Below, piece after piece: positions 1 to 64,000 of a stretch of DNA of 64,000 bases. Both the position numbers and the translations under genes were made by a program. A model generated the notes under the pieces. It did no database searches. It saw only the letters and a list, made by a program, of their open reading frames with translations, and had not been told where the DNA came from. The stretch comes from Oscillospiraceae bacterium (GTDB lineage Bacteria; Bacillota; Clostridia; Oscillospirales; Feifaniaceae): assembly GCA_963662765.2 (NCBI GenBank), contig CAXXUP010000002.1, positions 164,568 through 228,567 on the forward strand, written 5' to 3'. How positions within the stretch are numbered: the first letter of the stretch is position 1; each line of letters begins with the position of its first letter.

Positions 1-2
1 TC

Positions 3-146
3 TCCCAAAGAGAGCAAAAACTGCTGCTGCTTCGGTATTACCGAAGCCGTACCCAGCAGGAGACGGCAGCGGAGCTTGGCATTTCGCAGGTGCAAGTGTC
101 GCGCCTCGAAAAGAGGGCCTTGACCAAGCTACGGGAAATCATCTGA
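3..146 (+). CDS. 3' end of an RNA polymerase sigma factor (region 4 HTH), SigF/SigB group; the 5' part lies outside the window
   Basis: Frame 3 reads ...LLLLRYYRSRTQQETAAELGISQVQVSRLEKRALTKLREII and stops at TGA 144-146. RYY..TQ.E.A..LGISQVQ.SRLEK matches the region 4.2 signature of Bacillus SigF-type sigmas. Confidence 0.7.
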   Translation, partial: SQREQKLLLLRYYRSRTQQETAAELGISQVQVSRLEKRALTKLREII

Positions 147-164
147 AAATCCCATACTTTACCC

Positions 165-204
165 GGCGGGCGGCCCTTTTTTGTAGGGGGCCGCCCGCTC
201 TTTT
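165..204 (+). terminator. Rho-independent terminator after the sigma gene
   Basis: GGCGGGCGGCCC (165-176) pairs with GGGCCGCCCGC (188-198). The stem is followed by TCTTTT. Confidence 0.7.
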
Positions 205-265
205 AAGGTCGTATTTACATTTGAACAATTGCTTTTTCGGTCAAAATCGTATATGATATTTTTCT

Positions 266-2647
266 ATGATGGAAAGGGGTGGTACGGTGGCAGCGCTCAC
301 CGAGCGATACGCCGCGGCAAGACATACCATCGTCTCGCGGGACTTTGCGAATATGAATGCGGAGCAGCGCCGTGCGGTGCTGGCGCCGGACGGTGCCATG
401 CTCATTTTAGCGGGAGCGGGCTCCGGAAAGACGACGGTCTTAGTCAATCGGATCGCTTACCTCATCAAATACGGCAACCTGCTGGACATGGAGCCAGATG
501 CTCCCAGTGAGGCAGCCGTCAGTCTGCTCGAGGAATATGCCCAAAACCCGGACCCCGACTTTGAAGAGCATGTTCTCTCGGTCATGGGGGTTCGTCCCGT
601 TAAACCGTGGCGGATTTTGGCTGTCACCTTCACAAACAAGGCGGCCGGTGAACTGCGGGAACGGCTTGTCAAAAAAATCGGGCCCGCCGGGGCTGAGGTT
701 ACGGCCGGCACGTTCCATTCCATTTGCGCAAAAATGCTCAGGAGGGACGCAGATAAACTCGGATATCCCGCGGACTTCACGATATACGACGGCGACGACG
801 CAAAAAAGGTCATGAAGGAATGCGTCAAGGCGGCAGGCCTTGACGACAAGAAATTCCCAGCCGGCGCCATGCTGTCGGTCATCGGCCGGGCCAAGGATAC
901 GCTGCAGTCCCCCGGAGACTTCATAAAGGCGACCGAATCGGACTACCGACTGTCCCGCATCTCGAAACTCTATGAACTCTACCAGCGTCGGCTTAAATCG
1001 GCCGGTGCCATGGACTTCGACGACCTCATCTTCAACACGGTGAAGCTGCTGCAAGAGCACGCCGATGTGCGGGAAACTTATCGCCGGCGGTACGACTACG
1101 TGCTGGTCGACGAGTATCAGGACACCAGCCGCGCACAGTTTGCCTTAACCGAGCTTCTGGCCGAGGGCGGCGGCAACATCATGGTGGTCGGCGATGACGA
1201 CCAGAGCATCTACAGCTTCCGCGGGGCGACCATCGAGAACATCTTAAGTTTTGAGACCCGGCATCCCGACTGCACCGTCATCAAGCTGGAGCAAAACTAC
1301 CGGTCGACCGGAACCATTCTGGCCTGCGCCAACTCGGCCATCTCCCGAAACACCTCCCGCAAAGGCAAAAACCTTTGGACAAGCGCTCCCGAAGGGGAAA
1401 AGGTGGGCTTTTTCAGGGGGGACGATGCCTATGCCGAAGCGCAGTTCATTGCCGACCAGGCACTGGCGATGGCAGCTACCGGACGGCCCTACAACGACTT
1501 TGCGGTGCTCTACCGCACCAACGCCCAGTCGGCCGTCATCGAGGAAACGCTCATCAAGTCGGGGCTTCCGTACCGCATCTTCGGAGGCATGAAGTTCTAT
1601 GAGCGCAAGGAGATCAAGGATGTCGTCGCCTACCTCACGGCGCTTGTCAACAAAGAGGACACCCTGCGGCTCTCCCGCATTATCAACGAACCCAAACGGG
1701 GGATCGGGGAGACGACGGTGGCGACTTTGGAGCGCATTGCGGCCGCGGAAGGCGCCACGATGATAGAAATTGCGGCAGCAGCAGATGCCTATCCGGATTT
1801 ATCAAGGTCGGAGGCAAAGCTCAAAGCCTTTGCCGCCATGATTGGGGAACTGACCGAGTTCTCGGAGCATTCCCTGCCCACCGAAGTGTTGGGGGCGGTG
1901 CTTGAAAAGACCGGATACCTCGATTATGTGAAGGCGCAGGATGCGGCCGACGGCCGCGACCGCACGTCCAATATCGGCACTTTGAGCGAAAACGTGGCAA
2001 AGTACGAGGAGAGTGATCCCGAACCCACCATTGCGGGCTTTCTCGAGGGGGCGGCCCTTGCCACCGACCTCGACACCTATGATGAGGCTGCCGGGTATGT
2101 CTCTCTCATGACCATACACTCGGCAAAGGGGCTGGAGTTTCCGGTCGTGTTTTTGACCGGTATGGAGGAGGAGCTCTTTCCGTCGGGGCGGGTGCTCATG
2201 GAACCCATGGAGATGGAGGAGGAGCGCAGGCTCTGCTATGTCGCCATAACAAGAGCCAAAAGCCGTCTTTTTTTGACCTGTGCTGCCCAGCGGCGCACGT
2301 TCAATCTGGTGCTCTATCCGCAGCCCTCCCGCTTCATAAAGGAGATTCCGCAGCAGTATATCGAGGACATGGGCGAGCGCCGCAAAAAGGAGCGGGCCAA
2401 GGTACAGGTCCCCTGGGACCTGCCGACACGCCCCACGGCCCAAAGGATCGCGCCGAAAGCGGCCCCGCAGCAGGCGGGTGTCCAATACGCGCAAGGAGAC
2501 CTTGTACGCCACGGCAGTTTCGGTGCCGGTCGGGTGCTGTCGGTCAAGGAGACGGGCGGCGACCAGCTGCTTGAAATCGACTTTGGCGGTACCGTCAAAA
2601 AACTCATGGCAAATTACGCGGCAAAAATGCTAAAAAAGGAGGGATGA
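266..2647 (+). CDS. pcrA: ATP-dependent DNA helicase PcrA/UvrD family (SF1)
   Basis: 793-aa ORF with Walker A AGAGSGKTT, VDEYQDTS, GDDDQSIYSFRGA, QNYRS, TIHSAKGLEFPVVF and a VAITRA motif. The start is uncertain: a GTG at 287 sits behind AGGGGTGG and is an alternative to ATG 266. Confidence 0.9.
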   Translation: MMERGGTVAALTERYAAARHTIVSRDFANMNAEQRRAVLAPDGAMLILAGAGSGKTTVLVNRIAYLIKYGNLLDMEPDAPSEAAVSLLEEYAQNPDPDFEEHVLSVMGVRPVKPWRILAVTFTNKAAGELRERLVKKIGPAGAEVTAGTFHSICAKMLRRDADKLGYPADFTIYDGDDAKKVMKECVKAAGLDDKKFPAGAMLSVIGRAKDTLQSPGDFIKATESDYRLSRISKLYELYQRRLKSAGAMDFDDLIFNTVKLLQEHADVRETYRRRYDYVLVDEYQDTSRAQFALTELLAEGGGNIMVVGDDDQSIYSFRGATIENILSFETRHPDCTVIKLEQNYRSTGTILACANSAISRNTSRKGKNLWTSAPEGEKVGFFRGDDAYAEAQFIADQALAMAATGRPYNDFAVLYRTNAQSAVIEETLIKSGLPYRIFGGMKFYERKEIKDVVAYLTALVNKEDTLRLSRIINEPKRGIGETTVATLERIAAAEGATMIEIAAAADAYPDLSRSEAKLKAFAAMIGELTEFSEHSLPTEVLGAVLEKTGYLDYVKAQDAADGRDRTSNIGTLSENVAKYEESDPEPTIAGFLEGAALATDLDTYDEAAGYVSLMTIHSAKGLEFPVVFLTGMEEELFPSGRVLMEPMEMEEERRLCYVAITRAKSRLFLTCAAQRRTFNLVLYPQPSRFIKEIPQQYIEDMGERRKKERAKVQVPWDLPTRPTAQRIAPKAAPQQAGVQYAQGDLVRHGSFGAGRVLSVKETGGDQLLEIDFGGTVKKLMANYAAKMLKKEG

Positions 2648-2651
2648 GCGC

Positions 2652-3512
2652 ATGTTCTTGGCAAACGGCTGGCAGGACTATGAAGTGATTGACACTTCGG
2701 GCGGAGAAAAGCTTGAGCGCTGGGGAGACTATACGCTCATCCGGCCGGATCCGCAGGTCATCTGGGAGACGCCCAGAACCGACCCCCGGTGGAATACGGC
2801 AAGCGCCCACTACCACCGCTCGGACAAGGGCGGCGGCATGTGGGAGATCCGGAATCTGCCCGAAGTATGGCGGATTGGCTATGGACCCCTTACCTTTGCC
2901 ATTAAGCCGATGGGCTTCAAGCACACCGGCATCTTTCCGGAGCAGGCCTACAACTGGGACTACTGCGGCAAACTCATCCGAGATGCCGGCAGACCCATCT
3001 CGGTGCTCAACTTATTTGCCTATACCGGCGGGGCGACCTTGGCGGCAGCTGCCGCAGGGGCGGAAGTCTGCCACGTCGACGCCTCGAAAGGCATGGTGGC
3101 CTGGGCCAGAGAAAACGCGGCGCTGTCGGGGCTTTCGGGGTCCCCCATTCGGTATATCGTCGACGACTGCCGCAAATTTGTCGAACGGGAGATCAGGCGG
3201 GGTAAGAAGTACGACGCCGTCATCATGGACCCGCCCTCCTACGGCAGAGGTCCGTCCGGCGAGCTGTGGAAGCTCGAGCAGTCGATCTACCCCTTTATCG
3301 AGCTTGTTGCCGGGGTGCTGTCGGACGCGCCGCTCTTTTTTCTCGTCAACTCCTACACGACGGGGCTCTCGCCCTCGGTCATGGCCTATATTCTCGGCAA
3401 GACGGTGGGGCCTCGCTTTGGCGGGACGGTCTTCGCCGACGAGCTCGGACTTCCGGTCACGGGTTCACCGCCGCTGCCTTGCGGCGCATCAGCTTACTGG
3501 AGGCTTTCATGA
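2652..3512 (+). CDS. Class I SAM-dependent methyltransferase (RlmI/PF10672-like rRNA methyltransferase type)
   Basis: 286-aa ORF starting 5 nt after the pcrA stop. It has GWQDYEVIDTSGGEKLERWG at the N-terminus, LNLFAYTGGATLAAA (SAM-binding glycine loop) and IMDPPSYG. Confidence 0.8.
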   Translation: MFLANGWQDYEVIDTSGGEKLERWGDYTLIRPDPQVIWETPRTDPRWNTASAHYHRSDKGGGMWEIRNLPEVWRIGYGPLTFAIKPMGFKHTGIFPEQAYNWDYCGKLIRDAGRPISVLNLFAYTGGATLAAAAAGAEVCHVDASKGMVAWARENAALSGLSGSPIRYIVDDCRKFVEREIRRGKKYDAVIMDPPSYGRGPSGELWKLEQSIYPFIELVAGVLSDAPLFFLVNSYTTGLSPSVMAYILGKTVGPRFGGTVFADELGLPVTGSPPLPCGASAYWRLS

Positions 3513-4357
3513 GCGAAAAAATGATAGAAACGCAGGCGCTCTCCTTTATCTACACGGGGGAAGAGGGTGAGTGCCTTGTACTGGACGGCATCGACCTTAC
3601 CATCGAGCGCGGCTCTTTTGTGGCTATTATCGGGCACAACGGAAGCGGAAAATCGACTTTGGCAAAGCATTTCAATGCCGTACTGCTGCCGTCAGGCGGC
3701 AAGGTTTTTGTCGATGGCATCGATACAACCAACGAGGCCCGACTTTTCGACATTCGACAGCGGGCAGGAATGGCCTTTCAAAACCCCGACAACCAGATCG
3801 TCGCCACCATCGTGGAAGAGGATGTCGCCTTTGCCCCCGAAAACCTCGGGGTGCCGCAAAAAGAGATTGTCGAGCGGGTTGAACACGCGCTAAAGGCCGT
3901 CGACATGTGGGAATACCGGGAGCATGCGGCCCATCAGCTGTCGGGCGGTCAAAAACAGCGGGTGGCTATTGCCGGCATCATCGCCATGCGCCCCCTTTGC
4001 ATCGTGCTCGACGAGCCGACGGCCATGCTCGACCCGCAAGGGCGCAAAGAAGTGCTGGGGACGATCCAAAGCCTCAACAGGGATGAGGGGATCACGATTA
4101 TTCTCATCACCCACTATATGAACGAGGCGGCCATGGCGGACCGCGTCGTCGTGCTCGACGGGGGAAAAATCGTCATGGACGGCCCCCCGCGGGACGTGTT
4201 TTGCCGGCAGGAGGAGCTGCGTGAGCTCGGCCTCGAGGCCCCGCAGGCGGCGGCCCTCGTCCACCGGCTTCGGGAGTGTCTCCCCTCGCTGCCGGAGGTG
4301 CTGACGCCAAGCGAGGCGGAGGCCGCGATCGCCTCATTGTTTGAGGGGGGTGTGTGA
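3509..4357 (+). CDS. ecfA1: Energy-coupling factor (ECF) transporter ATPase, first copy
   Basis: MSEKMIETQALSFIY... with Walker A GHNGSGKST, signature LSGGQKQRVAIA and Walker B IVLDEPT. ATG 3509 overlaps the upstream stop (ATGA). The 3266 start in the ORF track is an upstream extension in a shadow frame. Confidence 0.9.
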   Translation: MSEKMIETQALSFIYTGEEGECLVLDGIDLTIERGSFVAIIGHNGSGKSTLAKHFNAVLLPSGGKVFVDGIDTTNEARLFDIRQRAGMAFQNPDNQIVATIVEEDVAFAPENLGVPQKEIVERVEHALKAVDMWEYREHAAHQLSGGQKQRVAIAGIIAMRPLCIVLDEPTAMLDPQGRKEVLGTIQSLNRDEGITIILITHYMNEAAMADRVVVLDGGKIVMDGPPRDVFCRQEELRELGLEAPQAAALVHRLRECLPSLPEVLTPSEAEAAIASLFEGGV

Positions 4358-4358
4358 C

Positions 4359-5228
4359 ATGGATATCTTACAGCTTGAGGGTGTCACATACACTTACAGC
4401 CGCGGGACGCCCTTTGAGAAGACAGCCATCGAGGACATCACGTTGGGACTGCCGCAGGGGGAGTTCATCGGCATCATCGGTCACACCGGCAGCGGAAAAT
4501 CGACTCTGGTGCAGCATTTAAACGGGCTTATGCAGCCAAGCTCTGGCCGGGTGCTGCTCGATGGAAAAGATATATGGGCACAGCCGAAAAAAATCCGGCA
4601 AGTGCGCTTTGAGGTGGGGCTTGTGTTCCAGTACCCGGAATACCAGCTCTTTGAAGAGACGGTCTACAAGGACATCGCCTTTGGGCCGACCAACATGGGG
4701 CTCTGTGAGGAGGAGGTCGACCGCAATGTGCGGGAGGCCGCCCGTATGGTCGGAATAGAGGATGGAATGCTCACATCGTCCCCCTTTGAGCTGTCGGGCG
4801 GCCAAAAACGCCGAGTGGCAATCGCCGGCGTCTTGGCCATGAAGCCGCGGGTTTTAGTGCTCGACGAGCCGACGGCGGGACTTGACCCGCAGGGCAGGGA
4901 TGAAATTCTCTCCCGCATCCATGATTACCACGAGGATGCCGGCACCACCGTCGTCTTAGTCTCCCACAGCATGGAGGATGTGGCCCGCCACTCCGACCGG
5001 GTGCTGGTCATCAGCCACGCGAAGGTCGCCATGTACGGCGAGACCCGTGAGGTTTTTGAGCGGGCGTATGAACTTGAAGCGATGGGGCTTGACATCCCGC
5101 AGATCACGAAGGTCTTTATGGGGCTTCGGGACCGGGGCCTGCCGGTCCCCGGCGGCATCTACACGATTGAGGACGCCGAGCGGGAAATTCTGCGGCTTTG
5201 CAGCGAGAGGGGGGTGCCCCATGCTTAA
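4359..5228 (+). CDS. ecfA2: ECF transporter ATPase, second copy
   Basis: MDILQLEGVTYTY..., GHTGSGKST, LSGGQKRRVAIA, LVLDEPTAGLDP. ATG 4359 lies 1 nt after the ecfA1 stop. Confidence 0.9.
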   Translation: MDILQLEGVTYTYSRGTPFEKTAIEDITLGLPQGEFIGIIGHTGSGKSTLVQHLNGLMQPSSGRVLLDGKDIWAQPKKIRQVRFEVGLVFQYPEYQLFEETVYKDIAFGPTNMGLCEEEVDRNVREAARMVGIEDGMLTSSPFELSGGQKRRVAIAGVLAMKPRVLVLDEPTAGLDPQGRDEILSRIHDYHEDAGTTVVLVSHSMEDVARHSDRVLVISHAKVAMYGETREVFERAYELEAMGLDIPQITKVFMGLRDRGLPVPGGIYTIEDAEREILRLCSERGVPHA

Positions 5229-6024
5229 AGACATCACGCTGGGCCAGTTTTTTCCCGGACACTCTTTTGTCCACAAAATGGACGCCAGGGTCAAAATCAT
5301 CTGTGTCATCCTCTATATCGCGTGGCTCTTCTTTGTCAAGACTTTCGCGGCCTACGGGGTTATTGCGGTTTTTCTGGCAGTGGTCGTCATCTCGTCAAAG
5401 ACCCCCTTTCGGACGGTGATTAAAAGTGTCAAGCCACTTATGGCCATCATTGTCATCACGTCGGCCATCAACATTTTCTACACCCCGGGCACCACGATCT
5501 TCGTGCTCGGGTTCCTGAAGCCAACCTGGGAAGGGCTTCGTTCGGCCGCCTTCATGGTGCTGCGAATCATGTTCCTCATCATCGGCACTTCGCTTTTAAC
5601 TTACACCACCTCGCCCATCATGTTGACCGATGCCATCGAGCGGCTACTCGGGCCTTTTAAGAAAATCGGCTTGCCGGTACACGAACTTGCCATGATGATG
5701 ACCATTGCGCTGCGGTTTATTCCGACCTTGATTGAAGAGACCGACAAGATCATGAATGCTCAGAAAGCAAGAGGCGCCGACTTTGAGAGCGGCGGACTCG
5801 TCAAACGGGCGACGGCCTTGGTGCCGATCTTAGTGCCGCTCTTTGTCTCAGCCTTCCGCAGGGCGGATGAGCTTGCCATCGCCATGGAGTGTCGCTGTTA
5901 CCACGGCGGCGCCGGCCGTACCCGCCTCAAGGTCATGAAGATGGGCGGAATCGATTTTGTGGCCGTTGTCATCGTTTTTGCGGTGCTTGGCGGTGTACTT
6001 TGGGCCAATGGATTGCCATATTAA
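5221..6024 (+). CDS. ecfT: ECF transporter transmembrane component EcfT
   Basis: MLKDITLGQFFPGHSFVHKMD..., multi-TM, with the ARGADFES region typical of EcfT. It overlaps the ecfA2 stop. The ecfA1-ecfA2-ecfT-truA order is the canonical Firmicute arrangement. Confidence 0.9.
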   Translation: MLKDITLGQFFPGHSFVHKMDARVKIICVILYIAWLFFVKTFAAYGVIAVFLAVVVISSKTPFRTVIKSVKPLMAIIVITSAINIFYTPGTTIFVLGFLKPTWEGLRSAAFMVLRIMFLIIGTSLLTYTTSPIMLTDAIERLLGPFKKIGLPVHELAMMMTIALRFIPTLIEETDKIMNAQKARGADFESGGLVKRATALVPILVPLFVSAFRRADELAIAMECRCYHGGAGRTRLKVMKMGGIDFVAVVIVFAVLGGVLWANGLPY

Positions 6025-6054
6025 GTCAGACACTGCCCGAAAGGAGGCGCTGCC

Positions 6055-6795
6055 GTGGAGCGACAACTGCTCATTAAACTCTCATTCTTAGGCAGCGCAT
6101 ACGCGGGTTTTCAAGTGCAGCAAAACGCTCCCACCGTGCAGGGGACGATCCAAAAGGCGCTGCGCATGCTGCTGAAGGAAGAGGTCCCGGTCACGGGGTG
6201 CGGACGTACAGATGCCGGCGTCCATGCGCTTGAATACTGTTGCACAACAAAAACCACATCAGACTTTGCACCCTGTAAGCTTGCAAGGGCGCTTAACGCG
6301 AACCTGCCATGCGACATTTCGGTGTCGGAAGTTCTGGAAGTTCCGATGGATTTTCACCCCAGGTACAGCGCCCTCTGGAAGGAGTACCAGTACCGCATCT
6401 GGACGATGCGCCACCGCAACGTGTTTGAGGCGGCGACCAGCTGGCACCATCCCGCCCCTTTTGACATCGAGGCGGTTATCCAAAATGCCCCCTGCTTTGA
6501 AGGGGAGCACGACTTTACCTCCTTCATGGCGGCCGGCAGCAGCATAGAGGACACGAGACGTTCCATATACTTGTGCGAGGCGTTGTTTGCGCAAGGAATG
6601 TTGACCATCCGGGTGCGAGGCGACGGATTTCTCTATAACATGGTGCGCATCATGGTGGGCACCCTTGTGGAGGGCATTGATGTAGAGGCGGCTATCGCCG
6701 CATGCGACCGGTTGGCGGCAGGACCTACGGCACCGGCATGCGGACTGGCCCTCGCAAAAGTTTTCTATCCGACGCTTGGAGGTGACCAGCCATGA
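6055..6795 (+). CDS. truA: tRNA pseudouridine(38-40) synthase TruA
   Basis: GTG start behind AAGGAGG (6041-6047). Contains GFQVQ, GCGRTDAGVHA (catalytic Asp) and GDGFLYNMVRIMVGTL. Confidence 0.9.
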   Translation: MERQLLIKLSFLGSAYAGFQVQQNAPTVQGTIQKALRMLLKEEVPVTGCGRTDAGVHALEYCCTTKTTSDFAPCKLARALNANLPCDISVSEVLEVPMDFHPRYSALWKEYQYRIWTMRHRNVFEAATSWHHPAPFDIEAVIQNAPCFEGEHDFTSFMAAGSSIEDTRRSIYLCEALFAQGMLTIRVRGDGFLYNMVRIMVGTLVEGIDVEAAIAACDRLAAGPTAPACGLALAKVFYPTLGGDQP

Positions 6796-7964
6796 ACGAG
6801 ACGGCACCGAAACTTGTCGACAACCGGCGGGCCAGGAAGCACCGCCGGCTCAAAAAAAAGGCCAGCCGCATTCTCGCCCTCCTACTATTTTTAGTGGGGC
6901 TCACCCTGATCATTTTCCGGCACGACATCGACTACTACTCCATCAAGCTACGCATGGCAGCCCTTATGCGGGGGGGCGAAGGTGCGGGGGAGCTTGTTGA
7001 AATCCCCCTAAGCTTCGACATGTCGGGTAAGACGGTCTGTGGAGTGAACAAAGAAAACCTCGTGCTGCTGTCACAGTCTCGCCTTGCCGTCTACCGCAAG
7101 GATGGTACCACATCGCTCGATGAGACGGTGGCTCTCGGGAACCCCAACATCGTCTCGTCGGGGAATCGGTTTATCGCCTTTGACAGGGGCGGCAAAGACC
7201 TGCTTGTCTGTTCGGGCACCTCAGTCGTCGAGCGGGTTACCGTCCAGCGCCCGATTATCGACGCCCATATCAATGACGGTGGATGGTACGCCGTCGCCGA
7301 GGAGGATCCTGAGTTTCGAGCGGTTGTGACGCTCTACAACAGTTACGGCAAGGCGGCCTATGTTTGGAAGCTTGCCAGCAGCTACTTTTCCGCCGTTCGG
7401 GTCGGCAGCAGTGGACGTATGGTCGTGGCCGGTTTTGACGTGACGGACGGCGGACTGAATTCGACTATCACGGTATTAGAGCGCGCAAGCGAGGAGCCGA
7501 AAGTGAAAATCGAGCTGCCAGACGAGCTTGTGGTGTCTCTGCGGCTCGAGGGTGGGATCATCACCGTCATCACTGACCGCCGCATCGTCTCGTTTGACGA
7601 GAAGACCGGAGAGCAGACGGCGGTCTATGAGCCGGAGGGCAGCGAGCTGCTCGGCGTATCAATGGACCCCGCCGGCGGCATGGCACTGCTGCTCGGCCGG
7701 TATACGGTGGGTGGCGGCGGGGCGCTTGTGATGCTGGACAGCAGGCTCGGGGAGACAGGGCTTGCCGAGACTGACCGCGAAGTACAATATTTGTCGTCGG
7801 CCGCAGGCAAGACCGCCATCGTCTATGACGGGGGCGGAGCGGTCTACGACCAGAGTGGAGGGCTTGTGACCGAGACGCTGCTCTCAGGGGTCAAGGCGGT
7901 GCTGGTGACCCACTCGGGCAGGGTGATTTTTGTCCAGACCGACAAGATGACCACCACAAACTAA
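6792..7964 (+). CDS. Hypothetical membrane-anchored protein (basic N-terminus, one TM, large extracytoplasmic domain)
   Basis: 390-aa ORF overlapping the truA stop by ATGA. RRARKHRRLKKK is followed by the hydrophobic ILALLLFLVGLTLIIF. I recognised no catalytic motif. Confidence 0.7.
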   Translation: MNETAPKLVDNRRARKHRRLKKKASRILALLLFLVGLTLIIFRHDIDYYSIKLRMAALMRGGEGAGELVEIPLSFDMSGKTVCGVNKENLVLLSQSRLAVYRKDGTTSLDETVALGNPNIVSSGNRFIAFDRGGKDLLVCSGTSVVERVTVQRPIIDAHINDGGWYAVAEEDPEFRAVVTLYNSYGKAAYVWKLASSYFSAVRVGSSGRMVVAGFDVTDGGLNSTITVLERASEEPKVKIELPDELVVSLRLEGGIITVITDRRIVSFDEKTGEQTAVYEPEGSELLGVSMDPAGGMALLLGRYTVGGGGALVMLDSRLGETGLAETDREVQYLSSAAGKTAIVYDGGGAVYDQSGGLVTETLLSGVKAVLVTHSGRVIFVQTDKMTTTN

Positions 7965-8125
7965 AACTTAAGCGAACAAAAAAACAATGTGAACAATGGA
8001 ACTGCTTTCTCTCCACGCTGTCTAAAAAAGTACGGATGCACAGTTTAGTTTTATTTAGTAATTCAGACATAATTAGTAAATGTTTTCTCTTAGGATAACT
8101 GGTATAATGAGATGTGAGGTGGACA

Positions 8126-8845
8126 ATGGTAGCTGTACTCGACATCATCTCGGTGGCCGTGCTCGCGTTTAGCGCTGTGTCGGCCGCCAGGAGGGGCTTT
8201 TTCAAGACCATGATCGGCCTTGTCGGTACCTTTGTGGCGCTCGGAGTGGCGGTGGTTTTCGGCGGCGGCGCCGGGGACTGGCTCAACGCCAAGTGGATCG
8301 GGGAGGCCTTTCAATCGGCGGTCGGGGACTATCTCACCCGGTTTGTGACAACGGGGGAGGGAACGCCCAGTTTCACCGAGCAGCTTGAAAAGCTGTTCTC
8401 TACAATGCCGGACGTGCTGCGGGAATTTCTCAGCCGCTATTCGGTCACGGCGGCCGACGTACAAAAAGTCATCTCCTCGGCCACCGGCGACGAAGCCAAG
8501 ACTGCCGTCACAACGGCCATCGCAGGGCCCCTGGCAAGTGCCGTCAGCGCTGCGGCCGGATTTGTACTCGTCTTTATTTTGGCCCTGATCGTCATCCGCA
8601 TTGCCACCTTTGTCGTCGATGCGGTGCTGAAGCTACCGGTGCTCAAATCTCTCAACGGAATCATGGGCATCCTGCTCGGCATTCTTGAAGGCGCAATTAT
8701 CATGATGATTCTGGCGGGTGTTTTGACCTATCTCGCCCCATTCATCAGCAGCTACATACGGCGCGAGCTGAACTCGGATGTCATCAATTCAACAATTCTG
8801 TTCAAGTACTTCTACCAGCTGACACCATTCAAACGCATATTGTAA
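8126..8845 (+). CDS. CvpA-family membrane protein
   Basis: MVAVLDIISVAVLAFSAVSAARRGFFKTMIGLVGTFVALG... with multiple TM segments. ATG 8126 sits behind GAGGTGG; the GTG 8114 of the ORF track is an alternative start. Confidence 0.75.
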   Translation: MVAVLDIISVAVLAFSAVSAARRGFFKTMIGLVGTFVALGVAVVFGGGAGDWLNAKWIGEAFQSAVGDYLTRFVTTGEGTPSFTEQLEKLFSTMPDVLREFLSRYSVTAADVQKVISSATGDEAKTAVTTAIAGPLASAVSAAAGFVLVFILALIVIRIATFVVDAVLKLPVLKSLNGIMGILLGILEGAIIMMILAGVLTYLAPFISSYIRRELNSDVINSTILFKYFYQLTPFKRIL

Positions 8846-8870
8846 GCAATAAATAAGGAGAAAAACGGCT

Positions 8871-11123
8871 ATGATGTGTACCCGCTGTCAAAAACGGCTT
8901 GCGGTGATCTTTGTCACGAGACAGGAAAACGGGAAGACCCTGAGCGAGGGCTACTGTCTGCAGTGCGCCTCGGAGCTTGGAATAAAACCGGTCAACGACA
9001 TCCTGAAGAGCATGGGGATGGAGCCGGGGGACATAGAGAATATGGAAAGCGAAGTCATGCAGCTCTTTGAAGGCTCAGCTGACGATTCGGGTACTGCCAT
9101 GGAGCTGCCGCCGGCCTTCCGGGCGTTGTTCTCAGGTCAAAAGCAGCCGGAGGAGCAGAAGGCTCCGCCGCAGTCAGGTCAGGGCGAAAAAAAGCGCAAA
9201 ACAAAGGAAAAGCCAAAGCTCCTGTCTCAGCACTGCATCTGTCTCACCGACAACGCCCGCGAAGGTAAGCTCGACCGCATCATCGGTCGTGAACGCGAGA
9301 CGGGCCGCGTCATTCAGATATTAAACCGCCGGCAGAAGAACAATCCCTGTCTCATCGGTGAGCCCGGCGTCGGAAAGACGGCGGTTGCCGAAGGCCTTGC
9401 CATCCGCATTGTGGAGGGCAAAGTGCCGCCAAAGCTCGCCGACAAGGAGATCTATCTGCTCGACCTCACCTCGCTTGTGGCCGGAACGCAGTTTCGCGGC
9501 CAGTTTGAGGCTAGGATCAAACAGCTCATCGAAGAGGTCAAAAAAGAGGGCAACGTCATCCTAGTCATCGACGAGGTACATAACCTCGTGGCCGCCGGAG
9601 ACGCCGAGGGGTCGATGTCGGCCGCCAACATCTTAAAGCCGGCCTTGTCCCGAGGCGAAATTCAGGTCATTGGAGCGACGACGTTCAACGAGTACCGCAA
9701 GTCGATTGAAAAGGACGCCGCTCTTGAGCGCCGGTTCCAACCGGTGACCATCGAGGAGCCCTCCATTGACACGTCGGTCGAAATCCTCCAGGGCATCAAA
9801 AATTATTATGAGACTTTCCATAATGTTGTCCTGCAGGACGACATTATCCGGGCTGCCGTACAGCTTTCGGAGCGGTACATCACCGACCGGTTCCTGCCCG
9901 ATAAAGCCATCGATTTAATCGATGAAGCAGCCTCCCTCGGAAACATCGGGGATGAGGCTGGCAATCGGCTGATCACGCTGAAGCGTGATCAAAAGGAACT
10001 CGCCGCCCGCAGGGGGGAAATCCAGCCCGACGGCAGCGAAGAGAGCTTTGCCGAACTTGCCGCCATTCGTGAGAAAGAGTGCCGCGTCGAGGAGGAGATC
10101 AAAACCCTCGAAGCAAATCGGCAACCGGTCCATATCACGGTGGATCAGCTTGCTCAAGTGGTCGAGGTCTGGACCGGTATTCCGGCTTCCAAAATCAGGG
10201 AGAGCGAGTTCAAAAAACTGGCTCGGCTTGAAGATGAACTAAAAGCCAGAGTCGTCGGTCAGGACGAGGCGGTCTCGGCCTTAGCCAGAGCCCTGCGCCG
10301 CTCGCGGGCAGGCATCTCGCCCAAACGCAAACCGGCCTCCTTCATCTTCATCGGGCCGACCGGCGTCGGCAAGACTGAACTTGTCAAGCAACTGGCTGCA
10401 TCCCTCTTCGACTCACCCGAGACCATGATCAGGCTCGACATGTCTGAATTTATGGAAAAGCATTCGGTCTCTAGGCTCATCGGGTCGCCGCCCGGCTACA
10501 TCGGTTACGACGAGGCCGGCCAGCTGACCGAAAAAGTGCGCCGCAAGCCCTACAGTGTCGTCCTCTTCGACGAAATCGAAAAAGCTCACCCCGATGTGCT
10601 CAATGTGCTGCTGCAGATCCTCGACGACGGCCGGGTGACCGACGCCCACGGGCGCACAGTCAACTTCGAAAACACCGTCATCGTCATGACCTCAAATGCT
10701 GGCAGCGATAAGCGCGAGGCGCCACTGGGCTTTGGCATGTCGCCTGAGGTGCGAAGCCGCGAGAAAGCCTTAAAGGCGCTCGAGGGCTTCCTGCGCCCCG
10801 AATTCATCAACCGGGTCGACGAGGTGGTCGCCTTCCGCCCGCTTGACAAGGAGGACTTTGTCAAAATCGCAGCGATCATGCTTGATGATCTCAATAAGGC
10901 GATGGCCGAAGCCGGCCGCAAGCTGATGACAGATGACAGTGTCGCCCTCTGGCTTGCCGAGAAGTCCTTCTCGGAGAAGTACGGTGCCCGCTCGCTGCGC
11001 AGGGCTGTGGAGCGTGAGATCGAGGACAGAATCGCAACGCTCATTGTTGAAGGCGGCGACTCTCCCATTGAGGCGGTCGGAGTCACCGTCAAAGACGGGG
11101 AGCTCGAAGTCCGCGGCATGTAG
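8871..11123 (+). CDS. Class-I Clp/Hsp100 AAA+ ATPase (ClpC/ClpA-like) with a CxxC...CxxC N-terminus instead of a Clp_N repeat
   Basis: 750 aa with two Walker A boxes ([18 protein letters not shown]), sensor and Arg-finger regions, and an LGF tripeptide (candidate ClpP-docking loop). The N-terminus is [14 protein letters not shown]...GYCLQCA. Confidence 0.9.
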
Positions 11124-11310
11124 AAAAATATAGTCCGGCAAGGTGAACAACACCCCCGAAGTAAGACAGTATGAACGACTGTCAATACTTTGGGGGTGTT
11201 TTCATGATCCGGTCGCTTGCGGAAGATGTTGCGCGTGGGGAATATACGATCTACATTAGAAGGTGATGAAATCGTTTAAGTTTGCCGCGGACGATAGATT
11301 CTGCAACCCG
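10817..11310 (+). repeat. Direct repeat copy 1 (intact Clp ATPase gene tail plus its downstream region)
   Basis: Collinear with 12470-12970. Shared strings include gccgagaagtcctt, gtcggagtcaccgt and ctgtcaatactttgggggtgtt. Confidence 0.85.
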
Positions 11311-11451
11311 TTCCTTGGCACTTTTTCTTCAGACCGAGCAGCCGCACTTACGACAAACCATAGCACCATCTACCAATTCATAGCCACACTCAACGCAAAA
11401 TACGTATTGTTTTCACAATTCCAATGAGCGCGAGTATACTATCGTTATGAG

Positions 11452-11901
11452 GTGAAGTGCGTGGATACCAGAGAACTATTTGCAAGGCTCATCAACTGTG
11501 AGGCGGGCGGTGAGGGACTCGATGGGATGCGCGCCGTCGCAACCGTTGTAATGAACCGCGTCAGGGTGGCAAATGGAGAGTACCGCCGAATCGGCCAAGG
11601 GGATTTGAGGAAGGTCATTGAACAAACGTGCCAGTTTTCCTGCTACAAAACACAATTGGGAGGTGTGGACAATCACCAGAATGTCTGGGTGACTACTCCG
11701 GAGGAAATCCATTATCAGGTCGCCGACTGGGCAATGAATGGCGGGATTCATCTTGGAGCGGGCTCCGATTCTTTGTGGTATATGAACCCCTACAGGCCCC
11801 AGTGCCCCAACTTCTTTCCCTACAATCAAACCGGATACTGGTTCACAAGGATCAACCAGCATTGCGTTTATAATCCGACCGAGTCCTATTCGCAGACATA
11901 A
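11452..11901 (+). CDS. cwlJ: Spore cortex-lytic enzyme of the SleB/CwlJ (Hydrolase_2) family, CwlJ-like (short, with no signal peptide or PG-binding domain)
   Basis: LFARLINCEAGGEGLDGMRAVATVVMNRV...CQFSCY...NPY... is the Hydrolase_2 core. The protein is about 146-149 aa. A GerQ-like gene follows immediately, as in Bacillus. The start is GTG 11452 or GTG 11461 (behind GAGGTG). Confidence 0.75.
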   Translation: MKCVDTRELFARLINCEAGGEGLDGMRAVATVVMNRVRVANGEYRRIGQGDLRKVIEQTCQFSCYKTQLGGVDNHQNVWVTTPEEIHYQVADWAMNGGIHLGAGSDSLWYMNPYRPQCPNFFPYNQTGYWFTRINQHCVYNPTESYSQT

Positions 11902-11960
11902 CTATGAAAAAAACGCGCAAACAAAAATCGCACCCATTTCAATCGGAGGTGTTTTTCCCT

Positions 11961-12413
11961 ATGGCAAATAATTTAAACAGGATGGGCAACAAACAATTTG
12001 ATTCCGGCACAACCCGTTTTTGGTCCGATCCCACTTCCATGTCGCCACAATCCGGCACGCCTTCCATGTCCATCCCACCTACTGCCGAGTCGCCCGGTAC
12101 ATCACTCACGGCTCCTCAGTATGGCCTGTCCCCAACGCAGCCTCAGTTTGGGTCTCCTTCAATGCAGCAATCCGACGTCGGTTTTCAGCAGGGCCCTCCT
12201 TTCTCTACGGACCCAGGCTACATACCGTATTTTTTAAGAAGCAACATAGGGAGAAACGTGCGGGCGGAATTTATTGTTGGCAGCAATCAATTTGTTGACA
12301 AAACCGGAAGGCTGCTTGAGGTAGGAATCAACTACTTTGTCCTAGAGGATTATATCTCCCACGCTCGTGTCATGTGCGATCTTTATTCGGTCAGATTTGT
12401 CACAATTCTGTAA
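11961..12413 (+). CDS. gerQ: GerQ (YwdL)-like spore coat protein
   Basis: The N-terminal half is Q/P/S-rich. The C-terminus NVRAEFIVGSNQFVDKTGRLLEVGINYFVLED...VMCDLYSVRFVTIL resembles the GerQ domain. ATG 11961 sits behind GGAGGTG; the 11904 start of the ORF track is probably too long. Confidence 0.7.
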   Translation: MANNLNRMGNKQFDSGTTRFWSDPTSMSPQSGTPSMSIPPTAESPGTSLTAPQYGLSPTQPQFGSPSMQQSDVGFQQGPPFSTDPGYIPYFLRSNIGRNVRAEFIVGSNQFVDKTGRLLEVGINYFVLEDYISHARVMCDLYSVRFVTIL

Positions 12414-12424
12414 TCGTACAGCAT

Positions 12425-12457
12425 AAAAACACCCGGTCTGTCGACCGGGTTTTTTTG
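12425..12457 (+). terminator. Rho-independent terminator after gerQ
   Basis: ACCCGGTC-TGTC-GACCGGGT followed by TTTTTTT. Confidence 0.85.
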
Positions 12458-12469
12458 ATTTCGCTTCGG

Positions 12470-12780
12470 ACGACGAAGTGGTCGCCTTCTGACCGCTTGA
12501 CAAGGGAGATTTTGTCAAAATTGCCATCATTATGCTCGACGACATCAAAAAGGCGATGGCCGAGGCCGGCCGCAAACTGATGTCGGACGACAGCGTGGCA
12601 CCTTGGCTTGCCGAGAAGTCCTTTTCGCAAAATTGCGGCGCTCGCTCGCTGCGCAAAGGTCGTGGGCCTGACATCGAGGGCAGGATTGCAACGCTAATTG
12701 CCGAACGCGGCGATGCGCCCATTGAGGCAGTCGGAGTCACCGTTAAAGACGGAGAGCTCGAAACCCGCGGCATGTAAAAA
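12470..12780 (+). pseudogene. Degenerate duplicate of the last ~100 codons of the Clp ATPase gene
   Basis: Translates as [98 protein letters not shown]. This parallels the C-terminus of the 8871-11123 product, but it has an in-frame TGA and no upstream gene body. Confidence 0.85.
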
Positions 12781-12970
12781 AAGTAAAAAGTCCGGCCAAG
12801 TGAACAGCACCTCCAAAGCAAGAAAGTACAAAACACTGTCAATACTTTGGGGGTGTTTACGTGATCTGGGTGCTCACGGAAAGTGTTGCGCATGGAGAAT
12901 TTTCGAGATACAATAGATTGGTGTTAAATAGTTTTGTGAAAAATTGCCACAGACGAAGATTCTACAACCG
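12470..12970 (+). repeat. Direct repeat copy 2 (pseudogene tail plus copy of the downstream region)
   Basis: See copy 1. The match continues past the stop codon through agtccggc.aagtgaaca.cacc and ctgtcaatactttgggggtgtt, ending at ...gattct.caacc. Confidence 0.85.
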
Positions 12971-13105
12971 ATGATAGTTGGAGAATATTGCGTCCCCGTA
13001 TGTTCCCCGTGTGTTAAAACATGGCTATACTGATTAGGATAATGAATATGCTGATCAATCGCTTTTCGGATTAGGAATAAACTGGTACAATACGGGGGCC
13101 GTGAA

Positions 13106-13678
13106 ATGAGTATAATCAGAAAAAAAGTGAAAATTACGGTTTTGATTGTTGCGGTAATACTTATAGCAACTATAGTCCTGTTGGGTATTTATGAGGGAGG
13201 TTTTTTCTTTTTGGCTCCAGGGTACAACAAGACTGATGGTTTTGCGAAGAATAACATAGATGAATTGTCCTATGTTTCTGATGCTCTTTCAGAATTGGAT
13301 TATTATACTATCGAAATTCGCAAGTTTCCCCTTCGTGATGAAGATATATTCAACATGGTAGTCCGCAAGGATGAGCTTTACAATTTCAGTCCGAACGGAA
13401 GCGACAGAGAAACCATACCGATTCCCGACGAATTGGTTGGCCACATAAAACATTTGTATGAAAGTGGAGTCGAAAAAATTTTTTGTGGCTCCGATTCTGT
13501 AGATTTTACTATGTGGAATACAATGAGTGAAAGTCGCGGAATAAAGTATTCCAAAACCGGGAATCCACCTGACGTATGGGCGGCTATTGAGGTAAAGCAA
13601 CTATCAAAGGAAAACTGGTATTATTATGTGAGCAACTATGAAAAGGCGAAAGCACGGAATCCCCAGCTTTTCCAATAA
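13106..13678 (+). CDS. Hypothetical membrane-anchored protein in a visibly AT-rich patch
   Basis: 190-aa ORF whose N-terminus has KKVKITVLIVAVILIATIVLLGI (TM). Its codon usage is clearly more AT-rich than that of flanking genes. No family recognised. Confidence 0.6.
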   Translation: MSIIRKKVKITVLIVAVILIATIVLLGIYEGGFFFLAPGYNKTDGFAKNNIDELSYVSDALSELDYYTIEIRKFPLRDEDIFNMVVRKDELYNFSPNGSDRETIPIPDELVGHIKHLYESGVEKIFCGSDSVDFTMWNTMSESRGIKYSKTGNPPDVWAAIEVKQLSKENWYYYVSNYEKAKARNPQLFQ

Positions 13679-13819
13679 CACAGTAATCAACTGACCGTGA
13701 CGGGGACAAATAAACCTCCCCGCCACAGACTCTGACTCTGTTTGTCTTCCGTACAAACCCCAGTTCCACAGTCAAAAAAACCACTCATTTCTTGTGAAAT
13801 GAAGTGGTCTTTTTTATAT

Positions 13820-14518
13820 TCAATAAAGCGGAATTGTCCGCCGCAGCATGTCGGCGCAGGCGTCAACATGGGCGGCCGCAGCATTCTGGGCCATGTCGGG
13901 CACGCCAAACTCAATGGCGTTGCAGATGGTGATATGCTGGGTGGATATTGAAGGCACCGACAGTTCGGGGGTTTCAAGCAGCAGGTAACGCAGCCTTCCG
14001 TTGTGATAGGAGATGGCGCTGTCAAGCGTGTGATACATGCGCACGAGGTATTCGTTTTTGGTGGCTTCGACAATCAGGCGGTGAAAGACGGGGTCGAGTT
14101 CGGAGAGACGCCGATAGTCGTGGCAGGCAAACATGTCCCGAAACTCGTAGGCCATTTTTTTCAGGCGCGCAATATCGACCTGACCGTTGTGAAGTGCGCA
14201 GAGATAGCTGGCGGTGCCTTCCACGACCTTTCTCGCATAGTAGAGATCCTCCACCGCCATGCGGGTCATGGTATAAACATAAAAGCCGCGTCGGTTTTCC
14301 ATTTGAACAAGCAGTCCCTCGTCCGCCAGTGCATGGATGGCCTCGTCGACCGGCGTACGGCTGATGCCGAGCTCTTGGGCGATTTGGGAGCCGTTGACCC
14401 TGGTACCCGGCTGCAGCGCGAAGGAGAGGACGTCGTCACGGATAAGGTCTCGGACAATTTCACTGAGCTGTGTAAACGGGTTTTCCCGCAGTCTGGCGTC
14501 AAGACGGCTTTTGTCCAT
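13820..14518 (-). CDS. GntR-family transcriptional regulator (FadR/FCD-type C-terminal domain)
   Basis: The N-terminal winged HTH ...LQPGTRVNGSQIAQELGISRTPVDEAIHALADEGLL is followed by a helical ligand domain. The gene is divergent from the oxidoreductase operon. Confidence 0.85.
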   Translation of the reverse strand: MDKSRLDARLRENPFTQLSEIVRDLIRDDVLSFALQPGTRVNGSQIAQELGISRTPVDEAIHALADEGLLVQMENRRGFYVYTMTRMAVEDLYYARKVVEGTASYLCALHNGQVDIARLKKMAYEFRDMFACHDYRRLSELDPVFHRLIVEATKNEYLVRMYHTLDSAISYHNGRLRYLLLETPELSVPSISTQHITICNAIEFGVPDMAQNAAAAHVDACADMLRRTIPLY

Positions 14519-14702
14519 GGAATCACCTCCGCGTAAATTAATGTCGGAATTATATCATATCAAGTGCGATAATACAACATTGAGCCTCCTTTGCACCTAT
14601 TTTCGTGCGGGTTTACCCCGCAGACCTAAGGACGGCGCAAAAGTTGATGCAATAATAGACTGGGCTCTATAATAGAGGTATCCAGTGAAAGGAGGATACG
14701 AC

Positions 14703-14924
14703 ATGGTCAAGCTTGAAATTCATCCGATGCTCTGCAAGAGCTGCGGATACTGTGTGAAGTTTTGCCCCAAGTCCCTGCTTGAGATCGGCATCCAGCGCAG
14801 CCCGCGCGGCTTTCTCCTTCCGATTATGAAGGATGAAGCCTCGTGCATAGGCTGCATGACCTGCGCCGTCGCCTGTCCAGAGGCGGCCATCAGCATAACG
14901 GAAGGGGGCAGTGACAATGGCTAA
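14703..14924 (+). CDS. 2-oxoacid:ferredoxin oxidoreductase delta subunit (2x[4Fe-4S] ferredoxin)
   Basis: CKSCGYCVKFCP and CIGCMTCAVACP motifs. ATG 14703 sits behind AAAGGAGGA. Confidence 0.85.
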   Translation: MVKLEIHPMLCKSCGYCVKFCPKSLLEIGIQRSPRGFLLPIMKDEASCIGCMTCAVACPEAAISITEGGSDNG

Positions 14925-15990
14925 GGTACTGATGAAGGGCAACGAAGCGATGGCCGAGGCCGCGGTGCGCGGCGGCTGCCGTTTCTTTGCGGGATACCCC
15001 ATCACGCCCCAGAGCGAGCTTTTGGAGTACATGTCCTGGCGGCTGCCGGAAGTGGGCGGCTCCTTTGTCCAGGGCGAGAGCGAAGTCGCATCCATCAACA
15101 TGGTGTACGGCGGCGCATCGGTCGGCGTGCGGGCCATGACCGGCTCCTCCGGCCCCGGAATCAGCCTCAAGGCCGAGGGGATTTCGTACATTGCGGGAGC
15201 CAGCCTGCCGGCCGTCATCGTCAATGTCGCCCGCGGCGGCCCGGGGCTCGGTTCCATCCAGCCGGCACAGTCGGACTATCTGCAGTCGACCAAAGCGCTC
15301 GGCCACGGCGGGTTTCACACGCTGGTCTTTGCACCGAGTTCCGTACAGGAGGCGGTCGATCTCATTTACAACGCCTTCGAGTACGCTGAGCGGGACCGCA
15401 GTCCGGTGCTCATTTTAGCAGACGGGTGCATCGGCTCCATCATGGAGGAGGTTGAACTGCCACCTATGAGGGAGCTTTGCGGTGCGGGTGCGGCCGGCTG
15501 GAAGCTCGGCAGAGACCGGGGAGAAGAGCGCCCCATGCGCACCATCTCCTCCATTTACGCCTTGGAAACCCAGCTTGAGGCCGACAATATCCGCCACGGC
15601 GAGATGTACAAGGAGTGGCAAAAAACTGACGTCATGGTCGAGGAATTCATGCTCCCTGATGCCGAATATGTCGTCGTGGCCTACGGCATCGCCGCGCGGG
15701 TCGCAAAGCAGGCCATCCTGACACTGCGGGCCGAGGGCGTCAAAATCGGCATGATCCGCCCGATCACCCTCTACCCCTTCCCGAAGTCGAGTTTTGCACA
15801 GCTTGACTATGGCAAGGTTAAAGCCTTTATTGACATCGAAATGACAATCCCGGCCCAGATGCGTGACGACATTGCGCTGGAAGTAAAGGACCGCGCCCCC
15901 ATCTATGAGTACGGCCGGTCGGGCGGCGTATTGCTTGACGACGAGGGTGTGCTTGATGCGCTGCGAAACATCGTGGGAGGTGACAAGTGA
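14917..15990 (+). CDS. 2-oxoacid:ferredoxin oxidoreductase alpha subunit
   Basis: MAKVLMKGNEAMAEAAVRGGCRFFAGYPITPQSE... is the typical KorA/VorA/PorA N-terminus. It overlaps the delta subunit stop. Confidence 0.9.
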   Translation: MAKVLMKGNEAMAEAAVRGGCRFFAGYPITPQSELLEYMSWRLPEVGGSFVQGESEVASINMVYGGASVGVRAMTGSSGPGISLKAEGISYIAGASLPAVIVNVARGGPGLGSIQPAQSDYLQSTKALGHGGFHTLVFAPSSVQEAVDLIYNAFEYAERDRSPVLILADGCIGSIMEEVELPPMRELCGAGAAGWKLGRDRGEERPMRTISSIYALETQLEADNIRHGEMYKEWQKTDVMVEEFMLPDAEYVVVAYGIAARVAKQAILTLRAEGVKIGMIRPITLYPFPKSSFAQLDYGKVKAFIDIEMTIPAQMRDDIALEVKDRAPIYEYGRSGGVLLDDEGVLDALRNIVGGDK

Positions 15991-16736
15991 TGGCAAAGAA
16001 CTACAGCAAGCCTAAGTCGCTGCGGCCAATGCCCAACGGCTACTGCCCGGGCTGTCTGCATGCGACGGCCTCCAAGATCATCGCAGAGATCCTCGACGAG
16101 CTTGGAAAGAAAAACGAGACCATACTCGTGCTCCCGGTCGGCTGCTCGACAATGGGACTGCTCTATTTCGACATTGACATGGTCGAGTCTGCCCACGGCA
16201 GAGCCCCGGCTGTCGCGACCGGTGTCAAGCGGTGCCGCCCGGATCAGCTCATTTTTACCTATCAGGGGGACGGCGACCTCGCGGCCATCGGGCTTGCCGA
16301 GATCATGTCGGCAGCCAACCGCGGCGAGCATTTCACGGTCGTCTTCGCCAACAACGGCACCTACGGTATGACCGGCGGCCAGATGGCCCCAACCACGCTG
16401 CCGGGCCAGAAGTCGACGACCTGCCGCACCGGCCGCGACCCCTCGGACACCGGATTTCCGCTCAAGATGTGCGAGTTCATCGACCAGCTTGAGGCACCAG
16501 TCTACATCGCGCGGTTTGCCCTCAATAATCCCGTAAACATCCGCAAAGCCAAAGCCGGCATTAAGCACGCCTTTGAGCTGCAGCTCGAAGGGAACGGTTT
16601 TACATTCGTTGAGCTGCTGACAAACTGCCCGACCAACTGGGGCATGGCACCGCTTAAAAGCCTTGAGTACATGGAGGAGACCTCCATGAAGTACTTCCCG
16701 CAAAAGGTCTTCCGGGACAAGGAGGAGCAAAAATGA
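15990..16736 (+). CDS. 2-oxoacid:ferredoxin oxidoreductase beta subunit (TPP-binding)
   Basis: CPGC..., GDGD (TPP/Mg motif) and NNGTYGMTGGQ. TGATG overlap with the alpha subunit. Confidence 0.9.
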   Translation: MAKNYSKPKSLRPMPNGYCPGCLHATASKIIAEILDELGKKNETILVLPVGCSTMGLLYFDIDMVESAHGRAPAVATGVKRCRPDQLIFTYQGDGDLAAIGLAEIMSAANRGEHFTVVFANNGTYGMTGGQMAPTTLPGQKSTTCRTGRDPSDTGFPLKMCEFIDQLEAPVYIARFALNNPVNIRKAKAGIKHAFELQLEGNGFTFVELLTNCPTNWGMAPLKSLEYMEETSMKYFPQKVFRDKEEQK

Positions 16737-17272
16737 GGAATGTGGTACTAATCTGCGGTTCCGGCGGACAGGGTGTCATGAGCCTTGGCATCATGGTGGC
16801 GCAAAATGCCGTCGAAAACGGTAAACACGCGACTTTCATGCCGGTCTACGGACCCGAGCAGCGCGGCGGTGCCGCCCGCTGCACCGTCATCATCGACGAC
16901 GACGAGATCGTCTCGCCGCTGCCTAGGCGCTGCAACTGCCTCGTCGCCTTAAATGAGGTCGGCTATAAGAAGTTCATCGGGGAACTCTCTCCGGGCGGCG
17001 CCCTCGTGCTCAACGCCTCAATGGTCAAGTGTCCCATTGAACGCGAGGACGTCAAGAAAGTTTGCATCGCGGCCGACGAGACGGCAGCTGCAATCGGCAA
17101 TGTCAAAGCGGCCAACATCGTCATGGCGGGCGCACTGATCGGAGCCACCGGCATCATGGATAAGGAGGGATTTCTTGCGAGCCTCGAAGCGAAGTTTGGC
17201 AGCAAGAAGCCCGAGCTCATGGAGGTCAACCGCAGGGCGCTTGACGCGGGACTTGCCGCGGCCAAGAACTAA
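16733..17272 (+). CDS. 2-oxoacid:ferredoxin oxidoreductase gamma subunit
   Basis: ICGSGGQGVMSLG...YGPEQRGG is the gamma-subunit signature. ATGA overlap with the beta subunit. Confidence 0.9.
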   Translation: MRNVVLICGSGGQGVMSLGIMVAQNAVENGKHATFMPVYGPEQRGGAARCTVIIDDDEIVSPLPRRCNCLVALNEVGYKKFIGELSPGGALVLNASMVKCPIEREDVKKVCIAADETAAAIGNVKAANIVMAGALIGATGIMDKEGFLASLEAKFGSKKPELMEVNRRALDAGLAAAKN

Positions 17273-17292
17273 AGCGGGTGTACCGATAAAAT

Positions 17293-17327
17293 GCGGCCGC
17301 GCACTACAGTGCGCGGCCGCAGCTTTT
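17293..17327. terminator. Bidirectional terminator between convergent genes
   Basis: GCGGCCGCGCAC-TACA-GTGCGCGGCCGC, with AAAAT upstream and AGCTTTT downstream. Confidence 0.75.
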
Positions 17328-17333
17328 CGGATG

Positions 17334-18647
17334 TTATTTCCCTAGGATGCAGGGAAGGGTGACATGCTCCATGTCGTAATAGGCCCGCTCAATGTCGAGT
17401 GTCATGAAGACACCATCTTTGTACAGGACTTTACCTTTACACATGGTTAAGCAGACGTCGGAACCCTTGGCGGCATAGACAATGTTGGAGATGACGTTGT
17501 GGCAAGGGTGCAGATGCGGCTTGTGGAAGTCGAGCAGCATGAGGTCGGCGTCAAACCCCTCCACAATGCGGCCGCTCTCGTTTTCCCGACCCTGTGCGTA
17601 AGCACCGGCCACCGTCGCCATGTAGAGCGCCTCCTGCGCCGGGAGCAGGGTGGGGTCGAAGTTTATGCCCTTGTGCAGGATGGCGGCAAGCTTCATGTCG
17701 AAGAATAGATCGTTGGTGTTGATGGCGCAGGCGCTGTCGGTTGCAAGCGAGAGCCGCACGCCGTGCCGCTTCATGGCGGTATAATTTTGAATGCCGGAGG
17801 CAAGCTTTAAGTTGCCGCCCGGATCGTGGACAGCCGTGACGTCTTTTGCGGCCAAGAGATCCATGTCGTCCTCGGTGACCCAGACGCAGTGGGCGGCCGT
17901 GGCGCGGGTGTCGAAGACGCCGCTGTCGTTTAAGACGGCGGCCGGCGTCTTGCCGTGGCGGGCGACACAATCGTCATGCTCAAGCTTCGTCTCGGAGAGA
18001 TGGACGTGCATGTTGAGGTTATGGGCTTTTGCGATGTCGGCGAAAAAGCGGTGGACTCTGGGCGGCGAGGTGTACTCGCCGTGGATCGAGATATCGGCCT
18101 TAATGCGGCCGTCACCGGCGCCGTGATAGTTTTGGATCAGCTCCATGGTCTCGAGGTAGGCGCGGTCCTTCGTGGGGTCGTAGTCTGGGTCGAATGTGAC
18201 GACCGAATTGGAGAGATTGGCCATGACGCCGGCCTCAAGGCACATACGGGCCAACTGCGGTTCGAAGAAGTACATGTCGGTAAAGCCGACGGTGCCGGTC
18301 GAAATGCACTCCGCAAGCCCAATGGTGCAGGCGGGGGCGGTGATCTCCTCCGTCAGCCGGTGCTCGGCCGGCCAGATGTGCTCCTCGAGCCAGACTTTGA
18401 GGGTGTACTCGTCGGCAAAACCGCGAAAAGCGGTCATGGCAATGTGCAGATGGGTGTTGTAAAGCCCAGGACAGAGCACTTTATCGGTACAGTCAATCTG
18501 CTCGTATCCCGCCGCCTTTGCGGCGTCGGGCGGGGTGACCCCGACATAGGAGATGCGGCGGCCGTCGACTAAAACGTGTGCGCCCTCAAGCACCCGCATG
18601 TCCTTATCCATCGTGACGACCGTCACGTCTTTAAACCAGTAGCGCAT
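17334..18647 (-). CDS. mtaD: Amidohydrolase of the MtaD/TRZ-ATZ type (5'-methylthioadenosine/S-adenosylhomocysteine deaminase-like)
   Basis: 437 aa with the HLHIAMT metal motif, HVHLSET and HC.W..ED. Overall length and layout match MtaD-type deaminases. Confidence 0.75.
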   Translation of the reverse strand: MRYWFKDVTVVTMDKDMRVLEGAHVLVDGRRISYVGVTPPDAAKAAGYEQIDCTDKVLCPGLYNTHLHIAMTAFRGFADEYTLKVWLEEHIWPAEHRLTEEITAPACTIGLAECISTGTVGFTDMYFFEPQLARMCLEAGVMANLSNSVVTFDPDYDPTKDRAYLETMELIQNYHGAGDGRIKADISIHGEYTSPPRVHRFFADIAKAHNLNMHVHLSETKLEHDDCVARHGKTPAAVLNDSGVFDTRATAAHCVWVTEDDMDLLAAKDVTAVHDPGGNLKLASGIQNYTAMKRHGVRLSLATDSACAINTNDLFFDMKLAAILHKGINFDPTLLPAQEALYMATVAGAYAQGRENESGRIVEGFDADLMLLDFHKPHLHPCHNVISNIVYAAKGSDVCLTMCKGKVLYKDGVFMTLDIERAYYDMEHVTLPCILGK

Positions 18648-18667
18648 CGGTTACCTCCTTGGACGGA

Positions 18668-19489
18668 TTACAGCTTCGCGAGGCAGTTTTTTACGAGCCC
18701 GCAGAAGTTGTCCTTGACTCTGGCTGCGTGGGTATCGGCCTCGCCGGGAACATAGGCTTTCTTGACCATGCCGGAGGCCATGTTGACCATGAGGGAAAAG
18801 CCCAGAATTTTCATGCCGCAGTGGGTGGCCGCAATGGCCTCGGGCACTGTCGACATGCCGACAGCGTCTCCGCCCAAAATGCGGCAGGCACGAATCTCAG
18901 CCGGCGTCTCAAACTGGGGACCGGTAAAGTAGAAGTAGACACCCTCCTTAAGCTGGAGGCCCATCTCGCTTGCCGTCTCCAAGGCCATGGTCCGCAGGGA
19001 TGCTGTATAGACGTCAGTCATGTCGCAAAAACGGCCGCCGAACTCCGGAATATTGGGACCTACGAGGGGATCGGGATCAAAGAGGCGGATCTGATCGGCT
19101 ATCAGCATGATGTCGCCGGGCCGATAGTTGTAGTTGACGGCGCCGGCCGCGTTTGTGACGATCATGGTCTCGCAGCCCATCAGCTTTGCGACCCGTACCG
19201 GGAAAGTGACCTCATCTGCCGTGTAGCCCTCGTAAATGTGGATGCGGCCTTGCATGACCATGACATTCTTGCCGGCGAGCTTACCGAAGACAAAATTGCC
19301 TTTGTGGGAGTGGGCGGTGGAGACACGCTGATGCGGAACTTCCTTGTAAGGGATGACGACGGCGTCCTCGACCTCGTCGGCCAAATAGCCGACCCCGGTG
19401 CCGAGAATGACCAGCACCTCTGGCTTAAAATCACCGAGCTTATCTTTCAGGGACTGGGCAGCCTCCTGATATTCGGAAAATGCGAGCAT
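18668..19489 (-). CDS. Purine nucleoside phosphorylase, trimeric PNP/MTAP family (PunA-like)
   Basis: 273 aa with ILGTGVG, STAHSHKGNFVFG, MQGRIHIYEGY, TNAAGAVN and GMSTVPEAI. Confidence 0.85.
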   Translation of the reverse strand: MLAFSEYQEAAQSLKDKLGDFKPEVLVILGTGVGYLADEVEDAVVIPYKEVPHQRVSTAHSHKGNFVFGKLAGKNVMVMQGRIHIYEGYTADEVTFPVRVAKLMGCETMIVTNAAGAVNYNYRPGDIMLIADQIRLFDPDPLVGPNIPEFGGRFCDMTDVYTASLRTMALETASEMGLQLKEGVYFYFTGPQFETPAEIRACRILGGDAVGMSTVPEAIAATHCGMKILGFSLMVNMASGMVKKAYVPGEADTHAARVKDNFCGLVKNCLAKL

Positions 19490-19622
19490 GATTAAAACCT
19501 CCTATAAAATTTTATATTTATCATATCTAAAATGGGTCAATTTGTAAAGGAAATTTGTTTGACTTGACGCCGTCTATCGTGTATCCTTAAATGTGGAGAG
19601 ATATCTAAAAGGGGGTATAAAA

Positions 19623-20165
19623 ATGCCAAGAATCACTGTGCTTACCGGCAGCCCGAGGATAAGCGGCAACACGGACATGCTTGCCGACGCATTCATTGCG
19701 GGTGCTAAGGGGGCAGGTGCCGATGTGACGAAAATATCGCTTGCAGATAAAAAAATTCATCCCTGTATCGACTGCGGGAGCTGCATCCGAACAAAAAAGT
19801 GCGTATTTGACGACGATATGGAGGGCATCTACGCGCAGCTCGCCAAAACCGACATTCTGGTTCTTGCGACGCCGGTGTATTTCTATACCTTTTCTGCACA
19901 GCTCAAGGCGGTTTTGGACCGTTTGCACAATCCGGTGAGAAAGAGCTTTCCCATCATTGCGGCGGCGCTGCTCGCGGTCTGTGCCGACAGCGAGCCCGAG
20001 ACCTTTGACCCGCTCAAGAGCACTTTTTCCGCCATCTGTGAGTACGAGGGCTGGCTCAATGTCGGCAGTGTCACGGTGGACAAGGTGGAGCGCAAGGGGG
20101 CCATCGCCGGAAACAAGGGGCTCGACCTCGCAAGAGACCTTGGCCGAATCGCGGCCTCGGCATAA
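19623..20165 (+). CDS. Flavodoxin-like fold NAD(P)H-dependent FMN reductase / iron-sulfur flavoprotein family
   Basis: MPRITVLTGSPRISGNTDML...CIDCGSCIRTKKC...LATPVYFY. Confidence 0.8.
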   Translation: MPRITVLTGSPRISGNTDMLADAFIAGAKGAGADVTKISLADKKIHPCIDCGSCIRTKKCVFDDDMEGIYAQLAKTDILVLATPVYFYTFSAQLKAVLDRLHNPVRKSFPIIAAALLAVCADSEPETFDPLKSTFSAICEYEGWLNVGSVTVDKVERKGAIAGNKGLDLARDLGRIAASA

Positions 20166-20181
20166 ACGCTGCATGAAGAAC

Positions 20182-20218
20182 AAAAAATCCGGACTTTTTC
20201 ATTAAGTCCGGATTTTTT
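20182..20218. terminator. Bidirectional terminator
   Basis: AAAAAATCCGGACTT-loop-AAGTCCGGATTTTTT. It overlaps the stop codon of the kinase gene. Confidence 0.75.
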
Positions 20219-21623
20219 ATTCGGGCGAGCTCATGTCGACATCGGGAATCGTGAAGGTCACGGTCGTGCCCTCTCCCAGCACGCTGTCGATATAGTGGGG
20301 GTAACCGAGCAGCTCGAAAATGCTGCCGACGATGTGCATTCCGATGCCGGAGCCGTCATCCCTGGAGAGCTCGCTGTGGGGCGATTTGTAAAACCGGTCC
20401 CAGACATGGGGAATGTCGTCGGGGTGGATGCCCTCGCCGGTGTCCGAGACGGTGACGGTGATGCCGCCGCCCTCCCTTGTGACCGACAGCTCGATTGTGC
20501 CGCCCGGCGGGGTGTGTTTAATGGAGTTTGAGATAATGTTGGAGAGGACGGTGTTCAGCTTCTCCCGGTCGCTTGTGACGACAACGTTGCCCTCGGTCTT
20601 GAGCGAGAGCGAGAGAGAGCGGCTGTCGGCCAGGACCTGCTGGTCGGCAACGGCGAGGCGGGACAGTGCTGCCAGGTCGATTTTTTCGAGCAGTACATTC
20701 TCGCTGCCGGTCTGGATTTTGGAGAGCAGGATCATGGACTTGACCATGCCCTCAAGGGTACGGGCACGGGATGCGATGATGCGCAGAAACTCTTGCTGCT
20801 GCTCCGGCGGCAGATTATCCCTACAGCTCTCAAGCAGTTCGCAGTAGGTGATAATGGCCGCGATCGGCGTTTTGAGGTTGTGGGAGACGTTTGATATGAT
20901 TTGATTTTTAAAATTGTCCGACTTCTTTAACTGTTCAGACATGGTGTTGACCGAAGCTGCCAAGGTCGCCAGCTCGTCGTGTCCCTGCACGTCGATGTGC
21001 ACATCATAATCACCGGCAGTGATGGAGCCTGCCGCATCGCCGATGTGCTCGAGCGGACTCGTGATGGTGCGGGCCAGCATGTAGGACAAAAGAGACGTGA
21101 CGATTATGGAGAGGGCAATGATGTAGGCGAGGGAAGTGGCCTGTGCAAAGAGCACGCTCGAGACCGTGGCAGCATAGCAGCCGAGCAGCAGATACCGCCC
21201 ATCCGGCATGGGAGAGCCGTAGAGCAGCAGCGAGGTGGCGCCGCTTTCAGCGGGCGGAAGCTGCTTGACGTAGGCCACCCCATCACTCAAAGCCTGCGCA
21301 TAGTCGGCAGCGCGTCCCTCCACCGCCTCCCGCAGTGCGGACGAGGCGTAGTACTGGGGCGACATGGCCGGCTGTGCCCGGTCGAAGAGGATGACGGCTG
21401 CCATGCGGCCGGTGGCAAACCGCCGCATGTTGGCGTTGATGTCCTTTTGCGGAGTGTCGTTATTGATCATGGTGGAGGTGGTGGCCGCCTGCTCGTCGAG
21501 CATAGTAATGACGGCCTCAAGCTGAGCCCCATGCAGCATGTAGATGTGCATGGCCAGAGAGACCGTCAGAACGATCAGCGTAACGCTGACGATTGAAAAA
21601 AGGAATTTTGTAAAGAGCTTCAT
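20217..21623 (-). CDS. Sensor histidine kinase (two TM segments, HAMP, HisKA, HATPase_c)
   Basis: H-box FKNQIISNVSHNLKTP, N-box SNIISNSIKHT, and G-boxes DTGEGI and GSGIGMHIV. Confidence 0.85.
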   Translation of the reverse strand: MKLFTKFLFSIVSVTLIVLTVSLAMHIYMLHGAQLEAVITMLDEQAATTSTMINNDTPQKDINANMRRFATGRMAAVILFDRAQPAMSPQYYASSALREAVEGRAADYAQALSDGVAYVKQLPPAESGATSLLLYGSPMPDGRYLLLGCYAATVSSVLFAQATSLAYIIALSIIVTSLLSYMLARTITSPLEHIGDAAGSITAGDYDVHIDVQGHDELATLAASVNTMSEQLKKSDNFKNQIISNVSHNLKTPIAAIITYCELLESCRDNLPPEQQQEFLRIIASRARTLEGMVKSMILLSKIQTGSENVLLEKIDLAALSRLAVADQQVLADSRSLSLSLKTEGNVVVTSDREKLNTVLSNIISNSIKHTPPGGTIELSVTREGGGITVTVSDTGEGIHPDDIPHVWDRFYKSPHSELSRDDGSGIGMHIVGSIFELLGYPHYIDSVLGEGTTVTFTIPDVDMSSPE

Positions 21624-22315
21624 CAGTCTCGCAGTACGAGCTTATATCCAAGTCCCCAGACAGTCTGAATGCAGTCGCCATAGTCGCCAAGCAGCTTGCG
21701 CAGCCGTTTCACGTGGCTGTCGACCGTACGGTAATCGTTGATGTCGGCGTCGCCCCAGACCTTGCTGATGAGCACTTCTCTGGAAAAGGCGCGGCCGGGA
21801 TTGCACAGCAGGAAGTAGAGCAGCTCGTACTCCTTGCGCTTTAAGATGAGCGGCACACCGTTTAAGGAGATCTCCCGGCGCTCGGTGTTGACCGAGAGGG
21901 CCCCGAAAGTGAGGTCGCTGATCACTTTTCCGCCCGGCTGGTAAGTGCGGGTGATGAGGGCCTGAACACGGGCCTCGAGTTCTTTTAAGCTGAAGGGTTT
22001 GCTGAGATAGTCGTCGCACCCGCCGGCAAACGCCTCGAGCTTGTCCCGCTCCTCGGAGAGCGCCGTGAGCATGATGATGGGCACGCCGGAGTGGGAGCGC
22101 AGCGTCCGCAAAACCTCATAGCCGCTCTTAACCGGCATCATCACGTCCAAAATGACGAGATTGACGATATGCGACTCGAAAAGCTCCAGCGCCGCCGCCC
22201 CGTCAAAGGCCTGTATGCACTGGTAGCCCTGCGACTTGAAATAGAAGCAGATCCCGTTATTGAGGTCTGCGTCGTCCTCCGCAATCAGGATGGTCCATTT
22301 TCCGCTGTCAGCCAC
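21623..22315 (-). CDS. OmpR-family response regulator
   Basis: WTILIAEDD...ILDVMMP receiver domain plus a winged-helix C-terminus (VWG...VDSHVKRLRKLL...GLGYKL). GTG 22315 sits behind GGAGGAG. ATGA overlap with the kinase gene. The longer ORF-track start is unsupported. Confidence 0.85.
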   Translation of the reverse strand: MADSGKWTILIAEDDADLNNGICFYFKSQGYQCIQAFDGAAALELFESHIVNLVILDVMMPVKSGYEVLRTLRSHSGVPIIMLTALSEERDKLEAFAGGCDDYLSKPFSLKELEARVQALITRTYQPGGKVISDLTFGALSVNTERREISLNGVPLILKRKEYELLYFLLCNPGRAFSREVLISKVWGDADINDYRTVDSHVKRLRKLLGDYGDCIQTVWGLGYKLVLRD

Positions 22316-22462
22316 TTGCGCTCCTCCGTTTCTGTGATGGCAATTTCCGCGCCGTCCCGGCAAATGTCGGGTCTTCGGCGCAATATCTATGTGCATTACT
22401 ATTGTATCACATCGCCTTTGCGTGATACAATAGTCACGATGAATAATAACTGGAGGTAAACG

Positions 22463-22729
22463 ATGAGCTGCAACTGTTCATGTAATTCGGTCGGCCCCGT
22501 CCGCCCCTTTCACGAACTTTCAAACGCGCTGCTTGCAGGCAAGCGCATTCACCTCGTCTTCCACGAGGCTCTCTCCCGCCCGGAGGAGTATTGGCATCTT
22601 GACAAGGCGACTGAGGAATACGTCTGCACGCTGATGGAAAGAGAATATATGCGGTGCCCGTCCGGCCGCTTTATGGCCCGGGTCCAGGACGACATGGTCG
22701 CAGCCGTCGTGGCGGAGATTATCGATTAG
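22463..22729 (+). CDS. Small hypothetical protein (88 aa, MSCNCSCN N-terminus)
   Basis: Open frame with high-GC codon usage behind GGAGGTAAAC. No recognisable motif. Confidence 0.5.
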   Translation: MSCNCSCNSVGPVRPFHELSNALLAGKRIHLVFHEALSRPEEYWHLDKATEEYVCTLMEREYMRCPSGRFMARVQDDMVAAVVAEIID

Positions 22730-22745
22730 CCAAATCTTAATGAAA

Positions 22746-22776
22746 GAAGCCGGCAGCCCATCGGGCTGCCGGCTTC
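22746..22776. terminator. Strong 14-bp hairpin at the left border of the islet
   Basis: GAAGCCGGCAGCCC-ATC-GGGCTGCCGGCTTC. The U-tract is weak on the + strand and slightly better on the - strand (CTTTCATT). Confidence 0.5.
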
Positions 22777-22783
22777 AAAAATG

Positions 22784-22809
22784 TATGGCTGCGGGACTAG
22801 TATTCGAAC
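22784..22809. repeat. att-like partial copy of the tRNA-Gln 3' end
   Basis: tatggctgcgggactagTattcgaac versus 24447-24472 tatggctgcgggactagGattcgaac (25 of 26 identical). Confidence 0.85.
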
Positions 22810-22822
22810 TGTCAACACAATA

Positions 22823-22860
22823 GAATCGTCCCCTTGTGTCCGAACCGTCCCCTTGTGTCC
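22823..22860. repeat. Tandem 19-mer x2 (gaa[t/c]cgtccccttgtgtcc)
   Basis: Read directly at 22823-22841 and 22842-22860. Confidence 0.9.
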
Positions 22861-22883
22861 TTGTACAGTATCGGGGGTGTTTT

Positions 22884-22906
22884 TGTCAAGAAGGATGAAC
22901 TGCCCC
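22884..22906 (-). promoter_or_regulatory. Module copy A: GGGGCAGTTCAT-N5-TTGACA (minus strand)
   Basis: The plus strand reads tgtcaa-gaagg-atgaactgcccc. The flanking cagtatcgggggtg is shared with copy B. Confidence 0.5.
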
Positions 22907-23376
22907 TAACTTTTTTGCGAAATACTACTAAAAAACTCCATAACTGGGTCCTCACTCTCTCTATTTTGCTTGGCATAAGGCAAATAGAAGGATATGAATA
23001 AAATCAGGATCACCCATATCCGTGAAAATAGATCTTGGAAAAAGAAGCCAAAGCTTAATCCCAATACTGTAAAAAATATGTCACTAGAAATAATAACAGA
23101 TCTTGGACAAGGCTCAAATCTTCCTCTGATTAGACACCCAGTCTCTTTAGGTACAACCTTTCCATAAAACGCCCTTATATACCAGGAAAACCGAGGGTAA
23201 GGGATGGCGTTCCTTAAACGGAAACAGTTTCCATTTATCTGTATCTGGAAGCCATCTTGCTCCAAAAAGCCATCTTTTTTGCAGCTTGTTCGTAAAATAT
23301 CAATTAATTCGGCTTGGTCGATGCTATAAGAAAAAACATATTCTCTGGATATGTAGTTTTCTGCCCATTCTTTCAC
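22906..23376 (-). CDS. Hypothetical protein (156 aa; soluble N-terminal half, two C-terminal TM segments)
   Basis: ORF with AT-rich codon usage. RBS-like aggagagata lies before the ATG at 23376. Confidence 0.5.
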   Translation of the reverse strand: MKEWAENYISREYVFSYSIDQAELIDILRTSCKKDGFLEQDGFQIQINGNCFRLRNAIPYPRFSWYIRAFYGKVVPKETGCLIRGRFEPCPRSVIISSDIFFTVLGLSFGFFFQDLFSRIWVILILFISFYLPYAKQNRESEDPVMEFFSSISQKS

Positions 23377-23424
23377 GTATATCTCTCCTATATCTGCAAC
23401 CGCATTTTAGTCAACGAATGAGTA

Positions 23425-23742
23425 TTAACTTATGCCGAGCTCTCTTTTTTCCTTGGGGGTAAGATATTTGTTTGGGTCGCTTACAGTTGCATCATCAGGA
23501 ATCATAACCGCATAAGAGATAACACCGTGCATTTCAATCCCCTGAGGTGTTGTCAACACATATGAACCGTCCCTCTGTCTTTCACCTCTGTCTTTCACCT
23601 CTGTCTTTTGATGCATAACTTTGGTTAGGAAACGGTTAGGAAAACTTAAGTCAGCGCTAGCACACATTGCCGTTACCGACAGCCAAAAAACATGGTATTT
23701 GCCGTCGATTTTTTTGGCGCGCGCTTCTTGGCATAAGATCAC
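23425..23742 (-). CDS. Doubtful 105-aa ORF; only the C-terminal part may be coding
   Basis: Its GTG start overlaps the only GGAGG, and the ORF body contains a full copy of the intergenic promoter-like module (23551-23573). Confidence 0.3.
   Translation of the reverse strand: MILCQEARAKKIDGKYHVFWLSVTAMCASADLSFPNRFLTKVMHQKTEVKDRGERQRDGSYVLTTPQGIEMHGVISYAVMIPDDATVSDPNKYLTPKEKRELGIS
23551..23573 (-). promoter_or_regulatory. Module copy D: GGGACGGTTCAT-N5-TTGACA (minus strand), preceded by a tandem 13-mer x2
   Basis: The plus strand reads tgtcaa-cacat-atgaaccgtccc, then ctctgtctttcac twice. Confidence 0.5.
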
Positions 23743-23754
23743 CTCCGATACCGG

Positions 23755-23801
23755 ATTGCAGTATCGGGGGTGACTGCTGTCAAGACAGATGAACCGTCCC
23801 C
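23755..23801 (-). promoter_or_regulatory. Module copy B with a complete sigma-70-like promoter (GGGGACGGTTCAT-N5-TTGACA-N17-TGCAAT)
   Basis: Plus strand: attgca 23755-23760, tgtcaa 23778-23783 and atgaaccgtcccc 23789-23801. Confidence 0.55.
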
Positions 23802-23826
23802 TTGTCCAATAATTGTGGGAGCATTG

Positions 23827-24213
23827 TCAACCAACAGAACCGTGCCCGTGGTTTCCGTCTTTTGCTACTTTGCTAATATTTTTCCTTCTCCACATTTCTT
23901 GCCTATATGCAGCACAAACCCCCAAAACATAAAGAATTAGTAATTGCACAAATTTTAATGTTTGAAGTAAATCTGGAGCTATATTGCCTAGATATTCAAA
24001 AAGGTACAAAACCAATATCATCGGCACAATAATAATAATTATCATATTTAAAAAGAGTTGTCCAATTACCTTTAGCCATAAATTTAAATCATAATTGGCT
24101 TTAAGTGGCTTAAGAGGATTCTTTTCTGAATATAATACCTTCCACATGGTTTCTACAGCTAATATTAAGAATGCAGGTATTGAAAACCAGATATACCACG
24201 GCTTCTGTTTCAT
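23827..24213 (-). CDS. Hypothetical small membrane protein (128 aa, ~3 TM)
   Basis: AAAGGAGTAAAT lies before the ATG at 24213. Hydrophobic segments include FSIPAFLILAV, LFLNMIIIIIVPMILVLYLF and LLILYVLGVCAA. Confidence 0.55.
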   Translation of the reverse strand: MKQKPWYIWFSIPAFLILAVETMWKVLYSEKNPLKPLKANYDLNLWLKVIGQLFLNMIIIIIVPMILVLYLFEYLGNIAPDLLQTLKFVQLLILYVLGVCAAYRQEMWRRKNISKVAKDGNHGHGSVG

Positions 24214-24253
24214 ATTTACTCCTTTCCAGTGTCAGGAAGACAGGGGCAAAGAC

Positions 24254-24278
24254 AGGGGGACGGTTCATGCGTCTGGAT
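24254..24278 (+). promoter_or_regulatory. Module copy C, inverted orientation and degenerate -35 (GGGGGACGGTTCAT-N5-TGGATC)
   Basis: Read directly on the plus strand. It is preceded by gacaggggcaaagacaggggg. Confidence 0.45.
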
Positions 24279-24446
24279 CTGGTAATGATAGCCTAACATT
24301 TTTCAATACACGCTTGCCGATACGGCGGCGATTAGCACATTTTATACATTGTAGCTCAAAAGTGCGCTGTCTTCAACACCGGAAAAGAGTAAGCAACCGA
24401 AGCGACAACAAAAAACCACCTATTTCCGAAGAAACAAGTGGTTTTT

Positions 24447-24472
24447 TATGGCTGCGGGACTAGGATTCGAAC
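24447..24472. repeat. att-like repeat, copy within the intact tRNA-Gln 3' end
   Basis: See the feature at 22784-22809. Confidence 0.85.
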
Positions 24473-24522
24473 CCAGACAAACAGAGTCAGAGTCTGCCGT
24501 GCTACCATTACACAATCCCGCA
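24449..24522 (-). tRNA. tRNA-Gln (anticodon CTG)
   Basis: The reverse complement folds as a cloverleaf: acceptor TGCGGGA/TCCCGCA, anticodon arm GCAGA-CTCTGAC-TCTGT, T-arm CTGGG-TTCGAAT-CCTAG, discriminator G and encoded CCA. U1:A72 is typical of bacterial tRNA-Gln. A hairpin terminator (aaaaaccac...gtggttttt) lies at 24415-24447. Confidence 0.9.
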
Positions 24523-24549
24523 GTATTGCTGCTCTAACACGCAGTGTCT

Positions 24550-24577
24550 ATTATACCGTTTTTTTCGAGAATGTCAA
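24550..24577 (-). promoter_or_regulatory. Sigma-70-type promoter for tRNA-Gln
   Basis: The minus strand reads TTGACA-N16-TATAAT. Confidence 0.65.
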
Positions 24578-24610
24578 GAACTCTTTGTGAAATCCGGGCT
24601 CGATTTTCTG

Positions 24611-24639
24611 TTGCAATCAAGCCTCGAATATTGTATAAT
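24611..24639 (+). promoter_or_regulatory. Sigma-70-type promoter for tRNA-Leu
   Basis: TTGCAA-N17-TATAAT with an extended TG, ending 12 nt before the tRNA. Confidence 0.7.
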
Positions 24640-24651
24640 AAGCGTGCACTT

Positions 24652-24737
24652 GCCGGTGTGATGGAATGGCAGACGTGACGGACTCAAAATCCGTTGGTAG
24701 CGATACCGTGCGGGTTCAAGTCCCGCCACCGGCACCA
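24652..24737 (+). tRNA. tRNA-Leu (anticodon CAA), long variable arm
   Basis: Acceptor GCCGGTG/CACCGGC, anticodon arm ACGGA-CTCAAAA-TCCGT, variable arm TGGTAGCGATACCG, T-arm GCGGG-TTCAAGT-CCCGC, then A and CCA. Confidence 0.9.
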
Positions 24738-24744
24738 TATTTCT

Positions 24745-24790
24745 AAAAAAAAGGCGGCCCGCATTGTGATATGCGGGCCGCCTTTTTTTT
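24745..24790 (+). terminator. Rho-independent terminator after tRNA-Leu
   Basis: AAGGCGGCCCGCAT-loop-ATGCGGGCCGCCTT followed by a T8 run. Confidence 0.85.
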
Positions 24791-24855
24791 GAATACCATG
24801 GCGGCCAAAGCCCTACCTAAATTTGAGCACAACAGGTTTATATTTCTTGGAAATC

Positions 24856-24885
24856 TTGACAATATGAACACACATTAGTTACAAT
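24856..24885 (+). promoter_or_regulatory. Candidate promoter of the TetR/SLH unit
   Basis: TTGACA-N18-TACAAT about 40 nt upstream of the tetR-like start. Confidence 0.5.
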
Positions 24886-24927
24886 AAGTACACATAAGAA
24901 CAATTGATAGTCTGGAGAATCATACGG

Positions 24928-25548
24928 ATGCAGGAACTGACGGGGACGAAGGAAAAAATTTTCGATGCAGCGGTAGACCTCTTTTCTAAGCATGGCTACA
25001 ATGGGGCGTCCATTCGAAAAATCGCTTACGGCGCGGGGATCAAAGAGAGCTCCATCTACAATCATTTTGCCGGCAAAGAAGAAATTCTAAACTGCATTTT
25101 CCGATATTTTCAGGAGGGAATGCAGACGCAAAGAGCGAAGGAGGATGATCTGGCTTACGAGCTGGAATTCATGGCGCCCAGGGAGCTATTCCGCTTGCTG
25201 TTTATTCGGTACCTAAAGAATCGAAACCCCAGAATTGACAAAATTGCGACGATCATTTTGGCAGAGCAGTATACCAATCCCATCGCGAGGGACTTCGTGC
25301 AAAGATATATGCTTCGTGAGCCGGCGGATTATTACGAGGCCCTCTTGAAAACGCTAGCGGCTAAGGAGAGGATACGCGGGGACATCAACCTGCGCATTGC
25401 GGCTGAAGAACTCAATTACGGCTTTCTCGGCATCATCTTCGAGATTGTGCATTCCGTTCAAGAGGGCCGCGATGGAGCGGCCGTCATGGAAAAGCTGTCA
25501 AACCACGTGGATTTTGTGTTCGAGCGCCTGGAAAAACCCGCCCGGTAA
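24928..25548 (+). CDS. TetR/AcrR-family transcriptional regulator
   Basis: MQELTGTKEKIFDAAVDLFSKHGYNGASIRKIAYGAGIKESSIYNHF is the canonical TetR HTH. Confidence 0.85.
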   Translation: MQELTGTKEKIFDAAVDLFSKHGYNGASIRKIAYGAGIKESSIYNHFAGKEEILNCIFRYFQEGMQTQRAKEDDLAYELEFMAPRELFRLLFIRYLKNRNPRIDKIATIILAEQYTNPIARDFVQRYMLREPADYYEALLKTLAAKERIRGDINLRIAAEELNYGFLGIIFEIVHSVQEGRDGAAVMEKLSNHVDFVFERLEKPAR

Positions 25549-25624
25549 GTAAACCCGTTCCGGGCATCAGTACCGGACGGCCCCTCGAGACGGGCGCGTC
25601 CGGAGAGGAAAGGAAGCGATTGAC

Positions 25625-28594
25625 TTGTTACTGAAGAGGTCCGTTGCGCTGCTGCTCACTTTTGCGACACTGCTCACAATGCCCTGTACCGGCTTTGCCG
25701 CGTCGGTGACGGAGCAGACACTCTACACCACGGCGTCCGACTGGGCCAAGCCGGAAATTATGAGCGCCTACGATGCCGGCCTGATCCCCGCGGGTCTATT
25801 GAATAAAAAGGCGACCGAGCCGGCTACGCGGGAGGAACTGTGCGAGCTGGCCGTACTCCTGTATGAAAAAACAACGGGAAAGACGGCTGTACCGGCTTCG
25901 CCCGACCCGTTTACGGATACCACGAATCCGGCCATCCTGAAGGCCTATGCGCTTGGTATCACGACCGGGACCTCGGCTACGACCTTTTCCCCAAACGACA
26001 AAACCAACCGTGAACAGGTGGCCACCATGTTCGGCCGCGCAATCCGCACCATGTTCCCGGGCGGCGACTACGGCACTGCCGGCGCCCCTGTGTTTACTGA
26101 TCAGGCGGATATTTCCTCCTGGGCGCTCGAGCACGTGCTCTACATGAGCAAGGCCGGAATTATCAAGGGTGCAAACGGCGCGTTTATGCCCCGTGCGATC
26201 ACCGACGCGCAGAAGACGTCCGGCTACGGGACGACGACGCGCGAGCAGGCTGTTGCCATCACGGTGCGCATCAGCGGTTTAAATATCAACACATCCGGCG
26301 GCGAGGAAGAATTCGCCCAATCGCTCATCCGTACCTCTGCGGGAAAACCCACAGAGGCACTAAAGCTTGCGGCAATCGATTTTGACAGCCGTGTTTTTCG
26401 GCCGATCTATCGCCCTGTCATTGCGCTTTCTGCGCAGAGTGCGCCCGGCTCCGACACGATGTCCGCCGCGCCTTTTACCGCTGTCGTGTCACACGACGAT
26501 CCGCTTGCAACATTCAAGCTGAGTATGCGCGCCGGTACGGTGTCGCAGGCAGCAAAAATCGTCTGGCAGGTCTCACTGGTGCCGTTTAGCGGCGCACCGG
26601 TGACAAACCCGGCCGTAAAACCGGGTGGGCTGCTCCTCTCCGGGGAACTGAGTACATCCGCCTCGTCATTCACACTTGATTTTTCTAAAATTAATGCGGC
26701 GCAGACAAAACTGATGAGACCGAGCGAGCCGCCGGTCAGCCTAAGTGCGGTTTTGTTATTGCCCACAGTTCGTCCGAACGTAAAGCTTCCGACCCTGACG
26801 GGGAGTTGGCTGCTGACCCATTATGGCACCGAGTCGGCAACCGCTCTGCGAACCTATTATGTCCGCGTCTATCCGGCGGACGCCTTGGGAAAAAGCATCG
26901 GCGACGCGGGCGCAGGCCTGCCCGTCTTGTATGGGGACCCGATGGCGGCCAAAAGCAGCACTTTAATCAATATCAACACCTATTTCGCCCTGCAGCTCGC
27001 GGACAAATCCGGGGAGGTCTACTACACGACAGAGTTCCCCAACAAGTTTTACGACGCTACGGAGAAGGCGCTTGTCAACACCATCAACCCTGCCATTTGG
27101 TCCGTGTTGCCCTCCGGCTATCCCGACGGCACGCAGGAGCTCCGGATACAGGTGAGTCTGACCGACTTTGCCGTGCCCGCTTCGGACAGCTGGCGCAGCG
27201 TGCCCGGCCTAGTCTATGAAAAGACGCTCCGTCCGGGTGACGCACAGTTCGATGCCCTGCAGGACGCCAAACCCTTGGGTATTAGCATAGATTTCGATGA
27301 ATTTGTGCCTCCGGACGATAAGCTACCGGAAGGCGAATATCTACGCTATTATATTCGTGCCGTATCCCTCACCGACGGTGCGCAGGCAGGTACGGCTAAG
27401 GCGCATTACTCCAAAACTGTCAAAATCATATACGGGATCGATAATTCCCCGGGCATCAAATTTCTTGAGAACGTCAAAATCACGCCGCCAATTCCGGTCA
27501 TCGAAAAATTGACGTATGTGCCGGTGCAGTGGGAAAGTGAAAACTGGCAGTACCATTATGTCGTCACGCGCCAGCCCACAATGAAAGATGTGTTTGGCCC
27601 GCTTATCGGGAGCGACGCTCCGTATAAGTCTTACGCCGTCGGAACAAAGCTTGACTTCACGCCGCAACCGGAGAACAAATCGTGGTGGGAGGAGGCATGG
27701 GATGCCATTTCCGATTTTTTCGGGAGCATGACGAATTTCCTCGCAAAAATCGTCAACTGGGTCAGTACAGCCTATGCCGATCTGAAATCGGGTCTCATTG
27801 AAATTGTTGTGTCCGCACTGCCATCCGACCTCCAAGGGCCGCTGCGCACAGCGCTTACGGCGATGGTGGACTATGGGCTTGCCTCCATCGGCATCCCTCC
27901 GACGCTTCCAAACTTTGATCAGCTGGCAAACCTCGGCACCGACTATCTGGCGACGATGGCTTTGCAGCAGGCCGGCGTCCCGGCCGGTTCCCTAACCGAA
28001 TACGGCGTCGACGTGTTGTCGGATCAGATTGGGAGCAATCTCAGTAGTTCTGCGGATGCATCTTCGCCAAACCCGATGAACTGGGACTTTGTTCAGCTCG
28101 ACCCGGACGATCTTTATCGCCCTGCCTATCTGCTGGTAGAGCTGTATAACAACACCGGCATCGCGACTCCGGCCGGGCATCTGTCCTTCACCGCAGATAA
28201 GTTTATGGACTTGTCCAAAAACGGAACAGATCCTGCCGTGACGCGTCTGTACGCCGTCTACGGCTCGTCCTATGTATGCCTTTACAAGCCCGTGTTTGGC
28301 ATGGAGATTCCGGCAATGGAGCCGGGTCAGCGTCTGACCGTACCTGTCATACTGGAAGAGTATGTCGGAGTGCCTTTCCCTGGCTGCTCAGCATCTGTAC
28401 TAGGTTCCGATTATGCCAGTATTTACGGGGGACTTGGTGCATTTGATTTCAACCTGTTCATTCAGTATGAACTGCCGCCCATAGCGCAGGAGGCAGCGCG
28501 CCAGGGTCACACCGAGGAGGCCATTTACAGTTACAGCGCCTTGGGCAGTGGCCGGAGCTTTTCCATCGAGCCTAGTCAGGGCTACAGCAAATAA
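25625..28594 (+). CDS. Large secreted S-layer-homology (SLH) domain protein of unknown function (989 aa)
   Basis: TTG start behind a GGAGAGGAAAGGAAG stretch. Signal peptide LLLTFATLLTMPCTGFAAS. Three SLH-like segments (W A.PEI..AYDAGLIP..., F.D..NPAILKAYALGITTG...F.P, FTD...IS.WALEHVLYMSKAGIIKG..G.F.P). About 750 aa remain with no motif I recognise. Confidence 0.8.
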   Translation: MLLKRSVALLLTFATLLTMPCTGFAASVTEQTLYTTASDWAKPEIMSAYDAGLIPAGLLNKKATEPATREELCELAVLLYEKTTGKTAVPASPDPFTDTTNPAILKAYALGITTGTSATTFSPNDKTNREQVATMFGRAIRTMFPGGDYGTAGAPVFTDQADISSWALEHVLYMSKAGIIKGANGAFMPRAITDAQKTSGYGTTTREQAVAITVRISGLNINTSGGEEEFAQSLIRTSAGKPTEALKLAAIDFDSRVFRPIYRPVIALSAQSAPGSDTMSAAPFTAVVSHDDPLATFKLSMRAGTVSQAAKIVWQVSLVPFSGAPVTNPAVKPGGLLLSGELSTSASSFTLDFSKINAAQTKLMRPSEPPVSLSAVLLLPTVRPNVKLPTLTGSWLLTHYGTESATALRTYYVRVYPADALGKSIGDAGAGLPVLYGDPMAAKSSTLININTYFALQLADKSGEVYYTTEFPNKFYDATEKALVNTINPAIWSVLPSGYPDGTQELRIQVSLTDFAVPASDSWRSVPGLVYEKTLRPGDAQFDALQDAKPLGISIDFDEFVPPDDKLPEGEYLRYYIRAVSLTDGAQAGTAKAHYSKTVKIIYGIDNSPGIKFLENVKITPPIPVIEKLTYVPVQWESENWQYHYVVTRQPTMKDVFGPLIGSDAPYKSYAVGTKLDFTPQPENKSWWEEAWDAISDFFGSMTNFLAKIVNWVSTAYADLKSGLIEIVVSALPSDLQGPLRTALTAMVDYGLASIGIPPTLPNFDQLANLGTDYLATMALQQAGVPAGSLTEYGVDVLSDQIGSNLSSSADASSPNPMNWDFVQLDPDDLYRPAYLLVELYNNTGIATPAGHLSFTADKFMDLSKNGTDPAVTRLYAVYGSSYVCLYKPVFGMEIPAMEPGQRLTVPVILEEYVGVPFPGCSASVLGSDYASIYGGLGAFDFNLFIQYELPPIAQEAARQGHTEEAIYSYSALGSGRSFSIEPSQGYSK

Positions 28595-28924
28595 CACCCA
28601 GTGAACGATAATTGAGCAAACGCAGTCATTAAGAAAGCATAAAACCGCTTAATCTCATGTATAGAGGTTCGATGGGCGGGTTATCGTCTGGATGCGCCAA
28701 CTATTTTTCAGCAAAAACAAAGATATCCATTTTAATAGAAAACATGTGTTTTCCGTCCGCGGATTGGTATAACACCTATCCGCGGGCGTTTTTGCGTTGG
28801 AGGCCTCGCGCTCTACACATGTTTTTTGCAATGAAAAAAATACTTATCCATAAAAAAACCTGGGCAAAACCTTGTGTATGAATTCACAAATCGGCATCAT
28901 GATGCTATATACAAAAATATATAC

Positions 28925-29092
28925 TGGGCGGTGGACGCAACGAAACATATGTTGCTGCTTGGCATCATCAAAGGTGACGATGCCGGCAACTTCATGACCA
29001 AGGCGACCACAACGGGCTAAACCGCCGCGGGCTACGGCATGGCAACCCGCGAGGTCGCCATCCTCATGATGGTTGGACCTATGGCGCCATAG
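28925..29092 (+). pseudogene. Orphan SLH-domain fragment with an internal stop
   Basis: WAVDATKHMLLLGIIKGDDAGNFMTKATTTG*TAAGYGMATREVAILMMVG keeps the SLH pattern (WA...GIIKG...GNF...TR.E.A). It has no start and contains a TAA. Confidence 0.5.
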
Positions 29093-29179
29093 ACTATGTT
29101 ATAACACTTGCGAAAAATCGGAGTTCGAACATTAGCCGGCTTTGCCTGCCGGTTTGTCAAGAGATTTTTCCCCTATAAT

Positions 29180-29217
29180 CAGAGGACCTCGCCGATATCG
29201 GCGAGGTCCTCTGTTTT
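29180..29217 (+). terminator. Perfect 17-bp hairpin plus T-run (orphan terminator or small RNA 3' end)
   Basis: CAGAGGACCTCGCCGAT/ATCGGCGAGGTCCTCTG followed by TTTT. TATAAT lies immediately upstream at 29174-29179. Confidence 0.6.
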
Positions 29218-29836
29218 GGCTGCACCATGGCGAAAGGACTCGGGAAAAAGGTCTGTTGCAGAATATCAAAAAAACACGCAGCCTGACGCCGTTTAAAACG
29301 ATGTCAGGCTCGTTTATGTTTGGAGGCAAGTTCCACCGGGAGATGTTTTTCGGTGTTGAGGACTCGGAAAGCCAAACGTGAGCGATCAGGTAACCTGAAT
29401 AATGGTCAGATCGGCATGGATGGGCGATGTACCATACCCGACCGTCGTTCCGGTGTTGTTGAAAAGGCTGAACACCATAGGTAAACTTGTCGGTGTAAGC
29501 AAAGCGTTGCCGATTAACTGCAGCGTGGTAACCGGAGGGGGAGAACTGGCCAGAATTGTCCCCACACCACCGGCGAGGATACGGATGCCGAAATTAACCA
29601 CGGGACTTGTTTCCGCGCCATCGGAGTTGACCCACCAGTTGACATAATAATTGCCTGCTGCCGTGATAAAGAACGTACCTGTTTCCGCATTTTAGGCGAT
29701 ATCCGAAGGAGGCGCGTTGATAACGGAATCGAATATTACGTTGACATTGTTGGCGACCGTACCGCCGCTGCTTTCCTGCAACTGAACCTGCAGGCCGGTA
29801 AGCAGGTTATCGGGACCCGTGGGACCGGTGGGGCCA

Positions 29837-29949
29837 TCAGCCGGTGGGACCGGTAGCACCGTCAGCGCCGGTGGGTCCGGTGGGGCTGTCAGCCGGCGGG
29901 ACCGGTGGAACCGGTAGCACCGTCAGCGCCGGTGGGTCCGGTGGGTCAT
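29837..29949. repeat. Out-of-frame tandem duplication inside the collagen-like segment (52-nt unit plus a ~61-nt unit)
   Basis: Plus strand: tcagccggtgggaccggtagcaccgtcagcgccggtgggtccggtgggg at 29837 versus tcagccgg(cgggaccgg)tggaaccggtagcaccgtcagcgccggtgggtccggtgggt at 29889. Confidence 0.85.
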
Positions 29950-29970
29950 AGGGTGCAGGTGGAAAGGAAT

Positions 29971-30340
29971 CGCATGGCGGCGGGGGATAGTGCTCGCATG
30001 GCGGCGGGGGATAGTGCTCGCATGGCGGCGGGGGATAGTGCTCGCATGGCGGCGGGGGATAGTGCTCGCATGGCGGCGGGGGATAGTGCTCGCATGGCGG
30101 CGGGGGATAGTGCTCGCATGGCGGCGGGGGATAGTGCTCGCATGGCGGCGGGGGATAGTGCTCGCATGGCGGCGGGGGATAGTGCTCGCATGGCGGCGGG
30201 GGACAGTGCTCGCATGGCGGAGGGGGACAGTGATGGCAGGGATGCGGAGGGGGACAGTGATCACATGGAGGCGGAGGGGGACAGTGATCACATGGAGGCG
30301 GAGGGGGACAATGATCACGGGGCGGATGGGGAGAGGGCTT
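29971..30340. repeat. 24-bp tandem array (cgcatggcggcgggggatagtgct): 9 identical units, then ~6 progressively diverged units
   Basis: The period can be read directly. It encodes (PPPPCEHY)n grading into CDHCPPPP on the minus strand. Confidence 0.95.
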
Positions 30341-30486
30341 ATGGTGCGAAGGGACATAGGTGTCGCTGGGCGATGAGTCGTATCTGTCACCAGAAGAAGG
30401 TGCATGGGAATTTCCGGACAAAGAGAACAACATAGGCAGAATCTCTTTTATTAAGTTATCATTCATAAGCAGGTCGCTTATAAGTC

Positions 30487-30790
30487 CGTCATTCGAAGAT
30501 TTTCCATTGGAAGGTTTTCCATTCGAAGATTTTCCATTCGTAGATCTGCCATTTGCAGATCCGTCATTTTCAGATCTGCGATTCGTAGATTTGCGATTCG
30601 CATGCCTGCCATTCGCAGATCTGTCATTCGCAGATCTGCCATTCACAGGTCTGTCATTCGCAGGTCTGTCATTTACAGACCCGTCATTCGCAAATATGTC
30701 ATTCACAGATATGTCATTTGCAGACATGTCATTCGCAACTATATCATTCGCAGCTATGTCATTCGTAAATCTGCCATTATCGAAGTTGTT
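30487..30790. repeat. 15-bp degenerate tandem array (~gtcattcgcagatct), about 18-20 units
   Basis: The period can be read directly. It encodes ANDIS/VNDRP/ANGRS/SNGKS pentads on the minus strand. Confidence 0.9.
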
Positions 30791-31270
30791 CTTTTTGTTG
30801 CTCCGATCATGACCGTTGTGCCGGCGATTTCTAAGTGTCAAATTGATGGCTCCTTTCGGGATTGATTGTAAGGAAGGCTACAACCCATTATATGCGATGA
30901 ATGTACAAACGTTTGCAGAATTCCCCCATTTTCGACATATGGTCAAGACGATTTGCGAGCACTTTTTTCCCCAGAACCACAGAAAGGACAGACTCAGCCC
31001 GACTGCGCGGATGACCTTCAGTCAAGGCAAAAAAAACGGTAAAGATGCTACCCGTTTTCGGGCAACATCTTTGCCGTGAACATACCGCCTTTTACTCGAA
31101 AATTACGGGAGGACTGCCTTGAGGTGCGGCGGATTGCCCTTACCGTCGTTTAAACTGTTTTCCGAAAGCTTATATAAACAGATGTGAAGCGCACGCAGGA
31201 CAAAAATCAGTGCCGCAGTAAGTAAGCCGGAGTACCAGAAATCCGCCGTTTTCAAGAATTCGGCCAGGCC

Positions 31271-31702
31271 ATGCTGATGTTAAAGGAGAAAAATGGCTAC
31301 ATCCGCTCGATTGATGTGGCGGGGCGGCTTGGCGTCACCAAGCCCAGCGTCAGCTACACTACGAAACGCCTGCGGGAGGGCGGATATCTCACAATGAATC
31401 ACGAAGGGCTCATTTCGCTGACGGGGTCCGGCATGGAGATCACCCAGCGGATGTGCGAACGGCACAGGCTGCTGTCGGAATATCTGAGGCGGCTTGGTGT
31501 CGACGAAAAGACAGCGGGGGAGGAAGCCTGCAAAACCGAACACGACATCAGTGAAGAGAGCTTCAAGGCAATCTGCCTTCACGCGAAGGGTGAAAACCAA
31601 AGCCGTAAAAAACTGTGTATTCATTTGTCTGAATTCGCTGAAAATCGGAGGCCGCCGGATTTTTCCGGCGGCTCCACTATTTTTGCCGAAATGATGCGGT
31701 AA
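31271..31702 (+). CDS. DtxR/MntR-family metal-dependent regulator, N-terminally short
   Basis: KNGYIRSIDVAGRLGVTKPSVSYTTKRLREGGYL (HTH), ...RHRLLSEYLRRLGVDEK...EACKTEHDIS (dimerisation/metal helix). The usual first helix (..EDYLE.IY) has no start codon upstream; a TAA sits at 31223. Confidence 0.65.
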   Translation: MLMLKEKNGYIRSIDVAGRLGVTKPSVSYTTKRLREGGYLTMNHEGLISLTGSGMEITQRMCERHRLLSEYLRRLGVDEKTAGEEACKTEHDISEESFKAICLHAKGENQSRKKLCIHLSEFAENRRPPDFSGGSTIFAEMMR

Positions 31703-31762
31703 GTGGCTAAAATGGCGGGTTTGCATAATATGCTTTAAATACGCTATTTTGGGAGGAACCCT

Positions 31763-32869
31763 ATGATAGGAATAAGCCTGTGCATGATTGTAAAAAATGA
31801 AGAGGACACTTTGCAAAAATGTCTCAATTCTGTAACAAATTTGGTTAACGAAATTGTTATAATGGATACTGGGTCCACTGACAGGACAAAGGAAGTGGCT
31901 GCGGCGTTCACCGAGAATGTCTACGACTTCGAATGGATCGACGATTTTTCGGCTGCCCGAAACGCCGCTTTCGACAAGGCCACGATGGACTATATCCTGT
32001 GGCTCGATGCCGATGACGTTTTGCCGCCGTCGGAGGCCGAAAAATTTGCCGAGCTGAAAAGCACGCTGCCGCCCGATATCGACGCAGTATATATGGGCTA
32101 CAACGCCGCCTTCGACGACAAAGGTAGACCCACATTTTCCTATAGCCGGGAGCGGTTGGTCAAAAGAAGCTGTGGTTTTCGCTGGCGGGAGCCCGTGCAC
32201 GAATACCTGGGGGTCGGCGGCAAAACCCTGCTGTCGGATATCTGCGTCGCCCACGCGAAAACGAAGCAGGGGCACAGCGACCGGAACCTGAGAATCTATG
32301 AAAACAGGCTGGCAAAGGGGGAGGAGCTCTCTCCCCGCGGAACTTATTATTACGCCAGAGAACTGCGGGACAACGGGCGGTTTGATGAGGCAGCGGCCGT
32401 ATTTCGCCGGTTTTTAGATGAGGGCCGCGGTTGGATGGAGGACAACATCACGGCTTGCGGGGACCTTGCCGGGTGCCTGACGGCGGCGGGCAGGTCAAAA
32501 GAGGTGCTGACGGCGCTTCTGGAGAGTTTTCGCTATGATACACCGCGGGCGGAGCTCTGCTGCCGGATCGGTTACTACCATAAGGAGCTTTCGGACTTCC
32601 GGCAGGCCGCTTTCTGGTTTGAACTGGCACTTAATCTGAAAAGACCGGAACCGGTGCGCGGTTTTTTTCAAGCCGATTGCTGGGGATATATCCCGAGTGT
32701 CGAGTGCTCGGTATGCTACGACAAGCTCGGAGATTTCGAGAAAGCGGAGCGCTTCAACGAGCTTGCCGCGACCTACAAGCCAGATTCACAAGCCGTCGAT
32801 TACAATCGTAAATATTTTGCGAAGCGGAAAACTACGGATAGCCACCATAAAATCGAAAATTCTCAATAA
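31763..32869 (+). CDS. Family-2 glycosyltransferase with a C-terminal TPR-like helical domain
   Basis: ISLCMIVKNEEDTLQKCLNSV...IVIMDTGSTDRT...DDFSAARN...WLDADD (GT-A fold, DxD), then helical repeats (YYYARELRDNGRFDEAAAVFRRFL...). Confidence 0.85.
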   Translation: MIGISLCMIVKNEEDTLQKCLNSVTNLVNEIVIMDTGSTDRTKEVAAAFTENVYDFEWIDDFSAARNAAFDKATMDYILWLDADDVLPPSEAEKFAELKSTLPPDIDAVYMGYNAAFDDKGRPTFSYSRERLVKRSCGFRWREPVHEYLGVGGKTLLSDICVAHAKTKQGHSDRNLRIYENRLAKGEELSPRGTYYYARELRDNGRFDEAAAVFRRFLDEGRGWMEDNITACGDLAGCLTAAGRSKEVLTALLESFRYDTPRAELCCRIGYYHKELSDFRQAAFWFELALNLKRPEPVRGFFQADCWGYIPSVECSVCYDKLGDFEKAERFNELAATYKPDSQAVDYNRKYFAKRKTTDSHHKIENSQ

Positions 32870-32904
32870 TGCTCAGACGGCCTAAAATAATTTTCAAAAA
32901 AGTG

Positions 32905-32932
32905 TTGCATTTCCGAAAACTATTAGTATAAT
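32905..32932 (+). promoter_or_regulatory. Candidate atp operon promoter
   Basis: TTGCAT-N16-TATAAT, 35 nt upstream of the atpI-like start. Confidence 0.5.
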
Positions 32933-32966
32933 ATTGGTCTGTGCCTAAAAATCGGGAGATGGAAAA

Positions 32967-33239
32967 ATGCTGGGATTTTTTATAGGAATTGTATGCGGCG
33001 CCATGGAGCTTTTTTTCTTGCAGCGCTTAATCAATGCCATGCTGGGCGGACAAACGCTTAAGGTCGGACTGCTGGCTTTACTCAAGCTGGCAGTGTTGGC
33101 CGCAACGCTATCCATTGTGATAATCTTTGCGCGGCAGGACCTCGTCTGGTGCGGCGTGGGGATTACGGGTTGCTTAATCGGCGGCTCAGTCATTTTGTTT
33201 TTGAAGAACGCCGGCATGAAAGGAGGCAACAAAAATTGA
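32967..33239 (+). CDS. atpI: AtpI/AtpZ-like small membrane protein
   Basis: 90 aa with hydrophobic helices, immediately upstream of atpB (TGATG overlap). Confidence 0.6.
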   Translation: MLGFFIGIVCGAMELFFLQRLINAMLGGQTLKVGLLALLKLAVLAATLSIVIIFARQDLVWCGVGITGCLIGGSVILFLKNAGMKGGNKN

Positions 33240-34138
33240 TGCCTTCAGGCAACATCACCATAAAGCTGATTTTGATATTTGTCTTACTTGCCGCAGGACT
33301 TTTTATGTTTGTCCTGCGCAAGCGGGTCGCACCGGTTGATGCGGAAGATGCGGCATATCTCAAAATGAAAAGCAAGCGCAGAAACCTCTTCGTTTTCGGC
33401 GCCATCCTGCTGTGGCTTGCCTGCGGACTTGCGATCGGACTCTTTTCCGCCGGCAGTGAGGAGCTGGAAGTTTCGATTATGGCGCCTAGGGTTGCGGTGT
33501 TCGGGGCCGACATAAGCTCGTCGGTGCTTGTCTCTTGGATCGCAATGGCCATCTTGATTCTGGCTGCGGTTCTCATACGGCTTATTGCCATACCGAAGTT
33601 TAAGGAAACGCCGCGGGGCCTGCAAAATGTACTGGAGGCCGCCGTTGATGCCGTTTCGAAATACACGGTGGACAAATCCGGCGGAGTGGGTGAACCCCTG
33701 GGAGCCTATATCTTCGCCTTGGCAGCGCTTCTCGTTACTGCCGGATTCTTGGAGCTTTTCGGGTTTCGTCCTCCGACTGCCGACCTCGAGATGACGGGTT
33801 CACTTGCCCTGTGCACCTTTTTCCTCATCAACTACTACGGAATTAAGCACAAAGGTGTGGGGGGCCGCATCAAAAGTTTCGCGCGTCCCTATGCGGTCAT
33901 CTTCCCCTTCAAGATTTTGTCGGACATTGCGGCGCCTGTATCGCTTGCCTGCCGACTTTTCGGCAACATGATAGGCGGCATGATCGTCGTCGACCTGCTC
34001 TATGTGGCGCTCGGCTCTTTCGGTGTCGGAATTCCAGCCGTGGCAGGCCTTTATTTCAACGTATTCCATCCGCTTATTCAGGCGTTTGTCTTTATCACAT
34101 TGTCGCTTACATTTATTAATGAGGCTGTTGAAGAATAA
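33239..34138 (+). CDS. atpB: F0F1 ATP synthase subunit a
   Basis: Multi-TM with LACRLFGNMIGG (essential Arg helix) and operon position. The ORF-track start at 33149 runs through atpI in another frame. Confidence 0.9.
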   Translation: MPSGNITIKLILIFVLLAAGLFMFVLRKRVAPVDAEDAAYLKMKSKRRNLFVFGAILLWLACGLAIGLFSAGSEELEVSIMAPRVAVFGADISSSVLVSWIAMAILILAAVLIRLIAIPKFKETPRGLQNVLEAAVDAVSKYTVDKSGGVGEPLGAYIFALAALLVTAGFLELFGFRPPTADLEMTGSLALCTFFLINYYGIKHKGVGGRIKSFARPYAVIFPFKILSDIAAPVSLACRLFGNMIGGMIVVDLLYVALGSFGVGIPAVAGLYFNVFHPLIQAFVFITLSLTFINEAVEE

Positions 34139-34171
34139 CACAGCGAAAGCATTATCGGGAGGTATAATATA

Positions 34172-34402
34172 ATGGAACTCGGTTTGGTTGCAATCGGAGC
34201 CGGAATTGCCGTTTTGACCGGCCTTGGCGCAGGGCTTGGAATGGGTATCGCCACATCAAAGGCGGTTGAGGCCACTGCTCGGCAGCCGGAAGCCTCGGGC
34301 AAAATCAACTCAATGCTGCTGCTCGGCCTCGCGCTGACTGAATCCACCGCAATATACGGTTTTGTCACAGCGCTGATCATCATCTTTGTGATGGGCGCAT
34401 AG
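34172..34402 (+). CDS. atpE: F0F1 ATP synthase subunit c
   Basis: 76 aa; GLGAGLGMG...ARQPE...[13 protein letters not shown] hairpin. Confidence 0.95.
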
Positions 34403-34413
34403 GAGGGGGCATC

Positions 34414-34890
34414 ATGACATTCCACTGGATCGACATCGTCGAACATATTCTCAATATTATCGTGCTCTTCGCTATTTTGCGCGCCCTGGTGTACAAACCC
34501 GTGCTGAGCTTTATGAAGAAACGTGAGCAGGGTTTTGAAAAAGAGCGCCAGAATATCAATACCGAAACGCAGGGTGCTTTAAAGCTCAAGAGCGAATACG
34601 AGGCATCGCTTGACCACGCCAAATCCGAAGCGCAGGAGACGATACGCGAAGGTGTACAGCGGGCCGACAGCGCCGCCAAGGAAATCATGGAAAAAGCCGA
34701 ACAAGACGGCAAAGCGATGCTCTCACAAGTTCGAGAGCAAGCGCAGCGTGAGCAGCGCGAAGTGGAGACCGCCATGAAGAGCGAAGTTATGGCGCTTGCC
34801 GTGGGACTTGCCTCCAAAATCCTGGAACGTGAGATCTCCATTGAAGACAACCGGGAGATCATCGAACAATATTTCAGCAAGGTGGGCTGA
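34414..34890 (+). CDS. atpF: F0F1 ATP synthase subunit b
   Basis: N-terminal TM followed by a long charged helix; operon position. Confidence 0.85.
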   Translation: MTFHWIDIVEHILNIIVLFAILRALVYKPVLSFMKKREQGFEKERQNINTETQGALKLKSEYEASLDHAKSEAQETIREGVQRADSAAKEIMEKAEQDGKAMLSQVREQAQREQREVETAMKSEVMALAVGLASKILEREISIEDNREIIEQYFSKVG

Positions 34891-34892
34891 AA

Positions 34893-35117
34893 ATGATTAA
34901 AGGAAACCTCTACGTTGCAGGCCCCTTCGGAACGGAGGAGGTCGGCAAAATTGAAGCAAATTTCACCAAGATGCTCGGGGACCAGGTCGTGCTCAAAGTC
35001 AAGAAAGACGATAGGCTGATCGGCGGCTTTCTGGCGACGGTGGAGGGCAAGGCCTATGATGCCAGCGTACTGGGCCGCATGAAGGACATGCAGCGCCATA
35101 TGCTGGACAAGGAGTAG
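34893..35117 (+). CDS. atpH: F0F1 ATP synthase subunit delta, C-terminal domain only (74 aa)
   Basis: ...VVLKVKKDDRLIGGFLATVEGKAYDASVLGRMKDM matches the conserved delta/OSCP C-terminus (vD..liGG..v..g....D.S). The ORF begins 2 nt after the atpF stop and ends 4 nt before atpA. Confidence 0.75.
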   Translation: MIKGNLYVAGPFGTEEVGKIEANFTKMLGDQVVLKVKKDDRLIGGFLATVEGKAYDASVLGRMKDMQRHMLDKE

Positions 35118-35121
35118 AGAA

Positions 35122-36636
35122 ATGAGCATCGATACGAAAGCCAAGGAAATAGGCGCGTATCTTCAGGAACGGCTTGCGAGCTATTCTGGAGAGCCTACGG
35201 TCTATGAGTACGGTAAAGTTAAGTCGACGGGCGACGGCATTGTGAAAATCAGCGGCCTCTCGCACTGCCGGTACGGCGAACTCATCGCCTTTGAGGACGA
35301 CATCTACGGCATGGCCATGGATCTGGAACTCGGCGGCGTCGGTGCCGTGCTGCTCGGAGGGGTCAACGAGGTGCGGGTAGACTCCCGCGCTAAGAGCACC
35401 GGTCGAGTGGTCGAGGTGCCGGTCGGCAACATCATGCTCGGCCGGGTGGTGGACCCACTCGGCATGCCGCTTGACGGCGCGCCGCTGCACCCCGAAAACT
35501 GCCGGGCCATCGAGCGGCCGGCCCCGACCATCATCCAGCGGCAAAACGTCAACGAGCCGCTGCAGACTGGACTCCTCGCCATCGACAGCATGATCCCCGT
35601 CGGAAAAGGGCAGCGTGAGCTCATCATCGGCGACCGGCAGACCGGCAAGACCACCATCGCCACGGACTGCATTTTGAATCAGAAGGGCAAAAACGTCATC
35701 TGCGTCTACGTGGCCATTGGGCAAAAAATCTCCAATATTTCACGGATTTACGAAGAACTGACCCGCGCCGGCGCCATGGACTACACGGTCCTGGTGGTGG
35801 CCACTGCTAGCGACTGCGCGGCCATGCAGTACATCGCACCGTACGCGGGGTGCGCAATCGCCGAAGAGTTCATGCACGAGGGAAGAGATGTGCTCATCGT
35901 CTACGACGACTTAAGCAAGCATGCGGTGGCCTACAGGGCCATGTCGCTGCTGCTCAAGCGTCCGCCGGGACGTGAGGCATACCCCGGCGACGTCTTTTAC
36001 CTGCACAGCCGGCTTTTGGAACGGGCAGCGCATCTGAACAAGGAGCTTGGCGGCGGGTCCATGACAGCACTGCCCATCGTGGAGACGATGGCGGGCGATA
36101 TCTCGGCCTATATTCCGACCAATGTCATCTCGATCACCGATGGACAGATTTACCTCGAGTCGGAACTCTTCCACGCAGGTGTGCGGCCGGCCGTCAATGT
36201 GGGTCTTTCGGTCTCGCGTGTCGGCGGAGCAGCCCAGCGCAAAGCCATGTCTAAAGTCTCGAGAAAGCTGCGATTGACGCTGGCGCAGTACCGGGAACTC
36301 ATGATCTTCGCACAATTCGGTGCCGATATCGACCCATCGACCAAAAAGCTGCTCGACTATGGCGACAGGCTGACCGAGGCCCTCAAGCAGCCGCAGCACA
36401 GCCCGCTTGCGCTCATTGATCAGATCTGTTTGCTGCTGGCCGTCACCGGGCAGCACCTTTCCGGCATTCCGGTTAAGTCGGTGCGCACCTTTAACGAGGG
36501 GCTGCTCACCTATCTGAGGAGCGCCTGCCATACGCTGCTTGGCCACATCGAAAAGACGGGCGAGTTGTCGGATGCCGATATGGAGGCCCTGAACAAAGCC
36601 ATTGCTGAGTACGCCAAAGACTTTAAGGTGGTGTAG
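35122..36636 (+). CDS. atpA: F0F1 ATP synthase subunit alpha
   Basis: GDRQTGKTT P-loop, LIVYDDLSKHA, and 504 aa in length. Confidence 0.97.
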   Translation: MSIDTKAKEIGAYLQERLASYSGEPTVYEYGKVKSTGDGIVKISGLSHCRYGELIAFEDDIYGMAMDLELGGVGAVLLGGVNEVRVDSRAKSTGRVVEVPVGNIMLGRVVDPLGMPLDGAPLHPENCRAIERPAPTIIQRQNVNEPLQTGLLAIDSMIPVGKGQRELIIGDRQTGKTTIATDCILNQKGKNVICVYVAIGQKISNISRIYEELTRAGAMDYTVLVVATASDCAAMQYIAPYAGCAIAEEFMHEGRDVLIVYDDLSKHAVAYRAMSLLLKRPPGREAYPGDVFYLHSRLLERAAHLNKELGGGSMTALPIVETMAGDISAYIPTNVISITDGQIYLESELFHAGVRPAVNVGLSVSRVGGAAQRKAMSKVSRKLRLTLAQYRELMIFAQFGADIDPSTKKLLDYGDRLTEALKQPQHSPLALIDQICLLLAVTGQHLSGIPVKSVRTFNEGLLTYLRSACHTLLGHIEKTGELSDADMEALNKAIAEYAKDFKVV

Positions 36637-36638
36637 GT

Positions 36639-39346
<2,708 letters not shown>

Positions 39347-39363
39347 ATCGTCCTACGCACTTC

Positions 39364-39397
39364 AAGGGACAGTGGATGCAGCTGTCCCTTGTTTATT
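39364..39397 (+). terminator. Terminator after the atp operon
   Basis: AAGGGACAG-loop-CTGTCCCTT followed by GTTTATT. Confidence 0.6.
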
Positions 39398-39513
39398 GGA
39401 CAAAGAGAGACATCCATTCGCATGTTCATATATGTGAGGGGCCATGCTGCAATGCCGGGGTTTTCCAAAAGACGGCATCCCGCTTCGGGAGGTGTCCACC
39501 TGTCCCATAACCC

Positions 39514-39550
39514 CTCAAAAAGCGGCCTGTAAGAATTCCTTACAGGCCGC
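39514..39550 (-). terminator. Terminator of the DUF1003 gene
   Basis: The minus strand reads GCGGCCTGTAAG-GAATT-CTTACAGGCCGC followed by TTTTTGAG. Confidence 0.65.
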
Positions 39551-39609
39551 ACGGCATTTTGGACGGGAAAAGACAAGAAAAATTAGTGTAATGCTAATTA
39601 CCTTTACAA

Positions 39610-40158
39610 TCAAGAAAGGGCAGAATCGGTTGCACTTTGACCCCCATCGCCGTCCTCGGACAAGCCGAGTTTTTTCATGATGCTTTCCTGATTGGCGATC
39701 AGCTGGTCTATTTTCTGGTGCAGGTCTTCAATGATGATTTCAGTCTTCAAATTGGTCTTGTAGTCGTTTAAAGAGCGCAGCCGATCTTTTTCCTCCTGCC
39801 GGTTTTGGCTCATCATGATGACGGGGGCCTGAATGGCGGCAATGCAGGAGAGCATCAGATTCAACAAAATGAAAGGGTATGGGTCGACAGCATTTGACAG
39901 CATGACGACATTGAGCGCGACCCAAGAAACCAGACAGACCGTAAACGCGATGATAAACGTCCAACTTCCCACAAACTTCGCGATACCGTCGGCCATTTTC
40001 GTGCCGGTCGACATGGTGTCCTTATTTTGATCGCTGGTGTTTTCGGACAGCTTCTTATCGAGCAGAAGATGGATGATCTCCTCACTTTCGAGTGCTCGTT
40101 CCTCCTCGTCTTCAATGATCATATTGATCAGATCATGACTTTTTTCGTCGGTTTTCAT
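39610..40158 (-). CDS. DUF1003-family membrane protein
   Basis: ...GSWTFIIAFTVCLVSWVALN...DPYPFILLNLMLSCIAAIQAPVIMMSQNRQEEKDR... matches the DUF1003 core as I remember it. Confidence 0.8.
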   Translation of the reverse strand: MKTDEKSHDLINMIIEDEEERALESEEIIHLLLDKKLSENTSDQNKDTMSTGTKMADGIAKFVGSWTFIIAFTVCLVSWVALNVVMLSNAVDPYPFILLNLMLSCIAAIQAPVIMMSQNRQEEKDRLRSLNDYKTNLKTEIIIEDLHQKIDQLIANQESIMKKLGLSEDGDGGQSATDSALS

Positions 40159-40430
40159 GTATATTTTCCTCCAATATATTTTTGAAAATCCGTCTCTTCG
40201 GCTTGAAAACTGCTATTGAGGCGAAGGGACTTTGTATTCATACAATTATACCACGCCGATTGAAATCAGCCAATAGAATATCACTGCACAAAGGGAATTT
40301 GGATTGCGTTCATAACGAGTGATTCCCAAACGAATTTGTTCATGCTGCGTTTATGCATACTCAATATAACCGATTTGCGAGCGGCCCCGCAGCAAAAACG
40401 GCAAAGTGCCCTTTGCCTGTTGCGCACCCG

Positions 40431-40928
40431 TCACCAGACGTTGACGTAGGTGATGTGGAGCAGGCGGGACCGCTTGTATGTATAGCTGTCCAGCGGACGA
40501 TTGTCTGAGTCGAAAGTGTGGGCGGCGATGAGGATGTTGTAGGGTGCCGGTGGGTCTCCCACCGAAACAATGACGGGGGAGTGCTCGAAAGCCCCTCCGT
40601 CAAAAGAGAGCTGAACGATGTCGCCAGGGCGTGCCTCGGACAGATCGGCTTCCACAGCCACCGGCCCGACCGAATGGTTGCCGATGAGAAAGCGGTAGAG
40701 ATACTCCACCCCGGACCAGGCCGGCGCGCGGCTGCTCGAGCTGTAGTAGTACCATCCGAAAGTGGGTCTGGGGTTCATGACGCCGGCCCCGGCATATATA
40801 CACTGGGAGGCGAAGTTCGTGCAGTCGCCCCCGACCGGGTCGAAATTATAGTAACGCGGATTGCGTCCAAAGGCCCACTTGTGGGCATATTCGACGGCTT
40901 TATCCCGATCATACGTTTTTTTGTTCAA
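40431..40928 (-). CDS. Putative amidase-domain protein (Amidase_6/PF12671-like)
   Basis: TTG 40928 sits behind AGAGGAGGAG. YDRDKAVEYAHKWA...NPRYYNF...GGDCTNFASQCIYAGA....W......AW is the family pattern. The 338-aa ORF in the track is an unsupported upstream extension. Confidence 0.7.
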   Translation of the reverse strand: MNKKTYDRDKAVEYAHKWAFGRNPRYYNFDPVGGDCTNFASQCIYAGAGVMNPRPTFGWYYYSSSSRAPAWSGVEYLYRFLIGNHSVGPVAVEADLSEARPGDIVQLSFDGGAFEHSPVIVSVGDPPAPYNILIAAHTFDSDNRPLDSYTYKRSRLLHITYVNVW

Positions 40929-41088
40929 GGAAGCTCCTCCTCTTTTTCTCGTTTGATTGAAGAGCACTGCTATGTTTGCCCCAGTATATTCACAATGTGC
41001 CGTTTGGGACGCATTAATAAAGGGATGAAACGAAGGGAGCCGCGTAATTTTGACAGGTTTTAAACGTCCGCACAATCCGTTGCGCACA

Positions 41089-41122
41089 CAAAAAGCTGCC
41101 GCCCCGTTTTCGGGGCGGCAGC
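41089..41122 (-). terminator. Terminator after the YkvI-like gene
   Basis: The minus strand reads GCTGCCGCCCCG-AAAA-CGGGGCGGCAGC followed by TTTTT. Confidence 0.8.
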
Positions 41123-41148
41123 ATGTCGATATGAGGTGAATTTGCAGC

Positions 41149-42240
41149 TTATGCCTTGCCGGCTTTGCTGATTTTGTAGACGCCGATGGTAAGCATGGGC
41201 AGAACATAAACAACAAGGAAGCCCCAGCAAATAGTGCCGTAGCCCTTGGCGATGAGCCCGATGAGGCCGAAGGAGGAGACACAGATTCCGACGATGACAA
41301 GGCTAATCGTAATGGTGGGGCGAACCCAACCGGGAACGGTCTTTCCCTGTTTTTCCATCGCCATCTCAATACGGTCGTCCACGGCCTTAATGAAGCCGGT
41401 GCCGGTTTCAATGAGGGTTCCGAAGAGCACGATCTCAAAAATGACATAGAGCCATTTCATGTCGAGCTTGGTGAAGATAACGGTGACAGGGACCGTGGCC
41501 GCCATCACTGCAGGCAGGTCGGCCGCCATGGTCAACATGAGCAGAGCCGCGGGAATGATTCCGATTGCACCAGCGAGCATTCCGGAAATGACAACTTCCT
41601 TGCGGCTTTTTGCCCCATGTACCGTATAGAGCAGTGCGGGCACAATACCGAGGTTGTAAAAAGAGTATTTCAGGCCGTCGAGGAACCACCCGGAGCCGAT
41701 TTCGGCCTTCGCAAACTCAGCAGTGATTGAGCTTCCGAACTTGGTAAAGACGATGACCATGAAGAGAATGTACACGGCATACAGTACATAGGACCAGAAG
41801 GAAAGCACGTCCTCAATGGCCTTGGTTCCCTTGAGCACCAGCGCAATGATGCCTAGAGACAGGACAATGATGCCAATCCAGGGGCTGAGCCCCGTCAGGC
41901 TCTTCAGCATATTGCCGGCCGTTGCATTAATAACGCCGAGCACGATGAGGAGCAGGACCACATAGCAAATTTCGTAGACGATGCCGGCTTTGCCGAGCAG
42001 CTTGCCCATCATGCTGTTGTAGTCGTAGGTCTCGAATACACGCACAAATTCGAAGGTAATGGCGCAAAGCACGGACCAAACGACCAAAGTGACGACCATG
42101 CCCATCAGGCCGCCAACAAGTCCGTTTACCCCGAAGAACTGTGCAATTTCAGCACCGGTTCCGTAGCCTCCGCCGATTACGATGGACTGGAAAATAAAAC
42201 CTGGGATCAGATACCTGAGGAATTTGTTCTTTGAATCCAT
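41149..42240 (-). CDS. YkvI-family membrane protein (amino-acid-permease-like, ~10-11 TM)
   Basis: MDSKNKFLRYLIPGFIFQSIVIGGGYGTGAEIAQFF resembles the YkvI N-terminus (vGaGfaTG.Ei..FF). ATG 42240 sits behind GGAGTGAGG. Confidence 0.7.
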   Translation of the reverse strand: MDSKNKFLRYLIPGFIFQSIVIGGGYGTGAEIAQFFGVNGLVGGLMGMVVTLVVWSVLCAITFEFVRVFETYDYNSMMGKLLGKAGIVYEICYVVLLLIVLGVINATAGNMLKSLTGLSPWIGIIVLSLGIIALVLKGTKAIEDVLSFWSYVLYAVYILFMVIVFTKFGSSITAEFAKAEIGSGWFLDGLKYSFYNLGIVPALLYTVHGAKSRKEVVISGMLAGAIGIIPAALLMLTMAADLPAVMAATVPVTVIFTKLDMKWLYVIFEIVLFGTLIETGTGFIKAVDDRIEMAMEKQGKTVPGWVRPTITISLVIVGICVSSFGLIGLIAKGYGTICWGFLVVYVLPMLTIGVYKISKAGKA

Positions 42241-42306
42241 AGCAGCCTCACTCCTAATAATCACATTTTCTATCTATATGAACAGCGTCGCTGTGAATCG
42301 TGTCTG

Positions 42307-43407
42307 TCACTGCGCCCCAAGATCCACCCTGCGGACCGCTTCGATGAGCTGCGCCGCCTCCTCAACGCGTGGGACCCGCAGGCGCACGCAGGAGGCGTCC
42401 ATGCAGTCGAACTCGACTCCGGAGACGGTCAGAATATCCTGCCGGCACAAAAGCGCCTGCAGATCAACCGAATCCTTGTGCTTTAAGGTGCAGATCGGCA
42501 CCCGGTCGTCGGTCTCCAAAAGGGTCAGTGCATTGCCGGTGGCCTTTCGAAGCGCCTGTTTGACACCCGCGATTTGTCCCTTGTGGGAGGTGGGGTAACC
42601 CACGGCCTTCATGGCGGCGGCGGCTACCTCTCTTGACAGCTCATTCATGGTGTAGGGGTTGCTGGCCTTTCCCATGTATCGCACAAGTTCCGGGGCTGCG
42701 ATGAGATACCCGGCCCGAAGCCCCGCAAGCCCAAAACCCTTTGAGAAAGTGCGCAGGACAATCAGGTTGTCAAACTCGGAAATAGCGGACATGGCAGATT
42801 CGCCCTGCTCGACGAAATCGCCATATGCCTCGTCAATAAGCACGCAGACGTCCTTCTCCTTGGCCTTTTCTAAAACCCGTTTGATGTCGTCAACCGGCAG
42901 CAGCTGCCCGGTGGGGTTATTCGGGTTGTCGATGTAGACAAATGACGTCTCTTCGGTGATTGCATTCAACAGCGCATCCACATCCAAGCGATAATCGGCG
43001 TCCCTCGGTGGAATGCCGACATACTTCATGCCGTTTAAGCCGACACCCACCACCATATCGGTGAAGGTGGGCATAAATCCGACAACCAGAGCCCCTGGCT
43101 TTGCAAACAGTGCATTGACAAGATACAGCCCGCTGATGCTGCCGTCCACAAGCAGAATATTCTGGGGACCTAGGTCGGCGCAATCCTTCCAGTGGCGGAT
43201 CACAGCATCTTGGACGGCATGGGAATGGGGATAATTTCCGAGCCGTACCGGATTGAAACTGCGGACAGCCTCAAGCGCCTCTTGCGGAGGCCCGTAGGGG
43301 TTGACGCCCAGACTGCAGTCCAGGGTATTCGGTGTCAATTCGGGCGTATGGGCGGCGTAGCTTTTGGTCTCCTTAAAGTAATCTTCTCGAATTTTCATCA
43401 TTACCAC
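42307..43407 (-). CDS. Class I/II PLP-dependent aminotransferase, HisC/CobD-like
   Basis: LDCSLGVNPYGPP..., IDNPNNPTG, IDEAY.DF, RTFSKGFGLAGLRAGY (PLP Lys). Confidence 0.85.
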   Translation of the reverse strand: MVMMKIREDYFKETKSYAAHTPELTPNTLDCSLGVNPYGPPQEALEAVRSFNPVRLGNYPHSHAVQDAVIRHWKDCADLGPQNILLVDGSISGLYLVNALFAKPGALVVGFMPTFTDMVVGVGLNGMKYVGIPPRDADYRLDVDALLNAITEETSFVYIDNPNNPTGQLLPVDDIKRVLEKAKEKDVCVLIDEAYGDFVEQGESAMSAISEFDNLIVLRTFSKGFGLAGLRAGYLIAAPELVRYMGKASNPYTMNELSREVAAAAMKAVGYPTSHKGQIAGVKQALRKATGNALTLLETDDRVPICTLKHKDSVDLQALLCRQDILTVSGVEFDCMDASCVRLRVPRVEEAAQLIEAVRRVDLGAQ

Positions 43408-44741
43408 CCCGCGCGGTTTGCCAGCACGTCGTCGGGAATTTTTCCGGCGCGATACTCATCCATGGCCTGACCGATAATGGAAAACGCCTTTTTGAGCTGC
43501 TCTTTTTCAATGACAAGCGGCGGCTGAATTCTCAGCACGTTGCCGGCCACCGAAATCATGATGAGCCCCAGTTCGTAGCACCGGTACAGAATTTTAAAGG
43601 TTCCGTCCAGATCCGGGCTTGCCTTACCGTCCTCGCCCGTCTTTGTAATGCCGATGCCCATGGACATGCCGAGGTTTCGGATAAAACTCACCATGTCGGG
43701 GTTATTCTGCCGCAGGTTTTCCGCCAGGAGGCAAAGCAACGCCGTATTTTCGGACAGGATATTCTTGAACTCCTCGGTTTTGTAATAGTCAAAGGCGGCG
43801 ATGCCGGCGGCGCACGCAATGGAGTTGCCGCCCAGTGTAAAGAGGTGCGCCGGTGCCGGCAGGCAGTCCAAGATTTCAGTCTTACCCATGAAGGCGCCCA
43901 GTGTCAGGCTGCCTCCGATGGATTTGCCAAGTACGATGCCGTCCGGAACGATGTTGTAATGTTCGATCGAGAACCATGTCCCGGTGCGGAAAAAGGCCTG
44001 CTGGACTTCCTCCGCAATAAACAGGATGCCGTTTGCCCGGCAGAGCTCATAGAGCTTTTTCATGAAGATGGGGTGGGCGGGCAGCAGTCCGCCGTCGCCC
44101 TGCATGGGCTCGATGATGATGGCCGCAATGTCGTCGATGGTCAGGTAAGCGGCAAAAGCACGTTCCATCTCGGCAAGGCACTCCCGCTCACAGGTCGCAT
44201 CGTCAACATCAATCCCGAAGAAGGGGAAGCTGTATATCTCCGGCAGGAAGGGGCCCATCTTATCCCGCATTTTCGGAGTGCAGGTCGTCAGGCTTGACGA
44301 GCCGTAAGTGTTGCCGTGGTAGCCGCCCAGGAAGGAAATGATTTTGTGGCGGCCGGTAAAGGCTCTGGCAAATTTCACGGCCGCGTCATTGGCGTCGGAA
44401 CCGCAGTTGCCAAAGCAAACTTTGGCGGGGACGCCGCCCGGGTAGACCGAGACCAGCCGTTCAGCGTATTCAATGCTCAGCCTGTTATAGGTGTAGGCCT
44501 GGGTGTACTGGGTGAATTGACTTAGCTGCTTTTCAATCGCCGCCGTGACAACCGGGTGGCATCCGCCCAGGTTCAGCGAGGACGCGCTGGACAAAAAGTC
44601 AATAAACTCGTTTCCATCGGCATCGGTGATGACGGCGCCCGAAACCTTTTCCACCGCAAGCGGGAAATACGAAAGATGCTGACAGGGGGCAATGACTTTT
44701 TTGTCGCGGGCCACTAGGCTCTCGCACTGTTTTGTCTGCAT
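43401..44741 (-). CDS. Class III PLP-dependent aminotransferase (GabT/omega-transaminase-like)
   Basis: D.DGNEFIDFLSSASSLNLGGCHP, GSDANDAAVKFAR, EPMQGDGG, FIAEEVQ..F.RTG, LGKSIGG. Confidence 0.85.
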   Translation of the reverse strand: MQTKQCESLVARDKKVIAPCQHLSYFPLAVEKVSGAVITDADGNEFIDFLSSASSLNLGGCHPVVTAAIEKQLSQFTQYTQAYTYNRLSIEYAERLVSVYPGGVPAKVCFGNCGSDANDAAVKFARAFTGRHKIISFLGGYHGNTYGSSSLTTCTPKMRDKMGPFLPEIYSFPFFGIDVDDATCERECLAEMERAFAAYLTIDDIAAIIIEPMQGDGGLLPAHPIFMKKLYELCRANGILFIAEEVQQAFFRTGTWFSIEHYNIVPDGIVLGKSIGGSLTLGAFMGKTEILDCLPAPAHLFTLGGNSIACAAGIAAFDYYKTEEFKNILSENTALLCLLAENLRQNNPDMVSFIRNLGMSMGIGITKTGEDGKASPDLDGTFKILYRCYELGLIMISVAGNVLRIQPPLVIEKEQLKKAFSIIGQAMDEYRAGKIPDDVLANRAGW

Positions 44742-44844
44742 GATAATAAGCTCCTCTCACATTCACACAACCGGCGTCCAGCCGTATTATTTGTTAAAAA
44801 TAAGGGTGGCGCATGAGCGTCACCCTTTGGAATCCCATCGGCAA

Positions 44845-45150
44845 TCACACACTGCTCACTTTATATTCAGCTCGACATACCAGCCACCGGCTAAGTAGGT
44901 TAATGAAGAGTACTGCTAGGACAAGAATCGACACTCGCACTTGAAGCAAATATACCAGTACTGCCACCAGTAGCAGATAGGCAAGTACAAAAACGGACAC
45001 CGCATAAACGGTGTCCGCGCATAAATAGTAATATCGACACTGGGGCTGTTTGGACTGGGTGGCGCAGTTGCGCGCAAAACAATCTTCTGCGCCATTTTGC
45101 GCAGAAGTCGATTTACGCGTATCGCTCATATGATCAAACACGCCACACAC
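44845..45150 (-). CDS. Possible small Cys-containing membrane protein (start uncertain)
   Basis: ORF with two hydrophobic helices, followed on its strand by a hairpin plus T-run (44803-44828). No convincing RBS. Confidence 0.35.
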   Translation of the reverse strand: MCGVFDHMSDTRKSTSAQNGAEDCFARNCATQSKQPQCRYYYLCADTVYAVSVFVLAYLLLVAVLVYLLQVRVSILVLAVLFINLLSRWLVCRAEYKVSSV

Positions 45151-45326
45151 TCCATCTCAAGTAATGTTTTATCAAGTATAGCAAATCGGCTATAAAATGT
45201 CACGGGCAAAAAGCGCTCATATCGTGTATAAAGATACCTTAACTCTTTATCTATAATGCACAAAAATGCCGAAAATTTCCAAAAAAATGCTTTTTCATGC
45301 TGCAAGGTGTTTAGCGGCGGCAGCTT

Positions 45327-45959
45327 TCACCGGCGCTTAGGACCGCAGGGCCCATCGGTGTTTTCGCATGTATGTGACATAATGAACTCGATATACGCAT
45401 CGGCCTGCCTTTTTAGATACGGAGCGCTTGAAGTCAGTTCAAGTCTGCCTTCAACGCTGCGCTGTTTTTCGGCATATGGTATGGTCAGCCGAGGCAGGTT
45501 CATCACGTCCATATTCAAAAAGCTGATCAGCGTGACAAGGTGATCCTGTGCAACTGTGGTGCCTGACATGCCGGGGGTGATGCCGCTGACGGCAGCCGGT
45601 TTTCCGGAGAGCACAGGCGGCTCCCCGCCGCCCGGGAGCCTTGAGAGCCAATCGATGAGATTTTTCAGAACACCGGGAAAAAAGTGGTTGTATTCCGGCG
45701 AAAAAAACCAGATTCCATCCGCGGCCTTGACGATTTCACGCACACGCCGGACGGCTTCCGGGGCCGGAAACTCGATGTCCTCATTCATCAGGGGGACGTC
45801 GGCGTACTCGAGAAGTTCAACATCTGCCGCATCTCCGACCGCGCTTTTGGCTGCCAGTGCAAGCTGGCGGTTATAGGAGTCTTTTCGCAGGGAGCCGACA
45901 ATGGCGACAATCTTAAGTTTTTTCAAGTCGAACAGACCTCCATTTATGTTTGCATCCAT
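45327..45959 (-). CDS. NAD(P)H-dependent FMN reductase family oxidoreductase
   Basis: KIVAIVGSLRKDSYNR...FFSPEYNHFFPGVLKNLIDWLSR. Confidence 0.8.
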   Translation of the reverse strand: MDANINGGLFDLKKLKIVAIVGSLRKDSYNRQLALAAKSAVGDAADVELLEYADVPLMNEDIEFPAPEAVRRVREIVKAADGIWFFSPEYNHFFPGVLKNLIDWLSRLPGGGEPPVLSGKPAAVSGITPGMSGTTVAQDHLVTLISFLNMDVMNLPRLTIPYAEKQRSVEGRLELTSSAPYLKRQADAYIEFIMSHTCENTDGPCGPKRR

Positions 45960-45998
45960 ACGGGCTGCGCCGAAAACCGTTCGGTGCAGACAGACTTT

Positions 45999-46682
45999 CT
46001 ACTTGTCGAGATATTCTATGATCAGATGCGCCGCGTCACAAAACGGCTTGTTTTCGGACGCACCGCAGCGGCAGAGAACAACTCGATTTCTCGACTCGTA
46101 CTTCGTCCCGTCGGCCGATTCGATTGGAATAAAGCCCTTGACGAATATCCCGCCACTCACGCCTCTCTCCGGATCTTGAATGATGTCAATCGACGGTTCC
46201 AGTTCAGGCTCGTGTACTGTTCCGTCTTTGTCCACGGCAGTCAGTCGGCCGGCTGGACATTCGCTTGCAGCTCGTACGACCTGCTTGCGGGCCGCTTCGG
46301 GCCGGGAATCCCTTGTCAGCTCCCAGGCGTCTCCGTCCCGCGTGTGACAAAAGCGCGCCAACGCGCAGCGGCCGTCGTCAAGGAGGTCAATACCGGGCCC
46401 CTCTATGCGTACAGATCTCTTTGCGTATGTGTCCTTCGACGCCGTTTCACGCCCGCAAAAAACGCATCCTGTGTGTGAACCGTCACAAAAAGGAGCGTTT
46501 TTCGTTTTCCCGCAGCGACAAAGCGCGTAGTTTTCTGACTGCGGCAACGGACGTCCCTCAACAAATTCATATTCTTCGTCCCTTAGAACAATCACTTTTT
46601 CGAAAAGCGGCACACCACCCGATACGATGTAGGGGCCGTCTTTCATGATTTTTACCCTGTACCTGGCCTTTTCTTCGCTCAC
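45999..46682 (-). CDS. CDGSH-type iron-sulfur domain protein (two CDGSH motifs flanking a Cys-rich middle domain)
   Basis: CRCGKTKNAPFCDGSH and CRCGASENKPFCDAAH. Confidence 0.8.
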   Translation of the reverse strand: MSEEKARYRVKIMKDGPYIVSGGVPLFEKVIVLRDEEYEFVEGRPLPQSENYALCRCGKTKNAPFCDGSHTGCVFCGRETASKDTYAKRSVRIEGPGIDLLDDGRCALARFCHTRDGDAWELTRDSRPEAARKQVVRAASECPAGRLTAVDKDGTVHEPELEPSIDIIQDPERGVSGGIFVKGFIPIESADGTKYESRNRVVLCRCGASENKPFCDAAHLIIEYLDK

Positions 46683-46904
46683 AACAATCTCAACCCTTTG
46701 CTTTTTATCAGTTCGACCATATGATTCGTGCGGCAGAGCCGGGGCTCAATATGTATTATCCGGTTTTGAAGACAGCTGCTCCAGCCATTTAATGATGATT
46801 TATTATAACATAGCTGCGCGTAATTTGCACCGGTAATCGCGACCCCGACTGGGAAAATGATGTATCCGCATCCCAACACAGGCTTCCGATATGGGGGTAC
46901 GCTG

Positions 46905-46947
46905 CGAGAAACCCTGGGTTGAGATGATGTCAACCCAGGGTTTCTCG
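46905..46947. other. Perfect 18-bp hairpin downstream of the collagen-like gene
   Basis: CGAGAAACCCTGGGTTGA-GATGATG-TCAACCCAGGGTTTCTCG. There is no U-tract on either strand. Confidence 0.6.
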
Positions 46948-46975
46948 GGAAACAAGACGTTATTGACAGGGCAGC

Positions 46976-47713
46976 TTATTTGTTTTCATGAGAAATGATA
47001 AAGCCGGGATTAGCTGCGGAAGTTTTGAGTGCCAGACCGGTGGAGCCCGCGAAGGTCGGGAGAATTCCCGTGATATTGGTCACAGGGACGAAGGAGGGAT
47101 TGGTGCCCAGCATGTCGTCTGCAACAACGAGCATGCCGTATACGTTTTTGTAGACGACTCCGGCCAAATCGATCACCGTGCCAATATGGACCTCGACCGT
47201 TGTACCAAGCGGCAAATAGTCGTGAATTGCCGTGACGATATTTGTGTCAAAGCCTTGGGTGAAGACAGGCTTCGAAAGATAGTTAATTGCGAGATTGTAA
47301 GGGACTCCATTCAAAAACGTGATCGATGCAATTGACTGAAGCGGCATGGCACCGACTTCGCCGCCCTCATTTACAACAAAGAGACCACCGTAAGTGGCGT
47401 CGGGAGATGAGAAAAGCTCGACCGGAGTCCCCTCAAGTCCCGCAAAAGTAAAGCCGGTGGCGTATGCCCGCAGTACGGTCGTGGGGTAATAACGGATGAT
47501 CTGTGCGAGCACATGCGCAAGTTGCGCATAGGTATAGCTGACAGCCGTGTCGTTTAAGCTGCCCGGTCTTCCGGGAGGCCCGAAAGGTCCCGGTGGGCCG
47601 GGAGGGCCGGTATAGTAGTAGATCTGGGGATTGGAACCGTCAGGGTCATATGGGCTCCTAACATTTTTTGGAAACATGGAATGCTTGCCTCTTTTCATAT
47701 TGGGGTTCCACAT
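46976..47713 (-). CDS. Hypothetical protein with a short collagen-like tract (GPPGPPGPFGPPGRPG) and an unknown ~190-aa C-terminal domain
   Basis: 245-aa ORF. The likelier start is ATG 47677 (MFPKNV...) behind AGAGG. Confidence 0.65.
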   Translation of the reverse strand: MWNPNMKRGKHSMFPKNVRSPYDPDGSNPQIYYYTGPPGPPGPFGPPGRPGSLNDTAVSYTYAQLAHVLAQIIRYYPTTVLRAYATGFTFAGLEGTPVELFSSPDATYGGLFVVNEGGEVGAMPLQSIASITFLNGVPYNLAINYLSKPVFTQGFDTNIVTAIHDYLPLGTTVEVHIGTVIDLAGVVYKNVYGMLVVADDMLGTNPSFVPVTNITGILPTFAGSTGLALKTSAANPGFIISHENK

Positions 47714-48086
47714 CCATCATATGCTCATTTTCGCTTTGGGTTCGAAATGCAACTGACTCACAGATTTGTTGAATCTACAGGGCAGGGGAGCGGCGAGTTG
47801 CGAGTTGCGGGTTGAAACAATTTTTCTCGTGAATGATGGACCAATGTTAAACAAAGAGCTGCCCGAAACCGCGGTGGATTTAAACGGATAGGAGTGAAAT
47901 TGTCGACTCGCAACAAACACCGAGTTTCGCGCTGTGTTTTGCAAACACACAATGCCGCAAGATTGATATAATCAAAAGCAAAATTGATTATAATAATATT
48001 ATTATTAAAAAAATCAATTATCTTATTGACATTGTTAATATCGAGGTGTATATTATGGGTGTAAAAAAATTACGGATGGTGTGACA

Positions 48087-48488
48087 ATGAAATATAAGGC
48101 TCCGGGAAAATGCCCCGTATGCGGGGAGAGACTCACCATTACAAAACTGAGCTGCCCCAAGTGTACGACTTCGATTGAGGGAGATTTTCAGCCCTGCGAA
48201 TTTTGCCGTCTCCCTGAAGAAGAACTTGAATTTGTAAGGGTATTTATCAAATGCCGCGGCAATATCAAGGATGTCGAAAAAGAACTTGGAATTTCGTATC
48301 CGACCGTACGAGGGAAACTCGATGCGGTTATCAGGGCGCTCGGTTTTGAAGTGAACTCCAAAGAAGCGGCTGTTGAGGCAACTGCAGAGCGAGAGGCCAA
48401 AGACGCCGCAAGAAATCAAATTCTCGACAGACTCTCAAAAGGTGAAATAACGGCGAAAGAAGCAACGCTACAAATAAAAAATCTGTAA
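48087..48488 (+). CDS. DUF2089-family protein (zinc ribbon plus HTH)
   Basis: CPVCGERL.I..L.C..C...IEG.F..C.FC.L..E.LEFV..FI..RGNIK.VEKELGISYPTVR..LD is the DUF2089 pattern. GTG 48081 is an alternative start. Confidence 0.8.
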   Translation: MKYKAPGKCPVCGERLTITKLSCPKCTTSIEGDFQPCEFCRLPEEELEFVRVFIKCRGNIKDVEKELGISYPTVRGKLDAVIRALGFEVNSKEAAVEATAEREAKDAARNQILDRLSKGEITAKEATLQIKNL

Positions 48489-48504
48489 TGTGAGGTATGA
48501 AAAG

Positions 48505-48951
48505 ATGAACGAACAAATGAAAATTCTTGAAATGGTAGAAAAAGGGCAAATTACTGCGGCTGAGGCCATGGAGCTGATGGAGTCTCTGAAAGCAACCGAT
48601 GGCGCAGCGGCAGAGGAGACCGTGGCGGCCGTATCCCCTGTGACGAGGCGCAGCTACAAGTTCCTTAAAATCAGAGTGACTTCCGACAACAAATCGGTGA
48701 ACGTCAGTGTCAACATTCCGATTCGGCTGCTCACGACGATCGGGGGGATCGCGGGCAAGGTGAAGAACTATATTCCCGAGGACGCAAGGACACAGATGGA
48801 GGCAAAGGGTGTCGATATCACCAGCATCGATTTTGGAAAAATCATTGAAGATGTGCTGAGCGGTACGCTGGACGACCCCAATATCGTCGACGTGGAAGCT
48901 TGGGATGAAGAAAATAATGCGATGATCAAAGTAAAGATATATGTGGAATAG
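48505..48951 (+). CDS. SHOCT-like domain protein (N-terminal KILEMVEKGQITAAEAMELM helix pair)
   Basis: Commonly found next to DUF2089 genes. ATG 48505 sits behind GAGGT; GTG 48490 is an alternative start. Confidence 0.65.
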   Translation: MNEQMKILEMVEKGQITAAEAMELMESLKATDGAAAEETVAAVSPVTRRSYKFLKIRVTSDNKSVNVSVNIPIRLLTTIGGIAGKVKNYIPEDARTQMEAKGVDITSIDFGKIIEDVLSGTLDDPNIVDVEAWDEENNAMIKVKIYVE

Positions 48952-49279
48952 GCGAGCTCGAATCATTTGGTTAGTGCTTGACACAGAGGATGGGGCGAGG
49001 TTTCATCTTAAATACCCTATTTTCTGCAACGTTTTTCGAGAGCTCCTGGACAGTATTTATGACCTCACAGTGCTGCTTTGCCTTTTTTCACCGGAGAAGC
49101 AGAGGTGTGCATCGCCCTTTTCAGTTCATACAATAAACGAGCTCACGGTGCAGCTCATGGAGCTCATCAGGTCAATCACTGAAAACGATCCATACGATTT
49201 AATAAATGTCAGTACAGACCATGTGAAGCTTCAGCTTTCGGTGAAGAATAATCATACACGCAAGGTAGCGGCGCTATGA
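48941..49279 (+). CDS. Hypothetical protein (start uncertain)
   Basis: 112-aa ORF filling the gap between operon neighbours. It overlaps both neighbours by a few nt. Confidence 0.4.
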   Translation: MWNRRARIIWLVLDTEDGARFHLKYPIFCNVFRELLDSIYDLTVLLCLFSPEKQRCASPFSVHTINELTVQLMELIRSITENDPYDLINVSTDHVKLQLSVKNNHTRKVAAL

Positions 49280-49626
49280 TAAGACTGTTTCTGAAATACT
49301 GTTCAATTATTATTTCCATTCTGATTGTCTCTACAGCGCTTGCTGGCGTATATGTCAGAGACGCATCAGCACTGCTCATCATGGGGCTTGTCCTTTTGAT
49401 CGTCAATCTGGTGTTAAAACCGATTTTTCTTATTATCGCATTGCCGCTCAATATTCTGACACTTGGTTTGTTCAGCGTTATTATCAATGTGCTGACCATA
49501 AAAATTGCGGACGGCTTTGTGCCCGGAGTTCATATTGGCGGGTTTCTGAATGCCCTTGCGGTCGCACTGCTCATTGTCGCATTTAACAGTCTGCTGCTCG
49601 ACACAAGAAAATCCGCTCATCCTTAA
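49276..49626 (+). CDS. Phage-holin-IV/DUF360 (YvlD-like) membrane protein
   Basis: 116 aa, 4 TM; ...LVLLIVNLVLKPIFLIIALPLNILTLGLFSVIINVLTIKIADGFVPG... is typical of the family. Confidence 0.8.
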   Translation: MIRLFLKYCSIIISILIVSTALAGVYVRDASALLIMGLVLLIVNLVLKPIFLIIALPLNILTLGLFSVIINVLTIKIADGFVPGVHIGGFLNALAVALLIVAFNSLLLDTRKSAHP

Positions 49627-49981
49627 GCAGCGGTCAGCTGACCGCTCACAACATAAGCCCTATTCTTCATCAATTTCTTGGGACCGGAGACTTTTGTCTG
49701 CGGTCCTTTGCTGTCTAAGGCACAGTCGCGGGCACAGAGCAAGTCCGGTCACGCTAAGGGTGTGCGGCGGGAGGTAACTCTCAATAATTCGATCACGACA
49801 TCAGTTTGATCTGCACGAACCGATATTGGCAGTTGTCCGATTACTTCGAGTGCGTTTACACGATTTCGCAGGCCCCAATGTATGAAATCCTCAGGTCGGG
49901 GTGCCAAACAGGGGGATTTTCGCTAAATGCCCGCATTCACTTTGTCGCTCGTATGTCGCTGAGATAACCAGGCTCCTTTTT

Positions 49982-50017
49982 AAAAGAAGTCGATTGCAAA
50001 CGCAATCGACTTCTTTT
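49982..50017. terminator. Bidirectional hairpin terminator in an ORF-poor gap
   Basis: AAAAGAAGTCGATTGC-AAAC-GCAATCGACTTCTTTT. Confidence 0.65.
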
Positions 50018-50255
50018 GGAGTGACTCATGTCCAGGTGAAATCGTTGGGCTTTTACAGTCGGAGTCAAATCACAAAAAGCTGTGCCCCTAGTCATGCTCC
50101 GATGAAATCCTGCAAGCGGTTATGCCAAGCGCGCAAGGATTCTTCTTGTTGATTTATGCTCACAAGAATGGTATCATTTATTAACCACAACGCACACAAC
50201 GCACACGTGCCTTATTGGCTGTCGTAAATATCTGCTGGGAGGGCTTTTTACCACC

Positions 50256-50867
50256 GTGAAAAAACAACATGTGGGTCGAAAACTATTTTCCGTGAGCGAA
50301 ACATACGGGATCGTGTACCGGGCGGTTCGCACGATGCCGGCATTTGCGACGGCACAAAGAAACGGTGTGCTGCAGGAGGACTTTGCAGAGCGTCTGATGC
50401 TTGCGGTGACAGAAGTCAACAAGTGCGCAATGTGTTCGTATGCCCACACGAAAATGGCACTGTCGACTGGGATGAGCATAGAAGAAATAAACGCCATGCT
50501 TTCAGGTGATTTCTCCGATATCGAGCCGGCTGAAATGCCGGCTATCCTCTTTGCGCAGCACTATGCGGACGCGCGCGGCAAACCTTCAAAAGAAGCCTGG
50601 GATTCTGTTGTCAAGCAATACGGTTACGAGAAAAGCATTGCCATACTGGGAGCCATACGGGTAATCATGTTTGGCAATGCTTACGGTATTCCGCTTGGGA
50701 GTTTAAAAGCGCGTTTATTAAAAAAGCCTGATAAAGCCCCGGATTCGCGCAGCAGCACGCTGTATGAGCTTACAATGCTTGGAACAGTCATCATTTTTAT
50801 TCCCAGCGCAATCATACATGCTTTGGCTGCCGTCGTTTTGCGTTTTCCGATCATTGATTTTGAATGA
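50256..50867 (+). CDS. Carboxymuconolactone decarboxylase/AhpD-like family protein with a C-terminal TM segment
   Basis: GTG start; ...LAVTEVNKCAMCSYAHT (CxxC in the AhpD-like fold), ...FAQHYAD. Confidence 0.75.
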   Translation: MKKQHVGRKLFSVSETYGIVYRAVRTMPAFATAQRNGVLQEDFAERLMLAVTEVNKCAMCSYAHTKMALSTGMSIEEINAMLSGDFSDIEPAEMPAILFAQHYADARGKPSKEAWDSVVKQYGYEKSIAILGAIRVIMFGNAYGIPLGSLKARLLKKPDKAPDSRSSTLYELTMLGTVIIFIPSAIIHALAAVVLRFPIIDFE

Positions 50868-50994
50868 CAGGCCACGCGAGCTTGTCGGGAAGCCTTAATT
50901 GGAATTAGCGGCGCGGCACTTATAACGCGATCTATTTTAGCACCCATTTACTCACAGTTCAATTTCGAACATCCAAACAGGAAACCGCGAAAAC

Positions 50995-51028
50995 AAAAAG
51001 TCCGTCGGCGTTAGCCGACGGACTTTTT
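50995..51028 (-). terminator. Terminator after tRNA-Pro (symmetric, usable in both directions)
   Basis: AAAAAGTCCGTCGGC-GTTA-GCCGACGGACTTTTT. Confidence 0.8.
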
Positions 51029-51029
51029 A

Positions 51030-51106
51030 TGGTCGGAGTGGCGAGACTTGAACTCGCGGCCTCTTGGTCCCGAACCAAGCGCGCTACCAAACTGCGCTAC
51101 ACCCCG
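51030..51106 (-). tRNA. tRNA-Pro (anticodon CGG)
   Basis: The reverse complement reads CGGGGTGTAGCGCAGTTTGGTAGCGCGCTTGGTTCGGGACCAAGAGGCCGCGAGTTCAAGTCTCGCCACTCCGACCA. Anticodon arm CTTGG-TTCGGGA-CCAAG; CCA is encoded. Confidence 0.9.
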
Positions 51107-51121
51107 ATCTGCAGCCCTATT

Positions 51122-51150
51122 ATTATACTGAATACACAGGGGTCTGTCAA
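51122..51150 (-). promoter_or_regulatory. Consensus sigma-70 promoter for tRNA-Pro
   Basis: The minus strand reads TTGACA-N17-TATAAT. Confidence 0.7.
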
Positions 51151-51418
51151 TAGCGGATTGCCAAAATGAAGGCCGATATAATCTGCAACGACCGGTGCTG
51201 CGTTATATTTGTATTTTAGAAGTCTGGAGACGTTTTAGCTGATTTTAAGCAAATTAATTATGAATATGAGGTTACATCTCTTGTAATTGTCTGGACATAT
51301 GTGGTAAAATACAAAACCAGGGGCGAGCCGCTGATTTTTATTCGGCTGCACTGTAAAACGGTGCGCGTTTTTTTATCTGTGCTTTGCGATGAAGGGCGCT
51401 GCGGAAAGAGAGTGACAT

Positions 51419-51820
51419 ATGAGGATAACGCTTGAGGCGGACTATGCGGTGCGCATAGTGTATTATCTTGCCACCACGAAAGCAAAAAGCGACGCAGGCG
51501 CAATCGCGGACCAGGTTGGAGTGACGATGCGCTTCACGCTCAAAATCCTTGGAAAGTTATCCAGGGCCGGTATCGTGCGCTCTTTCAAAGGCGCCGCCGG
51601 CGGTTATGTTTTGAGCAAAAGCCCAGAGGAAATCTCTCTGCTCGATATCATCACGATTGTCGACGGCCCCATTGCCATCAACAAGTGCCTGTGGCCGACC
51701 GCCGGGTGCACACGGGTGGCCGACAAGGAGAAGTGTCCGTTCCACATAGAATTTCAGCGCGTGAGCGACATCATCGCGAAGGAACTTGACAGCGTGAAAA
51801 TGTCTAAGTTTTTGCCCTGA
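51419..51820 (+). CDS. Rrf2-family transcriptional regulator
   Basis: MRITLEADYAVRIVYYLA...GIVRSFKGAAGGYVLSK...ISLLDII..VDG. A C-terminal Cys trio (C...C.....C) is present. Confidence 0.85.
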   Translation: MRITLEADYAVRIVYYLATTKAKSDAGAIADQVGVTMRFTLKILGKLSRAGIVRSFKGAAGGYVLSKSPEEISLLDIITIVDGPIAINKCLWPTAGCTRVADKEKCPFHIEFQRVSDIIAKELDSVKMSKFLP

Positions 51821-51833
51821 CTGTCTGCATATG

Positions 51834-51867
51834 AAAGCGCTGTGCCGGTAAGGTGCAGCGCTTTTTT
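51834..51867 (+). terminator. Terminator after the Rrf2 gene
   Basis: AAAGCGCTG-loop-CAGCGCTTT followed by TTT. Confidence 0.7.
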
Positions 51868-51918
51868 GTATTCAAAATGTATAGTCTGCATACTGGAATT
51901 ATTGTTTCCAAAAAGTGC

Positions 51919-51947
51919 TTGACTGCGGATGAATTTGGTGGTATTAT
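51919..51947 (+). promoter_or_regulatory. Candidate rpoBC promoter with a ~330-nt leader
   Basis: TTGACT-N17-TATTAT. Confidence 0.5.
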
Positions 51948-52278
51948 ATCAAACTGCACACAATGGAGAGGTATGGGATATTGTGTAAAAACCCAACAGT
52001 CAATCGTCAAAACAGATGAATTTGTCGTTCAAAATTTTGATAAAATGACTGTTTGTTCCTATTTTCCCCATTTTGTATAAACATTTCCGCTCATTCATCG
52101 TTAATTTAATAGGGGCCCTTACCGTGGAAACGGGGTAGGGTGTACACATTTTTTAGCAGATTTTCATGATCACGCCTCTGTTATTCCTTATATGAGAATA
52201 CCGGACAGATAACGGAGCGTGGGGGATGACGGCGGAGGCCCTGCATAAGTATCCGCCAAATATTGTATACGGAGTGAT

Positions 52279-56010
<3,732 letters not shown>

Positions 56011-56027
56011 GTGGAGGAGGAGTAACT

Positions 56028-59573
<3,546 letters not shown>

Positions 59574-59585
59574 CCCGCAAATATC

Positions 59586-59614
59586 TTGACATTTATACAC
59601 CGGTACTATATAAT
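59586..59614 (+). promoter_or_regulatory. Consensus sigma-70 promoter ahead of the L7Ae-rpsL-rpsG-fusA-tuf cluster
   Basis: TTGACA-N17-TATAAT, 12 nt after the rpoC stop. Confidence 0.7.
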
Positions 59615-59650
59615 AAATTGGTCTGCAAAATTGAGAGGAGTCGATGAGGA

Positions 59651-59893
59651 ATGATTGAATTCGGAGACCACCCTAAGGTTGTCGGGCTCAAACAGACCCG
59701 CAAGGCGGTCAAGGAAGGACGGGCGGGGCTCGTCTACATCGCCGAAGATGCCGACCCCGCGGTGACGGTTCCGCTCGAGGAACTCTGCCGCCAGATGGGG
59801 GTAAGAGTCGAGCGGGTCCCGTCAATGGCAAAGCTTGGCGCCGTCTGCAACATTGAGGTAGGCGCCGCAACAGTTGCTGTTTTAAACCGGTGA
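59651..59893 (+). CDS. Ribosomal L7Ae-family protein (YbxF/RplGB-like)
   Basis: 80 aa; ...GLKQTRKAVKEGRAGLVYIAEDADP...S...LG. Lies between rpoC and rpsL, as in Bacillus. Confidence 0.85.
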   Translation: MIEFGDHPKVVGLKQTRKAVKEGRAGLVYIAEDADPAVTVPLEELCRQMGVRVERVPSMAKLGAVCNIEVGAATVAVLNR

Positions 59894-59935
59894 CGGTTTG
59901 AAATAATTTTTGAGGAAAGGAGGAACCTACGAAAA

Positions 59936-60364
59936 ATGACATTTAACCAACTCGTTAAGCAAGGCAGAGAGACCTCTGTCTACAAGTCCAAGGCCCCGGC
60001 GCTTCAAAAGGGTTTCAACACCCTGAAGAAGCAGCAGACCGATCAGTCGGCTCCGCAAAAGCGTGGCGTCTGTACCTCGGTCAAGACGATGACTCCCAAG
60101 AAGCCGAATTCCGCGCTGCGAAAAATCGCCCGCGTGAGGCTGTCAAACGGTGCCGAAGTCTCTGCGTACATCCCCGGTGTCGGACACAACCTTCAAGAGC
60201 ATAACGTGGTGCTCATCAGAGGCGGCAGAGTCAAGGATCTCCCAGGCGTTCGCTATCACATCATCCGCGGAACGCTGGATACCCAGGGCGTGCAGACACG
60301 CCGTCAGGGCAGATCCAAATACGGCACAAAGAGGCCGAAGAAAACTGCGAAAGCAGCGAAGTAA
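59936..60364 (+). CDS. rpsL: 30S ribosomal protein S12
   Basis: ...[66 protein letters not shown]. Confidence 0.98.
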
Positions 60365-60670
60365 GACTGCCGCCCACTCGAATGAATTGACTTAGAGAAG
60401 CACCCGCAGAGCGTTTATATATAGGACCGCTTACGAAACACGTACGCGGCGGTATAGCCGGTTCGTTTTTCGCCTGTCTGCGCCAGAAGAACATGCCCAT
60501 ACACATCGTATGGTTCGCAATCTTCTTCCCTGACATTCGAAAAAACCCTTCGACCAACCGCTTGTATCCGAATTTCGCGAAGTAATCCAATGAACGTCTT
60601 TTGCGTGCCAACGGGAGTATTTCACTTTCGAGTACCTATGAGTTCAACTTATGTGAAGGAGGGAAGAAAA
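60365..60670 (+). other. Unusually long (306-nt) rpsL-rpsG intercistronic region; candidate structured leader
   Basis: No plausible ORF: the 60590 ORF-track start only extends rpsG upstream, and the minus-strand ORFs have no support. Confidence 0.3.
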
Positions 60671-61141
60671 GTGCCCAGAAGAGGTTCCGTACCCGTAAGA
60701 GACGTGCTGCCAGATCCGCTGTATGGCAGTAAGATGGTCACACGCCTCATCAACAACATCATGTATGACGGGAAGAAGGGCGTAGCCCAGAAAATCGTCT
60801 ACGACGCATTTGACATCATCAAGGAGAAGACCGGCAAAGACCCGCTCGAAGTTTTCGAGCAGGCGCTGGAGAACATCATGCCGGTTTTAGAGGTCAAGGC
60901 CCGCCGTGTTGGCGGCGCCACCTATCAGGTTCCGATGGAGGTCCGCCCGGAGCGCCGCCGCACACTCGGTCTGCGCTGGCTGACGAGCTACTCGAGAGCC
61001 CGCAGTGAGAGGCTCATGTCCGAGCGGCTTGCCGGCGAACTGATGGATGCCGTAAACAATGCCGGCGGTGCCGTCAAGAAAAAGGACGACACGCACCGTA
61101 TGGCAGAGTCCAACAGGGCCTTTGCCCATTACCGCTTCTAA
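60671..61141 (+). CDS. rpsG: 30S ribosomal protein S7
   Basis: GTG 60671 sits behind GAAGGAGGGA. (M)[32 protein letters not shown]. Confidence 0.96.
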
Positions 61142-61179
61142 GCTTTCGGTCGAATTCGTCATAAGAACAGGAGAAAAGA

Positions 61180-63261
61180 ATGCCAAGAGAATTTCCGCTT
61201 GAGTTGACGCGCAATATAGGCATCATGGCCCATATCGACGCCGGAAAGACGACGACGACCGAGAGGATTCTGTATTACACGGGGATCACCCACAAGCTCG
61301 GAGAGGTGCACGACGGCGCCGCTACCATGGACTGGATGGAGCAAGAACAGGAGAGAGGCATCACCATCACCTCCGCTGCAACCACCTGCCATTGGAAGGA
61401 CAACCGCATCAACATCATCGACACTCCGGGACATGTGGACTTTACGGTCGAGGTCGAACGGTCGCTTCGCGTACTGGACGGCTCCGTCACCGTTTTTTGT
61501 GCAAAGGGCGGCGTTGAGCCGCAGTCCGAGACCGTGTGGCGTCAGGCCGACAGGTACGGCGTGCCCCGCATGGCCTATGTCAACAAAATGGACATCATGG
61601 GCGCCGATTTTTATCATGTCGTCTCCATGATGCGTGATAGATTAAAGTGCAACGCTGTTCCGATTCAGCTTCCCGTCGGGTACGAGGATACCTTTAAGGG
61701 GATCGTCGATCTCGTCGAGATGAAGGCCTATATCTACTACGACGACCTAGGCATGGACATCCGTGTAGAGGAAATCCCGGCCGATCTGGCGGACAAAGCT
61801 GCCGAGTATCGTCATGCCATCCTAGAAGCCGTCGCCGAGTTCGACGACGCGCTGCTCGAGAAGTACCTCAATGAAGAGGAGGCCTCGATCCCAGAGATCA
61901 AGGCCGCCATCCGTGCCGCCACCATCGCCAATAAGATGGTTCCGGTCACATGCGGCACCTCCTACCGGAACAAGGGTGTACAGAAGCTGCTCGACGCCAT
62001 TGTCGACTATATGCCTTCGCCGCTCGATGTCCCGGCCATCAGGGGGATTCACCCAGAGACCGGTGCGGAAATGGAGCGGCATCCGTCGGACGACGAGCCG
62101 TTTTCAGCTCTCGCCTTCAAAATTGCCACAGACCCGTTTGTAGGCAAACTCTGCTTTTTCCGCGTCTACTCCGGTACCGCCAAGAAGGGATCCGGGATCT
62201 ACAATTCCACCAAGCAGGACCGTGAGCGGCTCGGCCGCATCCTGCTGATGCACGCCAACCACAGGCAGGATCTCGATGAGGTCTACTCGGGCGACATCGC
62301 CGCCGCCGTCGGCCTTAAGAACACCACGACCGGCGACACGCTGTGCGATGAGCGCGACCCCGTCATCCTCGAATCCATGGAGTTCCCGGAGCCCGTTATT
62401 CGGGTTGCCATTGAGCCAAAGACCAAGGCAGGCCAAGAAAAGATGGGAATCGCCTTAGCAAAGCTTGCCGAGGAAGATCCCACCTTCCGCACCTACACCG
62501 ACGAGGAGACCGGACAGACCATCATCGCCGGAATGGGGGAGCTGCATCTCGAGATCATTGTCGACAGACTGCTGCGCGAATTCAAAGTGGAGGCCAACGT
62601 CGGCAAGCCGCAGGTCGCCTATAAGGAGACCATCCGCAAGTCCGCCGAGGTCGACAACAAGTATGTCCGCCAGTCGGGCGGCAAAGGCCAGTACGGACAC
62701 GTCAAGATCCGCATCGAGCCGAGTGAACCGGGCGCCGGTTATTCGTTCGAGAACAAGATTGTCGGCGGCGCCATTCCCAAGGAGTATATCCCTGCGATTG
62801 ATGCCGGTGTACAGGGAGCCATGCAGGCGGGCGTTCTTGCCGGCTACAACGTCGTGGACGTCAAGTGCACGCTGCTCGACGGCTCCTACCACGAGGTGGA
62901 CTCCTCCGAAATGGCCTTTAAGATCGCCGCCTCCATGGCCTTCAAAGAGGCTATGAGAAAAGCCGATCCCGTACTGACAGAGCCTATCATGAAAGTGGTC
63001 GTCAACGTCCCCGAGAGCTACATGGGCGACGTCATCGGCGACCTCAACTCCCGCCGCGGACAGGTCTCCGGCATGGAGGCCCGCACCGGTTCGCAGGAGA
63101 TTACGGCTTCGGTGCCGCTCTCCGAAATGTTCGGCTACTCTACGGATCTTCGCTCCAAAACGCAGGGCCGCGGCGTCTACAGCATGGAGCCCAGCCACTA
63201 CACGGAAGTGCCGAAATCCGTAGCTGAATCCATTGCCGGCGTGCGCCGAAAGGATAGCTGA
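61180..63261 (+). CDS. fusA: Elongation factor G
   Basis: 693 aa; [32 protein letters not shown]. Confidence 0.98.
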
Positions 63262-63275
63262 CGCAAAGTAAACTA

Positions 63276-63304
63276 TTGCTTTTTAAGGTAAAACATTGTA
63301 TGAT
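63276..63304 (+). promoter_or_regulatory. Candidate internal promoter for tuf
   Basis: TTGCTT-N17-TATGAT with TG at the extended -10 position. Confidence 0.45.
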
Positions 63305-63347
63305 AACATCAACCGAGATTTATTGAAGTTAAAGGAGGATAATTCAA

Positions 63348-64000
63348 ATGGCAAAGGCAAAATTTGAAAGAACCAAGCCCCATGTTAACATTGGAACCAT
63401 TGGCCACGTCGACCACGGCAAGACCACGCTGACCGCGGCGATCACCAAGGTTCTGTCCTTCCAGGGAATGGCCAAGTTTGAGGCCTATGACATGATCGAC
63501 AAGGCCCCCGAAGAGAGAGAGCGCGGCATCACAATTAACACTGCGCACGTTGAGTATGAGACCAAGAATCGCCACTACGCCCATGTCGACTGCCCCGGAC
63601 ATGCCGACTACGTCAAGAACATGATCACCGGTGCTGCTCAGATGGACGGCGCTATCCTCGTTGTCTCGGCCGCCGACGGCCCGATGCCCCAGACCCGTGA
63701 GCACATCCTGCTTGCCCGTCAGGTTGGCGTTCCCTATATCGTTGTTTACATGAACAAAGTTGATCAGGTTGACGATCCCGAGCTCCTGGAGCTGGTTGAG
63801 ATGGAAGTCCGCGAACTTCTCTCCGTCTACGAGTTCCCCGGCGACGACATCCCGATCATCAAGGGAAGTGCCCTGCAGGCCCTCGAGTCCGCCTCTACCG
63901 ATCCTATGGCTCCCGAGTACAAGAGCATTCTTGAACTCATGGACGCCGTTGACGCGTATATCCCCACCCCCGAGAGAAAAGCCAACATGCCCTTCTTGAT
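63348..64000 (+). CDS. tuf: Elongation factor Tu, 5' part (runs off the window)
   Basis: ATG sits behind [42 protein letters not shown]..., [12 protein letters not shown]. Confidence 0.98.

Follow-up and report, generated by a model that had tools for sequence, protein, structure and literature searches.

Among the proteins nearest in architecture to the one described here are BclA of Bacillus anthracis and Bacillus cereus and BclA1–3 of Clostridioides difficile (PF01391 + PF18573), in which a C1q/TNF jelly-roll head follows a stalk of GXY triplets (mostly GPT), as it does here. In Bacillus and C. difficile, collagen-like fibres with BclA/C1q heads determine how spores adhere, clump and interact with the host. 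CotG-like proteins resemble the present gene in general description, being made of tandem short charged or Tyr/Cys units, late in the mother cell, with fast turnover of the repeat units between relatives; to our knowledge, they have no sequence relationship to it and are never fused to collagen or to a C1q head.

The exosporium leader of BclA docks on ExsFA/BxpB (ExsF) (PMC12357932). In the L-BclA-type tip fibrils of Bacillus endospore appendages, a Cys-rich N-terminus precedes the collagen and the C1q head, and disulfide docking has been proposed for the Cys-containing N-termini (CC motif) of L-BclA and of the candidate AGE80398.1 (PMC11362473, PMC12357932). These fibrils are a published precedent for a Cys-rich segment in front of collagen and head; the first-pass annotation of this DNA had known of no described protein with a Cys/Pro octad array and an N/D pentad array in that place. 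The bclA1–3 genes of C. difficile depend on sigma-K, whose consensus in that species comprises a -10 element CATATAAT and a -35 element AC (PMC3789822).

The locus analyzed here lies within a 64-kb stretch of DNA (the window) from a Clostridia lineage, probably Oscillospirales, whereas L-BclA is from Bacillus. It shares a sigma-K-type promoter with C. difficile bclA1–3, an adjacent glycosyltransferase and (in its family) a stalk length that varies with repeat number with BclA, and, with L-BclA and F-BclA, an N-terminal connector that lacks an exosporium leader and is followed by collagen and a C1q head. Unlike BclA, its 334-residue open reading frame (ORF) contains, on direct reading, no exosporium-leader motif of the LxGPTLPPIPP type (PTLPP/ALPPI), and it carries a long low-complexity N-terminal extension of pentad and Cys/Pro/His arrays; the head is about 22% identical to that of BclA in structural alignment, the window copy scores under the Pfam cut-off, and this copy is disrupted, with a vestigial stalk. 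Where L-BclA has a short connector, the Cys part here is a tandem array of 122 residues that includes 19 Cys; the N-terminus shows no sequence similarity, and no ena gene (DUF3992/DUF4183) was identified beside the window gene, the ORFs tested up to about 10 kb away giving no match to these families. Our main reading, to which we assign a probability of roughly 0.65, is that the locus is what is left of a single gene encoding a trimeric endospore fibre with a collagen stalk and a BclA/C1q head, that the gene has its own sigma-K-type promoter and terminator, and that this copy has been inactivated.

Organization of the locus

The gene occupies the minus strand from a TTG start codon at 30841 to the stop codon of the head at 29388–29386, exactly the interval (29386–30841) delimited by the first-pass annotation, whose choice of strand and division into four modules (basic leader, about 18–19 pentads, 15 octad/nonad units and short GXY tract) were also borne out. 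Coding on the plus strand was rejected, since every homology falls on the minus strand and the plus-strand ORFs of 128–176 residues mirror the repeats. The ORF list and its translation give a remaining ORF of 334 residues (29837–30841, minus strand) that runs through leader, pentads, linker, Cys/Pro/His array and a frame-scrambled collagen remnant to a TGA, where it ends at 29837.

The basic leader, (M)TLRNRRHNGHDRSNKKNNFD (30779–30841), has a similar counterpart in an orthologue, L005, described below. It is followed by a pentad array (30490–30778; ANDIS / VNDRP / ANGRS / SNGKS) with a 15-nt period and 19.3 copies, located with Tandem Repeats Finder (TRF), and by a non-repetitive linker, DLLMNDNLIKEILPML (30317–30489), whose motif LLxNDxLIxEI is defined by the invariant columns of the alignment with L005. 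The Cys/Pro/His array (29951–30316; TRF and residue counts) consists of 15 units that grade from CDHCPPPPP through nine identical CEHYPPPP to CDSFPPAP, and contains 19 Cys. A vestigial collagen region (29812–29950) emerges from three-frame translation, and the BclA_C / C1q-TNF-like head, DNLLTGLQVQLQ...ADLTIIQVT, of about 140 residues (29389–29811), is defined by homologues, Pfam, a PDB profile and structure matches. Translation and the family alignment place an in-frame TAA (29692–29694) within the head at a conserved Tyr/Phe position. All of these features are on the minus strand.

Exact look-up in the protein collection found no record of the 334-residue ORF, of the 71-residue ORF after the stop or of the 55-residue collagen/head ORF. 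NCBIfam matched neither the N-terminal ORF nor the head part, and Rfam, searched over 28500–31500, returned two far-sub-threshold matches alone and no RNA element that accounts for the region.

Promoter, ribosome-binding site and terminator

A sigma-K-type promoter was read upstream of the gene (30887–30912, minus strand), with AC at 30912–30911, a 16-nt spacer and CATATAAT at 30894–30887. This arrangement equals the published C. difficile sigma-K consensus. The pattern AC-N15-17-CATATAAT, and even CATATAAT alone, occurs once in the 64-kb window, both strands counted, and sequence and spacing are kept in L005. Across the family, AC-N15-17-CATAnnnT lies within 200 nt upstream at 26 of 69 loci, against 3.4 expected; the conserved promoter, searched as a DNA pattern in metagenome contigs, gave zero matches. 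The ribosome-binding site GAAAGGAG (30850–30857, minus strand; sequence reading) stands 8 nt before the TTG, and both its GAAAGG core and the TTG start are kept in L005. At the other end, RNA folding predicts an intrinsic terminator, a hairpin followed by U7 (29268–29311, minus strand), about 75 nt past the head stop codon; the hairpin has a folding energy of -23.5 kcal/mol (z = -5.2), a stability reached by 0 of 200 shuffled sequences.

The C-terminal head domain

With the in-frame stop replaced by Tyr, the window head matches Pfam BclA_C at E = 1e-4 and 22.6 bits, below the cut-off of 38 bits, over profile positions 10–127 of 128, and C1q at E = 0.017. BclA_C (PF18573) is matched by 16 of 17 family members (best 1e-8) and C1q (PF00386) by six of 17, while the family profile finds C1q in the PDB at 3.6e-8. 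Sixteen homologues of the window head were collected, with E values down to 1e-59 and identities of 72–77%.

The fold was assessed on one of these homologues, P0002, which is 77% identical to the window head and was used in place of the window sequence. Its AlphaFold2 model (pLDDT 78.5, pTM 0.77) is all-beta. The top Foldseek match of this model, and hence the best structural match of the head, is F-BclA (PDB code 9h38; E = 1.6e-8, TM 0.72–0.77), followed by BclA (1wck), C1q and EDA/TNF; among BclA heads, the model matches the fold of 1wck, 2z5w and 3tyj, and its TM scores on F-BclA and BclA heads span 0.6–0.77 overall. The model of this close homologue thus predicts a C1q/TNF jelly-roll fold. 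Profile and structure searches alike therefore support the BclA/C1q-like C-terminal domain that had been proposed, through the family-profile C1q match, BclA_C in 16 of 17 members and the fold of a homologue, with the window's own BclA_C score below the cut-off.

Every invariant family residue is retained in the window head. The dN/dS of the head is 0.15–0.34 between the window and its relatives and 0.07–0.30 among the relatives, values that would fit mostly purifying selection with a mild recent relaxation.

The collagen zone and its lesions

The collagen-coding zone (29950–29812) is spread over three frames, not the two previously supposed, with TGA codons at 29948–29946, 29891–29889 and 29839–29837 marking the switches. 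The remnants are PTGPTGADGATGSTGPAG (29945–29892), PTGPTGADGATGPTG (29884–29840) and GPTGPTGP (29835–29812). They amount to about 15 GXY triplets, as 6 + 5 + 3 across the three frames, and Pfam Collagen was undetected in the window protein; in relatives, a single frame holds from tens to over 100 triplets (37 in L005 and 136 in L008). In DNA alignments to the intact L005, L008 and L010, the second and third switches each show a 2-nt gap, GG[NN]CTGA, while the first may reflect a 1-nt loss. The first two switches offset each other in the main ORF, where the stretch between them is read as DPPDPPALTVLPVPPVPPAD, so that a single uncompensated frame shift results, at 29839–29837.

The TAA at 29694–29692 takes the place of a Tyr or Phe in all 16 homologues. 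The head pattern quoted by the first-pass annotation passes over this codon, and the "conceptually repaired" protein that it envisaged would require three frame corrections and removal of a stop codon, with a stalk that is vestigial. As a result of the frame shift and the TAA, the window copy has no single intact ORF from N-terminus to head, nor does it have a continuous GXY stalk in frame with the head. Its product is at most a head-less, Cys/Pro/His-rich protein of 334 residues; the fibre head cannot be made. The damage is likely recent, since the head keeps its invariant residues and the promoter, ribosome-binding site and terminator are intact. An altered genetic code was rejected: TAA and TGA terminate most window genes, TAA being the commonest ordinary stop (17 of 32). 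The 2-nt gaps prompted the idea that the scrambled collagen is a serine-recombinase scar, which is speculation; no recombinase genes were found in the window.

The N-terminal repeat arrays

At the DNA level, the pentad array (30490–30778) has a TRF score of 193 with a 15-nt period and 214 when taken as a 45-nt period. The octads form 12.6 copies of a 24-nt period (29970–30274, 94% matches, score 506), overlapped by 5.4 copies of a 27-nt period (30192–30332). In protein terms, these correspond to about 18–19 pentads and to 15 octad/nonad units, nine of which are the identical CEHYPPPP, and the 122-residue Cys/Pro/His array is made up of 19 Cys, 61 Pro and 16 His among its residues. The pentads had no match to the Pentapeptide family (PF00805) in a Pfam search at E ≤ 1, and most of them (NGRS, NGKS, NDRP) have no hydrophobic center; a pentapeptide-repeat protein (A(D/N)LXX beta-helix) was therefore rejected. 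When the N-termini of the window gene and L005 were aligned and searched against 5.8 billion proteins, there were zero matches at E ≤ 0.01, and this search also returned no homologue of a stand-alone version of the N-terminal part. Alternative frames of the same repeats stay open for 128–176 codons, so the openness of the 334-residue frame is no evidence of selection. Similarly, the nine identical octads show that the 5' part is still mutationally active and are uninformative on selection.

The window gene thus has a Cys-containing connector (19 Cys in 122 residues) directly before the collagen and without an exosporium leader. At least three Cys within the last 40 pre-collagen residues, often of the CPPCPP type, are found in 49 of 69 complete family members, and the Cys/Pro/His array sits at this same position. 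The unusual front end does exist, as an enlarged form of features common to relatives. The novelty claimed for it is confined to the particular leader/pentad module and octad unit, which alone are lineage-specific, the Cys-rich pre-collagen segment being the family norm. In some members, for example L060, L070, L071 and L124 (whose MAGs carry the label Mollicutes or Bacilli), a transmembrane helix stands in place of the Cys-rich segment, and not every family member need be a spore protein.

Relatives and genomic neighborhood

Head homology at E ≤ 1e-3 gathers 594 cluster representatives, and genes for BclA/C1q-headed, collagen-stalked spore-surface fibres are common in spore-forming Clostridia. 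The concern that this locus might never form an intact ORF in relatives is dispelled by the intact single ORFs of L003/L008, L004/L009, L005, L010 and L017. Cultivable species that carry an intact relative include Faecalicatena contorta (L017), Muricomes intestini (L014) and Lacrimispora xylanisolvens (L052/L053). A scan of GTDB genomes with the head gave a best identity of 79%, so the window's species is not represented in that scan; a metagenome scan yielded relatives of at most 68% identity and no same-species copy.

L005 (MAG contig DATMZG010000099.1, gene 4120–6429) is the sole orthologue with the same N-terminus. It is an intact single ORF of about 770 residues (~2.3 kb) that has the same promoter, ribosome-binding site and TTG start as the window gene and the same order of leader, NG/ND pentads, LLxNDxLIxEI, Cys-rich tandem array, collagen and head, the head being 79% identical at the amino acid level. 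Its leader, (M)TSKNRRSHRHDRSS, resembles the window leader on direct reading of both sequences, unlike the MAFFT alignment, which placed it against the later part of the window pentad array. L005 differs from the window gene in having only about four pentads (window ~19), in its own additional arrays (Ser/Arg-rich and an acidic 48-nt DEPSYD) and in its Cys unit, the 16-residue CGKPDCHPCxEYDTxS instead of CEHYPPPP.

The neighboring gene (31763–32869, plus strand) encodes an intact GT2 + TPR glycosyltransferase (Pfam Glycos_transf_2 at 5.5e-24, plus TPR), a candidate modifier of the collagen-like protein. Its homologues adjoin the family gene in at least 13 loci at 44–85% identity, including L005, where the contig end cuts the gene to 168 residues that are 84.5% identical, and more distant homologues occur in eight further loci. 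As for sporulation genes, the reported cwlJ is real (cwlJ-like / sleB-type, Pfam Hydrolase_2, 11452–11901) and shows that the organism is a spore former, though it lies 18 kb from the fibre gene; no sigF-like gene was found among the ORFs tested. The earlier inference of a spore-surface role gains from the promoter, the glycosyltransferase neighbor and the taxonomic range. The sigma-K-type promoter, the GT2-TPR neighbor and the absence of the family from viral contigs support a putative mother-cell-made, spore-surface glycoprotein.

In 12 related loci, prophage-like elements with a large serine recombinase directly adjoin a truncated copy of the family gene. A spore-surface fibre gene would thereby join the few sporulation genes known to be interrupted by intervening elements.

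Alternative explanations

A Logan short-read contig (ERR12015700) is 100% identical to window positions 30281–33219, the one flank aligned, and a second contig from the same run carries a 989-residue SLH gene on the opposite side. The lesion-bearing central 1.07 kb (about 29209–30281) falls between these independent contigs, so that faulty assembly or sequencing could account for the damage. In that case the organism would have an intact gene, and the frame switches, the short collagen and perhaps the TAA would be artefacts within GC-rich tandem repeats that assemblers usually cannot resolve. In keeping with this, the lesions are flanked by the ends of the Logan contigs, contigs across the family break at collagen arrays and many family matches lie at contig ends, the stalks of relatives are far longer than the window's 15 or so triplets, an isolate assembly (L050) has multiple collagen frame switches that resemble errors, and both 2-nt gaps share one context, CCGG^CTGA, as a systematic error might. 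However, the TAA stands in unique, non-repetitive head sequence, the other large window genes examined are all intact, the aligned flank agrees perfectly with the independent assembly, an in-phase collapse of 9-nt repeats should keep the frame, and the absence of the locus protein from the protein collection fits a depositors' pipeline that treats the gene as a pseudogene. We consider an artefact unlikely. Recoding would instead make the switches functional, by programmed +1 frameshifting at GGC-TGA-Y with stop read-through, or by phase variation, alternating head-less and headed forms. All three switches do occur at TGA, two of them in the context CCGGCTGAY, which we take to be reminiscent of a prfB-type "shifty stop". 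Yet GGC cannot re-pair in the +1 frame, no simple-sequence tract is present at the switch sites, and reaching the end of the head needs three recoding events plus read-through, at an invariant Tyr, of a TAA that is a normal terminator in the window; the features are unconserved in L005 and the other loci surveyed, and intragenic frame switches occur in just three of 97 collagen-bearing loci, at unrelated sites. Such a mechanism is scarcely credible.

The head-less 334-residue product might itself be the present functional unit, a sigma-K-driven Cys/Pro/His/Tyr-rich cross-linker of coat or exosporium that has lost its fibre and whose octad expansion was selected. Its promoter, ribosome-binding site and frame are intact, nine identical 24-nt units imply a very recent expansion, and spore coats typically contain cross-linked low-complexity proteins rich in Cys or Tyr (CotG-like, CdeC, ExsY). 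But other frames of the repeats are open too, repeat expansion is a mutational process, no stand-alone homologue was found among the 5.8 billion proteins, and the only orthologue, L005, retains the fibre, all of which makes this very unlikely. A broader proposal, still improbable, is that leader, pentads, LLxNDxLIxEI and Cys repeats, a combination so far seen just here and in L005, may constitute an undescribed hypervariable anchoring or cross-linking stalk whose arrays are swapped and resized between close relatives, with the window copy as a head-less, sigma-K-expressed cross-linker. A phage tail fibre or other non-spore cell-surface fibre could also be imagined: phage fibres can also bear C1q/TNF-like heads, the fold matches include PRD1 P5, several relatives adjoin prophage genes, and a membrane anchor replaces the Cys-rich segment in some members. 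The 2.9 million viral contigs of IMG/VR, however, contain no family member, on which ground a phage-encoded fibre was rejected; where relatives adjoin a prophage, the element interrupts the gene and does not encode it, with flanks 95–96% identical to uninterrupted genes; phage genes are absent near the window locus; and the sigma-K-type promoter is present. This origin is highly improbable. The window copy is probably an inactivated fibre gene, mis-assembly being less likely; it belongs to a known kind, and its low-complexity N-terminal stalk is hypervariable and specific to the lineage.

Proposed function and significance

In the intact relatives, the promoter motif suggests transcription late in the mother cell. 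By comparison with BclA and C1q, the C-terminal jelly-roll head would trimerize and nucleate the GXY triple helix, and the Thr-rich GPT triplets may be O-glycosylated by the neighboring GT2-TPR enzyme, as conserved synteny and the BclA precedent suggest. By analogy with L-BclA/ENA connectors, disulfides formed by the Cys-rich segment, which lies at the N-terminal side of the helix, would hold the trimer together and link it covalently to a spore layer or appendage rich in Cys. Tandem pentads and octads would have lengthened the N-terminal part in this lineage; these arrays expand, contract and get replaced quickly and so may serve as a stalk that provides variable spacing or cross-linking.

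The window copy is an example of fast turnover of N-terminal repeat modules and of gene loss, modest on its own. The family to which it belongs is sizeable and unstudied, in gut and environmental Clostridia, and its members typically have a Cys-rich pre-collagen segment, a GT2-TPR partner and sigma-K-type promoters. Gene callers often record just the last 116–134 residues of its genes, and the family is therefore badly under-annotated.

Gene organization

The main open reading frame (ORF) of the locus runs on the minus strand from a TTG codon at 30841 to a TGA at 29839–29837 and encodes 334 residues. A basic leader forms its N-terminus and is followed by about 18–19 pentads (ANDIS ... SNGKS, as read at the protein level); Tandem Repeats Finder places 19.3 copies of a 15-nt repeat at 30490–30778 (minus strand). 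A non-repetitive linker of 58 residues then leads into a Cys/Pro/His array of 15 units, of which nine share the sequence CEHYPPPP; its 122 residues include 19 Cys, 61 Pro and 16 His. For this part of the ORF the repeat search gives a 24-nt array (29970–30274; 12.6 copies, 94% matches, score 506) and an overlapping 27-nt array (30192–30332; 5.4 copies). The array is followed by a short tract of collagen (GXY) triplets and by a head-like sequence of ~140 residues that extends to a TGA at 29388–29386. ORF translation and the repeat search confirmed the four-module description and coordinates of the first-pass annotation, and the repeats far exceed what chance could produce.

Head domain

With its internal stop replaced by Tyr, the window head aligned over its full length with Pfam BclA_C at E = 1e-4, a match below the cut-off, and matched C1q at E = 0.017. 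Among 5.8 billion proteins searched, 16 homologues were detected (72–77% identity, E down to 1e-59), most of which have precomputed Collagen and/or BclA_C matches. BclA_C was matched by 16 of 17 aligned family members (best 1e-8) and C1q by six, while the family profile matched the globular head of human C1q (3.6e-8) and, among 1.84 billion cluster representatives, 594 relatives at E ≤ 1e-3 (243 at E ≤ 1e-10). The AlphaFold2 model of the homologous protein P0002, 77% identical to the window head, is all-beta (pLDDT 78.5, pTM 0.77); its top PDB match is the tip-fibril head of B. thuringiensis F-BclA (9h38, TM 0.72–0.77), and others include B. anthracis BclA (1wck), C1q heads and TNF-family ligands. 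Because profile, homology and structure matches agree, the proposed BclA/C1q-like nature of the head is supported.

Disruption of the reading frame

The gene had been described as one reading frame with the head in the adjacent frame. The modules are as described, but translation and alignment place the collagen-coding DNA (29950–29812) in three frames and reveal a stop within the head. Three-frame translation and DNA alignment to intact relatives locate the switches at TGA codons 29948–29946, 29891–29889 and 29839–29837 (minus strand). The second and third each correspond to a 2-nt gap, GG[NN]CTGA; the first is compatible with a 1-nt loss, left unresolved by the alignment. The first two cancel in the main ORF, so that the collagen DNA there is read as DPPDPPALTVLPVPPVPPAD, and the third cuts the head off. 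The in-frame TAA at 29694–29692 (minus strand) occupies a head position that is Tyr or Phe in all 16 homologues. A change of genetic code was excluded, since TAA and TGA are normal terminators in the window, ending 17 and 11 of 32 genes respectively. Few members of the family have internal frame switches: among 97 collagen-bearing loci they were seen in three, within the collagen arrays of the related loci L050 (many, 5054–5959), L021 (a compensated pair that keeps the ORF open, 5373–5490) and L041 (a single switch, 5760).

The window copy is probably a recently inactivated gene (probability about 0.65), a reading that includes the option that a head-less product is still made. An artefact of the deposited sequence is unlikely, although assemblies regularly break or go wrong at collagen arrays, both 2-nt gaps share one sequence context, and the independent contigs from short-read run ERR12015700 stop at ~29209 and 30281, on either side of the damaged 1.07 kb. 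Real inactivation is favored by the position of the TAA in unique sequence, by the intactness of all other window genes examined, by the 100% identity of one ERR12015700 contig to the window over 30281–33219 (a second bears the SLH gene that flanks the locus at its opposite end), and by protein-collection searches and look-ups, which returned no protein from the locus. Every invariant family residue is kept in the window head in the family alignment, and its dN/dS against relatives is 0.15–0.34, compared with 0.07–0.30 among relatives; the loss, if real, is therefore recent.

Orthologue and family architecture

The N-terminus of the window gene is shared only with L005, a related locus on MAG contig DATMZG010000099.1; no other relatives of this module were detectable in the protein collection searched. 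The L005 gene (4120–6429) is intact and also starts with TTG. Its leader, (M)TSKNRRSHRHDRSS, is followed by about four pentads, the motif LLKNDKLISEI (LLMNDNLIKEI in the window), 48-nt arrays encoding Ser/Arg-rich and acidic DEPSYD units, a 48-nt array of CGKPDCHPCxEYDTxS units, 37 GXY triplets and the head. The two genes thus keep the module order while differing in repeat units and copy numbers.

Relatives were surveyed in GTDB genomes (78 loci) and metagenomes (49 loci). The hosts are Oscillospiraceae, Lachnospiraceae, Christensenellales, other Clostridia and Paenibacillus, and no members were found in IMG/VR viral contigs. Intact relatives do exist: most loci are long single ORFs once the head frame is extended upstream. 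Seemingly short database proteins arise because gene callers kept only the last 116–134 residues (P0002, P0004, P0006, P0008), with the called start an M at an internal V/L codon of true ORFs of 550–850 codons; the family is systematically under-annotated. Such truncated public calls include those for the intact L003/L008 (6001–6396), L004/L009, L005 (P0002) and P0006.

At least three Cys occur within 40 residues before the first GXY run in 49 of 69 complete collagen-bearing members, many in CPPCPP-like segments (for example, CPPSPSCPPCPPCPPCPPSHC in L035, PCPPPRPCPPAPPCYPCPP in L043 and CPPCPPCPPIPQC in L072). The window Cys/Pro array is thus an enlarged version of the Cys-rich segment that precedes the collagen across the family. 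A Cys-containing N-terminal connector, collagen and a C1q head, without exosporium leader, are known from L-BclA and from a candidate S-ENA tip protein of the B. cereus group (PMC11362473; PMC12357932). The novelty claimed for the front end therefore holds for the lineage-specific leader, pentads and octads, but not for the Cys-rich–collagen–head layout.

Other architectures were also observed. A conserved ~50-residue non-collagen insert, FEPGEFLFNVIGETGSATVSIGDNLTFESSTLDITVTPGSAIVTIEDP, splits the stalk in L008 (~5065–5215), L010 (~5325–5470), L017 (~5275–5420) and L065. The head is joined without collagen to a ~180-residue N-terminal domain (TQTLLTTGTTYVSS ... LKFDLSSIP ... AILRLFV ... NQWLNG ... 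YGIAL) in L034, L036–L040, L042, L046 and L073, and two heads flank collagen in one reading frame in L045, L049, L059, L069 and L109. In L060/L121, L070, L071/L130, L124/L125, L061 and L114, from MAGs labelled Mollicutes or Bacilli, a predicted transmembrane helix (e.g. FLFVFIPLLILIAFLIFLAIIINPGIPGPPG) replaces the Cys-rich segment, which suggests that fibres in some lineages may be membrane-anchored rather than spore-anchored.

At 12 related loci (L001, 4257–6010; L002, 939–2690; L016, L023, L024, L025, L027, L048, L057, L088, L099, L104) a ~550-residue large serine recombinase directly adjoins a 5'-truncated fibre gene, which begins within the distal collagen. The enzymes contain Resolvase, Recombinase and Zn_ribbon_recom domains and are 39–52% identical to that of L001, where siphophage tail genes adjoin. 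Truncated copies share 95–96% identity with uninterrupted genes from related organisms; the matching stretch starts 125 nt before the head in the L001–L010 comparison and 40 nt before it in that of L016 with L017. This looks like recurrent insertion of a prophage or intervening element, resembling the sporulation intervening elements of sigK, spsM, spoVFB, gerE and yabG; a collagen-like gene is not named as a target in that report (PMC10747680).

Promoter motif and genomic context

The 5' regions of the window gene and L005 are 82% identical over ~200 nt. Within this stretch lies a sigma-K-type motif (AC, 30912–30911; 16-nt spacer; CATATAAT, 30894–30887; minus strand) that occurs only once when both strands of the 64 kb are counted, as does CATATAAT itself. 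It matches the C. difficile sigma-K consensus, and C. difficile bclA1–3 depend on sigma-K (PMC3789822). Of 69 non-redundant family loci, 26 have AC-N15-17-CATAnnnT no more than 200 nt before their first start codon (3.4 expected from shuffles). A strong terminator (29311–29268, minus strand; −23.5 kcal/mol, z = −5.2) ends the transcription unit spanning the 334-residue ORF and the head.

A divergent GT2+TPR glycosyltransferase gene (31763–32869, plus strand; Pfam) has homologues that adjoin a family gene at 13 loci; the one at L005 is 84.5% identical across the 168 residues available. Eight other loci carry more distant homologues. The cwlJ gene noted earlier was recovered as a CwlJ/SleB-type hydrolase (11452–11901), which marks the organism as a spore former; other surroundings are housekeeping (ATP synthase operon, large ORFs expected to be rpoB/rpoC, an EF-G-sized ORF).

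The 3' end of the fibre gene is closely followed by an opposite-strand gene (25625–28594, plus) for a 989-residue protein with an N-terminal SLH domain and no assignment for the rest of its length. An 88-residue ORF (22463–22729, plus) had no Pfam match at E ≤ 0.1; its start, MSCNCSCNS, presumably resembles the N-termini of ExsY/CotY-type proteins. A second collagen-like ORF (46976–47713, minus; 245 residues) has a short GPPGPPGPFGPPGRPG tract and an unrelated C-terminal domain without Pfam match. The motif AC-N16-CATATGAT overlaps its annotated start or lies immediately before it; translation may therefore begin at an internal Met instead. The ORF possibly encodes another late-sporulation surface protein.

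Implications for the spore surface

For the fibre gene, the analysis establishes anatomy, head family membership, an intact orthologue, a conserved promoter motif and a conserved glycosyltransferase neighbor. Sigma-K would drive expression in the mother cell; the head would nucleate trimers of the collagen stalk, as the BclA and C1q heads do; the GT2-TPR enzyme may O-glycosylate Thr-rich triplets; the Cys-rich segment may provide disulfide stapling and anchoring, like ENA/L-BclA connectors; and the pentads and other arrays would act as a variable spacer. In the window genome this fibre cannot be built, the copy there being defective. The kind of protein is already known and its clostridial family is largely unstudied and under-annotated; what is new is the lineage-specific front end of leader, pentads and octads.
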